Below are positions 1 to 64,000 of a DNA stretch of 64,000 nucleotides, one piece after another. The notes below the pieces were generated by a model. That model saw nothing but the letters and a program-made list of their open reading frames with translations, did not search any database and was not told the origin of the DNA. Location: IMG/VR virus record IMGVR_UViG_3300048911_000077; one strand, given 5' to 3'. Positions within the stretch are counted from its first letter, which is position 1. Each line of letters begins with the position of its first letter. The stretch comes from an uncultured virus (IMG/VR IMGVR_UViG_3300048911_000077). Taxonomy: Duplodnaviria; Heunggongvirae; Uroviricota; Caudoviricetes. The position numbers and the translations under genes were made by a program.

Positions 1-303
1 AACACGGGTTGCCTGAATTGTGGCAGCTGTCATTACTCTGTTAAGATGTTGCTGGTTGACATCAAAGCGGCTAATCTCAAACACTAACCTAGAGGAAGCC
101 ATGTCTAAGGCATTGCCCAGGGCTATGTTCAGTCTTCGTTGGTCTACATCAAACCTTCCAAGAGATAGAGTGATTGGTGTGTTTGCAAACTTACCTAATT
201 TCTTTAGTCTATTTTCAACATGGTCAAGGGCTTTATCAACTTTCTTAACAGAAGATTTATCAACTTCAATCCCCATGCTGGCAAAGTACTTACTAATCTG
301 CAA
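1..303 (-). CDS. Tape measure protein, N-terminal part (runs off window start)
   Basis: Open frame from TTG at 303 (GGAG upstream) to window edge: MQISKYFASMGIEVDKSSVKKVDKALDHVENRLKKL...; follows the chaperone pair and tube genes. Confidence 0.75.
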   Translation of the reverse strand, partial: MQISKYFASMGIEVDKSSVKKVDKALDHVENRLKKLGKFANTPITLSLGRFDVDQRRLNIALGNALDMASSRLVFEISRFDVNQQHLNRVMTAATIQATRV

Positions 304-317
304 TTTTCATTACTCCG

Positions 318-578
318 TCATTTGGGTTTATTCTTTTCAGCTTTAGCTTTATTTATGGCTTGTTGATTCAAAGAATCATGCACATCCAACATTTCAATCA
401 TTTTCAAAAGTTGACGTGTAGAATATTTCCACTCCATCTCAGCGGCTAATTCAAGACCTCCCTTCTCGTGCATGGCTATTCTGTAAATACTCCAAGACTG
501 TGAGAATTTTGAATCAATTTCTTTTTCTAAATTTGTGGGTGGAGCTTTTCCCGATGCAGTTGACCCACTTGGAGTCAA
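318..578 (-). CDS. Tail assembly chaperone, downstream (T) part; probably made as a -1 frameshift fusion
   Basis: In the -1 frame relative to 575..898, overlaps its stop, sits just before the tape measure gene. Confidence 0.65.
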   Translation of the reverse strand: MTPSGSTASGKAPPTNLEKEIDSKFSQSWSIYRIAMHEKGGLELAAEMEWKYSTRQLLKMIEMLDVHDSLNQQAINKAKAEKNKPK

Positions 579-898
579 GCTTCTTCTGTATCGGGTGCCT
601 GAAAAAGTTCTTCAAAGTTAAAATTCAGCACCTCTTTATACAGCTTGTTGAGATGTGCATACTTACGAGAGAAATGTACATCAAAGCTTTTTTCAGTAAT
701 TTGCATATTGTCTTTAGACACATAGTTACAGATGATTTGTTTCATCTGGCTAAGATCTGCCTTACCTTCATCGATTGCTGCTTGATGCTTTTCAATAAAC
801 ATCAGGCCTTTAGTTGCTGGCATAGCACTAACCAAATAGTCTACATCATCAACTGTAATAGTTGTTTGTTCTAATACTTGAAATTGTGGAGCTGCCAT
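575..898 (-). CDS. Tail assembly chaperone (G-like)
   Basis: 107 aa, between tube genes and tape measure. Confidence 0.7.
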   Translation of the reverse strand: MAAPQFQVLEQTTITVDDVDYLVSAMPATKGLMFIEKHQAAIDEGKADLSQMKQIICNYVSKDNMQITEKSFDVHFSRKYAHLNKLYKEVLNFNFEELFQAPDTEEA

Positions 899-919
899 TT
901 ATTTTATCTCAGATATAAA

Positions 920-1417
920 TTAAAAAATATTGTCTATGAATTTACCAGCCTCACTCAATGCTCTGTCTAACAAGTCCGTTGCAGGTTTAGCATTGCCTCC
1001 GACAGTATAAGTGTCTGTGTTTTGTGCAAAGAATTCCCAGTTTCGGTATTCAAACTGTCCAGAAAATGTTGCTGTTGGATACCCTGTAATAAAAGCTTCA
1101 TTGGAAGAAAATACACTCCTCCCAGATCTGTCTTTTAGCATAAGAGAAATTCTAGCAGTACCTTCATCCAAATCCAATTCATGAATGTATGAAAGTACAT
1201 CATTACCTTGAGAGCTTTGAAGCAGAGATATTGTCAGTGTCGCTGAAGTATCTACATTCTTTACACGAGTATTCTTACCTCTAATACCCCTAACTACAGC
1301 AAAGCCTTTAACTGTTCTTGAGATAGTAACACTCTGCCAACCAGTTAATTGATAGCCACCGATGGTAAGAATTACATCTTTGGGGTTGTAAGTTTGAACC
1401 GTAAAACCATTAGCCAT
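920..1417 (-). CDS. Tail tube-like structural protein (paralog)
   Basis: TYNPKDV N-terminal motif shared with the two neighbouring ORFs. Confidence 0.65.
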   Translation of the reverse strand: MANGFTVQTYNPKDVILTIGGYQLTGWQSVTISRTVKGFAVVRGIRGKNTRVKNVDTSATLTISLLQSSQGNDVLSYIHELDLDEGTARISLMLKDRSGRSVFSSNEAFITGYPTATFSGQFEYRNWEFFAQNTDTYTVGGNAKPATDLLDRALSEAGKFIDNIF

Positions 1418-1914
1418 CAGAGCACCCCTTCAATAACAGAAGCAGCACCAGATGCAAGGTTAATAAGATCTTGTAGAATACCACTAGCGTCTTGGTTACT
1501 ACCAATGTTAATAACAGCTTGTGAGGATTTCAGTATCCAAGTACGAGTGTCAAAGTTTGTACTTTGAACCATATTAGGTACACCTTCAATCCAAGTGCTG
1601 GTGGAGAAGAAAAGGTCAGTCCCTGATAAATCCTTAATAAACAGAGGAAATTTGCCAACCTGAGATAACTCATCTAGTTGCCAAAGCTTAGTTAGAATAT
1701 CATTAGACGTGGAGCCACGGTGGAAAGTCAGTGAAATCGTGTAGGTTTGACTGTTAGTGTATATCCTAGCAACTTGCCCATCTGTTGTTTCTGTGGAACC
1801 GTAGGCTACTTTATCTTTGCTTATGCTGATAAAAGTCCCGTCAGCGAATCCATTTAAGGGTATACCGAAAGCCAGACAATTGACAGCTTCTGGAGAGTAA
1901 TTTGCTAATGTCAT
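1417..1914 (-). CDS. Tail tube-like structural protein (paralog)
   Basis: NYSPE...GFADGTFIS...IKDLSG, clearly similar to 1958..2491. Confidence 0.7.
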   Translation of the reverse strand: MTLANYSPEAVNCLAFGIPLNGFADGTFISISKDKVAYGSTETTDGQVARIYTNSQTYTISLTFHRGSTSNDILTKLWQLDELSQVGKFPLFIKDLSGTDLFFSTSTWIEGVPNMVQSTNFDTRTWILKSSQAVINIGSNQDASGILQDLINLASGAASVIEGVL

Positions 1915-1931
1915 TATTATTCCTTAAGTAC

Positions 1932-1950
1932 AGGGGCCTTTCAGCCCCTA
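1932..1950 (-). terminator. GC hairpin after the tube gene (terminator/processing site)
   Basis: AGGGGC-TGAAAG-GCCCCT on minus; nearly identical hairpin follows the major capsid gene. Confidence 0.5.
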
Positions 1951-1957
1951 TTAGGCA

Positions 1958-2491
1958 TTAAGGATTCAACCGCCACCGACTCTCAACCGTACCACCAGCA
2001 GCCTCAACAGCAGCCACTTCAGCAGGAGCCAGAGGAATGTTACCACCAATAAACAAGTCGCTACCAAACAGATAGATCTGCCAATCACGAGTTGAAGTTT
2101 CTGAACTAAACTCTACAGCAGGTGGTGCAGCGATGATCGCACTGTTAGAAGAAACAACGGTCTGACCACTCAAATCTTTGATGGTTACAGAGAACACCCA
2201 CGTATTATCTGTAGTTTGAGCATCAGCGATTTGAAGTTGTTGCAAAACAGTGTTTGATGGTGAATATTGATGCACAGTAACATCAACAGTCATACCAGTT
2301 ACTTTACGCTTAACGCGGCCAAATGAGTTAGAAGTGCCAACACCCTGATAGGGGGTAGAACTTGGAACCAAACGGTTCATTGAAACGAAAGTCCCGTCTG
2401 CAAAGCCGCTTACAGTGTGTACAAAGTCACCTTTCGAAATAACAATTGTAAAATCGTCAGGGGAGTAGTTACCAATATAATTTGAAGCCAT
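1958..2491 (-). CDS. Major tail tube protein
   Basis: NYSPDD...GFADGTFVS motif of myophage tube proteins; immediately downstream of sheath. Confidence 0.8.
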   Translation of the reverse strand: MASNYIGNYSPDDFTIVISKGDFVHTVSGFADGTFVSMNRLVPSSTPYQGVGTSNSFGRVKRKVTGMTVDVTVHQYSPSNTVLQQLQIADAQTTDNTWVFSVTIKDLSGQTVVSSNSAIIAAPPAVEFSSETSTRDWQIYLFGSDLFIGGNIPLAPAEVAAVEAAGGTVESRWRLNP

Positions 2492-2506
2492 TGTTAATCT
2501 CCCAGA

Positions 2507-3799
2507 TTAAACAGAAAGGTAAAATTGAATATCGACGCTGCGAATCGCACCGGCAAGACGTGCTCTAATTACAAATACACCAGCAGCACGTTGAGCACGT
2601 AGTGTTGGGCTGATTGACAGCACAGGGGGGGTTTGCACAGTCCAGCCGGAATCAATCATACCATTACTTTCAGCCAGAGATAGCACAGAACGAATTTCGT
2701 TCTCTACAATCAAAAGACCTGGGTCAGTCATGGGGATTTTAAGGCTGTTAATGATACGGAAATAGATACCTTCCTGAAGTCTGGCTTTTAACCAATCCTT
2801 GGAAATTTGAATATCAATAGGTTTTCCATCAAACATATTACCATCTTGGAACACATCAACACCACCTTTACGGCGAAAGAAGTTCCACGATTTGTCACGT
2901 AGATTGCCAATCTGGCTGGGGCTGAGGATACTACGAGTAACACCAACAGCGCGCTTGAAGTCCCAGTCGTTTGAGCCAGGAGTTACGGCCAGTTGACTGC
3001 CAGACCATGCGGCTTCTGGAAACTCGGTTGCAGCAGTTGCAGAATAAACGCCGAAAGTACGACCAGCAGACTTAGCGTTTAGCTTATAACCAATATCTGT
3101 AACGCCACCAGTTGGTGCAACTACGTCAGCAGAAGAAAGACCATAAATCTTATCCATGGCTTGAATAGTATCAGACAAAGCCTCTTGTTCAGCTACAACT
3201 TGTGTTTCAGCGAGAAGCTCATACCATACATCATTTTCAGCATCCACTGCCAACAGGGCATCAGGCCAAGTTTCAGTTGGAGTAGCATTGGTTAGTGTCA
3301 CATTAGACGAACTTGTCAGACTCCAAGCACTACCAGGCGTAGTTGGAGCTACTGTGAAAGTCCCATCCAAGTTATCGGTAAAATTAATACCTGTAGGAGA
3401 ACCAACAGCAGTATCGAGACCTGCAACAATTTCAATAGCAGTTGCAGAAGCATCAGAAGTAAAGGTGTAGGTAGTCCCATTAATGCTAATGGAATATACT
3501 GTTGAATTAGCAACAGTTACTGTACCAGTAACGCTATTTACTTGACGACGACCAATAACTAAAGAAAGAATTGGAGCACCGATTACAGAGTCTTGACCGA
3601 ACGCTTTACTAGCCATTTTATAGACATTGCTAGTGGTCGGAAAATCAGCGCCTACTTCATTGATAGTCAAGTACGTACGAGCACGTTCAGCAAAATTAGT
3701 GAAGGTGGCAAGAATGAGGGGAATTGCAAAAGAAGCCGTAGCGATTGCAGTAGTCTGATCGGTAATAACTACCCTAACTACATCATCTAAATCACTCAT
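2507..3799 (-). CDS. Tail sheath protein
   Basis: 430 aa; C-terminal IDIQ..DWLKARLQE...KIPMTDPG...LAGAI typical of this sheath family. Confidence 0.85.
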   Translation of the reverse strand: MSDLDDVVRVVITDQTTAIATASFAIPLILATFTNFAERARTYLTINEVGADFPTTSNVYKMASKAFGQDSVIGAPILSLVIGRRQVNSVTGTVTVANSTVYSISINGTTYTFTSDASATAIEIVAGLDTAVGSPTGINFTDNLDGTFTVAPTTPGSAWSLTSSSNVTLTNATPTETWPDALLAVDAENDVWYELLAETQVVAEQEALSDTIQAMDKIYGLSSADVVAPTGGVTDIGYKLNAKSAGRTFGVYSATAATEFPEAAWSGSQLAVTPGSNDWDFKRAVGVTRSILSPSQIGNLRDKSWNFFRRKGGVDVFQDGNMFDGKPIDIQISKDWLKARLQEGIYFRIINSLKIPMTDPGLLIVENEIRSVLSLAESNGMIDSGWTVQTPPVLSISPTLRAQRAAGVFVIRARLAGAIRSVDIQFYLSV

Positions 3800-3832
3800 A
3801 TTTTATTATGATCCTTAATTATGTAGCGATTG

Positions 3833-4375
3833 CTACGGGTAAATAATACTTTCTGGAATTTTTATAATTACTGGAATCTCTGAAGTTTCGTCAGCAATGA
3901 CTACACCATCAACAGAGTCAATAAGTTGGTTTGTAACAACAATATAACTAAAAGTCACGTCCATGTTATGGTATTCAACCCACTTTGTATCTCGTTTTTG
4001 AGGTGCCCTACGAATCTGACTCTTCCTCATAAAACCCAATCTGTTTCTATTCAATTCCAACCGTGTAAGGGGATTGTTATTGACATTGTTGTTAAAGCTT
4101 TGTGACATCTCACCACTCAAGCTACCGATAAAACTAAACTGACACATTATTTCATATGCAACTTGAAATGTTAGTGTTTCATCAGTATTAACTAAAGTTG
4201 ATGTGCTATGATGTCCTTGTTGCTCAACATTCAAAACATTGATCACAACATAACTAACAGAGGGTTCTGGTCCATTCTCATGACTGAAAATAACCATCGG
4301 ATTAGTAAACTCTGACAAAGCTGCAATAGCACTTGTACGGATGGCTTGTTTCAAGTCTGTAAATATAGCCATCAA
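3833..4375 (-). CDS. Neck / tail terminator protein
   Basis: 180 aa directly upstream of sheath. Confidence 0.6.
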   Translation of the reverse strand: MMAIFTDLKQAIRTSAIAALSEFTNPMVIFSHENGPEPSVSYVVINVLNVEQQGHHSTSTLVNTDETLTFQVAYEIMCQFSFIGSLSGEMSQSFNNNVNNNPLTRLELNRNRLGFMRKSQIRRAPQKRDTKWVEYHNMDVTFSYIVVTNQLIDSVDGVVIADETSEIPVIIKIPESIIYP

Positions 4376-4854
4376 TTACTTCCTTTAATATCTACTTTAA
4401 ACTCAATAGAGTTGTACAGTGTATCAGAATCTCTGAGAGGGTCATTAAATCCTTTTTCAGCAACAGTAAACGGAGAGTTAGGCGGTGTATCCCATTCAGC
4501 AACAGCTTTCTTAAGATCAGCCTTGGCCTGTACACCAATCCTTGTATACTCTTGTTTAAAGGTAGACTTTCCTTCTGCAATTCTCTGCATACTGTCTATA
4601 AAGAGTTTGTCATAAGACCCTTTCTTTATAGGTGCCATAAACCCAACACGAATAGCTGGGCGGGTGGGGATATTCTTAGCTGGTAATCCTTCTTCTTGCC
4701 ACTGCCAAACTTGTGCTACAGCTAAGTTGTCATTATCAGAACCATAATTTACGGGCTCTACAATTCCAACCTGAAGCTCTTGACCAGAAGCTTTGAGAAG
4801 ATCCTTTTTCATCTTATCCCATACAGAAGTATCTACTTTTAATGTAAACGCCAT
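4372..4854 (-). CDS. Neck / tail completion protein
   Basis: IPTRPAIR and PPNSPFTVAEKGFNDPLRDS..LYNSI motifs of phage neck proteins. Confidence 0.7.
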   Translation of the reverse strand: MAFTLKVDTSVWDKMKKDLLKASGQELQVGIVEPVNYGSDNDNLAVAQVWQWQEEGLPAKNIPTRPAIRVGFMAPIKKGSYDKLFIDSMQRIAEGKSTFKQEYTRIGVQAKADLKKAVAEWDTPPNSPFTVAEKGFNDPLRDSDTLYNSIEFKVDIKGSN

Positions 4855-4863
4855 AGATACTCC

Positions 4864-5250
4864 TTATGACGATGGTGCATCTGGGGTTAGTTCTATTCTT
4901 GCAGCTTGAATTTTCACATGCTCCAATATCCCCATTCCGTTTGTCCAATCATCAACCTTCATGATTTTATAACGATCATTCTTCCAAATGAATTCATCGG
5001 CAGACCACCCACCAGTTCCTTCCTTGAGAGTACGAGCATAATCAGCAGAGTAGAATTTAACCCAAGCTCTTGTCCTGTCAGCTTCGGGAAGCATAAATAT
5101 TTCATAAGGTTTGAGTGGCTGGATATTAACTTGGAGAATAATTTCAGAAGTAGATCCTTCTACCCACCTGCCATTAACATAAGAGCCTTCAGATTTACGA
5201 AAGATTGTTAGTGGAATTTTGTGAGTTAATAGGAATTGAGGTTTTAACAT
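4864..5250 (-). CDS. Head closure protein
   Basis: GSYVNGRWVEG...NIQPL...LPEADR pattern; synteny. Confidence 0.65.
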   Translation of the reverse strand: MLKPQFLLTHKIPLTIFRKSEGSYVNGRWVEGSTSEIILQVNIQPLKPYEIFMLPEADRTRAWVKFYSADYARTLKEGTGGWSADEFIWKNDRYKIMKVDDWTNGMGILEHVKIQAARIELTPDAPSS

Positions 5251-5259
5251 TTCAACTCC

Positions 5260-5721
5260 TTAAGGAATCACAATAAATTGAACACCAAAACTATCTCCAC
5301 ATCCGCAACCACATCTGTCATCACAATCACAAGTTTTAATTTGTGTAAGTTTAGGACGAACATTGTCCGAGTTATGGTTATTGGCACAAACATCTGACCA
5401 ACTAATCCCACCAGCCCAAGGCATCATTCCATTAGGTAAATTAACAATTGGGTTGTCAATTAGATTACCAAGAGCTTTTAAATATTGAGTAGAAAGAGAA
5501 GACCACACTTCAAGGTCACCAGTACGCTCTCTTGTACTCCAACCAGCCAATTGAAAGCTTGCAGAAATTGCAGCCATCCTTGCAGCTAATTGAACATTTC
5601 CATTATTCTGATCTAGAAAGAATTGTATTTCATCATCAGTAAACAACTGATAGAAGGGAGATGTTGGAACATCACCAATCAAAATTCTAACTTGTTGAAT
5701 GGGCGTTAAGGCCATAGCCAC
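5260..5721 (-). CDS. Head-tail adaptor protein
   Basis: VRILIGD...FTDDEIQFFL motif; downstream of capsid genes. Confidence 0.7.
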   Translation of the reverse strand: MAMALTPIQQVRILIGDVPTSPFYQLFTDDEIQFFLDQNNGNVQLAARMAAISASFQLAGWSTRERTGDLEVWSSLSTQYLKALGNLIDNPIVNLPNGMMPWAGGISWSDVCANNHNSDNVRPKLTQIKTCDCDDRCGCGCGDSFGVQFIVIP

Positions 5722-5760
5722 TCCTTTAAAAGTAAGGAGGGCAGACTAGCTGCCCGATTT

Positions 5761-5985
5761 TTAAGCGACAATACCGGCAGCTTGAAGTTTGTCGAGAAAA
5801 GCATTTAACTCAACTTTCAAAGCTGTAATATCTGCACCAGCGAAGTCAGCTTGAGTTGCAGCCTTCTTTACAGTGCCATTGACAGTAGTAGTTGCAACAG
5901 GAACACCAGCACCAGAGTTCACTTGAGCAGCAATAGAATTGACTGCCTCAATATAACCTGCACCAACGGTTGGGGTAACAGCCAT
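5761..5985 (-). CDS. Small head fibre / decoration protein
   Basis: 74 aa from ATG 5985 with GGAG RBS; PVATTTVNGTVKKA...LNAFLDKLQAAG. Confidence 0.6.
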   Translation of the reverse strand: MAVTPTVGAGYIEAVNSIAAQVNSGAGVPVATTTVNGTVKKAATQADFAGADITALKVELNAFLDKLQAAGIVA

Positions 5986-6002
5986 ATTTATATCTCCAAA
6001 GA

Positions 6003-6020
6003 AGGGGCTTTTCAGCCCCA
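6003..6020 (-). terminator. Hairpin after major capsid gene
   Basis: GGGGC-TGAAAA-GCCCC followed by TTCTTT on minus. Confidence 0.6.
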
Positions 6021-6027
6021 TTCAGAT

Positions 6028-7116
6028 TTAGGCAGCGATACTTACGCGAACCAGAGCTTGAGGACGCAGTACGGCGTTCATGAAGTTAGATTCGGACATA
6101 ATTTCGATGAAATCGTCTTTCTCGTTCATGTATTCAAACCAGTATGCTTCTTGGGCAGTTTGGTTAACAGTTGCAAAACGGTTTGCCGGAGCAAAGTAAG
6201 TTTTGAACAGTGCAGCAGCAGCCACTTGTGGGAACACGTACGCATCACCGGCTGGGATGTAAGGAACAGTTGCTCCAGTTACACGGTCGGTGTAGCTACC
6301 ACGATATTCGATCCACAGAATACCACCATAGCTGAAGGTGCGATAACGAGCATCCAGACCATAGGCATTAGCAGTTAGACGACCAGTCAGAACGTCAGCA
6401 CCACGATCACGAGCGTAGTATTTGTAAGCATCTACCACGAAAGGGTGGGTGATCAGTGCGTTGAAGAAAGAAGGTGAGCAAACAGCAATCATGCCCTCAA
6501 CAACTTGACCAGACTGAATACCATCTTGAACACCAGCAATGATAGGCTCAACACTTTCCAGAGGATCAGTAGCAAGGCTGTTCAAAGGCATGGTCAGTTC
6601 AGTACGGGTAACACCAAACTCGTTGTACCAGTTAATGGTAGCACCGTAGGATTGACGCAGAGTACCACTTGGAGCATATACGGAACCAGTGGTGATCAGT
6701 TGAGCACGAGCAGCTTCAAGAGTCACAGCGTGGTTCATACGCATTTGTTGCATTTTACGGGCACGAGTACCGGCAACAGTTTCAGTTTGGATACCGGCGA
6801 AAACGTTATCCCAAGCAACAACACCGTCAACATCATTTGGAGTAATTGCATCATCCAAAGGGAAGTGAGGAATAGAAGCAGTCAGATAGCTACGAGCTGG
6901 ACCACGGGATGCGTTGTTACGTTCATCCCAGTTACGGTCTGGAATCAAACCTTCGTTCCAAGTAGTGCGAGGAACCAGAACAGTCTTTTGGGTTTTACGT
7001 TCTACGTCGAAGATACCCAATTGATTGAACAGACCCCAAGAGTTGGGGACGATCATGATATCTTCGGACAGGTCTACTACGCGGTTGAAGTCCGTAGGAT
7101 TATAAGAAAGTGGCAT
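6028..7116 (-). CDS. Major capsid protein
   Basis: 362 aa; IPHFPLDD motif and C-terminal ESNF..VLRPQAL; highly-expressed codon bias; synteny. Confidence 0.9.
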   Translation of the reverse strand: MPLSYNPTDFNRVVDLSEDIMIVPNSWGLFNQLGIFDVERKTQKTVLVPRTTWNEGLIPDRNWDERNNASRGPARSYLTASIPHFPLDDAITPNDVDGVVAWDNVFAGIQTETVAGTRARKMQQMRMNHAVTLEAARAQLITTGSVYAPSGTLRQSYGATINWYNEFGVTRTELTMPLNSLATDPLESVEPIIAGVQDGIQSGQVVEGMIAVCSPSFFNALITHPFVVDAYKYYARDRGADVLTGRLTANAYGLDARYRTFSYGGILWIEYRGSYTDRVTGATVPYIPAGDAYVFPQVAAAALFKTYFAPANRFATVNQTAQEAYWFEYMNEKDDFIEIMSESNFMNAVLRPQALVRVSIAA

Positions 7117-7134
7117 AGTTATTTAAGCTCCAGA

Positions 7135-7569
7135 TTAAACAGTAAGTTCAAGAATGACGCCCTGCTCTTTGAGCAAGTGACGCAGACCTTCGAATTGAGT
7201 GGCGTTCAGGAAACCGGAAGTGGCCTGACGTACTGGGTAATCTTTCAGGATTACGTTGTCACGGACATAACCAACAGCGTTGTCGGTAGTTTCAGCAGCC
7301 AGCAAAGTGAAGCCTTGTGGCTTAGCGCAATATTCGTCACCAAACAGAACGATGAATTCGTTAGTAGCAACAAGCTGTGCAGCAGCAGACAGAAGAGTGT
7401 AAGCAGTGTCAGTTGCGGCTTTTGCACGATAAGCAACCATACCCATTACAACAGGAGTATCAGCAGCTACGTCAACAAAGACAACTTCCCGGGCATAACC
7501 AACACTAGGATCACGTTCGTGAACTACAAGGTCGGACAGTTGAGTAAAACCACGAACTACGATGGGCAT
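7135..7569 (-). CDS. Capsid decoration protein
   Basis: 144 aa between protease and capsid gene; GYARE.V motif. Confidence 0.7.
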   Translation of the reverse strand: MPIVVRGFTQLSDLVVHERDPSVGYAREVVFVDVAADTPVVMGMVAYRAKAATDTAYTLLSAAAQLVATNEFIVLFGDEYCAKPQGFTLLAAETTDNAVGYVRDNVILKDYPVRQATSGFLNATQFEGLRHLLKEQGVILELTV

Positions 7570-8909
7570 TATTTAGCACCTTTTTGGAATTGATTTTTCA
7601 GGAGTTGAGCGGTGAGGTTTTCACCTTGAGGTTTTTCTGGCACTACTTCTTTACCCTGACCACCAACTTCTGACATCAAAGCGGAGTGATCGATTACTTC
7701 AGCTTGTGCTTTAAAGCCAGCTACAACAGCTTCAAATGATGCATCATCCAAAGCAGACAACGATGTCAGCAAAGCTTCTTGTTTAACAGCAGACAATTTT
7801 TCTTTCCGGGCTGACAGTTTAGCTTCAACTTTTTCAGATTCCATCTGAGCTACTTTTTCAAGAGCTTCGCTCAATTTTGTAGTCTGATCGGTGAAGTTAG
7901 TTTGCAACGTAGCGAGAGCTTGTTTTACAGAGGAGAACTCTGCAAGTTGCTCATTTGCAGCAGTGAGTTGCGATTGCAATTCAGCAAGTTGGGTCATTTC
8001 AAGAGTTTCCTCAGTATTGTTTTTACTAAATTTAAAGATACGATTACTCATCGAACTTCCTTCTTTATTATTTTGGGCTTGGCCCGACAGGTAAGAATAA
8101 AAATCTTCTTGAGTCATTACCTTATCAGCTAGGCCCAAAGCAATTGCATCTTCTGCAAGGAAGGTGTTTGCTTGAGTATTCCTAACTGCTTCCACTGTCA
8201 TTTTGCGATGTTCTGCAACATATTCAGTGAAATCTTTGTAGAGAGCATCTACTTTATATTGAAGATCATCCAAGAACTCTTTACGGAAAGATCCATCTTC
8301 TGCGAATGGAATCTTCTCAGTTCCTGCTGAGATAAATGAACGCTCGTAACCTTTCATCTCAAGTGCTTTGGAATCGTTCATCAAACGAATCAAAACACCA
8401 ATAGAGCCGATTTCAGAGTTCTTATTGGAGATGATTTCGTCAGAGATTGCGGTGAGGCCATAGGCGGCACTAGCGGACAGTCCGTCTACATATGAGATGA
8501 TTTTTACACCGTTGTCATCTGCCAATTTACGCAGATAATTACCAGTATCCATCATACCGTAAGCTTCGCCACCACCAGACTCGACCATAAAAGCTACAGT
8601 CTTAGTACCAACCTCAAGCAGCGCCTCAAAGTCTTCCTTGATACTCTCGTATGAAGTGCCGCCACAAAAAGCTTCCCATCCAGTTGACTTATTAGTCAAT
8701 GGGCCTGAAATGTGGATAACACCCAGATTTGATTCGGCGTAGTGCAAAGTACTATACATTGAAAATTCATTGTCAGCCTTTGGAGTAACGTCAACAGTCC
8801 CTTCACAACGTTTATCTACATAGTTAAGAATAGATTCAAAACTTTTAGAGTCCACTAGGAGAGGAGTGTCGAACAACTTAGACCGGAGTCTAATGAGTTC
8901 ATGAGCCAT
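7569..8909 (-). CDS. Prohead protease (S49 family) fused to C-terminal scaffold
   Basis: ESGGGE, SASAAY, IGSIGV, AIALGLAD motifs; coiled-coil C-terminus. Confidence 0.88.
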   Translation of the reverse strand: MAHELIRLRSKLFDTPLLVDSKSFESILNYVDKRCEGTVDVTPKADNEFSMYSTLHYAESNLGVIHISGPLTNKSTGWEAFCGGTSYESIKEDFEALLEVGTKTVAFMVESGGGEAYGMMDTGNYLRKLADDNGVKIISYVDGLSASAAYGLTAISDEIISNKNSEIGSIGVLIRLMNDSKALEMKGYERSFISAGTEKIPFAEDGSFRKEFLDDLQYKVDALYKDFTEYVAEHRKMTVEAVRNTQANTFLAEDAIALGLADKVMTQEDFYSYLSGQAQNNKEGSSMSNRIFKFSKNNTEETLEMTQLAELQSQLTAANEQLAEFSSVKQALATLQTNFTDQTTKLSEALEKVAQMESEKVEAKLSARKEKLSAVKQEALLTSLSALDDASFEAVVAGFKAQAEVIDHSALMSEVGGQGKEVVPEKPQGENLTAQLLKNQFQKGAK

Positions 8910-8920
8910 TAATGGACTCC

Positions 8921-10405
8921 CTATGTATTTTCATTATTACCAACAGAGGCATCATCTCCCCCTATTGGACTAGTTGATGTCCCTTCACCGGCTGTTGTCA
9001 TTCCTTCTCCAGCACCAGAAGAATACGTTGTAAGTTTTTCTCTTACTTCTTCCATATCCTCTGTTCCATAGAATGGTGTTGGCATCCCAGCCTGATCAGC
9101 AATCCAGTTGATAGTGTCAGCGTCTTGAGACATGAGACCAACAGAAGCTACGCGTTGGATGAACTTGGAAAGAACGTCTAAGTCTTGTTGAGCTAACTTA
9201 CCAAAGTCAAAGTATGGTGTAACTGTTGTGTCCCAACCGTTCAAAGCAAACAATTGTGGAATTAGATCGTGATTCAATTGATCCTTAATCTCAATCAGCT
9301 TTGCTTCAATAGCCATTTCTGCAACAGAAACTTTGCTCTCTGCAAGAGAGAACGAGCCTGATCCGTTATTACCTAGACTCAAGAAATCAGCAAACAAACA
9401 TGTCAAAATCTCTTGTGCATACCGGGAAATTATTGCACTGGTGTCAAAAGCTTTTTGTCCTGTAACAGAAACAATCTCAAACGAAAACTCTTTATGTCCG
9501 TCTGCATTCTGTACCATCGGGAGAATAAAACCTGATTGCTCCGCTACAGCAGCATTTCTCATCATTTTCTTGTAGTATTCGTATACAGCCTTGTCTTCAG
9601 GAGAAGCATTAGGATCCATATAACGAGGAGGTAGGTACAATACCTTGAAACCTTGCATATCTTGTGATACACCAATCGCCTCAGACTCTTCAAAAGCCTT
9701 CTTATACTTCCAAGACTCCCAAGCACCTACCAATGGACTTTGGCCCGTTGGATCGTCTTTCTGACTACCTGCACGAAACAGTAAAAACTTCTTACGAGGA
9801 ATTTTTACCTTGTCACCATAAACAGAATCTTGACCAAAGTAAGTTGATTGTTCAAGTCCTGTTGGTTTTACTACAGCCTGCCACACACCAGACAAATCCC
9901 GACCTTCATTCTCCCATTCCCAACCAACTACGGAATCTTGGGAGCGTTGAGGAAGCTTTTTGATACCAATCAAACCGTCGTCATATTTAGATCCGTTTGA
10001 TTTAAATCTTCGACGATAGACTTTTTCCTGAATATCAAAACCATATCTGTTAAAGCTTACAACTTCCTTTATGAAGTGATTCCAAGAATGATCCATATCC
10101 TCTTTACATTGAGATAGGAAAGTTGCTTTTGATTTTAGTTCTTCTTCATAACCCTCGGGAATTTTTACGGCCCAAGGAACACGAGCAATCATCATCTCAA
10201 CTAGATTTAATGCTGGAGAGATAGTGCCATCTTTTGACATTTTCTTAAACGTTTGTACGGCATGAGGCCAACGCAATTCCCATGCGCATTCTTCAAACAG
10301 AGCGCCCCCGGCAACTTTCAATGCGTTGTAACCTGTCTCCCCCAACTTCAATCTAATGGGTGTATTTTCACCCGTACTAAGGGTTTCTGTATTTTCTTCA
10401 GCCAT
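8921..10405 (-). CDS. Portal protein
   Basis: 494 aa after terminase; YGFDIQEKVY, P.GQSPL, GSFSLAES motifs. Confidence 0.85.
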   Translation of the reverse strand: MAEENTETLSTGENTPIRLKLGETGYNALKVAGGALFEECAWELRWPHAVQTFKKMSKDGTISPALNLVEMMIARVPWAVKIPEGYEEELKSKATFLSQCKEDMDHSWNHFIKEVVSFNRYGFDIQEKVYRRRFKSNGSKYDDGLIGIKKLPQRSQDSVVGWEWENEGRDLSGVWQAVVKPTGLEQSTYFGQDSVYGDKVKIPRKKFLLFRAGSQKDDPTGQSPLVGAWESWKYKKAFEESEAIGVSQDMQGFKVLYLPPRYMDPNASPEDKAVYEYYKKMMRNAAVAEQSGFILPMVQNADGHKEFSFEIVSVTGQKAFDTSAIISRYAQEILTCLFADFLSLGNNGSGSFSLAESKVSVAEMAIEAKLIEIKDQLNHDLIPQLFALNGWDTTVTPYFDFGKLAQQDLDVLSKFIQRVASVGLMSQDADTINWIADQAGMPTPFYGTEDMEEVREKLTTYSSGAGEGMTTAGEGTSTSPIGGDDASVGNNENT

Positions 10406-10414
10406 GAAGGCTCC

Positions 10415-12114
10415 TTAGCGATTAAATGGATTTTTAGTTGAGAGGTCAGCAGTTACTAAACCACCAAGAAAATTACCAATATGTATTTTCTGTGCTAATG
10501 TAATGAATGAGTCACTAGTTGCATCAACTTGGTCATCCTTCACAGCGCGGGTTCCATCGAAGCCTTCCATCTCTGAGAAATAAGCATCATTCCATGCACC
10601 GCGAACATAACGAACAAGGCCCGCTTCCGATGCCGAAACTACTGGTTGAAACCGTACAACCTTAGACTTATTAGATGGGCGCATTCTTGCGAAAAGACCT
10701 TCAGAAATAAGTTCTTTAATCATCATTTGTCCAGCAGCTTTACCTGCCTGGCCCGGCTCTTGTGGAATAATGATTTGAGTACCATCGGGGTCATCTAAGC
10801 CCGTCTCTACAATGCGCTGCATTACCTCTCCAAATCTTGCCCTAAATCGAACAACATCTAGAATGATATATAGACCTTCTTTTGTTTTCCCCATTAAAAC
10901 GCCAGCAGTCCAGTCAGGATTTGGCAACGCTTCACAAGGTAAACTTCCGGCAATATCCCATGCACGACAATATTGAACAATATTTAAATCATATTCATTT
11001 ACGGGCTCACCCAGCCACTCCGCTTTCCAAAATCCTGCGGCATCCTCACGAATATCCCAGTTCCCGTAAAGGTCGCGCTCCTTTTTTACGCGCTTGAGAC
11101 CTTGGAGGTTTGCAAGATATCCGGGGTTGGATTTAATAAGTGGGGGATTATCGTAGATTGTGGCTGAAATAAACTGTAGAGACAGTGGACGACAATGTTG
11201 TTTTTCATCTGTGTCCGGTAAAATATTACCTTCACCATCTCTGTTGCCGTATATCTCTAGGAGTTCCTCTTTCGTGTCTGCCCAAATCATGTCACCAGCG
11301 ATTCGAATAAACCAACGAACTTTACCATCCCGTTCGGGGTCGGGCCGACCTTCGTTTTCTTCTCCTTTTGGAATAATCCACCAATCAATCCAACGTCTCA
11401 GAAAAGAGTCAGGTGAAGGGTTACAAGTCAGGAAAAGATTGGGAACCATCTTTGCTTTAGAACGCAAACGAGATAATACAACCAATGTATGGTCTTCGGT
11501 TATCTGAGTGGCTTCATCTATCATCGCCCCGGAAATTTGGAGGCCACGAAATTTCTCTGCATCTTCGTCAGTTTCCAAGTGAGACATTGCAATAATGGCT
11601 CCGCTTGGAAACGTAAAGGTCATAGCCTTTTTATTAATTTTTACTTTGGGATCAAACGCTTTATATAAACTAGTGGCTTCGTCAAACAAACCAGAAGCTT
11701 TCATCAAAGTTGTTTGATTTTTACGGATAATGAATCCACGATACTGAGGATCGTCAACCCAGCGGAGATGTCGTAACAAACCACAATAGGATTTGCCACC
11801 ACCCATAGCCTTTTAGTTATAGAGTTCGTTAAACTCTCTCCACGCTAGCGGAGGATCGGACTATATCTTCTACTTTCGTAGCCCCCCGTTTCGATTGCAC
11901 TTGCAACCTACTCGCTTACATTCATCAGCGTTAGTCTCTACACGTTCCCTTTCGGGCTTCGCTCGGTATTGCCCACGTCTTTACGTTTGGGTTTCACCGA
12001 ATTAGAGGGGTTTTAAATGGAGGCGCTAAGCTCACCACCATATACAATGATATTACTATTACTCGCCAAAAACCAGCTCTGCTTGCGCGAAGCTGGCTGG
12101 AAACTATAATCCAT
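10415..12114 (-). CDS. terL: Terminase large subunit, two exons (12114..12034 and 11809..10415), 491 aa after splicing
   Basis: Splicing restores Walker A YGG|AMGGGKS; Walker B MIDEA; TCNP; nuclease RAWDIA and DDQVDA. Confidence 0.92.
11810..12033 (-). ncRNA. ORF-less group I intron (224 nt) in terL
   Basis: Exon 1 ends in U pairing with guide GCC; P7 elements GAGACTA and AAGATATAGTC; terminal G; P10 UAGC/GCUA; splicing restores frame. Confidence 0.92.
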
Positions 12115-12119
12115 ATCTG

Positions 12120-12707
12120 TCATCTGGAAATTTCTTTACCATGATTTTCAGAATATCCGTACTCTACTTCCCAATCTTTCCGAGCATTTGCTGCATCTTC
12201 CAGATTTTTAAATAAACCTAAATAATGTCTGACCCTCTTGCCGTCAACAATTTCTTGTCCTTCAGCTTGCCATTTACCAGTCTTTTTATGGAAAGATACA
12301 CCAACAACTCCAGAAGAATTATTACTGTATTTGGAACGGTTTCTGTGGTTAAGTTTATCAATACTAAGTTGTAAATTAGATATTGCGTTATTTTGAGTAT
12401 TTAAATCAATATGATCAATGTCTTCAGGTGGCCATTCACCATTTACGTAGAACCACGCAAGTCTATGAGCTTTGTAAAGCTTTCCACCAAGACCGATTAC
12501 AATATATGGCGAAGGATTTCTCTTGGTCACTCTTGACACTGATCCAGCCTCTAGAGAAGGATTAATATTACTATAGAACCCGTTCTTACCTCTCCAATCT
12601 TTGAAGTGGGAATCTGGTCTATCCAATCTCCAAGTAAACTTTCCAGTTTCTGAATTATAAGTTAAAGCTTCTTTTAAATACTCGTGCGTAAGTAATACTT
12701 CATTCAT
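12120..12707 (-). CDS. Free-standing HNH homing endonuclease with AP2-like C-terminus
   Basis: AHRLAW..IDHID...NNAISNL; SGVVGVSFHKKTGKWQA...YLGLF. Confidence 0.9.
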   Translation of the reverse strand: MNEVLLTHEYLKEALTYNSETGKFTWRLDRPDSHFKDWRGKNGFYSNINPSLEAGSVSRVTKRNPSPYIVIGLGGKLYKAHRLAWFYVNGEWPPEDIDHIDLNTQNNAISNLQLSIDKLNHRNRSKYSNNSSGVVGVSFHKKTGKWQAEGQEIVDGKRVRHYLGLFKNLEDAANARKDWEVEYGYSENHGKEISR

Positions 12708-12843
12708 GTTTTAGTCTCTTATTAAACTAAGATAACTGTGTGCCTCTCGGCAAGACATGAGTATAGGAGCGTTTCACAACGTGTCCTGAATAGGTGAGGG
12801 CGTCATCCCGACGAGCCTCATGTTGCTGCAAGCAGCGAACTCT

Positions 12844-13227
12844 TTATCCGTCTTCGGAAGAAGACTCATCAGCATTCTTGCCACTTTCTACAGCCGCAAG
12901 ATATTGCTTCACCATCTTTGATTTATCTCGGCCCCTCACACCCCGGCTAGCAACGATAATTCTCATCTCCTCGATTGGCATAGCCTCAAGCTGCTCTTTA
13001 GTGTAAACCTTGTCACTAAGCGCTACAGGGATAGCATTCACACCAGGGCTAGTCTTCAACTCTTCTGTGCCACTAAGCTCGAAAGTAAACTCAGCAATAA
13101 AAGGAAGTGTACGAAGTCGAGGACAAGTATTATCTTTAAGGACAGCGCCTTGTTTACTAAGCTCAATGACACGCTTAATAAATTCTACAGGATTTGCTGA
13201 ACTCACTACAATTTGTTGAGTTGCCAT
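12844..13227 (-). CDS. Hypothetical protein
   Basis: 127 aa with GGAG RBS and upstream TTGACA promoter. Confidence 0.65.
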   Translation of the reverse strand: MATQQIVVSSANPVEFIKRVIELSKQGAVLKDNTCPRLRTLPFIAEFTFELSGTEELKTSPGVNAIPVALSDKVYTKEQLEAMPIEEMRIIVASRGVRGRDKSKMVKQYLAAVESGKNADESSSEDG

Positions 13228-13367
13228 TTAGTTTCTCCGTTATGTTCAATTCATAAAAGAGATATTACATGATAGATAGAGTGTTTGTCAAGTATTTCTC
13301 TAATTTATTTTAACTATTTTCAATAGCCTTATTGAAGCTGTCTATATTTCAAGACAGCTTTGTAAAA

Positions 13368-14924
13368 CTACTTTCCTTCAACCCTAACCCTAACAACCGT
13401 AGAAGGTAGCAGTGCAAGGGTGTTAGCTCCTACTCCAACTAATACAGTTGTCAATACATTATTACCATAAGTTATACCAGAGATAGATGTTGCTGTAGTT
13501 GTGTAAGCATTTAAACTGGCAGTCCTTACTCCAGCAATCGTATTAGAAACGCTCACTGGTTGTACTTGAACATCCAATACTTCAGTAAAATCAGTTCCTA
13601 AAGCTACAGTCCAAACAGAGCTGCTATCACTTGTCACTGTGTAATACTTTACCTTTATAGGAGCAGTTACAATAGAGTTATCGACTCTCCTATAAACTGG
13701 CAAAACAGCATTTGTAAGATATCCAGCATCATTGCTAAATGCACTCACAACTGTAGGTATTATAGGAGTAGTAGCTAGTGTACCATCTCCACGTACATAT
13801 TGTAATGCGGTTCCTGTTGGAGCATTAAACTTTGAAGAAAGACCTGAAGTCAATGCAGATGTTGTTGCATAACCACTTAGACTTGTATTCAACGAACTCG
13901 TAGTCACATATCCTGACAGAGAGGCTGTACTAGCTTTACTGTCAAGAGAACTTTGTAGACCAGTAACGTCACTGATTGTATGAGTATGAACAGAAGCTGC
14001 TGCACCAACATCAGCGTTGGTCAATACTACGGCCCCAGTCTTAGTATTTACCGATGTAACGGGATAATTGACCGAAGGAATTACAGGTTTATTCGTTAGA
14101 TCAGCATAACTGCCACTGGTAGCCACGGTTGCTAGATTAGGCTTGTTTAAGACCTGAGAAACACCGCTAACCGCTGTCCAGTCACTGTTAACTTGAGCAG
14201 CAGGGATACTAGGAGTTCCTGTCAAACTACTGTAAGGAATACTAGCACCAACAGTAATTTTGGAATCAAGACTTGTTTGAAGTCCTAACACATCAGATAT
14301 AGAGTGTGTATGGGCTGCTGGTGTGAATGTTGTAGGTTTACCTGTAAGTGATGCGTAAGTCCCATCAAACAAAGTAGGTTTGTTTGTAAGGTCAGAGTAA
14401 CTACCACTAAATAGTATAGGTTTTCCTGTCAAATCAGCATAAGAGCCCGAAAACAAAATAGGTTTATTAAGAATTTGACTCTTACCCGATGTACTGTTCC
14501 AATCAGAGTTAACTTGGGAAGGGATGGCACCAGCAGTGATAAATCCACTGTCATTAGTAAGATCACTGGTCTTAGTGGGTACACTAACTGATGCAGGTTT
14601 GTTGATTAAATCGTTATAGTCACCAGAACTTGCTACTTCAGCTAATGCCAAATGATCTTTTTGCTGATCTACAGTAGTGTATGATAACCAAGCAAGACCT
14701 GCGGGCATACATAGAGAAGGAGTAAAATTACCTGACCCATCTGTATGTAAAAAGCTGTTATCGGGCATTGTTATAGAAGCAATATCCGTTAGCACTGTAG
14801 ATGCTGGCTGGGCATTCAAATCTTGAGCGGTGATTATCACATCACCTTGCTCACCATTTACAGAATTTACAGCACCTGTACCATTACCACCACCCTCTCC
14901 TGGGAAAACTGGACGTACTGGCAT
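13368..14924 (-). CDS. Fibre protein with internal repeats
   Basis: Start re-assigned to ATG 14924; repeats SGSYADLTGKP, QVNSDW, HTHSISDV.GLQ, VNSVNG typical of phage fibres. Confidence 0.8.
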   Translation of the reverse strand: MPVRPVFPGEGGGNGTGAVNSVNGEQGDVIITAQDLNAQPASTVLTDIASITMPDNSFLHTDGSGNFTPSLCMPAGLAWLSYTTVDQQKDHLALAEVASSGDYNDLINKPASVSVPTKTSDLTNDSGFITAGAIPSQVNSDWNSTSGKSQILNKPILFSGSYADLTGKPILFSGSYSDLTNKPTLFDGTYASLTGKPTTFTPAAHTHSISDVLGLQTSLDSKITVGASIPYSSLTGTPSIPAAQVNSDWTAVSGVSQVLNKPNLATVATSGSYADLTNKPVIPSVNYPVTSVNTKTGAVVLTNADVGAAASVHTHTISDVTGLQSSLDSKASTASLSGYVTTSSLNTSLSGYATTSALTSGLSSKFNAPTGTALQYVRGDGTLATTPIIPTVVSAFSNDAGYLTNAVLPVYRRVDNSIVTAPIKVKYYTVTSDSSSVWTVALGTDFTEVLDVQVQPVSVSNTIAGVRTASLNAYTTTATSISGITYGNNVLTTVLVGVGANTLALLPSTVVRVRVEGK

Positions 14925-14925
14925 A

Positions 14926-15189
14926 TCAAGCCACCTGTACACAAAGACGGCCTGTGCCCTTTGCCCAAATAGTTGATTCACCCTGGTCAATCATGTACAT
15001 CTCAAACGAGATTAACTGAAGACCGTCGGCAGAAGAGCTGGCTGGTTGAAATGCTTTAAGTTGTACCCTTACATTACCGCTACCCTTAAACTGTAAAAGA
15101 ACTTTAGTTCCTACAGGAATTCCTGAAAGAGCATTCACATTCTGATAATTAACGTTATCTAAGATAACATCTGCAATCGTATCTGACAT
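14926..15189 (-). CDS. Small putative virion protein
   Basis: 87 aa beta-rich ORF abutting the fibre gene. Confidence 0.55.
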   Translation of the reverse strand: MSDTIADVILDNVNYQNVNALSGIPVGTKVLLQFKGSGNVRVQLKAFQPASSSADGLQLISFEMYMIDQGESTIWAKGTGRLCVQVA

Positions 15190-15337
15190 TGCAACACCTT
15201 ATATTGTATTTATTTTAGGTGTCTTGTTTTAAGGGTATTATAGCCTATAGACAGACAACATAGGCTTTTAGTTGGACAGCCCTTGTCTGCTTTCACATGA
15301 ATCAATTATACCAGAGAATATAATTGACTATAATGTA

Positions 15338-15368
15338 GGGTGGGTCCAGTAAGATTTGAACTTACGAC
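15338..15368 (-). pseudogene. Orphan 3' half of a tRNA (T-arm plus acceptor 3' strand)
   Basis: GTAAG-TTCAAAT-CTTAC-TGGACCC-A-CCC on minus; overlaps the stop codon of the HNH gene. Confidence 0.65.
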
Positions 15369-16090
15369 AAATTACAAACCCTTATATCTTCTACTGAAAG
15401 GTCGCCATAGTCTAACTCCCAGTGACAGTTAGGACATAAGAATATAATGTTTTCGGGTTTATTGCATTCCCAAACACTTTCTGATTTATCAAAATCAGTA
15501 ATTGCCTTTATATGACAAAGCTCAACATGCTTTGAGTAACCGCAATTTGCACAAGAACAACTTTTACCAAAAGTGTTATAGAAATTATGTGCTTTATCTC
15601 TAATAGCTCGGTATTTATTTTGTTCAGTATATCTAGACATCTCACCAATTGAAGTGTTCTTCATCTGATTGGTAGACCTACAAATAAAATTACAGAAATT
15701 TCCCTTTCTGCTCTTTTTGTCAGATTCAAATGAACAATTACACTCTAAGCAAACCTTTATAACTATGTCGGGTTTGCTATTTTTAGCTTGATCTTTCCTT
15801 GAAGAATTATAACAAGACTTCGAACAAAACTTAGCTTCACAAGTTTTATCTATAAACTCAATATTGCAGAATTCACAAGAAATAGTTTTATAGTCTCTTA
15901 AATCTCTCGTATAGGGAATTAGTCCTGCATATAAAATGGCTGAATTAAATGAGCCAAAATATCTGACGAAAGTATTTTTACCGACTAATATTTCTGGGTA
16001 CTTTTTACAGTCTCTGCCAGTGGGATTCCTATTATATATTTCAACAAAATCCAGCAGTTTCTGTTTAAGTATTTCTTTAGTGTATTTCAT
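15362..16090 (-). CDS. HNH homing endonuclease with Zn-ribbon repeats
   Basis: Start re-assigned to MKYTKE (16090); RYFGSFNSAI..AGL repeat, several CxxC, ELCHIK...N...LCPNCHWELD. Confidence 0.85.
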   Translation of the reverse strand: MKYTKEILKQKLLDFVEIYNRNPTGRDCKKYPEILVGKNTFVRYFGSFNSAILYAGLIPYTRDLRDYKTISCEFCNIEFIDKTCEAKFCSKSCYNSSRKDQAKNSKPDIVIKVCLECNCSFESDKKSRKGNFCNFICRSTNQMKNTSIGEMSRYTEQNKYRAIRDKAHNFYNTFGKSCSCANCGYSKHVELCHIKAITDFDKSESVWECNKPENIIFLCPNCHWELDYGDLSVEDIRVCNLS

Positions 16091-16096
16091 AGAATT

Positions 16097-16186
16097 TGGG
16101 GGAACAGGCGAGAATTGCACTCGCAACGGTCAAAAGACTTCCACTTATGAGGTGGATGCCAGCAAACTAATACTGGCGTCTGTTCC
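16097..16186 (-). tRNA. Non-canonical tRNA with CAT anticodon (Met/Ile2-like)
   Basis: GGAACAG/CTGTTCC acceptor, TCCAC-CTCATAA-GTGGA anticodon arm, GCGAG-TGCAATT-CTCGC T arm, encoded CCA. Confidence 0.8.
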
Positions 16187-16214
16187 ATATATCTCCACAT
16201 AGATTAAATAAGTG

Positions 16215-16330
16215 CTAGCTAGTCTTGATGTGGCAAGACAAGGACGGCCATCCCTTTCACTAACAGATGTACTTCGCCAGAAGTACGGGTTTGGACTAGG
16301 CAGTCCGATACACAGGCCGAAGCCGTGTTA
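16215..16330 (-). ncRNA. Small multi-hairpin structured RNA candidate
   Basis: Five hairpins in ~115 nt incl. cUUCGg loop; G-U pairs favour minus strand. Confidence 0.5.
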
Positions 16331-16331
16331 A

Positions 16332-16484
16332 TTAACAAACCATTACAGGAACTTCAATTCCAAGGTCTGCACAAATATTTTCAAGAGCTTCTTGTGCTTT
16401 CTTCCAAGCTTCGATTCGCTCTATGTGTTCTTCTCTTGTACTTGGTTTAATCTTAGTCCTTTCAAGCTGAGATAGTTTAATCAT
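16332..16484 (-). CDS. Hypothetical 50-aa protein (not in ORF track)
   Basis: MIKLSQLERTKIKPSTREEHIERIEAWKKAQEALENICADLGIEVPVMVC; overlaps stop of upstream gene. Confidence 0.5.
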   Translation of the reverse strand: MIKLSQLERTKIKPSTREEHIERIEAWKKAQEALENICADLGIEVPVMVC

Positions 16485-16887
16485 CTTTACTGGGCTCATC
16501 GAAAGTAAGCTTTAACCGAGGAACAAGTTTCACAATCTCAGCGGCTTCTCTCTGCTCATCTTCATCATCGTCGTCCGTACGCTTACCTTCTAGACGAATC
16601 TTGGTCAGAGCTGCCTCTTCTCCACTCGCTGCACGGTCCAGAGAAATGATGCTCGTAATTACCCATTGACTAGTTGAAAGCTGTTTAGCGTCAACTTCAA
16701 TACCTTCAACACTATTCTTGATGTTCTCAAGTGCTTTAGGCTCAATCTCACGAAGCTTTTCAGCAGTAGCGCGTAGTTTGGACTTAGTAATACGAACCTT
16801 GCTATTACCTTTAGTGTTACGATTACTCTTTTCGCCGTCAAAACGTGTTGCTTTTTGCTTGTCTGTATGGGGTTGCTTATTAGCCAT
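16477..16887 (-). CDS. Putative terminase small subunit
   Basis: 136 aa, basic N-terminus with RFDGEKSNRN resembling TerS N-terminal motifs; upstream of terL on the same strand. Confidence 0.45.
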   Translation of the reverse strand: MANKQPHTDKQKATRFDGEKSNRNTKGNSKVRITKSKLRATAEKLREIEPKALENIKNSVEGIEVDAKQLSTSQWVITSIISLDRAASGEEAALTKIRLEGKRTDDDDEDEQREAAEIVKLVPRLKLTFDEPSKDD

Positions 16888-17005
16888 ATTCTATATTCCT
16901 ATGAATAATATTTCTGCTGTGCTTTGTGAATATGTGCACTATACGGCATACGATCTTTAATCGGCAGCTTTTACAAAACACATGAGAAATATTACTTTGT
17001 TTATA

Positions 17006-17221
17006 TTTCTAAATAATCCTGATCAGACCACTGACATTATTGTTAAAGAACAACAAGATTATTTAGAAAGAACACTCACTAAGCGAAGGAGAGAACGCCG
17101 CAAGTGTTCGAAAGATCTATTGGAGGAGAGGAGGACAATAGATCTTTAAGTGCTGTCGTAAGGAGAGGAAATGACAGCGTGAATACCACAATCTTTTTAG
17201 ACTTAATCTTAGTGATTGTGG
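17006..17221. ncRNA. Five-hairpin RNA candidate; three central loops carry AGGAGAG (+) / CUCUCCU (-)
   Basis: Stems at 17006-17069, 17070-17109, 17111-17147, 17152-17178, 17186-17221; intergenic. Confidence 0.7.
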
Positions 17222-17230
17222 GTGAAACTT

Positions 17231-17566
17231 TTAAACTTTGATCAAACCATTGTTCGGAAACTCTGATTCATCATATTCATGACTATAGAGTTTGTAATAT
17301 ACATCATACTGAGGATAACTTTTAGCTTCAGATAATGCCAAAGCATTTGCAACTCTATTAGCCTGCCTTACGTTATCAAACTCACCACAATTTTCAGAAC
17401 TACCCGATCTATCAACTCTAATATAGCTTGTCACAATATAGCGAGTAACTGGCCTCACTGTAAACTCAACAATTTTATTCAAAGGGTCTTCTTGACCAAT
17501 TTGAATATCCCCGGAAATAGTTATGCTTTCAGCTTCGATTTTAATCATTTTATTTCTCCGACCCAT
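17231..17566 (-). CDS. Hypothetical protein
   Basis: 111-aa ORF (likely start MIKIE) with GGAG RBS. Confidence 0.6.
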   Translation of the reverse strand: MGRRNKMIKIEAESITISGDIQIGQEDPLNKIVEFTVRPVTRYIVTSYIRVDRSGSSENCGEFDNVRQANRVANALALSEAKSYPQYDVYYKLYSHEYDESEFPNNGLIKV

Positions 17567-17617
17567 TCAGGATCTTCAGTTTTGGCGAAGTTGCCACTTA
17601 CAAGCCTGCTGCTTGTT

Positions 17618-17700
17618 TGGAGGATGAGATGGGGTACGATCCCACATTTACAGTTCCAATTACCCGTAGCTCTTTAGAAGAAAGCTGGGACTACTCATCC
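17618..17700 (-). tRNA. tRNA-like RNA lacking a normal D arm, TCT (Arg) anticodon-like loop
   Basis: GGATGAG/CTCATCC acceptor plus T-CCA; GTGGG-ATCGTAC-CCCAT T arm; AGCTTT-CTTCTAA-AGAGCT. Confidence 0.7.
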
Positions 17701-18029
17701 AGAATAAAATGATGCTGACTTGTATGTTGATTTAAATATATTCAACAGCCAGTGTTAGCATCAGAATTCATTGCTCCCCGTCACACTAACAAGGAAGACT
17801 TTAAACTCTCGTCAGAATTCTTAAAGCCCCTTAAAGGGAATTAGACAATCTTCGTCAAGATTGAATGTGTTCACAAATAAATTAAAGACAATTAAAACCA
17901 CTTTATCCGCACACTGGCTGGACCTTGTTACAGGTAGGGAAGACAACCTTAAAACTAAAAGGGATCAGAAGTCTTTTTACTTCAACTTCACATCACCCAA
18001 TCTCAATTTAACAAGAACAGGGTAAATCA

Positions 18030-18285
18030 ATATGAAGGTGCTCCGCGATTGCCTCAATGACAACTCTCCCGAAGGCTTTAGTGATATCAAGGCTCTAAAG
18101 CATTTGATATATTAGCTGAATAATACCACCTTATGTCAGCGTCACACATACTCAGCCGAAGCATCTTTTGTAATATGTGAACCTTAAGCCTTGCTCTCAC
18201 CCTACCGACGAACATATAGAAATCGCTAGAGTTGTGCCATATCACCAAGGCTTTCCGCCCAACGACCACGCGTTCTCGGACTTGT
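18030..18285 (-). ncRNA. Multi-pseudoknot structured RNA candidate
   Basis: Five perfect long-range complementary pairs, two UUCG loops, upstream TTGACT promoter-like element at ~18291-18320. Confidence 0.65.
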
Positions 18286-18344
18286 ATTACTATGTTATAG
18301 TATAATGTCTCAAAAGTCAAGCATTTGCTATAATAATATTAAAT

Positions 18345-18497
18345 TTATTTTACATCAGAATAAATACGTTTGAACTGACTGTTCCTATTCGTAAGGCTTT
18401 CGTGCGCGTATTCAAATTTGAAGTCAGGATCAAATTCTTCAAACTCTTGCACTTCATACTCTTCTTCGTGTCCTAAATATTCTTCATAGTCTTCCAT
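18345..18497 (-). CDS. Acidic 50-aa hypothetical protein (not in ORF track)
   Basis: MEDYEEYLGHEEEYEVQEFEEFDPDFKFEYAHES...; overlaps the end of the HNH gene. Confidence 0.45.
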   Translation of the reverse strand: MEDYEEYLGHEEEYEVQEFEEFDPDFKFEYAHESLTNRNSQFKRIYSDVK

Positions 18498-19264
18498 CTT
18501 TTACTCGCTTTTCTTTTTAGTCTAGCAATCTTTTCCCATTCTTCAGGCATCTTTGCAGACTTCTCAAGATTGCAAGTGGGGCATAATAGTTGTAAGTTAT
18601 CGGGCCAATTTGACCCACCTTTTGAAATTGGTATTACATGATCGATATGATAGCCAAGAATGTCTAATGACTCCCAACATCCATTACAGTAACCATCTTG
18701 CTCTGTCTGTAAATCAAGAATATCTTTAGATGTGAACGTACCACCAACTTCTTTTATTCTTGCTCTACGGTTATGCCTGTGTGCACCTTTCTCTTCTTTG
18801 TATACCTTAGCGTACCACTCACCATACTCTTTAACACAATTTACACACAAACCTGATTTAGTGATTCTTTTACACAAATGTCCCTTCTGATAGCATGCAT
18901 GCCCAGTGTAATAAAACTTCTCCCCTAAATACAAAGCAATCTCTCTGCTCTTAGGGAGAATATCTAGCTCCATTTCAAGAAGTCTTACGGATTCTGCACT
19001 ACTTGGATCTGCTGTTTCACGGAGGAACTCAATAACTGTTTTTGCATAATCAACCGCTTCTTTTGCTTTTATCTTTCTTGCTGCCCTATCTTCAGAGGCT
19101 TGTGACCTGTTATATTCTAACAACTCATTCCGCTCTTGTATGCATTCCAAACAAGCGTTAGAATTTACTAATCTTTCTGCTATGTGACCGTTACTGCACT
19201 CTTCACCAATAAAATAATAAGTCTCACCTGCTTTCCTTGCTTCTGATCTTGTTGTTATGGTCAT
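18473..19264 (-). CDS. HNH endonuclease with N-terminal Zn-binding repeats
   Basis: C..C...HIDHVIPISKGGSNWPDNLQLLCPTCN; two Y..G..C..GH...R....C..C repeats. Confidence 0.9.
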   Translation of the reverse strand: MTITTRSEARKAGETYYFIGEECSNGHIAERLVNSNACLECIQERNELLEYNRSQASEDRAARKIKAKEAVDYAKTVIEFLRETADPSSAESVRLLEMELDILPKSREIALYLGEKFYYTGHACYQKGHLCKRITKSGLCVNCVKEYGEWYAKVYKEEKGAHRHNRRARIKEVGGTFTSKDILDLQTEQDGYCNGCWESLDILGYHIDHVIPISKGGSNWPDNLQLLCPTCNLEKSAKMPEEWEKIARLKRKASKRWKTMKNI

Positions 19265-19397
19265 GCCTTACTCTTTCTATGTGTTTAAGATACTAGATTA
19301 ATTCTTAAATGTCAAGTTTTGTAGAATTATATTTTGTTTTATGTTGTCTACTTTATGATTAGGGTTTGACTCTTAAGATTTAAATATATTTAATTAG

Positions 19398-19835
19398 TAT
19401 TAGATTTATAACTCCTAACTGAGTTCAGATAGGAACTTCAGATAAAGAAATACCTTACCCAGCCATACAGAACCAACGTTCTGCCTAAGACCGAGTAACG
19501 TACCTTATCTGATAGCTCTATCTGCCTCTGTCCGTTATAGCTGTTAAGCTTCCTAACTTGAGACGAGATTTAGTAGGTAAATAAATTACCTTATGGTCTA
19601 CACGGACAAACGTAGCCACCTTCAGGACAATGACACTAATAACGCATTGTCTCAACACATTGCATATCGCACGACTTTATTAGAATCGTTAGGGAGGTAG
19701 TGTTTTTCAGTTTACCTTGCAGACTGTCCCATCACTCACAGTAGTCTGCTTGTTTAAGAAAGAAGCTGCCAGACACACAGGAAGCAAAGCCACCATGCTA
19801 ACCGACCTTCAAACCGATCCTTAAATAAGGAGTGC
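19398..19835 (-). ncRNA. Large structured non-coding element A (paralog of 50761..51235)
   Basis: No ORF of 60 aa or more; many stems; promoter TTGATC-N16-TATAAT at 19867-19840; shared blocks with element B. Confidence 0.55.
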
Positions 19836-19963
19836 ATAAATTATACACGAATTAAGAGATAGATCAAGCTTTAACTCCACCCACAACTCATCCGCTTTAA
19901 TTCAATAAAAGAAGTATCTCACATTTTATATCCAAATTGCAAGCTTTCTTATTAAATAGTTAT

Positions 19964-19973
19964 ACCGTTCGTC
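19964..19973. promoter_or_regulatory. AlgR-type binding box ACCGTTCGTC
   Basis: Exact match to the Pseudomonas AlgR consensus, between divergent promoters. Confidence 0.4.
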
Positions 19974-20006
19974 GGTAAATATACTGAAAAATATATTAAT
20001 AAAAGC

Positions 20007-20035
20007 TTGCTTTTTTATTCAAATTGTGCCATACT
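20007..20035 (+). promoter_or_regulatory. sigma70-type promoter
   Basis: TTGCTT-N17-CATACT with TGn extension. Confidence 0.5.
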
Positions 20036-20068
20036 CTCTTTATAAAATTAACCGGAAGAGAAATTAAT

Positions 20069-20338
20069 ATGAAGACTCCAGATTCCGCGATACTAGATGT
20101 AAAATCTAAAATTGCAAAATTGATTTCCCAGTTTATGCAAGAAAATGAGCTAAATCAATATCAGACAGCCACGAAGGTAGGAACAACACAGCCTAGGATT
20201 AGTGATTTAGTGCGGGGTAAAATCAACCACTTTTCTGTTGAGAGTCTTCTACTTATTGCTATAAAGATTGGCATCAGTGTTGAACAGAGCTTCGACCCTG
20301 AATATGGACTCACTATCCAATTAGGAGCTTTGAAATGA
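20069..20338 (+). CDS. XRE-family helix-turn-helix regulator
   Basis: LNQYQTATKVGTTQPRISDLVRGKINHFSVESL. Confidence 0.85.
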   Translation: MKTPDSAILDVKSKIAKLISQFMQENELNQYQTATKVGTTQPRISDLVRGKINHFSVESLLLIAIKIGISVEQSFDPEYGLTIQLGALK

Positions 20339-20700
20339 CCAAACTTAAGCTAATAGAAAACCCTATGGCAAGAAACGCTTTGCAATATTCTACAAACGTG
20401 AGAAGCTAGCTGAGTTTTCCACAAGAGAATCTGCAAACGCATTTGCTGAAATCTATTTGGTACCGCCGTACAATATGAATAGCTGCTGGAGGGTTTGATG
20501 AAAGTATGCTGTGAGAATGGTAGAGCAATATCAGAAATGAATAATTTTGATAGACTTTAATGCAACCATGACCACTGGACAGGGCCTGTAAATCTGGAAG
20601 ATTTCCTACTATACTCATGTGGAAAGCTGGCCCTGGCAGAATGCATCAGTGCACATCACCTTTCAACGCTTATACCTAACAGAGTTACCGAGGAAAGCAC

Positions 20701-22447
20701 ATGAAAGAAAATGAGATACGCTGGTTGTTGAATCTTGATCCAGATCGTCTCTCGGGAACGATTCAAGAGCTTCTTATGCGCCCAAACATTCTTAACATGC
20801 CTTACCACAAAGCACTAGAGTATTTGGTTAAACAGACCTTGGAGGAAAAGAAAGCTTTGACAGAAGAGAATCGTGTGCTAAGCTCCGTCTTGAAACGTGA
20901 GGGGTTGTATACCCGACAGAATGTCCTACCAAATCATGAGGAGAAATAGCTTGAATCGAGTACAATATTTGTTGACAAAGCTTGCAGAAGAGGCTAGCGA
21001 AATCGCTCAAATTGCTTTAAAGTCCCAACAGTTTGGAGTTTATGAGATTTGTCCTGACTTGCCTGAAAGTAATATTGAAAGGGTAAATAAAGAATTCAAT
21101 GATCTTCTTGGTGTTGTTGCTATGCTCAATATTGAATTGGGTTACGAAGCCTTGGGTCCAGTAGATACTTGGATTGAAAATAAGATTGGTAAAGTTAATA
21201 AATACTACCAATATAGTATTGAATGTGGACAGGTGAGTAAATGACACATTTCAAAGATCTTAAACGAGAAACACTAGACAGCTTGATCATTAACGATGAA
21301 CGTACATCACTTGTTTTCAGAACATTGTCAGGATTTCTCTATTTCTACGAAGGTAACATCCGTAGCATATCAGGCGTCATAGCCTTTGATGCAAAGTATG
21401 GGAATACTGAAGGGTTGCCTTTGAAGAGACTCAAGTACACAGATAATTGCCTTCAAGTGCCATTTGAAAAAGAATTCTTAGTCATTATTCACAATGGCTT
21501 GACTTATCAAGGGAAAGTGCTAGAATCTGTGTTGAAGAATGCTGCTAGTTATAGTCAAATCGTAGAAGACTTTTAAGGAGGGTGTAAACAATGACTAATC
21601 TAGAAATAGCTGAATCTCTTGTTTGTATTTTTGAGATTTTGAACTGCCCCAGAAAAGGTAATAATAGGTCACTTACTTATTTAGCTAAAGATATTGACCT
21701 TCTAATGGATAAATTAGAAATTGCAAGTAAAGAATTAGGTCTTGACATGTATTCTGGGCATACAGATAATTTAAAAGGTATTGAATAATGGAAACAGTAC
21801 CAGGAGCCCTATCAAACGGAGTATACACATCAGAATCTGGTTTAGTGTATTATGTCGGCGATGGTAAAGATCATCTCTTGAATATCATTGCAACTATTGC
21901 TACACTAGTGGAAGGCGATGTTTCTTTTGAGAAAGCTGTTGCGACGATTGAGACAGAGATTAAGGATTTGTAAGTGTATAGGCTTACGATGTAGTGTACA
22001 ATGTTAGCTTATAGGTGTACAAGATGATATTTACAAAAGAAGATAAGGAACTTATACTAAGTCAATACTTAGCCTGGGTAGATGAAGTTTGTGATGATCT
22101 TGGAGATAAGAACTATTTCTATCCTGAAGAGATTGTTGAAAAAGTATTGCAATTAGTTGAGAATAAGATTAGTATGGATGAGAAGCTTAGGGAAAGGCAG
22201 AGTTGGAAGAAGAGTGTAGGGGAAAGTGGTGAGGTTGTGTTTAAAATTAATTAAATAGGAGAAAATGATGACAGCTTTTTTGATTACAATTTTTATTTTG
22301 CATATATTGGGCGTTGGGGGTTACCTTTCAGAGATTAGTACTAAAACATATCCTTACACTCAGAAAAAGACTTATGGTGGGGCATGGTTTAGTTTACTGG
22401 TTACTCTGGTTTTCGCTGTATGGGCAGGTGTATTGTTGTTTAACTGA
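20701..22447 (+). other. Cluster of small hypothetical genes (20701, 21241, 21591, 21788, 22015, 22265 membrane)
   Basis: Tightly packed co-oriented ORFs with RBS. Confidence 0.6.
20951..21244 (+). CDS. MazG-like nucleotide pyrophosphohydrolase
   Basis: LAEEASE...K...FG...EFNDL acidic metal-binding pattern; TTG start after GAGGAG. Confidence 0.65.
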   Translation: MNRVQYLLTKLAEEASEIAQIALKSQQFGVYEICPDLPESNIERVNKEFNDLLGVVAMLNIELGYEALGPVDTWIENKIGKVNKYYQYSIECGQVSK

Positions 22448-22463
22448 TAGAAGGAAATATATT

Positions 22464-23297
22464 ATGGGTGCCAAGCAAAGACAGATCATGATGGAAGTGG
22501 ACGGCCTGGAAGTGGCAGTTCCTAGAACTCGTACTCGTAAAACTAAGACAGGAGGGTCTGCTGTAAATCGTGACAAATTTGCTGAAGAGAAAGTATTTAA
22601 TGCAATGCCGTTTACACCCATTGGTGATGCACAGAAGCTAGGTGCTTATTATCTACAAGAGGGCCGTAAAATTGTAGCATTACAAGGGCCCGCAGGTGGT
22701 GGTAAGTCAATTCTGGCAGCTTGGCACGCAGCAAACCAATTGCGGGATAAAGCTATCCATAAACTTTTCCTAGTTCGTCCTTATGAGTCTTGTGGTCGTA
22801 CAATTGGTGCAGTTCCTGGCACTGAAACAGAAAAATTATCAATGATCTTTACAAATATTTTGGAGCACCTTAGTAAATTTCTTGGTAAAGCACAACTTGC
22901 CTATATGCTTGAAAAGAAAGTTGTTGAATTCAAAAGCGTCGAATGGCTGCGTGGATACTCTTTTGAGGATGGTGTTATGGTCTTGTGTGAAGAGTCGCAA
23001 GGCTTTGATACTGACCTTATGCAAATGATGACTACGCGGGTTGGTGATGGAGCTCAACTTTGTCTGACGGGAGACTGGCGTCAAAAAGATATCAAGAAAG
23101 AAACTGGACTATTGTATCTCAGCCAACTTTTGGAAAGTATCAAAGAGAATCCACCAAAGTTTCTAGATAAAGAAGATATTTATGAACTAGAAAATAATAT
23201 CGGATTTGTAAACTTTACATTTGAGGACAGTGGACGCCGTAGTAAGTTGACCAAGGCGCTTGTTAAAGCATTCTATTTTGAAAAGGGGCGTAGTTGA
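22464..23297 (+). CDS. phoH: PhoH-like ATPase
   Basis: GPAGGGKS, LRGYSF, EESQ, TRVGDG, GD..QKD motifs. Confidence 0.9.
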   Translation: MGAKQRQIMMEVDGLEVAVPRTRTRKTKTGGSAVNRDKFAEEKVFNAMPFTPIGDAQKLGAYYLQEGRKIVALQGPAGGGKSILAAWHAANQLRDKAIHKLFLVRPYESCGRTIGAVPGTETEKLSMIFTNILEHLSKFLGKAQLAYMLEKKVVEFKSVEWLRGYSFEDGVMVLCEESQGFDTDLMQMMTTRVGDGAQLCLTGDWRQKDIKKETGLLYLSQLLESIKENPPKFLDKEDIYELENNIGFVNFTFEDSGRRSKLTKALVKAFYFEKGRS

Positions 23298-24094
23298 TGT
23301 CAGATATTTCAATGATGAGCAAGCCTAGCCAGCTAATCAGCAAAAGTTTTGTGAGTAACGAGTATAACTTGTATCTTCATGGTGAAATTTCTCACGATGC
23401 TGATGAATACTTGGAACACTTTGCTGTATACCACCAAGCTGGCCCTGAGGATTTTATCCGGCTATGGATTCAAAGCCCAGGTGGTTCTGTAGCAGTAGGT
23501 CACCAATACATCCAACACATGCAACGTTGTCCTGCAACAATTGTTGCTGTAATTGGCATGGGAACAGCAAGCGAAGGGACAGCTATCTGTCTTGCAGCTG
23601 ACGATTGGGAAGTTGATGATATATCAACCTTTTTGGTGCACGGCTTCAGCTATGGCACATACGGGCACGAAGCACAAGTATATAACACCGCAACTTTCAA
23701 CAAAAAGCTGAATGAGCGGTCACTACGCAACACTTATAGTGGCTTTCTTACCGAACCAGAAATTTTGGAGGCTTTGAAAGGGGTAGACCTTCTTTTTGAT
23801 GGTGAAGAGCTTATTGAACGACTTGCTTTGTTTAAAGAATATCGTGATAATCAGCCCTGCAATTGTGGACAATTAGATTGCCCCCAGAATCAACGTCTAG
23901 CGGCTCTTGAACAAGAAGAAGAGTGTGATGACATGCCTTCAATTGACGAAATTGTTGAACAAGCTGTAACAAAAGCTCTGATTGCATACGACAAACAAAA
24001 AGGCGAAGATGCTAAGAAATTAGCCCGGAAATCTAAAGCTAAACCTGCGCAACCAGCTATGCAGCCCGAAGGTTTTGAAATTACTACCAAATAG
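23294..24094 (+). CDS. ClpP-like protease
   Basis: IQSPGGSV, GTASEG, FLVH motifs. Confidence 0.8.
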   Translation: MMSDISMMSKPSQLISKSFVSNEYNLYLHGEISHDADEYLEHFAVYHQAGPEDFIRLWIQSPGGSVAVGHQYIQHMQRCPATIVAVIGMGTASEGTAICLAADDWEVDDISTFLVHGFSYGTYGHEAQVYNTATFNKKLNERSLRNTYSGFLTEPEILEALKGVDLLFDGEELIERLALFKEYRDNQPCNCGQLDCPQNQRLAALEQEEECDDMPSIDEIVEQAVTKALIAYDKQKGEDAKKLARKSKAKPAQPAMQPEGFEITTK

Positions 24095-24097
24095 TTG

Positions 24098-24126
24098 TTG
24101 ACTCAAATAATCTGTCGGCTTACAAT
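24098..24126 (+). promoter_or_regulatory. sigma70 promoter with inverted repeat flanking the -10
   Basis: TTGACT-N17-TACAAT; TAATCTGTCG...CGACAGATTA. Confidence 0.7.
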
Positions 24127-24155
24127 AGCGACAGATTAACACAAAGGAGACTAAA

Positions 24156-24293
24156 ATGACCCTAAACGATATGGTAAACGAACTCGGTGATGAGTTTGAT
24201 GATTACTTGGCACTGAACGATCATGACTTTGAAGTAGATAGCTCATGGAGGTATGAGCCTGACCTTGAATACGCTCAAGGAGATTGTCAATGA
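24156..24293 (+). CDS. Very acidic 45-aa protein (not in ORF track)
   Basis: AAGGAG RBS; MTLNDMVNELGDEFDDYLALNDHDFEVDSSWRYEPDLEYAQGDCQ; stop overlaps next ATG. Confidence 0.65.
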   Translation: MTLNDMVNELGDEFDDYLALNDHDFEVDSSWRYEPDLEYAQGDCQ

Positions 24294-25120
24294 GTGAAAA
24301 GAAGCCTAAAGATATCGAGGTGGTGGTTGTCTCATTTACCGATTATACGTCATACGACTTCGTGGAGCCTGGAAGTTTCTTTTCAATGAGTGCTATGCAA
24401 GATTATTATTTCTACAAAACAAGTGATAGAAAATTAGCTCAAGATAAATGTGATGAAATCTTTGGACCAAACCGCTATGTTGTGAAGACATCAAAGAATA
24501 TTGTAAGTAAGTCTAAATTGGAATCTGGTGGGCTATCAGCGACGGGCACTTCTTGTCGAAAAGGGCAACGAGCACCTAATTAACATTCTTAACAAATTAC
24601 CTCATAAATTAACGTTTTAAAGGAGAGAATATGACTTACGATATTGTCTATAAAGAAGAAGATCAGATGTTCCACATGGATGGTAAGGCTGAAACATTCA
24701 TTGGTAACCACCTAGAGAACATCGCTCGTGAATTGCGCATTCAGGAAATGGATGATTGTTTGTCAGAGAGTCATATGCTTGCTGTACTAGAATCTAAAGG
24801 CATTATTGTGAATCTTCTTGAAGAAGATGGTTCTCGGATGGATTGGTAAGGAGGATAATATGTCATTTAATTTTGCAAAGTTTCTTTTAAATCAAACTAA
24901 GATGTGTAATGGACACCTTCAGTCTGAAGCTACTGGAATTACTGTTGAAGAAGGGTTAGAGATTTGTAAAGAACTTGAGGAATACACAAACAATCAATAC
25001 GCATTTACCCTTGAGCTTTGGACTTGTGGAAGTTTTAGTATTTATCAGCAAAGTTTCTGGAAGCCAGGGGAGCATATTCTTGGACACACTGAACGACTTA
25101 TTCTTGGTGTTAGTCCGTGA
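24290..25120 (+). other. Three small hypothetical genes (24290..24583, 24631..24849, 24860..25120)
   Basis: Co-oriented ORFs with good RBS. Confidence 0.6.
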
Positions 25121-25524
25121 AGGAAAAGTATGCGTTAGCTCTAATGGATATGACCTGTAGGTTTGGAGAAACCTCAGAAGCACAAAGGTTAAAAGTCGGT
25201 GCAATGATCTATAAGAATGACTCTTGCATAGCAATGGGCGTGAACGGCCAGCCACCGGGCTGGAACACAGAAGTTTGTGAAGATGAGCATGGACAGACAT
25301 TAGGCACAGTACGGCACGCTGAGGCCGCATGTCTTGAAAAACTTTATCTCAGCACTGAAACATCAGAAGGTGCTGAGATGTTTATTAGCCATAGTCCTTG
25401 TTTGAATTGTAGTTTGAAAATAGTGGCTGCAAAAATTAAACGAGTGTGGTATCGTAACGAATATAGGACAGTTGGGGGTTTAGCATATCTCAAAAGTCAA
25501 GGTGTTGAAGTAATCAAAATTTAA
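25117..25524 (+). CDS. dCMP deaminase-like protein
   Basis: KVGA...G.NG.P.G, HAE, SPCLNC Zn motifs. Confidence 0.85.
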   Translation: MKEKYALALMDMTCRFGETSEAQRLKVGAMIYKNDSCIAMGVNGQPPGWNTEVCEDEHGQTLGTVRHAEAACLEKLYLSTETSEGAEMFISHSPCLNCSLKIVAAKIKRVWYRNEYRTVGGLAYLKSQGVEVIKI

Positions 25525-25536
25525 AGGAGAACCTAA

Positions 25537-25947
25537 ATGACAGCTACAGAAAATATCCTTCTACCAGAAGAAATCATTGACACGTATAAGCTTCAATTCA
25601 AATCGCTATCAGAGTTCATGCAAGGACTTGGCTACACCTACGAAGGTCGGATGTTCGGTTCACCACACTTTGTAAGTTATGACTATGAGAACAAAGCTCG
25701 TAAGAGTATTTCTGTACACACGGCTTGTCTTCTGCACAACAGCGCTTACACAGACTCCTATGGTCGTGGATTTGATTACCCATTTGACTTCAGCCACTAT
25801 AAAATCCGTAAAGCTAAAGCTGCCAAGATTGTAAATATTGTGAACATCCAATTGAATAAGAAAACTGGACACATTCGCACTACAAGCAATCTTGTAAACT
25901 TTGTAGACAAGGCTTATGAATACATGCTTTATTCTAAATACCTGTGA
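25537..25947 (+). CDS. Hypothetical protein
   Basis: 136 aa with AAGGAG RBS. Confidence 0.6.
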   Translation: MTATENILLPEEIIDTYKLQFKSLSEFMQGLGYTYEGRMFGSPHFVSYDYENKARKSISVHTACLLHNSAYTDSYGRGFDYPFDFSHYKIRKAKAAKIVNIVNIQLNKKTGHIRTTSNLVNFVDKAYEYMLYSKYL

Positions 25948-26224
25948 GGGGGATATGAATAGGTCAATAATCTATGTTTGGTCATCAGGATTCTGGATTT
26001 ATGGTGTTGACTATCACCATAGGACACATGCAGCTTTAGGTAACTATCAAGAAGTCGTGATTGGTGAGGGGTGGCACAGACAAGAGACTAGTTTGATGGT
26101 AAGTGATTTCATTCAAGAGAATCTATTACTATGGGACGATCAATAGAAATTTATAGAGCAGCTAGTCCTTGCGATTGGCTGCTCTTTTTCGTATAATAGG
26201 CTTATAAATTAACTAGGAGGTTTT

Positions 26225-26752
26225 ATGGACATTGTACAGAAAGCTAGGATATTCAGCATCGCAGCTCATGAAGCTGTTGGACAGAAAAGAAAATATACTG
26301 GAGAACCGTACTATCATCATCCAGCAGACGTTGCTATGACTGTCTATAGTGTATATGGTACAAATGAAATGATTGCAGCTGCTTACCTACATGACTGTGT
26401 TGAAGATACGAATGTTTCTCATCTAGTTATTGAAAGGGAGTTTGGACATGTTGTTGCAGAATATGTTTCTGGTCTAACTGATATTTCAATGCCACAAGAT
26501 GGTAATCGTTCAGTACGTAAGGCTATTGATAGGGCTCACACAGCCATACAATCACCGTCTTGCAAAACAATCAAGCTTGCAGACCTAATTTCAAACAGCA
26601 AATCAATCTGTGAACATGACAAAGACTTTGCAAAGGTTTACATCAAAGAGAAAGAGTTACTACTTGAAGTGTTGAAAGAAGGTGATCAGACTCTTTGGAA
26701 CCAGGCTAATGAAATTGTGCAGAAGGCTAAGAAGGAATTGAACATTGACTAA
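26225..26752 (+). CDS. HD-domain hydrolase, SpoT/Mesh1-like
   Basis: AH..QKRK.TGEPY..HP, LHDCVEDT, IKLAD..SN; own promoter TTGCGA-N17-TATAAT. Confidence 0.85.
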   Translation: MDIVQKARIFSIAAHEAVGQKRKYTGEPYYHHPADVAMTVYSVYGTNEMIAAAYLHDCVEDTNVSHLVIEREFGHVVAEYVSGLTDISMPQDGNRSVRKAIDRAHTAIQSPSCKTIKLADLISNSKSICEHDKDFAKVYIKEKELLLEVLKEGDQTLWNQANEIVQKAKKELNID

Positions 26753-26925
26753 AGATAAATTAGCAAAAGAACTTGAATTTCTGAAACGTGATCTTGACAA
26801 ATGTGATCGTCGTTGCAAGCGTATAGCTAAAGCTTGTGACATTCCACCAAATGATCTTATTAGCTTCTCTGTACAACAGACTCAAGATGTATTGGATTAC
26901 ATTGAATCACTAAAGGAGAAAGAGA

Positions 26926-27252
26926 ATGACTAAGAAAATGTATATTGCGGTACTTGATGAAGTTCCAGACTTCATGGTGCCGACACTTGTGGCTCACAGT
27001 GTACTAAATGCCCATATTGCATTTACACCATCAGAGATTTACCAAGACTGGTTATTGAACTCTTTCAAGAAAGTGGTCCTTCGTGTAAACCGTAAAGAAT
27101 TTGATAAGATTCGCTCCCGTCACTTTTGCTGGGAAGGTCATGAGAATACAACGCTTGGCGGTGAAAAGAGTTGTCTAGTAGTCGTTCCAATGGAGGCTTG
27201 GGAAGTACCACCTATACTGAGTTTTGCTAAAATGTGGAAACCTAAAACATAG
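26926..27252 (+). CDS. Peptidyl-tRNA hydrolase (Pth2-like), putative
   Basis: KMYIAV...VAHS...W..SFKKVVLRV pattern. Confidence 0.55.
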   Translation: MTKKMYIAVLDEVPDFMVPTLVAHSVLNAHIAFTPSEIYQDWLLNSFKKVVLRVNRKEFDKIRSRHFCWEGHENTTLGGEKSCLVVVPMEAWEVPPILSFAKMWKPKT

Positions 27253-27286
27253 TCTCACTGAGGAAGCCCCTCAAGGACAAACCGAA

Positions 27287-27571
27287 ATGAATATTTCTTC
27301 TGTAAAGCTTATCCTAACAATACCATTGACTGTTGTGATAACAGGCTGTACAATTGCCCCACCAAAGCAGAATGTTATTATTACATCACCTATGTACAGC
27401 AAGTGGCATGATGCAGTGTTCAAGGAATGTAAATCTAAAGCTTGGGATGTTACACGAGAGCTTGTGATTGAGAAGTCTAAGGAAGGGTATAAATTTACAG
27501 AGGAAACAATTACAGATATTCATAGCTACTTGGTTAAGAAATGTTCTATGAATAGTGGACTAGTGATTTAA
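27287..27571 (+). CDS. Putative lipoprotein
   Basis: Hydrophobic N-terminus ending in ITGC lipobox. Confidence 0.45.
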   Translation: MNISSVKLILTIPLTVVITGCTIAPPKQNVIITSPMYSKWHDAVFKECKSKAWDVTRELVIEKSKEGYKFTEETITDIHSYLVKKCSMNSGLVI

Positions 27572-27581
27572 GGAGATTAGT

Positions 27582-30040
27582 ATGATTTATGTTGATGACA
27601 AACCTGTAGTATTTAATCTATTCTACCAGACAGGACAGGGTGGCGGATACTATGCGAAACAGTTCATTGGACGGTATGATACACTCAAAGAATTAAACAA
27701 AGTTTTGAATGAGCATAAAGATCAGTGCCCAAGTAAACATTGGGAATTGTTAGTAGAATTCGAATATATTTAAAACTTAGAGATTAGGGAGACAAAATGT
27801 TAGTACCAATGACTGAACAACAACGAGAAGAGATTAAACAAAAACGTATTGCTGACCAAGAGTACGCTAGGGCTAATCTGAAGACAGACTACGCAGATGA
27901 AAAGTTCTGGAAAGATAAAGGGAGCGAGCTTGGTATTCGTTTCCCCGGCTGGTGGATCAAGGGGAGCGAGGTTAAATATATTCGTAGGGCCTGTAAGAAG
28001 CTTGGCGTTGAGGTATCAAAGTATGTGGAAAGCACTGGATTTAAGAATTTGAATGAATTCTCTGCACACAACCCTAAATTAAACGCTGTTTGTATGGTTG
28101 GTTTGGTTATTGAGTACTACCTAGGTCGAGATGGTGTTTAGAAATCAAACGAAAGGGATAAAGTTAGCGTAGTTTTACCATATTCTAGACGAGTTAATCA
28201 AAACAAGCTTGACACGTACAGGGTAATGGTCTATACTATGTTTGTTATATGAATTTTACCGGTTGTTTTAGGAGAGAAATATGTTATTTATAATCTACTT
28301 GATTGTAATTCTGTTGACTTGTTACATAAACGCAGCCACATGTTATGCACGAGGTATTAAATATCCTTGGAAAGAGGATATATTGCTTTGTGTGTTCTGG
28401 CCTGTTACGATGACTATAGCTATTTTGGCTATCATTGCATCTGAGAGCAAACCATAGTGGTTAAATCACACGAAGAACAATTTCAGACATTCCTCTCCCT
28501 TGCACATTCTTGGGGGATGAACATTGAACTATACCCAGGATTGGATAAATATTTCCAAGATCTGAATACCCAAACAAGCTGGATGATGTTTACCAATGCT
28601 TATTGGAAGGGCGTTATGGATGCTGACACTGAACGACGAGAGAAGGGGATTTACTATGTTTAAGTGGATTAAAGAGATTTTATCGTATGGTAGTGGTAAG
28701 CTTTCAGAAGAGTATAACCCAGAACACTTGGTGGTTAAACTTCCCAATATTTCTGAACCTGTTATTTCCTTCTTGAAAACTGTTCGCGAAAACCCAAAAA
28801 GATTTGTTGTTGATCAAGATTGTAGCTACTATGTAGTTGGGAGTACGTGTGAAATACCTAACTATAGGGCATACAGAATTTGGGACAAGAAATTAGATAA
28901 AGGTTGGTATGTCAAGGGTCGACTCTGGTTGACTAATGTATGTTTTATATCTCACAGCAATAAAGAAGGATTTCATCCTTATTCCTTTGAGCATGCATCT
29001 TTCTTATCAGAAGACGAGAAAGAATATCTTATCAAAGAAATCTCAAGCATTATGAACTACAGGATTAATCGTAAAGCAAAACTAGACAAGATTCGTGCAG
29101 ACAGACGTATCCGAGATATACGAAACAAGCTAAAGGAGCTATACAAATGAGTAATCACATCAAAGTACGTACAATCAATGGAGTAACATCATTCTACACA
29201 GCACAAGATGGAGTTCTACTGAAATCAATCTCATCTATTCGATTTGCAGATGTTGAGAACGCTGTATTTAGTATTGTTAAGAAAGATGGAGAATATTACA
29301 CATACCTCCCACAGCGAAATATGCAGCTTGTTAAGCTTGTGGATGCTTTGGATAAAGGCTACTTGATTTACAAGGTGAGTTGATATGAGTTCTGAACGAG
29401 ATACAATTGTAGATTTTATTGAGTGGTTAGAAGATACTAAAAGTATTTATCTTTTACAGGTTAAAGATGATAAGTTTATTACCTGCGAGTATGGCGGGTT
29501 TAAAAATCTACAAATTCTTATTGAAGAGTGGGGTAATGACATCGAGACCAACTTGTAAGTGTGGAATAAAGCTGAATATTGGTATTGTATTCAATACATT
29601 TCTAATTAAACACCAAGTTATGCATTGTATACTAAACAATTAGGAGAGGAAATGAAATATTACCAAGCTGTATACCAAACAGACGCACATGGATTTAATA
29701 TTGTCTATTCTAAAAATATCTGGACAACAAAAGAAGATGCACAAGAATATTTGGACGAGCTTATCAATTATTTGATTGGAGATAAGGGGCCTTATATGTA
29801 TCAGTGTTGGATTAACGAGTTGTGGGTTAATACTCCATAATGTCAAAGTGTGACCTAAAACAACCAAGTGTTCCAGCCTACTACAGAAAGCTAGCAGCCT
29901 CCCTTAACCCAAATAATTCAGATACACCCCTTCTAGCAAGTCAATATTTAAAATATGCTGATGATTATGAGAAAGAAGAGGAAAGATTACTGTACAAGTG
30001 GAAGAAGGCTAGCTATAATCGTGGAAAGAAGTTTAAATAG
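27582..30040 (+). other. Cluster of small hypothetical genes (27582, 27797, 28457, 28656, 29147, 29652, 29840 and shorter ORFs)
   Basis: Co-oriented, overlapping start/stop codons, RBS. Confidence 0.6.
28209..28237 (+). promoter_or_regulatory. sigma70 promoter
   Basis: TTGACA-N17-TATACT. Confidence 0.75.
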
Positions 30041-30044
30041 GAGG

Positions 30045-30566
30045 ATGACTGTGGATCTTTGTAAACATTTACTTTCAAGAAACTATGACCCAAGCCGATA
30101 TAAAAATCAGGTCTTAGATCAGGTTGACAACATTTTAACTGTGTATCTGACTAATTTGTCAGGACAGTTTGTTGGTTTTCAACAGTATAGGCCAGAAGAA
30201 CAGGCTAAACGTCTGAATGATCCTAGATTGAGTAGATATTTCACTTATAGTCCGCGTGGAGTGAATGCTTGTTGGGGTTTGGAAACATTAGACCCTTCAA
30301 AGAAAGACTTGTATCTTGTAGAAGGTATTTTCAAAGCATCTACCCTCCATATGCTGGGTTATAATGCCTTAGCACTGCTCACAAGTCACCCTAAACCAAT
30401 GAAATCTTGGTTGCATACAATGAATTATAATCTAGTTGGTATTGGAGACAACGATAAAGCCGGTTGTGGTATTATCAAAGTGGCTGGTAAAGGATTTAAG
30501 CTTGACAAAGATGTGGATGAGTATAAACTTGAAGACTTATATGCATCACTAGGAGAGATTGAATGA
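30045..30566 (+). CDS. Stand-alone Toprim (primase-like) protein
   Basis: YLVEGIFKA...GYNALAL...GDNDKAG...KDVDE. Confidence 0.75.
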   Translation: MTVDLCKHLLSRNYDPSRYKNQVLDQVDNILTVYLTNLSGQFVGFQQYRPEEQAKRLNDPRLSRYFTYSPRGVNACWGLETLDPSKKDLYLVEGIFKASTLHMLGYNALALLTSHPKPMKSWLHTMNYNLVGIGDNDKAGCGIIKVAGKGFKLDKDVDEYKLEDLYASLGEIE

Positions 30567-30716
30567 AACCAGAACCACCCAAGCCATTCGTCTGGTGGGT
30601 GTAGGATGTAATGGTGACCCCTGCGCGCTATGTGGTAGTGGGATGAAACCTAATTGGTTATTCTCTAAATCAAAAGGTTGTTATCAATCTGAATGTAAGA
30701 ATTATTGGAGGAATAA

Positions 30717-32708
30717 ATGAAATATCTTAAAACACTAGTAGGGTTTCTTTGCCTATTGTCCATGGGATTTATTGCTTGTGTGCTTTGTGCAGGTCTTGGT
30801 ATGCTGATTGCTTTTACATTTATAGTTTTCCCTGTTTGGCAAATTATTATTGGAACTGTATTAGGGTCGATTGCTGTGTACTTGCATTTGATAGGTAAAT
30901 AAAATGACTGAACCCCTATGCACATGTGGTAAGAGGCCTAAACATAAATTTTCCGAGGAGTCTGAGCACAATGTTTGGTAGATATCAACATACTTTGAAG
31001 GAGCTTAGTGAGAGATGATTACTTGCAGAGGTTGTATGAAACTAGGTACAGGTTGTGGAAAATGTAGTAGATGTGAAGCCTATCTCAAGCTATCAGAAGA
31101 CTATCTAAAGCTGTCAGAAGCTGATAAAGCACAGACAGAAAATATAAACAAATTAAAAGTTTTGATTGCATATAGCGAGAAGTGGTTATTAGACGTAGAA
31201 AAAGAGATTGCAAAACACAAAAATCAAGTTCTGTATTGTAAGGAAAAACTTTCTGTTTTGGAGACTATCAATGCTTTCGATTAAAAACTTATTATTCAGT
31301 AAGAAGAAGTCTTAGACTTATACAGACCATTGGGGGGGCTTCCATTTGTGAAGAATCTCCCTCCAATGCCAAAAGTTAAAATTCCTAAAAGTGATAAACA
31401 ACAATGAACCAATCAATTGAAGATCGTATGCAGAACGTAGAAGATGAACTTAAACAGCTTCGCAAAGAGATGGAAGAGAGTGTTGCATGGTATAAAAGAT
31501 TTGGATGGTTGAGCCAAGAACAACCTAAGTATGATATTACTCGTGAAACGAATTGTCTGTGGGAGAGTATTCCTGTAGAAGATCGTATGAAGCCTATGGG
31601 GCTGAGTTGTCCGTGTCGCAAGTGTTCGGCTTATTGTTGATCGAGTAGAATAGAATGAGTAAGTGGATTGTTGTAGAAGACCAAGAAGTTGCAGAGAAGA
31701 TTCGTAAATTCCTGGAATTCAGAATGGAGGAACATGACTCCTCATTTTCATTGCACTGTTGGGAGGAAGTATATAACCTTCCGGGTGTTACGTACAGACT
31801 AAGTGGTCCACTTGGTAATGAAGATGCATTTATTTTAGAGTACCTAGAATGACAACCAGACCTTGTGAATTTTGTGCAGACTCGACTGATGAATACCTAG
31901 AAGAATACCTTACACCTGATACGGTGTGTGGAGCTTGTAATGGGAGCAAGGTGTTGGATATCAGAGCTTGTTTCTGTTGTGCGTATGAGCCGTCAGAATG
32001 TGCTTGTGATGCCGATTGGAGTGATTATGTTTATTGGGAGGATGACCAGTGAGTGAGAAAATAGTTTATCTAGTGCAGCGGTATGAAATGCCTTTAGATG
32101 ATGCTCCGGGATCGATTAATATACCAGATAAAGTATTTACTGACTCTAAGTCTGCACAAGAGTACTGTACACAGCAAGATCCCGACTTGAAAGGGTTAAA
32201 GTATACTTGTCCGTGTGGTTGTGGTAATGAACATTGGCGTAGTTGGGGTTATGAATCTATCGTGATGGAGGGTTAATATGTTAGTTGAAATGGGTAGAAA
32301 GGAATTAACATGCTTCAAGTGCTACCACAAAGGAATTCCTAAAACTTATTGGAAAGGAGGTAATTACATGATTTGGTATAAGGGTTGTGAGAATTGTGCT
32401 AGTGGAGTGTTTATTCAATGAGAGAAATGGACATCAAGGATATTATTGAAGCAATGTGGTGTAATTGTGGTATGGATCATGCCGAACCTAAGTGGCACCC
32501 ACTAGACTGCTCCTATAGGGTTGAGTGGGAGTTTCAAAAAGGTACTGTCCATATGACAGAGAAAGAGAAACAATTGGCTGAGAAGATCACAGGATGGAAA
32601 GCTGAACACTTTACTCAATATCACCCTGATGCACTAGACAGAATCTTTATGCAGAGAACAGAAGAAGCATACCACTATGGAAAACGAACGGAGAAAAGTA
32701 AACTATGA
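30717..32708 (+). other. Cluster of small hypothetical genes, many Cys-rich (30717, 31015, 31404, 31655, 31849, 32049, 32418)
   Basis: Co-oriented ORFs with CxxC motifs. Confidence 0.6.
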
Positions 32709-33283
32709 TAAAAGATTCAGATTTTGAAATTGCTGCTGATGAGGAAATTGACGTAGTGAAAGCAAGGCTACTTGTACAAAAGGCAGAGTACAATCTTGCA
32801 CAGATAGCACCTAAGTATGAGAAGGCTAAAGCCCGGTTAGAGTGGTGCAAAGAGCAAGAAAGGTTTGCAACAGACGGTAGGTACTATGTTTATATTGTCT
32901 TCGTTAGCTCAAAAGCTGTCTATGTCGGCAAGGGTAAGAACGATAGATACAAACACGCTGTAACTGGTATTAGCAGTTGTATGGAACTGAATAGGGACTT
33001 CTTCCAAGGTAAATATATTGAAGTTAGATTTTTGGAGAAGTATTTAACCGAAGAGAAAGCTCTTGAAAAAGAAAGCTTCTGGATTTCCCATCTAAAGTCA
33101 TTAGCGGAGCCTGATTGTTTTGGTGAACATGGTTGGGAGATTTACAATAAATGTAACACAGAACCTAAATTTCAATTTGATATTGGAGAGGACTACATTT
33201 ATCATGTAGCATCAAAACACGCAATCAGTCATGGAACGGAGAAGGTCCAACCTAAACAATATGACCACAGAAGTTACTCTTAA
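32705..33283 (+). CDS. GIY-YIG nuclease
   Basis: YYVY...VYVGKGKNDRY.H...A...E...YN. Confidence 0.75.
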   Translation: MIKDSDFEIAADEEIDVVKARLLVQKAEYNLAQIAPKYEKAKARLEWCKEQERFATDGRYYVYIVFVSSKAVYVGKGKNDRYKHAVTGISSCMELNRDFFQGKYIEVRFLEKYLTEEKALEKESFWISHLKSLAEPDCFGEHGWEIYNKCNTEPKFQFDIGEDYIYHVASKHAISHGTEKVQPKQYDHRSYS

Positions 33284-33830
33284 AGAGCGGGCAATAGACC
33301 TCAGAAAACAGGGTTTAACATACGCACAAATATCAAGCTCCTTAAATGGGGCTTTATCCGTTGATCAACTTAAAAGATTACTCAGAGGTGTTGTAAAACC
33401 TAAAGTGGTTGACAAGAGTGTGGAAGAAATCATAACTCTTGGATCGCGGCCACAAGGAGTTACAGACTACGAGGCAACAGGTATTATCTACAAATACCAC
33501 AAGAATGCCAGTAAGGATAAAGTGAGGTATCTTAAAGACAAAGCAAAGGAGAACAAGGATTGCATCATACACAGCGGCTGGATTGATACTGTGAAACCAA
33601 ATGAAAGTCATAAATCTATGAATACCATTGTACTTCATCTGATGGATCAGGTAGACTTGCTTGTAGAAGATTACATTGAGATGTACCCAACCACTAATAG
33701 ATGGTCTGTACGACATGAGATGATTAAACTTGCCTTTGCTAACAAAATATCAGGAGAACCCTATACATCAAGGATATACAAGAATGAGTTATTAGCTGAG
33801 TTGATGGAGAAAAGAAACACCGCACCTTAA
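33261..33830 (+). CDS. HTH DNA-binding protein
   Basis: KERAIDLRKQGLTYAQIS N-terminal HTH. Confidence 0.6.
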   Translation: MTTEVTLKERAIDLRKQGLTYAQISSSLNGALSVDQLKRLLRGVVKPKVVDKSVEEIITLGSRPQGVTDYEATGIIYKYHKNASKDKVRYLKDKAKENKDCIIHSGWIDTVKPNESHKSMNTIVLHLMDQVDLLVEDYIEMYPTTNRWSVRHEMIKLAFANKISGEPYTSRIYKNELLAELMEKRNTAP

Positions 33831-33944
33831 TTACACCAAATGTTTAGAAAGTGCAACCACTAAAACACCGTCTGCACTTTTTACCCCACTATACTTATGG
33901 GAAGTGCGGAGTGCATTTGACAGAGATTTAACTAGGAGAGAAAT

Positions 33945-34229
33945 ATGAACAACATTGAATTTATGAAGAAAGCAATTCAAGAGCTACCTAAAGTGTGGTC
34001 TGTAGATGTGCAAGAGAATCATACCTTTTACTTTGATCACTACACTCAATTGCCTAGATATAGCATAAGAGTAATTGTAGAAGGTGGTAAGAAGAAAAAG
34101 ATTGCTAAAGTCATATCTGATTATAAACCTTTAGGTGTGCTTACTCTTGGTAACACTCAGGTAGAGGTTGAACAAGGTTATTCTGGTCTCAGTTATATGA
34201 TTAACTTTGAAAGGGTTGGTAAGAAATAA
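33945..34229 (+). CDS. Small protein resembling a baseplate J-like segment
   Basis: IVEGG....IAKVI..YKPLGV.TLGNTQVEV...INFER. Confidence 0.45.
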   Translation: MNNIEFMKKAIQELPKVWSVDVQENHTFYFDHYTQLPRYSIRVIVEGGKKKKIAKVISDYKPLGVLTLGNTQVEVEQGYSGLSYMINFERVGKK

Positions 34230-34257
34230 ACAATAAGTTCAGAGGGGAGTTTAGACT

Positions 34258-34458
34258 ATGATTGAAGTGTGGCTACAGTATACTTGTGATGGGTGTGATC
34301 AGACAGAATATACAACTATGCCTAATGAGACTAAAGCTGAGTTGAACAAAGGTCTTAAAGAAGAAGGTTGGAGAGTTTATGGAAGACTTCATTACTGCAA
34401 TGCTTGTGTAAAGAGAAAGAATAAACACTTTGTAAATAAAACTTCTATGTTTGACTAA
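34258..34458 (+). CDS. Small Zn-finger hypothetical protein
   Basis: CDGC...GW...HYCNAC. Confidence 0.55.
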   Translation: MIEVWLQYTCDGCDQTEYTTMPNETKAELNKGLKEEGWRVYGRLHYCNACVKRKNKHFVNKTSMFD

Positions 34459-34477
34459 TTTCCCAGTCCCCTCAGAA

Positions 34478-34514
34478 AGACACTTAGCTTGTATTAGTAA
34501 GTGTCTATTTTTAT
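34478..34514 (+). terminator. Terminator ending the + strand block
   Basis: AGACACTTA-loop-TAAGTGTCT followed by ATTTTTAT. Confidence 0.55.
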
Positions 34515-34843
34515 GTCTGGAAATATGTTAAAGCCTTTATTTGTAAGGGCTGTAGGTGAGGGCTACCTCTGAAATTACTTGGCTCTATATCTGAAGGGCT
34601 TAACAGCCTACTACCCCGTCAACCCTATGTCAACCATAATATCAAAATATCCAGAAGAATTCATCAATACTCCCCATCTGATAGTCTCTCCTAATCATTA
34701 ACGCAATCTATCACCTAAGCTATCTCTATAGAGACTAACCAGGACACACCTGTAGACACCAATGTCTTGCACAAAGGATGTTAGTGAAGAGTCTATTAGC
34801 CCAGTAATACTTAGTGTACAAGATAGTTAAACAACAGGTATAG

Positions 34844-34867
34844 AAAAGCCCCTACAGAGAGGGGCTA
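34844..34867 (-). terminator. Rho-independent terminator ending the - strand early block
   Basis: AGCCCCT-loop-AGGGGCT with TTTT on minus. Confidence 0.7.
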
Positions 34868-37862
34868 TTGATCAAGCTAACACTGTGTACCACTAGACAG
34901 CTAACGTTGCTAGAGTGTCCTATTACTAGCCTACATTCAATAGTCCATCACACACTTCAGGCTTACATCAACAATCTTACCAGTCATAGCTACAGCTTGA
35001 TAACGATCTACAGCATCCTTGTACAGTTGATCAAAGGATTCACCTTTCATTTTCATGTCCACTGTCTCTTCTTTCTTACGTTCAATGCAATCACTCTTAG
35101 TTAGATTGTGGTCAATAACATACTCTTCACAGATAGTGGTAGTGCAGAAGGTGAGGATGAGTGCTATAGTGATCATGTTAGAGATTCCTATTACAAAGGT
35201 TTATCAGCAAGAAGAATTTGTTTAACATTACTTTCCCATATCATTCTATCAGATATTGAAGAAGAGTAATTATTAAGCTTTACAAGAGCTGCATCTAACA
35301 GAGCTTGGTTCTTAGGGTGTTTAGCTTTGAGGGTAGTGACAGCTGGCTTGCTGAACATTTTGATGAGAGCTTTCATGTCTGTATTCCTGTTGGTAGAAGC
35401 GTTCTTGCTTCCTATGTGTTCATTATACTTCATCCAAGACTCTGTGCAAGACTTATTTTAAAGAATTCCTAATAAAGAAATTAATTAAGCTGGGAGTGTC
35501 AATAGACATAGTATAATAATTAGAGAAAACCTATCGTGTTCAGATAACATTGTTTAAGACATTTGTACAGGATTATTTGTAGCTAGAGTGTAAATAAGCT
35601 AATGTTTAGTGTGCTAATTGATTGTGTTCTGGTAGTTTGTGGGCGAGGATTGGAGCAGAACACTAACGAGCTTAGCCATTCACATAGTTTTAACTAATCT
35701 CACAGACGACTATAAAGTGACTAAAACACTTATCTAAGTCACATTGTAGACCAGACCTAGCAAGGTTTACAGACAAATCTCTTGAGTACTGAAAGTGACT
35801 ATAAATCAGTATTGAGTCATATTATAGATAAACATAAGGCCAGCATTGCTGGCCTAGAATAAAATCCTGCTAGAATGTTCTTAAAGCATATAATCAGGTT
35901 TCCAGTTACCGTTGCTGATTTTAGTGTAACCTGGCTTAGTAAGAAGTCTAAGCTCTTCAACACGATACTCTTCAAGCTTGCCATAAACATCAACTGTGGC
36001 ATAGGCTTTACAGGGACTGAAAGGCCCAACCTCTTCATATCTCATACCTACTACGGTGTACTCTTTAGTGACGTTAAATGACCTAGCATCGCCGTATAAC
36101 ACTTCAACAATGCAGTCTTTATTGATGTGGTGGAAGTCATAAAGGATCATATTAGGCCACCAGACTAGTGTATTCAGCAATGATTTGATCGTTCTCGTTG
36201 TCAATGATTTGCACTTTGAAGAAACCGCCGTTCTCACCCATTGCATGACAGAATACCAATGACTCAACGATACGAGATTCAGTGGCTGACAGTTCGTGTT
36301 CTTGAGTAGTGAGAGTGTACATTTGGTTTATCCTTTCTGTTAATGTTGTCTTGATAGGGTGATTTTACACAGATTGGTAAACCTTGTAAAGCATTATTTT
36401 CTAATTATTCTGCTTTTCTTTTAGTGATAACCAGACATACTTGACCTCTTGCCAGCTTGAGCATTGACCTTTAAACAGCTCGGAATAGCTGTACTGGATA
36501 TCACCATCAGGAATCCCTTCATGATCATATCTATCTGTATAGCTAACGCCTAAAGCAAACACAACCTTCCACAACCCTTTAACCTCCTGAAAATCGTCTC
36601 CAAAAGCATCACTATAGAAATCACCAGTCCAGTCAATGTAAGATTTGATATCATCCTCCACCTGGAACATCTCCCCAGCAAACAAGGGGATAATGTTTAC
36701 AGAGTAGTCTTCACGCCGAGAAGATGAACACCACACCTCTACGATTGCTTCAATCATTTGATATCTCCTTATTTTTAAGGGTAATATAAGCGTCTAACAA
36801 TTCTGTAAAGTCTTCAATCTTCACCCAATCACCACCATGAACAACTGGCACTAGGTTGCCACAAATGTTTACATAGTATTGAACTTTATTCCCATCAAAC
36901 TCTTCCACTTCTTTAGTCCAGTCTATTATTTCATTCTGATGTCTTACTGTAAAGGGGTTGACTAGGTCTTTAAAATCTTCTATTTTAGATTGTTTGTACA
37001 CTTGATTAGCAATTTCGTCTACCTCTGGTGTAGGTTGCTCCACTCTAAGTTTTAAGATGTCTATCATAGCCCCTCCAAAGAAGTCTTTAATTCCTATCTA
37101 ACTACTCTACACCACTGGCTTTATGTGTCAACCAGTCTTTCAATTATTCCACATGTCTTCAAAACAAGAAAACGAGAACACATCAGCTAAGACATGTTCT
37201 CGATAGAGCTATACTTTCCAGAAGTCACCTTTGTTCGCCTCATCAGCACAAACCTGAGCAGCTTTAGCTACAAGTTCAGCCACTTGATTAATCACATTAG
37301 GGATTGGATAAATCCCCACTCCAAGCTTGAAGGCTTCACGAGCTAATTCATACGTCTGACCATTTGTCTTAGCTACTAGTTTCAAAGCATCTTCCAAAGC
37401 AATCTGTACGAAAGCTGGGGAGTTCATGAAAGACATTGCTGTGTATGGGATCATGATTGAAGTCTCTGTTTGGTTTCGATAGATACAGCTTAAACGTCAG
37501 AATTCACGAGGTCAAGAAACTTTTTAGCTAATTCTTCAGAGTAAAACATCGCAATCGGTTGATGTTTAGCATCTTCTACAATCCATGTCTTACCTGTCAA
37601 ACTACGTCTTAGACTGTACATATTACACCTCTCAATCGACCATAGCGTGCAATGGATGGAAGTCGTTCAGTTTAGATTTGTCAACCTTGGAGTAGTCAAC
37701 AAACCCAAAAGCTTTATTCTGGTCATCGATCTTCTTGGCAAGCTTAGCCAGATGGGGTGGAAGACTAACACCATCATATACTATACGTTCGGTTGTAAAG
37801 GTTTTGTTGGTCATGGCTTCTATCTCTTTGTCTTTGAGAAGGTTTTCTCCTCTCTTGTGACC

Positions 37863-37891
37863 ATTCTAAGGCTGTTCAGATGCTGTGTCAA
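37863..37891 (-). promoter_or_regulatory. sigma70 promoter
   Basis: TTGACA-N17-TAGAAT. Confidence 0.75.
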
Positions 37892-39102
37892 CAGATGATT
37901 GAAGAAATTCTATAAATTCTTTTTCTGGTGTGTCTGTATGATCAGACCAATCGGCGTAGAAGTGTGGTATTTCTATAGGATTGCACCAACGACAACGAGC
38001 CTTGTTAGGGCTTATCATGAACCTGTACCCTTGGTCTCTTAGAGTCATAACAGCACACACAAATCAATAAAGCCAATGATAAACAAGATTCCATAATCTG
38101 TAATGTCTTCTCTATTGTGTGTCATGATTGTTCTCCAATTACTGTTTAGGCCAGATTTTCATGAGGTATTTGTAATCTGGATGGTTAAGAAACCCGTTGT
38201 CATAACAGTGTTTGACTGTCAAATAATCAAACTTGATAAGCTCAAAGCTTGGTTTACTTTTCATAAACAACATTAGCCCATCTGTGTAATCTTGAAGCTC
38301 GGTTGAATTATTAAACACTCTGCCATAACAAGTGATTGGATACTTCAAGATTACTCCTCCTCAAATCGATAGATTTTGAATCTCTCAGCATTATCACCAA
38401 TACTAACAAAGAAGTCAATCAAATCTTTAGCTTCTTCTAAACTTCCTTTAAAAGGCTCTGGTGGAATCTGAGAAACACGTTCATCATACACAAAGCGATT
38501 CTTAACGTGTTTTGAACTAAACAACACTGTATACTCACTCATTTCTTATCTCCTTTAACTGATCCAATAATCTGCTCTTGCACCACTCGAATTCTAGTCT
38601 TTGTGTTCAGTGTCTCTACATCATAATACTTGGGATTCTTTCCCGATCCTATCTTCACAACAACACATTTAAGACCATGATATTCAGAAAGGATGTCATT
38701 GATTCGTACAATGTCTTTTAGGGAGTACATAGGTTATACCCATAAGGAATTAATTAAAAGTTCAGATTCTGATTCATAATCAGCTGGCTTATCGAGCTTA
38801 ATAACCTCTGGTTGAACTTTGTGGTAGTCCTTACCGTGTTGATAGGCTGCTAGCTCAAGCTTGAATCTCTTACCACAAGATGAACATTTCCATGCTTTAA
38901 ATTCTTTCATAACTAAACCCTCAATCAAACAAAATTGGACAATACATCCCATGATCGCCTAACACTAAGAACAGCTTATGTGTATCAGAATACCACGTTG
39001 ACATGAACAGAACAACCTGTGAGCCATCAAGCATTGTAAACATTGGTGTTCTTAATTGCTTCATGGCCTTTGTTCCTAGAGAATGTCGTTCTGTTAGGAT
39101 TG

Positions 39103-39131
39103 AGTTTATAAGGTTGTTAGGAAGCTGTCAA
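39103..39131 (-). promoter_or_regulatory. sigma70 promoter
   Basis: TTGACA-N17-TAAACT. Confidence 0.7.
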
Positions 39132-39135
39132 GGGT

Positions 39136-39408
39136 TTATTTTGATCTATTTGGTAAATCTGGCAACATTTGCCAGTGAGTGACCTTAGCTGTCCCTCGAT
39201 ACTCGTCCCTGTCTATATCTCCCCACTTCTTTGTATAGCCATCAAACTGTAAGACAGCTATTACAGGTTTAGGTCTGAACGGAGAATCTACTACACAAAG
39301 TACAAAATCACTACTGTACCAATTCATTCCTAGTGCTTTAGATTCTTCTAAGTCTTTAGGTGTAAATGGTAACTTGTGGTTTACATCAATCCAATTACTC
39401 ATATTCAA
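39136..39408 (-). CDS. DUF551-like phage protein
   Basis: WIDV..KLP ... VTHWQMLPDLP. Confidence 0.6.
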   Translation of the reverse strand: MNMSNWIDVNHKLPFTPKDLEESKALGMNWYSSDFVLCVVDSPFRPKPVIAVLQFDGYTKKWGDIDRDEYRGTAKVTHWQMLPDLPNRSK

Positions 39409-41533
39409 CCCACCAATCTAACTCTCTGACATGGTTTACAAAGCTACTGGCAGCTTCATAGCATACGTTGTTATCCGAATGAGTGAAGATGATGTCAACA
39501 ACAGGATCACCTAGTTCATATTCATAATGAACCTTAGTTGTATACCAATATGCGTTAAACAGATCAACTTGTTCTTCAAACAATCTCCAATCAAAAGGTT
39601 CAGCAACAATTGTTATCTTGTTCATGTATAAAGTTGAAGATTTAAAAGGAATCATCATTCACCACTCCACATATCTCGTTTAAATTCTCTTTGCTTGCTG
39701 TAGCCATTGCGCTTACCACTCTTATCACTATAATCTTCCATGTCTCGCTTAGAAGTCTTAACGAATTTCTGGAAGGATGTTTGTTCAGTGTATTGTTGGA
39801 TGTGTTTCATTTGTTTTGTTCCTTGATTTCACTTACAACGTAAAGGAGGGTACTATAAAATTCTGCAAAGTCCACGCCTTGTCAGTACCACTCATTATTC
39901 TCTGTGTCTGTAATCTTGTTTGCATAATAATCCACACAAAGTGTGTGCTCGACAATCAATTTCATTGCATGTTCATAGCTACTCATTTCATTTCCTCACA
40001 AACCCAAATTCCATTAGATTTATACAGCTTAGCCTTAATCCCCTTCTCAAGCAAGGAGAAAGCTTTAGTGAATGCTTGTGTGTTTGTCATTTTAGTATTC
40101 AACCCACTCCCAGAATTTTGTAAAAACATGGTAAAGCTCACCAGACACTTTCTTACCACCACGTTCACTAACCTCATCACCAATCTTGCACATAGGCCAT
40201 TGTTCAATAACCTCAAACTCTTCATAAGGATTATCTTCTTTGGGAACAAATTTACCTAGAACTTTCATCTCACACCACCCTATTCAAATCGTTAATGTTC
40301 CAATAACGCTTACCATCGATTGGAGTCTTAAGGCAAGCTTGTGTCTTGTTATGTTTATTGTAAGGTGATGACGACTTGATGTCAAGCCCATACGTACACA
40401 ATACCATAGCTGTAGAGGATTTATTTGAGACGTATACAATGTCATTTGGGAGGATGTTCATTTTATTTAATCCCCAAAGCTTTCATAGCTTTATCAAGAT
40501 AATAATCACTCTTTAATTCTTTTTCAACAAGTTTACGTTTAAGTTCAACAGAAACTTCTGGCAGTGTTGATTTAAGCTGTCGCAATGCTTTTTCATGCTC
40601 GATCTCAAGTAATTCAACAGCCTGTTTAATCTCAATTTCATCTTGAGCATCTTTACAGATGCAGGTGTAACCAGTTACCTCGTAACCACAATTTTCAGGT
40701 TGGATAGGAAAAGGTCTATTACCACAGTAAGCACAGTGATTGCCACGATAGTGTTTAGAAGTTTTTAACTCTTCATGCCTACTATCCCAAGACATTTTAT
40801 AACCATATTCGTCTTCCCCGTGTTTGCCTTCAAGCTTACCCACGAAAACCCGGTCAAAGAACTTCTTAGCTCGTTCATCAATGTGCTTTGGAAAAGTCAT
40901 TTCAAAGATCCTTCAAAGATTGGGTGTATGTTGCTACTTTGTGCTTGTAGTGTACAACCAGCTTATATCCTTTGCAAGCCTTTTGTAAAAATACTTTCAG
41001 GCAATTTTCATCACTCAAATCGTCGATAATGCCCACTCCACACACGGAGTTAGCTGAATGGCTATCGTTGATTTCATAGGCTAATTCTATCGGTAATTCG
41101 TCTTGTTCAACTGATTCTTGGACAACACCACCAGCTTTTACATACAACTCCCAAGCTCTTGCTCTCTTCTTATCAAGGATTGTCTTGAGTTGGGTATATT
41201 CACTATAAGATATTCTATTAGAATTATACTCTTGATTGAGTTCTTCTATTTGAGTGTCAAGTGTCAGAAGTCTGCGTTCCTGTGGAATAATGCGGTCACG
41301 AAGTGGGGTAGATGTTTTGCGCTTGGTTGAGGCCTCTGTGTTATCGCCGTATTTTGCAGTGTTGGCCTGCCCATTCTTTAAGAAGTGAGATGCATCACGA
41401 GAAGCACCCAACCGATTACCCATAAGCTGTTCGCCGCTATAGTCATAGCTGTCAGCGTTTGCCCAAGAACCAATCAAGTACTGTCTCATGTTACACCTCA
41501 AAGCTTTGTTGTGTCGATGTACAGATTTTATAG

Positions 41534-42595
41534 CTAATCTAGACCCAAGTCAATAGCCTTTCCTCCAAAATTTTCATAAATTTTAGTTATATTATCGTAG
41601 TAATGGGTGTAAGTTGTCTCTGTGTAACCATCCGGTAACATCTCTTTGGAGAAAATTACACAAGGAAGAGTATTTTTGCAATACCTCTCTGCATTTCGAC
41701 AGTCCCCAACAGAATTAAACTCATAGACAGAAGCCAACCTTATGGTGTAATCCTTATTTCTTTTAAAATTCCTATTTCTACTTACAGAATTTACAGATAT
41801 TCCAAACTTTAAACCTAAGATTAAATCACCAGCAAATACTTGATTTATGTAAGCCTGTTTTTGATTGAATCCCCAACTGCACGCACAGCCCACCTTACCC
41901 ATCTGAAGAGACGCGCTCGTTGATTGAAATGTAACAGCACATCGTGAACAATACACCTCCCATCTCCGGACACTAGTAAAAGGTTTATATCCAATAAACC
42001 TAAAAGTAGTATCAACTTCAAATTTACCAGTTTTCATAAAGCTTTCTTTAAAGTAGGATTCATCCTTAGTTCTGGTAATTGCGCCAGCTTCGTTACCACA
42101 TTTTATACAGTTACCTTTATCTGTTGTTTGTGAAATTATGGCGCCAACTCTTGTTCCAACCCACTCCCCATGCACTAAACACTTGAGTCTAACCTCTGTG
42201 TCTGCTTTCTTGTAGGAACCATACCACCCTAAAAACTCTATTCCCAACCTATCAAGTTTTCGTTTAGCCAACACAACATACTGTGCTTCACTCCAATGAA
42301 CGTGGTGCGCACAACCACAGGGCATTTGAGGCTTGTCTCTAATTAGGGAGAATTTTAAACTCTTGAAATAACCTTCGCCGTACAGATCTTTGTCTTTGGC
42401 GCATTCCGAACAATGAAGTATATAGATCTTATCAGCCTTTCTCTTCCCGCTCCAACCAACCACACGTAACTGTTGATTAGCCCCGAAAGTGGGACCGTGT
42501 TTAGACCAATCGTCTTGGTGTAACTCATTTATAATTAGCTCATTTAGGTACAAATTTTTATTACTCCAATACAAAAAGCCCCACTTAAGGGGCAT
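41534..42595 (-). CDS. Putative homing endonuclease with Zn-ribbon repeats
   Basis: Multiple CxxC/C..HG repeats; C-terminal KFGIS..R...AE...LPDGYTET. Confidence 0.7.
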   Translation of the reverse strand: MPLKWGFLYWSNKNLYLNELIINELHQDDWSKHGPTFGANQQLRVVGWSGKRKADKIYILHCSECAKDKDLYGEGYFKSLKFSLIRDKPQMPCGCAHHVHWSEAQYVVLAKRKLDRLGIEFLGWYGSYKKADTEVRLKCLVHGEWVGTRVGAIISQTTDKGNCIKCGNEAGAITRTKDESYFKESFMKTGKFEVDTTFRFIGYKPFTSVRRWEVYCSRCAVTFQSTSASLQMGKVGCACSWGFNQKQAYINQVFAGDLILGLKFGISVNSVSRNRNFKRNKDYTIRLASVYEFNSVGDCRNAERYCKNTLPCVIFSKEMLPDGYTETTYTHYYDNITKIYENFGGKAIDLGLD

Positions 42596-42810
42596 TAATT
42601 TACAAGTCTATCTCTACAAGCTCTTTGCAATATTGCCACATTGTGAGCAACGAGTATTGCCACTAACCAGAATCATCAGCAAATACACTGGAGCAAACAA
42701 AAGCCCTGTGAATAACGTAAGCAACAGACCTACACAGTGCCCACCACCCGACAGACCAGACTTAACCCCAATCTGCACACCACATGATTTGCACTTGCAC
42801 ATTTTAAGGC

Positions 42811-43131
42811 TCATGACTCCTCTCCAAATTTAATCACTTGTTTACGGTGATGAATCTCTATTACACCATCAATGTTTACGGTCCTATAAGCTTGAGCATC
42901 CATTGAATAAGTTGGAAGCAGATCAGGCTTATTTGCACACGGGTTTACATTTCCATTGGAATACTTCTGAACATTCTGGCGACATTGCATCTTACGAACT
43001 TCACCCGTAGTCTTTTTGACAAAGACAACAGTATAAAATTCTTGATCGACAATGTTATTCACGTAATTACGGATTGCTTCACGTTTTTGTTCAACAGTGC
43101 AGTTCATCATTTTATCCTCAGTAAACACCAA
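42811..43131 (-). CDS. SH3/WYL-like fold protein, putative
   Basis: VVFVKKTTGEVRKM...Y.MDAQAYRTVN. Confidence 0.5.
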   Translation of the reverse strand: MVFTEDKMMNCTVEQKREAIRNYVNNIVDQEFYTVVFVKKTTGEVRKMQCRQNVQKYSNGNVNPCANKPDLLPTYSMDAQAYRTVNIDGVIEIHHRKQVIKFGEES

Positions 43132-43612
43132 CAGTGGTGATTAATTTATAAACCTCACTGTTAACATCGCTCAATTGGGCAATCTTGTGAAGGACATTCA
43201 TAAGCTTTTGTTTTTCTTCACCTAGAATTTTAAGAGAGTATTCAAGGTTTGACACATCGCCTACAGCAGCACACTCATAAGCCAAACAAAGGTCAATAAG
43301 CTTATTAGCATCAACATAAAGCATTTTAGGCTTTCCACCTTTACCTTGGTCTAACCTATAGAATGCCTGAGCTTTAAAGTCATCTGAAATTTCTTTGGCT
43401 GCGAACATGATCTTAAGCCTCTGTAGCGTAGTTAACACGAACACAGTAGCGCACTGCCCCATATTTCAAGTCAAGCTTGTTAGCCTGATTACGGGCTCTC
43501 GCACGATCATTGTATGGTTTACCAACCACTACTTTGGTTTGAATGTCAACGATGGAGAAGGTCATGGCTTTGATTCCTATCTGTAGAAAGGCTTTTCCTT
43601 TCCTATGGCTTA

Positions 43613-43640
43613 AGTATACCCCACACAGAACCCATGTCAA
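43613..43640 (-). promoter_or_regulatory. sigma70 promoter
   Basis: TTGACA-N16-TATACT. Confidence 0.7.
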
Positions 43641-44551
43641 CAATTTCTTTTCACTTTAATCCAAACTCTTTAGCACATTGCTTCATAAGATCCCCTAATG
43701 AACGTGAACGAATCAATAGAGAATTTCTATTATCTACAGCTCCATCATAGATTCCCCATTGATTCTCTTTCAAGTCTTTGTGGACAGTGAAGCCACTGTC
43801 TTTTAGTTGGGATAGGATAGAGCTGGCGAATGTGTGTCGCATGAAGTAGTCTCAACCCGCCCAAGTGTAGGTGTTCTGTGTCTCTGATTCTAGGTGAATC
43901 GCTGAACACTCTTTAATAATTTCTTCATACAATCTAGCGCCCTCATCGGACATACCACTTTCTACTTGATCTGCCATAGACAGACCTTTTGCATGAAAGG
44001 TTAATTCTTCCATATCGGCACACAATTTCAAAAGCTTCTTAATTGGCACATTCATCTTCTTTCTCCTTAATAATATTCCACTGATCATGAACATAACAGC
44101 ATCCACGATAATAATCAATATCTGAACTAGTCTCCAAACCCCAATCTGTTGGCATCATACACCAAGTCTGAAAGATTGTATTCAAAGCACTTTCTCCAAG
44201 CTCACATGCATACTGAGCATCTGACAAGGCTTCGATGTATGCTTCGCTTTCTTGACACACTTCTAGATGTTCTTGGAGGATTTGTTTTAGGGATTGTAGG
44301 GGAGTCATTTGATTAGTTTCTCGTCTTCTGCACCACGACTGCGCAGCTTAAGGGTTTCACTGTGACCATAACAAGTCTTGCCATCAAAGAATCCTGCTGC
44401 AATAGGTGTACGTTTGATTCGGTTCCAATTTCCACCTGACTGATCTTTAATACGTGAAACCATCTCAGCAAAACAATCGTGATGAATTTGTTTATCAAAG
44501 ATAAAAATGTCCTGAACACCTTGTTCTGTTTCTGTCACAATGTACTTCACC

Positions 44552-44926
44552 TTATCTCTCCTCAATCCCACACTCAATTGCACTGATAAAGCCTACATCC
44601 TTAATCAAACTCATACAACTAGGACAAGGCCAGCTATCAAGAAGCTTACCACATCTGTTGATTCGTGCAATGATTATTTTGCAATTCTTCTGGTTAAATT
44701 TAGCTGCTGAAACGATAGACCTAACCTCACTATGGAGGTAACAGCGAGCTTCACTAAAACCGTTCTTGACAGAGTATTTCCTCTGCAAAGGGTGTGTTTT
44801 GACGAATGAATTAGGGTAGGCTGACAGGAGTTTTCCTTTCTTATTTACAACACAAGAGAAGACACGTTCATTTCCCTTGACATAAGGAATCTTTTCTGCC
44901 TGTTGTCTAACCCACTCGATATTCAT
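44552..44926 (-). CDS. Zn-dependent deaminase-fold protein
   Basis: LHSE...PCPSC. Confidence 0.75.
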   Translation of the reverse strand: MNIEWVRQQAEKIPYVKGNERVFSCVVNKKGKLLSAYPNSFVKTHPLQRKYSVKNGFSEARCYLHSEVRSIVSAAKFNQKNCKIIIARINRCGKLLDSWPCPSCMSLIKDVGFISAIECGIEER

Positions 44927-46827
44927 TCGGGTATGTTCAAAATGAAGGCCGCATAATCTTTAATTCCACGAGTAAATTGAACTGTTGAATTCACTGACAT
45001 TTTTTCTTTCCCATCAAAATAAAACTTTACAAGCTCATACCCATAGAGTTTAGAAAAGTCATACCCATCTTTGTACATTTGCTCTGCATAAAGCAACCCT
45101 TTAAACCAATCAGACCCTTCTTTTAATTTTCTCATCACAAATGCCCTATTTATATTCCCTAACAATCAACCTTCCAAGAGAATACACCACACTCACCACC
45201 AACACAAGCACAATACACACAAATAAATTCGATAGTGAAACGAAGATAGCCTTAAAGAGAACAACAATTGCTCCCAAGGCTATGATAGATGTGAATAGAA
45301 TAATGAATATTGTTGTTATATCTTTTAGGAGTTTCATAGTTAATCCTCAATACTTTCAATAATCCTTACCGTATCGAATACTGACGAATAAACAAAATCT
45401 ACTTTTGATTTATACTCTGCAAAATCTTTTTGTGTCTTCTCCAATTCTTTACTAAGCTTAGTTCTCTCCTTACGAATCTTTTCTAGGTTAGCTCTAAGAT
45501 TACCAACTTCTTGTTTAAGGTCATTAATCTCAGTCATTTCAGTTCTCCTGTTTCACCGGACTGTTGATACTTTGGATAAGGGATTGGAAAGACACCTGTG
45601 AAGGTTCGTGTTTTTTGCGTAAGGATATCTCTGCCCATATAGCCTCAACACCTTCAGGACTAAATTTGTTTACTTTCGGTGAATCTAGTAAATAGCCATA
45701 GTTACCAAACTTGGCTGTATGAGAATGTCGTCTACCTGTGATCCTGCAAACAGCCACTTCACCTTTTTCAAGAATTTTATATACAGTATATTCGCCATTA
45801 TAATCCGGCAAAGCTTGACTCTGTAAAATAACAACCTCACCAACCGAATATTTAGGATTCATTTCAAGTCACCCCCTTCAATCATCTCTTCCACATAGTC
45901 CATAGCAGCCTCTGCAGAGTTAAACCTTGCATCTTTCAAAGCTGATTTTGCATTGATTAGTTCTATACTCCCGTCCAAGCTAGTTTTAGCTTTAGTGTAA
46001 GCTTGTTCTGCTTGGCGGAGTGTGTCACGTAATTGTAGGATGTTCATGGTTAATTGACCTTAAATAATTAATTGCGGGAACCCTAGAGGGTGTTCAGATG
46101 CATCAATGTAAATTGGCCCTTCCCAAGAACCAGAAGATAAGCCTGGAAGATTATTACTAGCAGTTAGATTTTTAACATGCCCCCTTAGCGAAAACATAGA
46201 ACTATGATCAACCCATTCAAGCTCACCTTCATAACCCCACTTACCGCTTGGTTTGAAGTATAACAGCTTAATTTTACTCATTCTTTATCTCCTTCAATAG
46301 CAATCGTAATAAGAGTGTTCAGTTCATCAGAAGTGCATTCTGTCGTTCCCATAGCATAATAGAACTCTTGCCAAGCTGGTGAGAGACATTCCCATGCGAT
46401 TTGGCAATGGGCTACAAACTGTAGCCATTTCTGTGCGTCTAGGATCTGTTGTTGGGATGCTTTGACGGATACAGCGGGAGATTTCTTAGGCGACTTCATC
46501 TATTACCTCCCATTTACCATTCTTGAGTTGGTTAATTTCAGTGTAAGTCCGAAGTACTGTATAAGGTCTTGTTGAGTAATCATACTCCTTACTTTTCTGA
46601 TAGTAGTACAAAGCTTTCGCATCTTCACAAGCAACACCAACTTCTACCTCAGAAATTAAATACCGATGGTATCCGTCTTCATTTTCTTTCTTAGTTTCTT
46701 TACAAGCGGCTTCTGTCGCAGTTGGAATATCAACATATAGACCAAGAATTTCATGCCTGTAAACCCCTTCTCGTGTCACAATATACATTTTCATAACATC
46801 TCTCCTCAATATTCTGTGTGTAGGGAT

Positions 46828-46856
46828 AGCTTAGGTGGTTTTTAGGGGTGTGTCAA
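46828..46856 (-). promoter_or_regulatory. sigma70 promoter
   Basis: TTGACA-N17-TAAGCT. Confidence 0.65.
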
Positions 46857-49222
46857 GGATTATTCTTCAATAATCTGGTACTCACCATCAAATAACAAGA
46901 AAGGATCACCCACAGCGTCAATGATTGTCAGCCCTTCCTCATTAAATTCATCTACTTCATAAATTTCACCAGCAAGAACATCGCCAAGACTAATATTAGA
47001 TTTAATTTGAGTCATTATCTTTATCCTCACGATCCAACTCTTCTAATTGCTGAAGTAGTTCTTGCTTCTTTTTGTTTCTTTTATATTTATTAAATTGAAC
47101 TGTTTCAGGATTATTTGGTTCAAAGATATGCATACACATTAGATAAAGCTCTTGTACATCATCCTCTTCCCAATACCATTTTAGTTCAGCTAGACCATCC
47201 ATAAACTCATCATACTTATCTTCAAAAGTTTTCATGATTTCTCCTTACTATCTATAAAGAATTTACACCCATTCTCATTCATCTCTTTACAAGCTACAAT
47301 CATGCATAAGTAACTCTGATATTTCACAAGAGGGGTTTGTAGGTAGCGTTGACATTTATGTTTTACGGGGCAGGATGTGCCTTCACATTTGGATAGGTTT
47401 TTCATTTCAATTATCCTTTGAACCTAATTGTAGATATCGTTTATTGTAATAGTGGGCATCTTCTGGTGTATATTGATTACCACGAAAATCTGTATAGTCC
47501 CAATGTTTACCAAAATCTTTATACAAATCCTTTGATACATCAAACTGTTCTACAGACACAGTTCCTCCTTGATCATAGTAACCAGTTCCAGAAGAGTGTA
47601 CAAGCACCTCCACAATAGCTTCCTGATCTTGTGTTTCAAGCCACTTGATAAAATCTTTAACCAGCATTTCACACCTCCCAAATACGTTGAATTGACCAAC
47701 ACAGTCTATCCCACAGAGAATAGCTTTGCAAGGTTTCTAGGGTACTTTTTACCGCATAACCTGGCTTAATATAGGCTTCGTATAGATAGTTTGGAACTTC
47801 CCATTGACCTTGTTTGTATTCTCCTACAAGGGTATCTAATTTCCAGTTGCTGACATTCCGATAATATTGATTACCATACTTGTAAGCTCCACATAAATTC
47901 ATAATATGTTCACAGTCTTTTGTTGATACTAGTTTCATTTTCATTAACTTTCTCCCGTGATGTGGAATACATAGCTATACCAAAGCATAATACAGCAAGA
48001 ATCATGCTTGTCAATGCCCTAGCTTCCCATTTGTGGTATGACCTGAAAGAGCTTGGTAGGTCACTAATTTGCATAAAGATTAGTGAGAAGATGAATAGGA
48101 TGAAGCCAATTGTCCATAGGGTTGTGATCATTCTATGACCCTCTCACCAACATATTCCAAGGCATCACACCGAGCAAGACAAGCCTGAGCACCTTCTAGG
48201 TCATAATAGCCCCAACCATCATAACGATGAATAGAATTATTTCCTACATGAAAGCAAGGATTGTCCCACCAAATCCACAAGGCTTTATACTGAACGACAT
48301 AACGTGTCATTCCTGCGTATTGTTTCTCTACGATTCGTCGTTTAGTTTTAGTCATTTTCACTCCCTAAAGCATTTTTAAAAACAAAACATTCTTGACAGG
48401 CATATACAAACAATCTCTGTTCAGTTCTATCCTCTGGATAATCACGTTCAAACGGATGACCAGTTGACTTAGCCTCAAGTCCTGCTGTCTGTAGCTCTTT
48501 ACCACAAGCTGTGCATAGTGGTGTAATTTTAATACTAATTGTGTGGGTCATTTATTATTCTCCAAATACTTAAAATAAAGTGATGGGTTACGTTCTGTAT
48601 GAAAGTATTCCCAAATTCCAGTCTTCTCATAATGCCTCAGAGTAAGTAGACTGTCCAACACTGTAATCTTATATCTACCACCATGAAACCAGTATTCAGG
48701 GAATAACGCAAGATATTCTTCCTCTGTATATTTTGAGAGGAATTCCTTGTCATGTTCGTGAAGCTTTCGACCTGATAAATATTTCTCCCACCATTGGTGT
48801 ACAGGAGGATCATAGAAAAACTCAGGTATCCATTTTCTAAACCAAGAATCACTTAGCATAATTCCACTCCCACAATTCTCAGTTTAAATTTATTCACTTG
48901 CCACTCATCATAAGCCAAGAAATGATAGCCTGATTCTTTACTCCACACAAGCAATACTTTGTCAACGATGCTTTGGGATGTGTGTTCTCTGAAGTTTGCT
49001 AGGCTGTACATTAGTTTATAATCTCCAGTTTATTCTGCATTGTATGCACTTCTGAAAGTACCCTACTCGAGAATATATCCACTGTACGATCTTCATAACT
49101 ACCACCACCATTCCCGTAGCTAGGATCGTCCCAAACCTCTGTGGTCTTGGTGAGTGTGTAGAGTACATATGGCTTACCAAACCAAGGATTAACAATCTTT
49201 GATGTTACTTCATATTTAGGTT

Positions 49223-49723
49223 TCATATTTGTACCCATTCTGGCTGAATTCTGTTTGTCCACTCTACCTTAATTGGTTTGTCTCTGCAAGCCCAATCTGA
49301 GAATTTCTGACGTAAATATGCCTTGTATGCCTTGGTCTGATCAAACAACCCTAACCGCTGAAATTCCTCTGGCATACACATAGCAAACTGTGAGAGGCAT
49401 CCTTGCTCAATATTCTTGGGGACGTTGCTCAGCATACCTAAAAGCTCACTCGTTTTGTGTGTTTTACCTGTGCGGAAGGTGTATTCATTGCACAGGGCTT
49501 CAAAGTGAGCGTATAGCCATTGGTAATTGGCTGAGGTTGAGCGGGTCCACTTGCTAGAAGGGTGCCCAGAATGCGTAGGCTTATACCCTACTTGAATACC
49601 GTCAAGGCTGTGGTGAGCTGTGGACAATAATTGTGAGCTTTCCAGCACCATTTTCACCAGCAAAACGTTAGGTAGATTGTGTGCTGACTGAATTGGGCAC
49701 TGGTCAGATACAAAGATATTCAT
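49223..49723 (-). CDS. Pyrimidine-dimer DNA glycosylase-like protein (DenV-related family)
   Basis: MNIF...VKMVLESSQLLSTAH...TH..HP...W...EYTFRTGKTHK; start re-assigned to 49723. Confidence 0.7.
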   Translation of the reverse strand: MNIFVSDQCPIQSAHNLPNVLLVKMVLESSQLLSTAHHSLDGIQVGYKPTHSGHPSSKWTRSTSANYQWLYAHFEALCNEYTFRTGKTHKTSELLGMLSNVPKNIEQGCLSQFAMCMPEEFQRLGLFDQTKAYKAYLRQKFSDWACRDKPIKVEWTNRIQPEWVQI

Positions 49724-49808
49724 GATAAAGCTTCTATGTGAGTGGCTGATGTGAGAATCATACAGGCAAAAGAAAAGGCCGTCAAGCGGCCTGTAGGGTT
49801 TATTTCTA

Positions 49809-50219
49809 TTAATCACACCATCCCGGCTGTTCATGTTCTTTACGAGCTTTTGGAATACAATCTGCACAAGCCCTGCCTGCAAAACTGTAGCGATAAGTTT
49901 TATCTACTTCTTTCTTGCAAATACCACAAGTAGTTTCAGCTTTCAAGAATGTTTCAGGGTTGTATACTGTTGGTAATTCAATACACAAACCATCTGGAGC
50001 CCAAGCGTGTAGACTTACTTCATACTTCCACTTACCAACATCTTTACGAGTGATTGCAGAGATTACAAAACCATCACGTTTAAGCCTACAAGCTCGCATA
50101 GCTGGCTCGTTATCATAAGTTTGAGACAATTCCCATCCATCTTCTACAGCTGCTTGAATGAATGCATTAGCTGCTTCAAAGTATTTTACATCGTTTGTGT
50201 GACCGAATTCGTTAATCAT
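49809..50219 (-). CDS. Hypothetical protein with C-terminal Zn finger
   Basis: CGIC...CADC; GGAG RBS before MINEF. Confidence 0.6.
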   Translation of the reverse strand: MINEFGHTNDVKYFEAANAFIQAAVEDGWELSQTYDNEPAMRACRLKRDGFVISAITRKDVGKWKYEVSLHAWAPDGLCIELPTVYNPETFLKAETTCGICKKEVDKTYRYSFAGRACADCIPKARKEHEQPGWCD

Positions 50220-50385
50220 TTTAATACTCCAAATCGTCAGGTTTAAAAACATTCTCAGGATAATAATTCACATCAGGCATGCTTTCAACAAAATCTTCTG
50301 GTGTTTTGTAATCATAGTCGTCAATGAATATCGATATTCATATATTAGACAAAATAAAAGTGCCTGTCAAGGCACTTGTGTGAAA

Positions 50386-50697
50386 TTAATCTCTATATTT
50401 TTGCAGATACTCTAAGTCCCATAAAATCTGGGCGTCCTGATTAAACAATACAAAACCCAGTTTCATTATATCGTTGATAACCGCCCTCTCTATTTTAAAC
50501 GCATCACTCTCAGATAAGTTCTCAGCAGCCATATGAATATTAAAATTACTAGATCCGTACTCCAGTAGTGCTTTGTTAATCATTGGGTTATGACTTTTAC
50601 CTGATGTACAATGAAGATATCTAAGATTCTTACCCTTACCGACATAGACCGGATTTTGATTTACATAACAAACATAAACGTAGTATTGATTTTGCAT
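50386..50697 (-). CDS. Small GIY-YIG nuclease
   Basis: YYVY...VYVGKGKNLRY.H...A...E...FN; similar to 32705..33283. Confidence 0.8.
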   Translation of the reverse strand: MQNQYYVYVCYVNQNPVYVGKGKNLRYLHCTSGKSHNPMINKALLEYGSSNFNIHMAAENLSESDAFKIERAVINDIMKLGFVLFNQDAQILWDLEYLQKYRD

Positions 50698-50760
50698 TTA
50701 CTTCTCTTATCATAACACCTCAGTTCTAACAGTTTTATAGGTTTAGTTAATATTAATAGA

Positions 50761-51235
50761 TATTAGATTTACAATTCCTAATCAGTTCAGGAAGATACCA
50801 GATAGAGCTACCCTATATAATTCCAAACAGTTTAAAAGAAATACACTAGATAATGTATTGTCTCTCTGTTAACCCTTCGGCTAACACTGCATTAGGAATC
50901 ATATAGGCTCATACCTGATTCTTCCTTCACTGCCCTATGAAAACACTTACGTGCCTTCCTAATTCAGACGAGGGTAGAATAGCTGCATGTGGACAGCTCA
51001 CAATCCACCATAGGTAGTAGTTTGTGCCAGAGAACAGATCACGGTAAAATGCTGTTCTTATCTATCGTTCTCCCTTTACCGGGAGCCAGTACGCCGACTT
51101 TAGATTACGAGCTACGGCTGTGTCTAGTACCATTCCTTTTACACGTTTTAATACAGAGCCAAGCGTTGTAGTCCCGACAAACCCTGTACGATTAATTCAA
51201 ATGTCATCGCTGTTAGATGAATTAAGTATGTATTG
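50761..51235 (-). ncRNA. Large structured non-coding element B (paralog of 19398..19835)
   Basis: No credible ORF; many stems and a loop-loop complement; shared blocks with element A; TACAAT -10 at 51249-51244. Confidence 0.55.
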
Positions 51236-51309
51236 TCTCACGAATTGTACATCAATTTCAAGGTTAAATATTCTTTTATTTAGCTGATCTGGAGAATATT
51301 TGTCTCTTA

Positions 51310-52141
51310 TTAATCCTCAATACCATCATCAAAATTCCTACGAATCAAATACTGTTTCCACTCTTCACTCACTTCATAATCTTTCTTTGTGTGGTTGTCG
51401 AAGAAATACATAGCCCAACCACTACTGCTAATGATACCACCTTCACGGATAGGTTTATCCCAAGATTCCTCCACATTCAACACTTCACCTTCTACGTATG
51501 TTGAGGCTAGGTATCGGGATTTACTCAACACAACAGAGGAGTATCTCTTTCCTGAGTGTAAGTGTGTGACGTACCAAGCTTTAAGGTTATTCATTTCAAC
51601 ACCCTTTCAAGCTCTATTTCTTCAACATACATTTGTGGATAGAACTCTTTAAAAGTTTTCTCAACATCTGTTTTGTTTTTACCTTCAATCTCCACTGTGA
51701 AGCTCCATCGCGCATCTGTAAAGAACACTGTATAAATATTCACATCAATCTCCTTCCATTACTAGATAATTCTCTGTAGTGAAGATTAGTTCTTGGTATT
51801 CATTAATCAGATCGCTAAGTGCAGAGTGAACCGCCGTAGGGTAGTCTTCCAGTTCTACCGATAACTGTACACAAAGCTCCATTGTTGAGACAAGGGTCTT
51901 GTAAGCTTGCAGGTCTTCACTGTGTATACGTTTCATTACACTCTCCTTTCAGGTGTTCTGTGGTAATGCAAAGTTTATTGAAGATATCATACTTGTATCG
52001 GTTTTCTACAACCATCTTGCTCTCCAGCCGCCCCTTTCGACACTCAGCCTTGTAAAACTCCCTTTGCTGTTCAAGGTATGAAACTAGTCTTTGGTACTCT
52101 AGTTCGTAGTCCATTGCCTTTCTCCTCATCAATTTATTCAA
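51310..52141 (-). other. Small hypothetical genes (51310, 51745, 51917 and a short ORF)
   Basis: Co-oriented ORFs behind the 52150-52178 promoter. Confidence 0.6.
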
Positions 52142-52149
52142 CAGCCCTC

Positions 52150-52242
52150 ATAGTACCCAACAAATCCACAGGAGTCAAGAGGAAATACAGAGAAATTATT
52201 TTGCATAGGAGTGTTGACAGGTGTGGGGATGGGGTGTAATCT
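52150..52242. promoter_or_regulatory. Divergent sigma70 promoter pair at the strand switch
   Basis: Minus TTGACT-N17-TACTAT (52178-52150); plus TTGACA-N17-TAATCT (52214-52242). Confidence 0.75.
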
Positions 52243-52276
52243 TGGTCTACGTTAATCAATAGGCGGGAGAGACAAC

Positions 52277-54397
52277 ATGGGTATGTACACAGAAATCTAC
52301 GTAAAAATTAGCTTCAAACCAGAAACTCCACAAAGCGTAATTGACACAATTGCTGCAATGATGGGTGATAAAGAAGATCCTGATAAGTTACCAGATCACG
52401 AGTTATTCACAAAAGGTCGTTGGTGCTTCATGCTCCGTTGCAGCTCATATTATCATATGCCGAGCTGCGTTGGTAAATTTTGGTACGATGATATTGCAAA
52501 GCAATGGTTTCTGTTGAGCCGGAGTGATCTTAAAAATTACGAGGGAGAAATTGAATCTTTCTTTGACTGGATTGCTCCATATGCTGAACAGAATTCAGAT
52601 AAACAGTTCATCGGCTATGAGCTTTATGAAGAGTCCGATGAGCCTACAATGTACTACTTGACAGAAAACGGTGTTGAAATCAAAATGCCTTGACTGCACA
52701 GAATTTTACGAGTATTATTGATCGTAGTGAAATTAATTGATGAGGAGAGATTTGATGTACGATATTATTAATGGTGGTGTTGAAGATAGTTATGAGCGAT
52801 CCTTTACGATTGGCGATCTTTTGAGGGAGCTTGAAAACTCAAACGCAAATAGTGTTAGGTTCATTGGTACAGATTATACTGTAGGTGCTCTGCACTCATG
52901 GCGGGGTAGCTATAGTATTCCTGCCCTTGAATATGAGACAGGATATAAGAGTCCTCAGGAGGTAGCAGTAGAGATTCGTGCAGAACTTAATCAAACCCAT
53001 TGCGGTTGGAAAGGTGGAACTTACATCTATTTTGAAAACGATATTTTTTATGTGGCTCAACGAGGAAGTTCATCAGAATACCAAGTGGTTGACGTTAAGA
53101 CCGAGCAGGGTATTCTGTATCTTTGCACCAAAATTGTTCCGTATTAAGGAGAGATGTGATGGATTTGCACAGCCAAATTATGAATATTCCAACAATTGTT
53201 GGCACCTACAATGATGAATTCTGCTATAAACTCGGCCACAGGGATGCACGTCATGCAGCTGCTGAGTTAGCTTTGAAGGCTGATGCTCGTATTGAGGAGC
53301 TTAAAGTTTATGAAAAGTTTGCTACATACCTACTGAATCAATTTAAGCTTCTAGGTGGAACTTATTACGAAGACAATTTAGCGTATTTTCGGGGGATTAA
53401 ATAATGAGTTATCTAGACATGAGCGAAGAAGAAATCCACAACCTTGTTGAGCGTGGTGGTCTGGATGACGATATGTTCTTTAGTCTGCATGAAGAAGCTA
53501 TTGAAAAGCTAAGCAAAACAGAAGCTACTTACAATGCTGTCATTAACTACATGCTTGGTAAAGGCTTCATGGGAAGCATCTGCACGACATGCTCAAGCAA
53601 CTGGAGGAACTATGTGATGAACCTAATTGAACTGATCGAAAAGCGACGTATTGCACTCACACCTGAATATGAAGGTGGTTGGCATGCAGATATTTATGGT
53701 GATGAAGACACTTATTGCCAGTCGGGTTATGGTGACAGTGTTGAAGAGGCTATTCGGGATGCTTTGAGCAATGAAAATGATTGACATCTCACAAATTAAC
53801 CTAAACATCTATTCCAAGGATGAGTTGCTAAATTTCTCTAATTCTGGTATTCTGTTTTGTGGGAATATGGATTTGACTGAGTTTGTTAGCAAGATTATGG
53901 AGGGGATGTATAGTCAAGAGGAGTTGGATAGGGCTGTTGAGGATGCTGAGGAAGAAGTACGTGGAGAGCGTTCTGACTGGTGTTCAGAGTGTGAAGCTGA
54001 ATTGAACTAGGAGAGGATCTGTAATGAAAAATAAAACTACTGGCGCAGGCTATGAGATGTCCCCACAAGAGTGGTCTGTTTACCGTACTAATGTGTATGA
54101 GTGCCTATTTTACAATAACAAGAAGTGGACGTTTGAAGGTCAGTCAATATTCTTCAATGGTTCACTAGTGCACTATTCTGATTTTATGAAAGCTAAGCGA
54201 GGGAGTCTATAATGAAAATTGGAACAAAAGTAAGGGTGGTAACTTGTATATATGGACATGATTTTCAGGATGGTCAAATTGTTAAACGCTTCCCTTTAGA
54301 ATACGACAATGACCATAAAGATTTGGTTGGATTTATTGGTGAAAATGGTCAGACTTGGTATATGGCTCCCGATGAGTATGAGGAGTATGAGCAATAG
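52277..54397 (+). other. Small hypothetical genes (52277, 52755, 53159, 53404, 53777, 54024, 54212)
   Basis: Co-oriented, mostly acidic ORFs with RBS. Confidence 0.65.
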
Positions 54398-54452
54398 CTA
54401 TTCTTGAAAGCATTTGAATTAAGATGAGATTAGAGATTATGGGAGAGATGAT

Positions 54453-56171
54453 TTGAGTAACTACGAAGATGAAAAATCAAAAGCTTATCACAAAGGAGGT
54501 TTTAAAAATAACCAAATGGCCGAGAATTCCAGTATTAAAAAAGAGACATTAAAGGAAGTTCTTTCTTTCAAATGTCTCGCTGTACCTGAACGAGGACTTA
54601 CTAAAGCTGATGCTGAGTTCTATGAAATTCGCTCTGCTGTAAGCCAAAAAGACGGTAAAACAATTGAGGCCACTTATTTTCCGTACTTTAGTAAGTCTGG
54701 TGAGTTAACTGGCTTTAAGAAGCGTGATTGGACTGTACCTAAAGATCACGACTTCCACTTTACAACAGTTGGAACAGTTAAGATTAATGCTCAAATGTTT
54801 GGTCAACCACAAACACCTAGCAAAGGTCGTAAGCTCATCATCGTTGAGGGTGAGGAAGAGGTAGCCGCAACACGGCGAGCCATTCTTGACAGCCTAAAAG
54901 GGACTAAATACGAAGGTAAGATTGAACCTTCTGTAGTGTCCGTGTCTCTTGGGACGGCTAACGCTGCTGAAAGTGTTGCCCACAACTTAGAGTACGTGCA
55001 GTCTTTCACAGACTTGGTACTGGCGTTTGACAGTGATGAAGCTACTGCTAAAGAGTTGAAGAAAGGTATCCGTAAAGGCAAAGAGGCAAAGGAAGAAGTA
55101 GCTGGACTTTTGCTTACAGATAATATTTACACTATTACACATCCTCAAGGTATGAAGGACTCCCGTGACTGCGTGGTTAATGGTCACTCTGTAGAACTTG
55201 GCAAAATTCTGGCGTTTGGTCTTCAAAAGTACAGTCCGGAAAAGATTATTGCAGGCGATGATGTTGATCTTGATGATTTGCTTGAGCCTTTACGAGAAGG
55301 TCATTATGTACAACGCTACCCAAAATTGATGGAGAAGATTCACGGCTTACGTACAGGCAATGAGTTGATTACTTACACAGCATTTAGTGGAGTAGGCAAA
55401 TCGACACTTAATCGTGAAATTGCATGGGAACTTACAGCAGCAGGATATAAGGTGGGGTTCATCTTCCTAGAAGAGCCAACTAAGAAAACACAACAGTCTT
55501 TGATTGCTTTGGAACTTGGTGTACGTCTACCCGACTTTCGTAAAAACCCTTTGTCCGTAGCGACACGCGAAGTAATTGAAGCTGCAAAGAATAAAGTAAT
55601 CTCTAATGGAAAGACTTTCTTTCTTGATCACTTTGGTTCTATGAAAGTTGATAAATTGATGCAACAGATCAAATACCTCCACTTCATTTGTGGCTGCGAA
55701 CATATCTTTATTGACCATATCTCTATGTTGGTTGCTGGTATGGAAAGCAGTAATGAACGAAAAGATATTGATATGTTGTATGAAGAACTTGCAGCATTCA
55801 TGACAAACAACAATGTAACTATTCATGCTGTGTGTCACTTGAAGCGGGTAGAGGATAACGCCCCACGTCTGAAGGAGGGTGAAGAGCCTAAGGCTTACTG
55901 GAGAACTGTTCGCAAGGAGATGCTCCGTGGTAGTGCTGGTATTGAACAAATGAGCACATGTATTGTTGCGCTTGAGAACGAGGTAATGCCTTCAGAAACA
56001 CGTGGACGTGTCCGAACTAAAGTACTGAAAGATCGTGAGTGGGGCGAGCTTGGTGTGTGTGACACAATGATGCAACTGCAAGATGGGCGACTTCATGTTG
56101 TTCCAGATTATGATGGTTGGATCTATGATCCAGACGGAACTAACCAACAAGAGAATTATCAGGAATTTTAA
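54453..56171 (+). CDS. Primase-helicase (T7 gp4-like)
   Basis: Toprim IIVEGE...FDSD; Walker A AFSGVGKST; IFIDHIS; LRGSAGIEQ. Confidence 0.92.
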   Translation: MSNYEDEKSKAYHKGGFKNNQMAENSSIKKETLKEVLSFKCLAVPERGLTKADAEFYEIRSAVSQKDGKTIEATYFPYFSKSGELTGFKKRDWTVPKDHDFHFTTVGTVKINAQMFGQPQTPSKGRKLIIVEGEEEVAATRRAILDSLKGTKYEGKIEPSVVSVSLGTANAAESVAHNLEYVQSFTDLVLAFDSDEATAKELKKGIRKGKEAKEEVAGLLLTDNIYTITHPQGMKDSRDCVVNGHSVELGKILAFGLQKYSPEKIIAGDDVDLDDLLEPLREGHYVQRYPKLMEKIHGLRTGNELITYTAFSGVGKSTLNREIAWELTAAGYKVGFIFLEEPTKKTQQSLIALELGVRLPDFRKNPLSVATREVIEAAKNKVISNGKTFFLDHFGSMKVDKLMQQIKYLHFICGCEHIFIDHISMLVAGMESSNERKDIDMLYEELAAFMTNNNVTIHAVCHLKRVEDNAPRLKEGEEPKAYWRTVRKEMLRGSAGIEQMSTCIVALENEVMPSETRGRVRTKVLKDREWGELGVCDTMMQLQDGRLHVVPDYDGWIYDPDGTNQQENYQEF

Positions 56172-56845
56172 TGACAAAAACTACTAAACACATTCGATTA
56201 GAAGATGACGTAAAGATTGACGGAGTTTGGAGGACTTCATTTACTAGGACAATTTCCAATAATAATTACGAACTCATCCATACCTTATCCGGTCAAAGAT
56301 GGTTCAGTATGTTGAAAAGGTGTCAAGAAGGTGGTGGAGAACAAAAGAAATACCCTAGATATGTTGGAAGCACCAATCAATTCGAGTGTTTTGGGGATTT
56401 CGTAGAATGGAGCCAACAAGAGGTTGGTTATAAACTAAGAGAAAATGTAGGCAAACAATCTTGGGCTTATTGTCTGGAAAAAGATATTCTTGGTAATGGT
56501 TCTAAGATATATTCACCAGAGACTTGTTTGTATGTACCTAATGCTGTGAATATATTTTTGACTGCCCGTAATGCTTCCCGAGGAGATTACCCAATTGGAG
56601 CTGCTTGGAAAGAGAAAAACAAAAAGTTCCAAGCTCAGGTTAGGGATAGGAATACTAGCCGTTACCTTGGGCTGCATTCTGATCCAATGGATGCACACAG
56701 AGCTTGGCAATTAGGAAAGATTGATATTGGTCGCAATTTTGCCTTGGAGTTTAAGGGTTGGCATGATAGACTATTTGTTGGGTTGAATGTTTGGCTCAAC
56801 AAAATTCAAGATGATTACGATAATCATAGAGAAACTATTCTTTAG
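56171..56845 (+). CDS. Free-standing homing endonuclease (HNH-variant with AP2-like domain)
   Basis: W.SML.RC...LEKDIL...KIYSPETC..VP...N; YPIG...KFQAQ...YLG. Confidence 0.8.
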   Translation: MTKTTKHIRLEDDVKIDGVWRTSFTRTISNNNYELIHTLSGQRWFSMLKRCQEGGGEQKKYPRYVGSTNQFECFGDFVEWSQQEVGYKLRENVGKQSWAYCLEKDILGNGSKIYSPETCLYVPNAVNIFLTARNASRGDYPIGAAWKEKNKKFQAQVRDRNTSRYLGLHSDPMDAHRAWQLGKIDIGRNFALEFKGWHDRLFVGLNVWLNKIQDDYDNHRETIL

Positions 56846-56855
56846 GAGTTAATAG

Positions 56856-59533
56856 ATGGTTGACATTACGTGGGACATTGAAGGTACAGGTCTTTTAAAC
56901 AGTGAGACAATCGACTATAAATCCAGTCCTTACAAACTAAAGGATAACTTTAAGTTCCACTCTATTGTCGTTGAAGACCACGAGACAGGGGAGCTTACTG
57001 CCTTTTATGATGGCCCGGAATATGTCTTTGATGGTCAGGAGTATTCTGAGGTTGTAGGTGATCAGACATATGTTCTGAAAGACTACGAACCAATCAGTTA
57101 CACCCGTAGAGTATTGTCAGATTTCCCAGAGTTTGTTAAAACTACGAGCTTGAATAAAATTGTATGTCATAATCAGATCAACTTCGATCTATTGGCATGT
57201 AAGTTGTATTACGGAATGGACTATGAAGTTGAACCTGATTTGTGGTGTGGTAACAAAGTAATTTTTGAGGATACTCTTGTAATCAGCAAGGCACTTAACC
57301 CAGATCGTTTGGGCGGACATAGCTTGGATGCATTGTCTGAGAAGACAGGTATTCGCAAGATTGCGTTCCGTAAACATCTAGGAACAGATGTACGATTTAA
57401 ACACTTTGCTGCTGACATGCTCTACTACAACATTTACGATGTAAAAGCCAACACTCAAGTTTATAAAATGTTGGAAGTTGAAAAAGGTGATTGGGATTGG
57501 TCAGACGCCATTAGTCTTGAAAAGTCTGTAGCGGAGATTATCACTCGACAAGAGCACCGTGGCTTTGACTTCAAGACAGAACGTGCTATTGAACTTGTTC
57601 GTGATTTGGATATCAAGCTTGAAGCTTTGCGTAGTGAAGTAGAACCTGTCTTACCTCCTAAACCGTTGGCAAAGACACGAATGGATTTCTACACACCTAG
57701 TGAAAAGCAGTTCAAGAAGTCTGGTGAACTGAATGAAAATATTAAGAAGTTTGTAGCTAAACACGAAGGAACAATTAATGAAGACAATGTTGCAACAATC
57801 TTTGGTAAAGAATATCCTCTGCCAATGCCTGCTGTACCATTGGTTACTGAAGTTCCTTCGACTTTGAAAGATACGACACACATTAAGGAGTGGCTGGTTT
57901 CTAAGTTTGGCTGGAATCCTTCAGCGTGGAAGGAGCGGGATTTAACTTGTGACGCTAAGAAGAATCGTCTTAGCCAAGAGAAGTTTGAAGCAGCAGTAGA
58001 GCGATATGTTGAACAGACATTGGCAAGCCCTTTTTGTAAATATCGTCTTGAGCATTTGAACCTTAATAAATCAAATATTAAGGCTAAGTTGTTGGCAAAA
58101 GGGTGTGCAAAAAGCTTTAAAGTGCTGACTAACCCTACGCTGACGGTAGGGCAGGAGAAAGAGATTTGCCCCGGACTTATTGCACTAGAAAGTAGTTTTC
58201 CTCACGCAAGAAAGCTTGCTGACTTCCTTACTTATAGCCATCGGCGTAACAGCATTCTTGGTGGTGGGTATGATCCTGAAGAAGATGACGATGAACACGA
58301 AAGTGGGTTTATGCCTAACGTTCGGGAAGATGGTCGTATTCCAACACCAGCAGACACTTGTGGAGCTGGGACGAGCCGCTTCAAACATCGTTTGGTAGCA
58401 AACATTCCCCGTAATTCCTCGCTTTATGGGGAAGAAATGCGTAGTTTGTTTGGAGTTGGTAAAGGATATGTGCAGCTAGGCTATGATTTCGACAGCTTGG
58501 AAGCTAAGATTGAAAGCCATTATGTATACCGCTATAAAGGAGGTCCAGAATATGGTATTAGCTTAACAGCAGAGAAGCCTAATGATTGTCACTCTGTACT
58601 TGCTCGCCGTATTACAGAAATCCTTGGGAGAGAGTTTCCGCGTAACAGTGCAAAATCTGTGAAGTACGGTTGTAGCTACAATGCACAAGTAGCACGGGTA
58701 GCTAAAATTGTTGGATGTGATATTCCAACAGCACAAATCATCTTTGATGAGTTTTGGACCTTGGCGAATCCTCTGAAAGAACTGAAAGACCGTATGCAGC
58801 AGTATTGGGAGACAACAGGTCAGAAGAAGTTCTTGATTGGTATTGACAAGCGAAAGCTTCCAATTCGGTCAAAGGGTAATGTGATCAATACAGCATTCCA
58901 AAGCGCTGGTGTAATCTGTGCAAAGCGTGCGATGGTTATTCATGATCGTAAGCTTAAGTCTGAAGGCATGTCTGTAGACTTCTTTAAAGATGATTGGAAA
59001 AGTAAAAAGTACTGTCAACAAATGATTGCCTACCATAAATAATTGTGGCCTTGCATTGTGAAGTGCATTGAATAACCTGTTGAATTCGGGGAAAGCTAAA
59101 GCGTAAGCCATGCCAATCCCGAGCGAAGCCTAGAAATAGGAACGTGTAACGACTATCCCGTAAGGGAGTAGGATGCAAGCGCATTCGAAGCGGCAGGGGG
59201 CTCACAGAGTCCGTGATATAGTCTGATTCTCCGTGAAAGCGGAGTGAGTTTAGCGAACTCAATAACTGAATGGATGAGGCGCAATTAGAGTTGAGCAGAG
59301 AGCTTGTCAAATTCAAAATGTTTGACACAGAAAAAGAAGCTAAGCAGTTTTCTGAGGAAGGCAAAGTATGGAGTGATGTCGGACACGCTAAGGATGGTCG
59401 ATTCTTTCGTTCATGGTGTCGTGCAGGGGAGCTTGCAGCAGAGGCTGTAAAAGAAGCTGGACAGTACTACAAACTTAACGTAGAATTGACGGCAGGGTAT
59501 GTAATTGGTAGCGGCTGGGATAATTGTCACTAA
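56856..59533 (+). CDS. Family A DNA polymerase, two exons (56856..59036 and 59273..59533), 813 aa after splicing
   Basis: Exonuclease DIE / HNQINFD; motif A DFDSLE; motif B RNSAKSVKYG; motif C restored as AYH|DEAQ. Confidence 0.93.
59037..59272 (+). ncRNA. ORF-less group I intron (236 nt) in the DNA polymerase gene
   Basis: Exon CCAU pairs with GUGG (U-G splice site); P7 CGACTA / GATATAGTC; terminal G; in-frame HDE after splicing. Confidence 0.92.
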
Positions 59534-59619
59534 TCTCAAAATAAAAGCTTTACACAACACCTTTATCATGCGATAATATACGTGTAAATTAAATATCAAG
59601 CTGAATGAAGGAGAGGGAA

Positions 59620-60767
59620 ATGAGCAAATTTAAGATTGGAGATGAGATTGTCTGTATTAAACAATCGGAGACAAATTGGTATTCCATCGGAGACGTTCAC
59701 GTTATCTCAAGTGGTCCAATCAGTGCGTGGGATGATGAGACTTGTGAAGATTACATTGGATATAATGTCTTAGCCCACACGGAAAAGGATATTTGGGTTG
59801 ATTCACGAGATTTTGATTTGATCGTTGAAGAGCCCGTCCCAACGAACACTAAGCTTGACTATGCAGCAGCTTTCAATGCTTGGATGGACGATTACATGAA
59901 CAACCCACAAGCTTATGAAGATTCTCATGATAGCGCTGTACGTCATTTGAAAGAAAAGCTGAATGGTGAAGAACCTAGCTACGGTGCTGTATGTGCTGAA
60001 GTGTTGGTAAAATACCTTAATAAACTGGAGAGTAAATAATATGCAAACTAAATATTGCTACACCGTTCAAGACACTCAACATCTGTTCGCAGATGACATT
60101 CCATCGCGATCTATTGCACGCGAGGAGCTGAAAGAAATCAAAGCATTGGGCTATAAAGATGCTAAGATTATTCGTCAAGAGTTCGTGCTGCTAGCTCAAA
60201 AGCAGGTTCGCTGAGTATGGGCACAATCCGCATAACTGAAACATCCCGAACAGGTGAAATATCCTCAACAGTTGAATATGAATTCAGTGACTTCCAAGAT
60301 TATATCTCTTGGCGTAATCTGCAAAGTAAACAACTGAAAGATTCTCTGATGGATATCTTTGGCGGGATTGGAGAGCTTCCAGGGGAAGAACAGCAGGCAG
60401 AGATTGTAGATATGTCTGTTGGGAAGAAGAAAACTGAGCCAACTAGACATTAATTAAGGAGAATCACTTGAAAGCACTTTCTGTACTAGGACTAGTTATT
60501 GGCTGTATTGTAGGACTTGCACTGTTTTGCATCTATAATGCTTGGGTGTTGACAATTCTTTGGGGTTGGTTTATCGTACCTCTTGGTGTCAAGTCTCTGA
60601 GCATTGCTCATGCATATGGCTTTACACTTGTAACAGGTTTGATTCTAAGTAATCGTGGTGTCAAAGAGAATAAAGATAAAGAAGATTGGACAAGTAGTAT
60701 TGTTGTCTGGCTTCTGCTTCCAGCTATAGCCCTGCTGTTTGGTTGGATTGCTGTAGGGTTTATGTAA
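59620..60767 (+). other. Small hypothetical genes (59620..60039, short ORF, 60217..60453, membrane protein 60468..60767)
   Basis: Co-oriented ORFs behind TTTACA-N17-GATAAT. Confidence 0.6.
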
Positions 60768-60865
60768 AGAATTTGTCGAGAGACAGATACAACTCCTAGC
60801 GGAGTAGCCAATAATGGCAAGCGTTGTAAATTGAAAAATATCATTTAAAGAAGGTAATTAAAAAT

Positions 60866-61489
60866 ATGGCTACAATCTCCGGTGTACTGGCTTACGTTAA
60901 ACTGCAACAACCAGACTTCAAATATGGCTCTTCTACAGAGAAAGAGTATTCTGTAAACTTGGTTGTCAGTAAAGCCGAAGCTAAGGCTTGGAACAAAGAG
61001 TTTCCAAAGCAGAAAGCAAAAGAAGTTGATCGTGCAGACTTTGAAAAGTCTTACAAGATTGCACCACCAACGGATGACGATGAGTTCTTTGTACTGACTA
61101 TTCGCAAACCTGCACAGTATAAAGATGGTAATCCAATTCCTGATGCAATGCGTCCACGGGCTTTTATCAAAGGTGATAATGGTAAGCTTCAAGACATTAC
61201 TAAAGATGTTCTGATTGCAAACGGTTCTGTTGGTACTCTGAGCTACGATGTTCGTGATAATGAGTTTGGTCACTTCTCAAGCTTAAAGGCTGTACGTGTG
61301 GACACTCTGGTTGAGTACAAGAAGAAGGGCGGTGCTTCAAATGACTTCTCTGAGCTTGGTGATGTAGAGAGCCTTGCAGATGACTTCTCGGATGTTCCTG
61401 AGCGTGTGCAGAGTGACGCACAGAAGGCTGTAAAGGCCAAAGCAGATCCAGAGCGTGATGAAGACTTAGACGAAAGTTTGCCGTTCTGA
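60866..61489 (+). CDS. Single-stranded DNA-binding protein (T7 gp2.5-like)
   Basis: IANGS.G motif; acidic tail ending DESLPF; replication context. Confidence 0.75.
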   Translation: MATISGVLAYVKLQQPDFKYGSSTEKEYSVNLVVSKAEAKAWNKEFPKQKAKEVDRADFEKSYKIAPPTDDDEFFVLTIRKPAQYKDGNPIPDAMRPRAFIKGDNGKLQDITKDVLIANGSVGTLSYDVRDNEFGHFSSLKAVRVDTLVEYKKKGGASNDFSELGDVESLADDFSDVPERVQSDAQKAVKAKADPERDEDLDESLPF

Positions 61490-61536
61490 TCTAAAACAAG
61501 GCACAGGGATTGTGCCACTTACTTAAGGAGAGATTT

Positions 61537-62419
61537 ATGACAGTAGATATTCAAGCTGTACTGAATTGCCCACTAGAAGAGAACGATTCAGGTGCAGACA
61601 CAGTTAAAGGATACCTTAAAGCACTTCTGTTCACACTGTGGGATGAAGATGAAGGTTTTAGTGGTAAACGTCCTTTTGGTAATTCTGGTTGGGAATGGGA
61701 CCTTACTGATGCCTTGATTGACAACAAAATTGCACAAACAAACAGTGAAGCTAAGAAGCTAATTTTCAAAGCTATTCAAGCACTTTAAATTATTAGGAGA
61801 AGTATATGAGCATGTCGGAACAGGAACTGTTTGATCGTTTGGTTGATCTGAATAAAGAAGCACTAACTTTGGCTGAGGATATTTCACAGCTTAAGAAAGA
61901 TGTAAAGTTCCATAAAGAAACAAATCCAAACGGTATCAGCGCAGACGATATTAAGTTTGTAAGTGCTGCTGCAAAGCTTGAGGCAAAACAGCAGTTTGAG
62001 GAATTTAGTGGCGATAATGCTGCTGTGATTGCTAAGTATAAAGAGCTTACAAAATACGATTGATAAATATCAGTATTACTGAGGGGAGCTTTTTTGCTCC
62101 CTTTTATTTACCAAGGAGAACTAAATTGGGCGTAGAATATTCAGCACGAATTATTGTTGGTCTTCCTCACGAAGATCTTGAAGAGTTCTTAGAAGGTTTA
62201 GATGATCCTTATGATGTGGGGCTGTATGTTTGCAGTCCTTATTATGATGCAAGTTATGGGGCTTCATTATTTGGAGTTCTTGTAAGTCACTGTGATGATT
62301 TTGGCTATACAGAAATTGATGAGTTTAGTTGGTCTGAAAAAGTGACAAAAGCACATCAACAGTTTACAAAGATCACAGGTAAGAAGGGTGTTTTGTTCCT
62401 CTCTACTTACGGGAGTTGA
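61537..62419 (+). other. Three hypothetical genes (61537..61788, 61806..62063, ~62127..62419)
   Basis: ORFs with AGGAG RBS. Confidence 0.6.
62083..62109 (+). terminator. Rho-independent terminator
   Basis: GGGGAGC-TTTTTT-GCTCCCT then TTTATTT. Confidence 0.65.
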
Positions 62420-62420
62420 A

Positions 62421-63419
62421 ATGACAAAACTAACATCAATAATTGACCTAGATTACGTAAAGTATGCTTCTGCATCAGTTGGTGAAAAACGTTCTATCAT
62501 CGTCACTCACAAATCATCAGGACGTGAGAAACAGTTTAACACACGAACTGAATTTTACGGGCGTGACAAAGCTAAATCTGGTGGCTGGCTTGGTCAACTA
62601 AACTCTAAACGTGATAGCCCATTTGCTGTGGATGAATTTGAGATTGTAGATCAACAGATTGCAGAACCAATTGATCACGTATTGCAGATTGCAAAGACTC
62701 AAGTTGAAGGTGATCTAAAGCGACTTGGTACAAACAAATACAAAGCATTCTTAGGTAAAGGTGATAGCTTTCGTGTTGAACTATCTACCCTTAAAAAGTA
62801 CAAAGATAACAGAAAGGATATGTTACGCCCTTTGCATATGGATGCTGTGACAGAGTATCTTGAACGAAAGTTTAAAGCGGAGATTGTAACAACCATCGAA
62901 GCAGACGACCGTTGTGTGATTGAGGCTTACAACAATCCTAATGCTGTGATTCAGGGGTTGGACAAGGATTATTATTCAGCTCCAGTGAACTTCTTTAACG
63001 TCAATCGTCCAGAGGAAGGTATTCAAGACTGTAATCAATTTGGTAGTTTGTGGTTAGACGATAAAGGTGATGTTCGGGGTATTGGCAGGATGCACCTATA
63101 CTGGCAGATGGCAAGCAATGACACCTCTGACAACTACGCAGCTAATTGCTTCTCAGACATTAAGTGGGCGGGGAAATCAGCCTACAAAAGCCTTGTAGAA
63201 GCTAAGACAGACAATGAGGCATGGGAGAAGCTTAAAGGGATTTTCCAGTACCTTTATCCCGAAGAAAAGACTGTTTTAGGCTGGAGAAATGACCCTATCA
63301 ACCTCACTTGGGATTATGTTTTGAATGAGATGTTTGTGATGGCTAGGATGTTAAGGTTTGAGGGTGAGAACTTGAATGCTTATGATGTGATGGATAAGCT
63401 TGGTGTGTCATATGAGTGA
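62421..63419 (+). CDS. 5'-3' exonuclease (T7 gp6 / FEN-like)
   Basis: IDLD, FR...YKDNR, EADD, DKD, D.SDN acidic motifs. Confidence 0.85.
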   Translation: MTKLTSIIDLDYVKYASASVGEKRSIIVTHKSSGREKQFNTRTEFYGRDKAKSGGWLGQLNSKRDSPFAVDEFEIVDQQIAEPIDHVLQIAKTQVEGDLKRLGTNKYKAFLGKGDSFRVELSTLKKYKDNRKDMLRPLHMDAVTEYLERKFKAEIVTTIEADDRCVIEAYNNPNAVIQGLDKDYYSAPVNFFNVNRPEEGIQDCNQFGSLWLDDKGDVRGIGRMHLYWQMASNDTSDNYAANCFSDIKWAGKSAYKSLVEAKTDNEAWEKLKGIFQYLYPEEKTVLGWRNDPINLTWDYVLNEMFVMARMLRFEGENLNAYDVMDKLGVSYE

Positions 63420-63951
63420 TCCGTGGACTAATTATCCTCATATCTGGAAGACAAAGGCTGCATTCCTAAGTTTCATACGTGGGGGAATTCGTAGAGCTTT
63501 ATGGAATAGAAGCCCTATCAAGCTTGAATTTATCAAGAAGTATCGTAAGCGTATCAAGAACCCAAACCCTAAAGGAAAGGTTAAAGAAGTGTGGGGCGGA
63601 AGCTGTGCCTTGTGCAACAAAGACTTCCCCTCTCAACAGCTTAACGTAGACCACAAGATAGGTAACAACTCTTTAAAGGAATTGTCCGACCTACAATCTT
63701 TTATTGAATCAATTGTACTTGTTCAAGAAAGTGATCTACAATTTGTATGTATTCCTTGCCACAAGATTAAGAATCTACAGGAAAGGAGTGGTGTGGATTT
63801 TGAGTCAGCAAGGATAACCAAGGATGTGATCGCTATCTGTAAAGCTAAAAAAGACGTGCAATGGCTAAAAGATCATGATATAATCCCTGCAAGCAATGCT
63901 GCGAAACGTAGAAAGCAAATCGAGGAGAGTATGAGACATGAAAAAGAATGA
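63412..63951 (+). CDS. HNH-fold endonuclease
   Basis: CALC...VDH...LQFVCIPCHKIK. Confidence 0.75.
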   Translation: MSDPWTNYPHIWKTKAAFLSFIRGGIRRALWNRSPIKLEFIKKYRKRIKNPNPKGKVKEVWGGSCALCNKDFPSQQLNVDHKIGNNSLKELSDLQSFIESIVLVQESDLQFVCIPCHKIKNLQERSGVDFESARITKDVIAICKAKKDVQWLKDHDIIPASNAAKRRKQIEESMRHEKE

Positions 63952-64000
63952 AGTTTACACAGAGCTGAGTATTCAAATTGGTGTTCTTGAGAGTAAAGTT

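Follow-up and report, generated by a model that had tools for sequence, protein, structure and literature searches.

The DNA analysed here is a 64,000-nucleotide stretch from an uncultured virus (IMG/VR record IMGVR_UViG_3300048911_000077), referred to below as the window. It encodes a tail sheath, a major head protein, a head protease, a portal and a large terminase with a group I intron inside its gene, together with a primase/helicase, an intron-bearing DNA polymerase and an exonuclease. No nucleotide match to the window was found among 50,697 deposited phage records, and the identity of its capsid protein to those of cultured phages does not exceed 43.8%, the best matches being Limnohabitans phage DC31 and the PAK_P1/KPP10-type Pseudomonas myoviruses. 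PAK_P3, which serves for comparison below, is a myovirus at some evolutionary distance: the capsid protein of the window shares about 43% identity with PAK_P-type phages. The hairpin array that forms the subject of this work occupies a 343-nt gap between the minus-strand open reading frames 17566..17231 and 16887..16477. This position is the upstream edge of the minus-strand packaging and structural block, and the neighbouring genes run in the same direction.

The group I intron in the large terminase gene (11837–12099, minus strand) adjoins an HNH endonuclease ORF (12120–12707), and a second one is situated at the end of the DNA polymerase gene (59026–59245, plus strand); their scores of 67.8 and 66.8 bits exceed the Rfam gathering score. 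Matches to known families are nearly absent from the roughly 90 small ORFs of the window. Those with a match include a protein with two CapR homology domains (41534–42553, minus), a dCMP deaminase (25117–25524, plus), an HD-domain protein (26225–26752, plus) and a DenV-like pyrimidine-dimer glycosylase (49223–49816, minus).

Structure, conservation and strand of the hairpin array

The whole structured RNA is about 225 nt long and lies at 17002..17230 on the minus strand, as delimited by its match to the covariance model described below. It begins with a conserved single-stranded 5′ tail, GUUUCAC(C), at 17222..17228 (consensus ‘aguUucaCc’ in 18 aligned members), which is followed by five domains. 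P1 (17186..17221) is a hairpin whose apical part is conserved (AAGA..AAUUCUA..AAAG) and whose helices 1–2 show changes on both sides in 8/8 outer pairs. P2 (17152..17178) has a stem of 6 bp, helix 3, in which all six pairs covary and 98.1% of cells are paired, and a 15-nt loop, AUUUCCUCUCCUUAC (17158–17172). P3 (17111..17147), detected as inverted repeat I4, is a perfect 12-bp stem—helix 4, with covariation in 12/12 pairs—closed by the 13-nt loop UCCUCCUCUCCUC (17123–17135). P4 (17070..17109; helices 5–6) is a 14-bp hairpin with a bulge, three G–U pairs and the loop UUCUCUCCUU (17086–17095). P5 (17006..17069; helices 7–9 and RNAalifold) is Y-shaped, with a 16-bp stem that leads to two 5-bp hairpins and has the conserved ends UUUCUWAA...UUWAGAAA. 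All five stems described in the original prediction, including the perfect 12-bp one, are thus present at their positions. The prediction had given the three loops in the plus-strand reading, where they are AAGGAGAGAA, GAGGAGAGGAGGA and AAGGAGAGGAA.

A covariance model, R1, was built from the window sequence alone (229 positions, 70 pairs) and used for all model searches; as a single-sequence model it may miss distant members. R1 matches the window itself with 291 bits over model positions 1–229. At E<1e-6 it recovers full-length matches in the window and at 17 other loci, all on the gene strand, and there are weaker matches in L018 (partial), L023, L032 and L044. The genome G001 also carries the element (34.9 bits, with search filters off). 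All viral contigs were scanned independently with a DNA pattern made up of the P4 loop core and both ends of P5, which returned 26 stretches; 19 were confirmed by R1, eight of them on new contigs, and seven were chance matches. The family totals about 31 viral contigs, and each of the 11 relatives' contigs examined (estimated completeness at least 95%) contains exactly one copy. These 11 are near-complete myovirus contigs of 83–92 kb from an uncultivated clade; searches of Limnohabitans phage DC31 and of the Pseudomonas phages vB_PseuGesM_254 and Boevelstad with R1 gave zero matches.

Across the 18-member alignment, 96.6% of the 1159 pairing cells are standard, compared with 66.6% in shuffles and 36–44% when partners are slid. 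The check on covariation proposed with the original prediction gave changes on both sides in 63 of the 70 pairs, with a covariation score of 0.711 against 0.06–0.085 for slid partners, although the alignment was fitted to R1 and is therefore biased toward the modelled structure. P5 was recovered independently by RNAalifold from a plain MAFFT alignment, with 19/24 pairs compensated. The stems differ entirely between members while the loops still read CUCC, and the same was seen by eye in the regions upstream of relatives of the downstream gene, where stems differ and pyrimidine loops are the same. The loop core CUCC is present in all members. Of the three loops, that of P4, with its core CUCUCC, is the most strongly conserved: CUCUCC occurs in 17/18 aligned members, including the window itself, and CCUCUCC in 14/18. 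In unconstrained folds, three CU-rich hairpin loops form in 19 of 21 elements and two in the remaining two.

The strand from which the RNA is read had been left undecided in the original prediction, which regarded the G–U evidence as split, with the stem at 17152 favouring the plus strand. The relatives settle this for the minus strand. The two extra plus-strand pairs of the stem at 17152 are not kept, and in the minus-strand reading of the 18-member alignment G–U or U–G cells number 87 against 14 A–C or C–A cells. Several pairs are mostly G–U (for example 13/18 members at columns 317–376); since such pairs are mismatches on the plus strand, the RNA corresponds to the minus-strand reading. The minus strand also folds better, at −69.3 kcal/mol (z −7.7) against −64.7 kcal/mol (z −4.2) for the plus strand. 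The view of the loops as pyrimidine runs complementary to Shine–Dalgarno (SD) sequences is upheld on this strand, as the loops are kept in relatives while the stems around them covary. Taken together, the evidence supports the array as a functional, conserved RNA on the minus strand that presents pyrimidine loops, and not as a set of chance hairpins.

The alternative that had been raised, a plus-strand transcript whose GGA loops form an RsmY/RsmZ/CsrB-type sponge for CsrA or RsmA, is very improbable on the same grounds. GGA does occur in every plus-strand loop, and the plus-strand fold does beat its shuffles, but the 87 G–U cells of the minus-strand reading become A–C mismatches on the plus strand, P4 is only partly formed there, and the tRNA genes adjoin the element on the minus strand. 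The conserved motif is also longer than GGA. The candidate was rejected, the loops of the inferred transcribed strand being CU and not GGA. A search of both strands of 16800–17350 against Rfam up to E=10 gave nine matches; none is to CsrB, RsmY or RsmZ, and the best is to ar14, with 23.4 bits.

The family itself is absent from Rfam 15, in which the only matches to the window at gathering thresholds are the two introns. A catalogue of 10,006 viral structured-RNA candidates has been published (PMC10690425); the identifiers of six family contigs are absent from the six supplementary files searched, while a listing in three others is possible. No tRNA-linked, five-domain RNA with triple anti-SD loops from a virulent-type phage clade was found in the literature searched. 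Contigs from four RNA-library runs are relatives; they cover the element and its flanking genes alike, with no excess depth, and as contigs give neither strand nor ends. Between 5 and 8% of sampled words were present in the RNA-library runs; three DNA runs contain 99–100% of them and may be where the window comes from.

tRNA genes, leader stem and the downstream gene

Phages of the clade carry zero to three tRNA genes, which, where present, adjoin the RNA on the same strand. An exact tRNA-CCA|GUUUCACC junction is found in five contigs (L029, L019, L039, L027 and L044), in which the tRNA identities are Gly, Leu and, three times, Thr. In the window, the RNA is preceded by an ORF, and the sole tRNA gene, a tRNA-Met(CAT) predicted by ARAGORN at 16097..16186 on the minus strand, lies 800 nt downstream. 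This tRNA-Met is unusually long, at 90 nt with the anticodon at position 38, and it overlaps the predicted start of an HNH-like ORF (15362–16126); the tRNA may contain an insertion or intron, or the start of the ORF may be miscalled. In L014 (1131–1213) and G009, 80–84 nt, approximately the length of a tRNA, separate the last ARAGORN tRNA from the RNA. In L014 this gap ends in GCACCA, which suggests, from sequence, an unrecognised or degenerate tRNA-like gene directly 5′ of the RNA.

The usual downstream neighbour of the RNA is a conserved gene for a 136-aa protein (16477..16887, minus strand), the first of the packaging and structural block, with relatives in 28 viral loci. The protein belongs to no PHROG or Pfam family, has no tblastn match in the phage collection and no relative in bacterial genome assemblies, and AlphaFold models it with low confidence (pLDDT 65.6). 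A link to DUF5681 suggested by Atlas (score 0.87) was discarded, as profile comparison with the DUF5681 protein of PAK_P3 gave a probability of 0.4%. The ribosome binding site (RBS) of the 136-aa gene is weak and not of the GGAG type (AUAGGA or AUAGGU). The end of P5 lies 24–55 nt from the next start codon in 12/19 members; in G001, G012 (L027) and L044 the RNA lies 1.2–2.8 kb away from the 136-aa gene. No Rho-independent terminator was found 3′ of the element.

Between the RNA and the next start codon the window contains a long-range leader stem, P6 (16906..16994, minus strand), which was detected as inverted repeat I1 and has 25-nt arms that are 84% complementary. Its arms, UAUUUCUCAUGUGUUUU and CACAGCAGAAAUAUUAUU, are conserved, and the insert that they enclose, about 39 nt in the window, varies in length among relatives. 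The P6 duplex has a predicted energy of −21 to −25 kcal/mol in the window, L024 and L015, and is absent where the spacer measures 24–55 nt; relatives with P6 inserts have a spacer of 107–293 nt between P5 and the start codon. In L033 the insert between RNA and gene is a tRNA-Gln. P6 looks like a processing stalk. With the tRNA junctions, the lack of a terminator and the short spacer between P5 and the start codon, the layout resembles that of a stable-RNA operon running into the late genes.

Complementarity to ribosome binding sites and possible functions

The loop motif exactly complements the RBS core used most often by the phage. The window contains 22 copies of AGGAGAG; shuffled sequences contain 7.2 ± 2.6, and none of 100 shuffles reached 22. 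The original prediction had listed this heptamer before the start codons of at least 14 non-structural ORFs. All 14 sites are real and 12 of them lie 3–12 nt before an ORF of at least 35 codons, the sites at 30551 and 63923 failing this rule. The identities that it reported between loops and RBSs, over 14 nt between 17161–17174 and 29642–29655 and over 10 nt with 24620–24629, are both correct. It had further proposed that late genes escape the RNA, since none of about 20 RBSs that it read in the structural block was AGGAGAG.

This temporal discrimination was examined in the window and in the genomes of eight relatives, with genes called by a simple rule; orthologues of the minus-strand window genes up to 16,887 were classed as late, and those of the remaining blocks as other. 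In the window, GGAGAG is indeed found in the RBS region of 0/17 late genes, although with 13/121 other genes carrying it the two classes are statistically indistinguishable (Fisher p=0.37). When the window and the relatives' genomes are pooled, 6/133 late and 27/353 other genes carry GGAGAG (p=0.31), so that late-gene orthologues in relatives do have the motif; among GGAG-containing RBSs the pooled counts are 6/46 and 27/158 (p=0.65). Any GGAG is present in the RBS region of 46/133 late and 158/353 (about 45%) other genes, with a pooled Fisher p of 0.05 that overstates the evidence, the genomes being related. The median predicted duplex with the genome's own loops is −6.7 kcal/mol for late and −8.1 kcal/mol for other genes, and the pooled Mann–Whitney p=0.001 is to be read with the same caution. 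This difference is significant in 2/8 genomes and reversed in one. With medians of −6.7 to −8.1 kcal/mol, the loop–RBS duplexes are about as stable as those formed by a generic anti-SD, and for a generic 16S anti-SD the medians move the same way as the loop medians in 8/8 genomes, which indicates that late genes simply have slightly weaker SD sequences. Across the window and the eight relatives' genomes nothing indicates that the loops have been adapted to leave late genes untouched, and the proposed escape of late messages is not borne out.

GGAGAG makes up 12–23% of GGAG-type sites across all nine genomes. Within these nine, a GGAGAG or GGAGAGG ribosome site is not conserved throughout in any gene family. 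The primase/helicase (site at 54442–54455, plus strand) and its orthologues in five relatives have GGAGAG a few nucleotides before a TTG or GTG, in 6/9 genomes in all; the explanation may be conservation of a non-ATG start together with a loop-matching site, or an artefact of start choice, the starts being doubtful. Among the RBSs of PAK_P3, GGAGAG is less frequent (9/185) and GGAGG far more so (83/185), but with a GC content of 55% against 40% this phage is no clean RNA-less control.

The most likely mechanism, to which we assign a probability of about 0.45, is that of a trans-acting multivalent anti-SD RNA that pairs with GGAG ribosome sites; the step from loop complementarity to function is inferred from sequence. 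In this mechanism, the RNA would be released from a tRNA-containing precursor, its 5′ end probably being made by 3′ processing of the tRNA. It would then act in trans as a multivalent mimic of the 3′ tail of 16S rRNA. The three pyrimidine loops (CUCC core, mostly CUCUCC), and possibly the 5′ UCACC tail, would pair with purine-rich SD regions and hide them from 30S subunits, the best partners of the loops being GGAGAG or GAGGAG among GGAG sites. Selectivity may come from the purine flanks of the site. Long purine runs of the AAGGAGAGAA type would allow 8–13 bp, and a pyrimidine-flanked GGAG about 4 bp. Given such flank dependence, the RNA would be expected to damp a subset of host and phage messages and not to divide temporal classes neatly. 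This reading is favoured by the repetition of the C/U loops, by their exact complementarity to the SD and by the 5′ tail, whose UCACC corresponds to the neighbouring part of the 16S tail. More tentatively, it is possible that in this virulent-type clade a stable RNA processed from a tRNA operon reprograms translation initiation, its loops and UCACC tail competing with the 30S subunit.

Several observations do not sit easily with masking of SD sequences in trans. As a matching RBS is not retained across the genomes by any target gene, the near-invariant P4 loop is left without an identified partner. The phage's own late genes carry GGAG (46/133), so that global masking would hit the phage too. 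The lack of a terminator also counts against a free small RNA, and the spacer of 24–55 nt between P5 and the start codon (12/19) is as compatible with a leader as with a free small RNA. The array could instead work in cis, as a leader or processing element that forms the structured 5′ portion both of the late packaging and structural transcript and of the tRNA precursor, with possible roles in message stability, RNase processing or read-through, or as a landing pad for S1 that boosts the downstream gene with its weak SD. Its place directly upstream of the 136-aa gene, with no terminator between the two and a weak, non-GGAG RBS following, is what such a leader would have; the element is also single-copy and fixed in position, and P6 brackets inserts that include a tRNA. 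We nevertheless consider a leader unlikely, because in G001, G012 (L027) and L044 the RNA is far removed from the gene that it would serve, and because neither stability nor processing needs three loops with a shared SD-complementary core.

The same near-invariance of the P4 loop, coupled with the lack of a conserved RNA target, would be expected of a protein decoy, in which the CU loops, through their likeness to the 16S 3′ tail, would sequester a phage or host protein with affinity for the anti-SD or for pyrimidine-rich single strands. Such a protein might be S1, a cold-shock protein, a nuclease directed to the 16S tail, or a defence factor. A scaffold of several hairpins that present the same loop motif again and again is typical sponge architecture, as in CsrB and RsmZ, and this counts in favour of a decoy. 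A Pfam scan of 89 window ORFs, however, found no CSD, KH, S1, Hfq or CsrA domain, and we know of no bacterial protein family defined by binding to CUCUCC loops. That the motif should be the exact complement of the commonest RBS core of the phage also speaks against titration of a protein, and a decoy seems to us, like a leader, an unlikely explanation. Masking of ribosome binding sites in trans is the preferred reading.

Comparison with known RNAs and proteins

Inhibition of translation by RNA loops that pair with the SD belongs to a mechanism class that is already known in bacteria. ar14 is an alphaproteobacterial small RNA, and NfeR1 represses mRNAs through pairing of its loops with ribosome binding sites. 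The ar14 model (RF02344) is the sole Rfam model with any resemblance to the present RNA, and matches it on the minus strand at 17067–17184 (23.4 bits, E 0.027, well below the gathering score of 58.8 bits). Like the ar14/NfeR1 ‘cuckoo’ RNAs, the present RNA has several hairpins with pyrimidine anti-SD loops. The ar14 loops read CCUCCUCCC; those of the family are pyrimidine runs built on CUCC, commonly CUCUCC, and only some include CCUCC. ar14 consists of three hairpins in about 123 nt, in contrast to five domains in about 225 nt, and the present RNA is phage-encoded, tRNA-linked and without an intrinsic terminator. The resemblance is one of analogy, not homology.

Repression of translation by C/U-rich loops that pair with the SD is also known for RNAIII, RsaE/RoxS and LhrC, as for NfeR1. 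The Staphylococcus aureus RNAs RNAIII and RsaE/RoxS and the Listeria RNA LhrC share with the present element repeated, exposed C/U-rich motifs complementary to the SD. These RNAs are chromosomal, with their own promoter and terminator and with defined regulons; the element described here, a candidate small RNA, belongs to a virulent-type phage, and no conserved target was found for it in the nine genomes. At the level of function, there is a parallel with RegB of phage T4, a protein endoribonuclease that inactivates messages at the GGAG of their SD sequences and is selective for message class. The proposed logic is the same, but here the agent would be an RNA that acts by pairing, and class selectivity is not seen.

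A role has been established for very few small RNAs of virulent phages. The present one forms a clean, strongly covarying family in which a repeated loop motif points to one target, the SD sequence. If RBS masking is indeed its function, it would mean that phages govern translation initiation through an RNA that imitates the recognition element of the ribosome. The RNA would then be a counterpart of RegB and the first anti-SD RNA of a multivalent kind to be reported from a lytic phage; it would also offer a small natural scaffold for multivalent masking of the SD. Whatever the mechanism, the family merits an Rfam entry.

The closest experimental precedent for late small RNAs at such a genomic position is PAK_P3, whose sRNA1 and sRNA2 are abundant late in infection and are encoded among tRNAs immediately before the large terminase gene (passages of PMC4933390 and the annotation). 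For sRNA2 those passages propose T-loop mimicry and not SD pairing. Triple CU loops are absent from the PAK_P3 sRNA regions, whose folds are no more stable than those of shuffled sequences, and a search of the whole PAK_P3 genome with R1 at default filters gave no match. In PAK_P3 (L087 39704–42517; 84.7–87.5 kb) the order is a DUF5681 protein, sRNA1, tRNA-Tyr, sRNA2, tRNA-Gln and the large terminase. This loosely parallels the order of tRNA, RNA, 136-aa gene, tRNA-Met and terminase described above, although proteins and RNAs are without detectable homology.

The species 1 and 2 RNAs of T4, rnaC and rnaD, are likewise small stable RNAs directly 3′ of a tRNA, rnaD beginning 2 nt after tRNA-Arg; the RNAs of the T4 tRNA cluster are described in PMC4933390 as unexplained since the 1970s. 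They lack the three CU-loop hairpins, and a search of the T4 region with R1, filters off, gave no homology to rnaC or rnaD (best 3.8 bits, E 4.6). T4 rnaD (L045 1554–1672, minus strand) has one predicted hairpin with a pyrimidine loop, CCCUCUUA, as its single loop of this kind.

Follow-up and report, generated by a model that had tools for sequence, protein, structure and literature searches.

What kind of molecule is encoded at positions 18285-18030 (minus strand) of an uncultivated phage, where a first-pass annotation had proposed one compact RNA held together by three mutually crossing long-range helices? The phage has a genome of ~90 kb, and the window, the whole stretch of 64,000 nucleotides that we analysed, includes its tRNA locus, in which this region lies. 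The window's large terminase is ~44% identical to those of cultured Pseudomonas phages and 48-100% identical to those of IMG/VR contigs, the complete ones among which measure ~84-94 kb; the host is probably Pseudomonas-like. An HNH nuclease gene precedes the region, and past it lies a gene that, judged by position, probably encodes the small terminase (Table 1). A tRNA cluster occupies the corresponding place in the cultured phage UAVern. The sole tRNA called in the window (Met, 90 nt; 16097-16186, minus) and the beginning of an HNH nuclease ORF (15362-16126, minus) overlap. A tRNA-like unit at 17615-17702 (minus) has a 7-bp acceptor stem, a T-arm, CCA and an odd middle part; ARAGORN does not call it, and it has homologues at loci L037 and L069. 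At 17006-17221 (minus) there is a weak Rfam ar14 match with homologues in many relatives.

We find that the region is a structured, non-coding RNA at the head of a cassette, behind a sigma-70-like promoter. Promoter-grade sites number 22 in 5.5 kb against 15.8 in shuffles, which makes the match weak by itself; under a strict scan, a similar promoter lies 19-40 nt upstream of the first RNA module (module I, below) in 7 of 19 members. The transcript probably starts near 18285. Promoter and homologue pairing thus agree with the annotation's view of a structured RNA heading a transcript. Set against that view was a 77-aa ORF (18087..18320, minus), with purifying selection on it as the outcome to look for. 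We considered this frame as a gene and rejected it: it is open in 0 of 18 homologues, each of which has 2-12 stops. Although the frame runs open from 18320 to 18087, its start codon falls inside the promoter's -35 hexamer and module I has length variants of 2 nt and 5 nt, so that a protein-coding region with incidental pairings is a wildly improbable account.

Table 1 Coordinates of the features discussed (positions refer to the window unless a locus is named).
Feature	Position	Strand	Evidence or remark
HNH nuclease gene	19264-18473	-	Upstream neighbour of the region
Sigma-70-like promoter TTGACT, 17 nt, TAACAT	18292..18320	-	9/12 consensus matches
Module I, ~70-nt RNA: predicted P1 closing an H-type pseudoknot (P2 crossing P3), UGAGA junction	18186..18254	-	Alignments A2, A4; models R1, R2
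Module I P1, 5' strand	18246..18253 (with 18193-18186)	-	7/8 pairs with two-sided changes, 11 sequences
Module I P2, 5' strand	18237..18242 (with 18219-18214)	-	6 pairs, 100% of cells paired, 5 two-sided, 15 sequences
Module I P3, 5' strand	18223..18232 (with 18208-18199)	-	10 pairs, 99.3% of cells paired, 5 two-sided
UGAGA junction between P3 and P1	18195..18199	-	Candidate T-loop (lonepair triloop)
Module II	18080..18182	-	A5 (4 sequences): 97.3% of cells paired over 37 pairs, 8 of them two-sided
Module II long hairpin, kink-turn-like internal loop, UUCG cap	18182-18141	-	A5
Module II hairpin, loop in two pseudoknots	18140-18115	-	A5
Module II pseudoknot strands	18126-18121 with 18114-18109; 18130-18127 with 18083-18080	-	A5
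Module II third hairpin, between pseudoknots	18108-18086	-	A5
Module III (tentative): UUCG stem and hairpin 18064-18059 with 18053-18048	18035..18079	-	Homologues L036, L066 only
Module IV	17985-17875	-	Conserved non-coding; 2 other sources of 55
Module V	17872-17760	-	Highly conserved non-coding; 7 other sources of 55; also in RNA-run contigs
Gene past the region	16887-16477	-	PHROGs: unnamed family only
RNA module in which module I can nest, empty	L002:7011-7100; L037:4588-4695	n/a	Conserved; first hairpin empty
RNA module in which module I can nest, filled	L060:7490-7645; L068:7456-7613	n/a	First hairpin carries module I

Is this RNA held by the long-range helices? All five helices in the annotation are perfect Watson-Crick on the minus strand: the closing helix AAGCCTTG/CAAGGCTT, the mutually crossing A/A' (18245-18239 with 18087-18081), B/B' (18235-18228 with 18067-18060) and C/C' (18226-18221 with 18050-18045), and AAGGT/ACCTT (18185-18181 with 18039-18035). 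The letters of the GCTTTAG/CTAAAGC pair (18101/18075) and of both UUCG stems are present too. When every mutually crossing triple with a total of 21 bp or more is counted, 44 of 1000 dinucleotide shuffles contain one, and so do 100 of 996 stretches of 256 nt taken from the genome itself. With spans fitted to the observed triple the counts fall to 0/1000 and 0/996, under limits that are post hoc, cut to that triple. Scanning every position of the 64 kb returned one case at the fitted cut (the observed triple itself); widening the spans by 10 nt raised this to 6, and lowering the total to 18 bp raised it to 25. The triple is therefore what the extreme of a chance distribution looks like once the limits are set after the event.

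Homologues separate what is conserved from what is not. Searching up to 300 nt downstream (only 183, 168 and 287 nt for L028, L034 and L108) and setting aside L011, whose insertion shifts the columns, we found perfect complements of A in one of 18 homologues, of B in none and of C in none; none has all three, even with G-U pairs permitted. The closing helix and the first UUCG stem are backed by homologues and the other helices are not: AAGGT/ACCTT is broken in L028, L108 and L036, and the GCTTTAG/CTAAAGC hairpin in L028 and L108, so we discard both as structure. Compensatory changes, which the annotation had asked of homologues, are missing from the crossing pairs, and segments A, B and C vary with local partners instead. 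A overlaps P2 of module I, B and C overlap P3, A' is used locally as part of the last hairpin and a pseudoknot strand of module II, and B' and C' sit in the local hairpin of module III.

These observations bear on whether a single ~250-nt RNA with three mutually crossing helices forms at all, possibly as a genome-specific alternative fold. Every pair is perfect, the tight triple is absent from the 1000 shuffles at its fitted cut, and as isolated duplexes A/A' and C/C' (-5.6 each) are stronger than local P2 (-2.0), with B/B' (-8.9) near local P3 (-9.3, computed with its 3' strand one base off register). Yet each segment pairs locally with a partner that is conserved or covaries, and the halves come apart: L028 has B and C identical with their partners absent from the 183 nt downstream, L066 carries modules I and III but has mismatches in B and C, L037 retains module I without the 3' half, and L036 (genome G002) keeps only A', B' and C'. 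With no homologue holding all three helices, we consider such a fold highly improbable. The whole region (261 nt) folds with a z of only -0.73, and one RNA held by three long-range helices fails as a conserved structure. Perfect long-range complements in one genome can arise by chance between neighbouring modules.

What homologues do support is a smaller unit. Covariation predicts that module I folds independently, with P1 closing around an H-type pseudoknot and a conserved UGAGA junction; P1 is the closing helix that the annotation had already recognised, with two-sided changes at seven of its eight pairs. An alignment of 11 sequences gave 22 pairs with 92.6% of cells paired and 12 two-sided, a result that 0 of 500 shuffles reached. 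Across 15 distinct sequences that include a divergent subtype, 240 of 241 cells of the 17 core pairs are paired and 11 pairs are two-sided, compared with 22-52% paired in slid controls; the cells count sequences, not independent events. Two-sided changes occur in both crossing helices, P2 and P3, and in both subtypes. The middle of P3 has a short form and a long form. Module I has a folding z of -2.87, with 0 of 200 shuffles as low. Alignment A4 omits L011 (a hairpin in the first loop), L012 (a near copy of L006) and the later finds L060, L068, L138 and L142.

Conserved letters concentrate in outer P3, in the U-G after P2 and in the GUAGGGUGAGA stretch, which by eye is altered together with its partners in L060 and L068. 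In the UGAGA junction, U, G, G and A are invariant and the first A is kept in 15 of 16 rows of A4. These letters fit the UGNRA lonepair-triloop consensus as given in part of PMC2258182, and the junction is a candidate T-loop.

Module II is likewise predicted to fold independently, as a kink-turn-like hairpin followed by a double pseudoknot. Its two-sided pairs are distributed two to each pseudoknot and four to the third hairpin, a thin count of four sequences from two lineages only; distant copies in L027 and L118 fit by eye and stand outside it. A kink-turn consists of tandem G-A pairs next to a short bulge, between two stems. The letters GA and UGA with an A-rich bulge are kept in the window, L036, L028, L108, L027 and L118, and we take the internal loop to be kink-turn-like by that consensus. 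Module III remains tentative, with homologues in 2 of 55 sources and a folding z of -0.55. At L006:8790-8875, L012 and L018, a further conserved module shows apparent crossing helices and compensatory changes by eye.

How are these modules distributed? We gathered loci by means of two terminase proteins and pattern scans. The loose pattern scans gave false loci in 4 of 11 cases (L030-L033), 4 of 15 (L116, L117, L121, L125) and 1 of 9 (L139), and in another such scan 27 of the 28 tested loci were false. The first 70 nt of the region were found in 21 other records (19 + 2). Module I is single-copy and occurs in 14 of 36 records and in 10 of 18 near-complete ones, a set enriched for carriers; it is absent from all 4 near-complete records of a separate set. 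L036 and L037 have terminases 100% identical to that of the window. In L037 the 70-nt unit is followed by another RNA. In L036/G002, modules II-III (18186-18030) lie at ~95% identity directly behind a promoter of their own, and the genome, which is 100% complete, has no module I anywhere. Patchiness despite an identical terminase indicates that module I is dispensable, as counter-defence cargo tends to be.

The position of module I varies as well: it can be first after the promoter, after stop codons, in the middle, last (L118) or nested. In L060 and L068 it is inserted in a hairpin of another RNA, and this hairpin is empty in L002 and L037. In L113, an unrelated Jedunavirus-like contig with 68% identity to Jedunavirus in its primase, it lies between the primase stop and a terminator; in cultured JD001 the terminator directly follows the primase, with no insert. 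A 205-nt wastewater metatranscriptome contig covers exactly 18186-18254 with 2 differences and then continues into a different module, and this different neighbour is another sign of modularity. The contig is a weak hint of expression, as it shows neither start, strand nor level and could derive from DNA. Taken together, we are confident that a non-coding transcript with several RNAs comes from the tRNA locus, that 18285-18030 forms its head and contains independent modules, and equally that whole modules are acquired, lost, put in another order or nested.

Do the modules belong to a known RNA class? Rfam returned no match for modules I-III or their homologues; it also missed the true toxI repeats used as a control, so that its silence is weak evidence for short pseudoknots. 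The annotation had recognised no group I, RNase P or tmRNA core at 18030-18285, and Rfam and ARAGORN agree: the two group I intron matches that Rfam gives for the window lie elsewhere, at 11837-12099 (minus) and 59026-59245 (plus), beside large terminase and DNA polymerase frames, and ARAGORN found no tmRNA. No blastn match in cultured phages was obtained for the region or for the L113 copy, and model R2 found nothing in UAVern, COT4, JD001, KpV79 or phiTE. No description of the motif appears in the literature searched, including the available portions of PMC10879173, PMC12197685 and PMC10690425; the supplementary files of the last, as far as available, contain no match for the motif letters or contig ids, and the motif may be among its unnamed candidates. 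To judge from these searches, modules I-III are small RNA modules of undescribed kinds.

Among comparable RNAs, GOLLD and ROOL RNAs have a tRNA link, and the species 1 and 2 RNAs of T4 are structured phage RNAs near tRNA genes. GOLLD and ROOL, characterised in the partial sources available as structured phage RNAs of unknown function, are far larger than modules I-III, which are small and shuffled and have no Rfam match.

The annotation proposed a ribozyme-like or scaffold ncRNA, with a self-cleavage or tRNA-processing assay as a check. Module I could in principle represent a new ribozyme class with self-cleaving or processing activity, cutting the cassette into single RNAs or altering its 5' end: its size, nested pseudoknot and invariant junction bases would suit a small ribozyme, and it often comes first after a promoter or right after a stop codon. 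Theta (HDV-like) ribozymes of gut phages are likewise small pseudoknotted RNAs in phage tRNA regions, with a nested double pseudoknot, a catalytic C in J4/2 and a tie to tRNA 3' ends (PMC10879173, in part). Module I differs from them in helix order, which is not HDV-like, having one pseudoknot inside P1, and in the loci examined it does not sit directly 3' of a tRNA gene but follows promoters, stop codons and other ncRNA modules. Module II has a helix order that we take to be HDV-like; unlike HDV-like ribozymes it has no P3, and where they carry the C its final junction has AT or AG. L036 has 7 tRNAs yet no module I, whereas L066 and L113 carry module I where no tRNA is called. Given also its capacity to nest in another RNA's hairpin and the lack of an Rfam ribozyme match, we think a ribozyme unlikely; patchy and untied to tRNA ends, module I does not favour the tRNA-processing idea.

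Could module I be a riboswitch-like aptamer instead, one that works in trans to soak up a small molecule of nucleotide type, which would intercalate at UGAGA? Aptamers are commonly built as a pseudoknot within a closing stem, a plan that module I and the c-di-GMP-II riboswitch share. Module I is also portable through P1 alone, and has no fixed downstream gene. Like module I, the TPP riboswitch has a UGAGA junction on the 3' side of a helix, and in that riboswitch the junction takes up the pyrimidine ring of the ligand (PMC2258182, in part). UGAGA loops nevertheless more often accept a base of the same RNA or of a tRNA, according in part to that source and in part to general background. Module I differs from TPP and c-di-GMP-II riboswitches in having no Rfam riboswitch match, no expression platform and no fixed downstream gene, and none of their other conserved elements was seen in it; the TPP riboswitch model gave no match up to E 10, and no regulated gene lies downstream. 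We accordingly rate an aptamer as improbable.

A structural role in cis is another reading. Compact knots can block nucleases, and modules often at the head of a transcript might act as stabilisers or folding insulators, shielding the tRNAs and small RNAs of the cassette from host or phage nucleases. Against this, module I may be first, middle, last or nested, its invariant loop bases exceed what a steric block needs, and the L113 copy stands between just a primase gene and a terminator. This too seems an unlikely explanation.

The contents of the cassette in two relatives point elsewhere. L066:1794-1830 (plus) and L118:251-287 (plus) each hold a ToxI-like single unit near-identical to toxI repeats upstream of annotated ToxN/AbiQ genes on plasmids of Pseudomonas putida (pGRT1) and Enterobacter. 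A profile of host toxI repeats and the phiTE pseudo-ToxI recovered them at E 2.4e-5 (L066) and E 0.0014 (L118) in 984,670 bases, and the L118 unit carries a two-sided change in its first stem. Going by this resemblance, both are likely pseudo-ToxI, and both records also carry module I. Phage phiTE escapes ToxIN by such mimicry (PMC3475682, in part). In phiTE (L129:190-330), the annotated pseudo-ToxI appears by eye to have tRNA-like letters on either side, as if it lay in a tRNA remnant. The toxI profile found no mimic in the window's own cassette (best E 10).

Module I itself lacks defining marks of such an antitoxin. The phiTE pseudo-ToxI is also a phage-encoded, small, pseudoknotted accessory ncRNA and serves as a model for the cassette (PMC3475682, in part), with near-identical ToxI mimics in the same cassette of L066 and L118, but modules I-III share no sequence with toxI, and module I is twice as long, single-copy and paired at its ends where antitoxins have single-stranded ends. 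It does share one type III feature, a central H-type pseudoknot whose helices P2 and P3 cross and covary. The single-stranded toxin-binding flanks are absent, the flanks forming P1 (PMC13682666, in part), and there are no tandem repeats before a ToxN, CptN or TenpN gene, each record holding one copy. The toxI model has no match on module I, and there is no plasmid match. Similarly, cptI and tenpI have an H-type pseudoknot core of similar length, together with single-stranded flanks, a one-base L1, a long A-rich L2 and repeats before the toxin gene (PMC13682666, in part), all of which module I does without; this difference is drawn from their description, toxI being the only family compared as sequences. 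Module I thus fails the features of type III antitoxins as set out in part in PMC13682666 and PMC12283969, and it may act in a decoy-like manner without belonging to that family. A second short, ToxI-sized, knot-like motif occurs at L027:1841, L034 (minus), L060:7860, L062:1880, L138 and L142; plasmid and E. coli blastn gave only chance matches for it (L027), and it could mimic another type III antitoxin.

By association, the presence of antitoxin mimics in a cassette that is shuffled and dispensable suggests that its other compact RNAs are baits as well. The modules would be transcribed from an early host-type promoter, each would show a host protein a surface of constant three-dimensional shape, and that protein, most likely an anti-phage component, would be soaked up as pseudo-ToxI soaks up ToxN. 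Consistent with this are covariation in both crossing helices, the separable halves, patchiness, mobility and the ToxI mimics that two relatives carry in their cassettes. Searches for a host counterpart of modules I-III came back empty: one GTDB pattern scan had 0 matches and another had 2, both unrelated and one of them adjoining 16S rRNA-like sequence, and blastn against plasmids and E. coli gave short chance matches or none for modules I-III; a diverged host counterpart may exist. Our estimate for the decoy function draws on the cassette neighbours only. We infer expression in infection, the T-loop, a binding partner and an anti-defence effect from sequence and comparison. That the modules are accessory, trans-acting decoy RNAs against host defence is therefore put forward tentatively, as somewhat short of an even chance; the architecture and decoy function taken together form our best explanation, one that comes close to even.

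Very few cases of phage counter-defence by RNA are known. In the present phage group, small structured RNAs are numerous and are exchanged as units, and some of them are recognisable antitoxin mimics. Module I, with 70 nt and a structure fixed by covariation, travels between unrelated phages and can be synthesised and tested directly. If the modules are decoys, the cassette would amount to a bait list for the host proteins that phages fight with RNA. More doubtful is a reading in which these phages keep an interchangeable stock of small RNAs with tertiary structure, equivalent at the RNA level to clusters of anti-defence proteins, and in which module I is a portable RNA that disables a host immune protein or immune signal purely through its shape, without any host RNA resembling it in sequence. 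Were this true, each module would mark a component of host defence whose blocking by RNA is not yet known.
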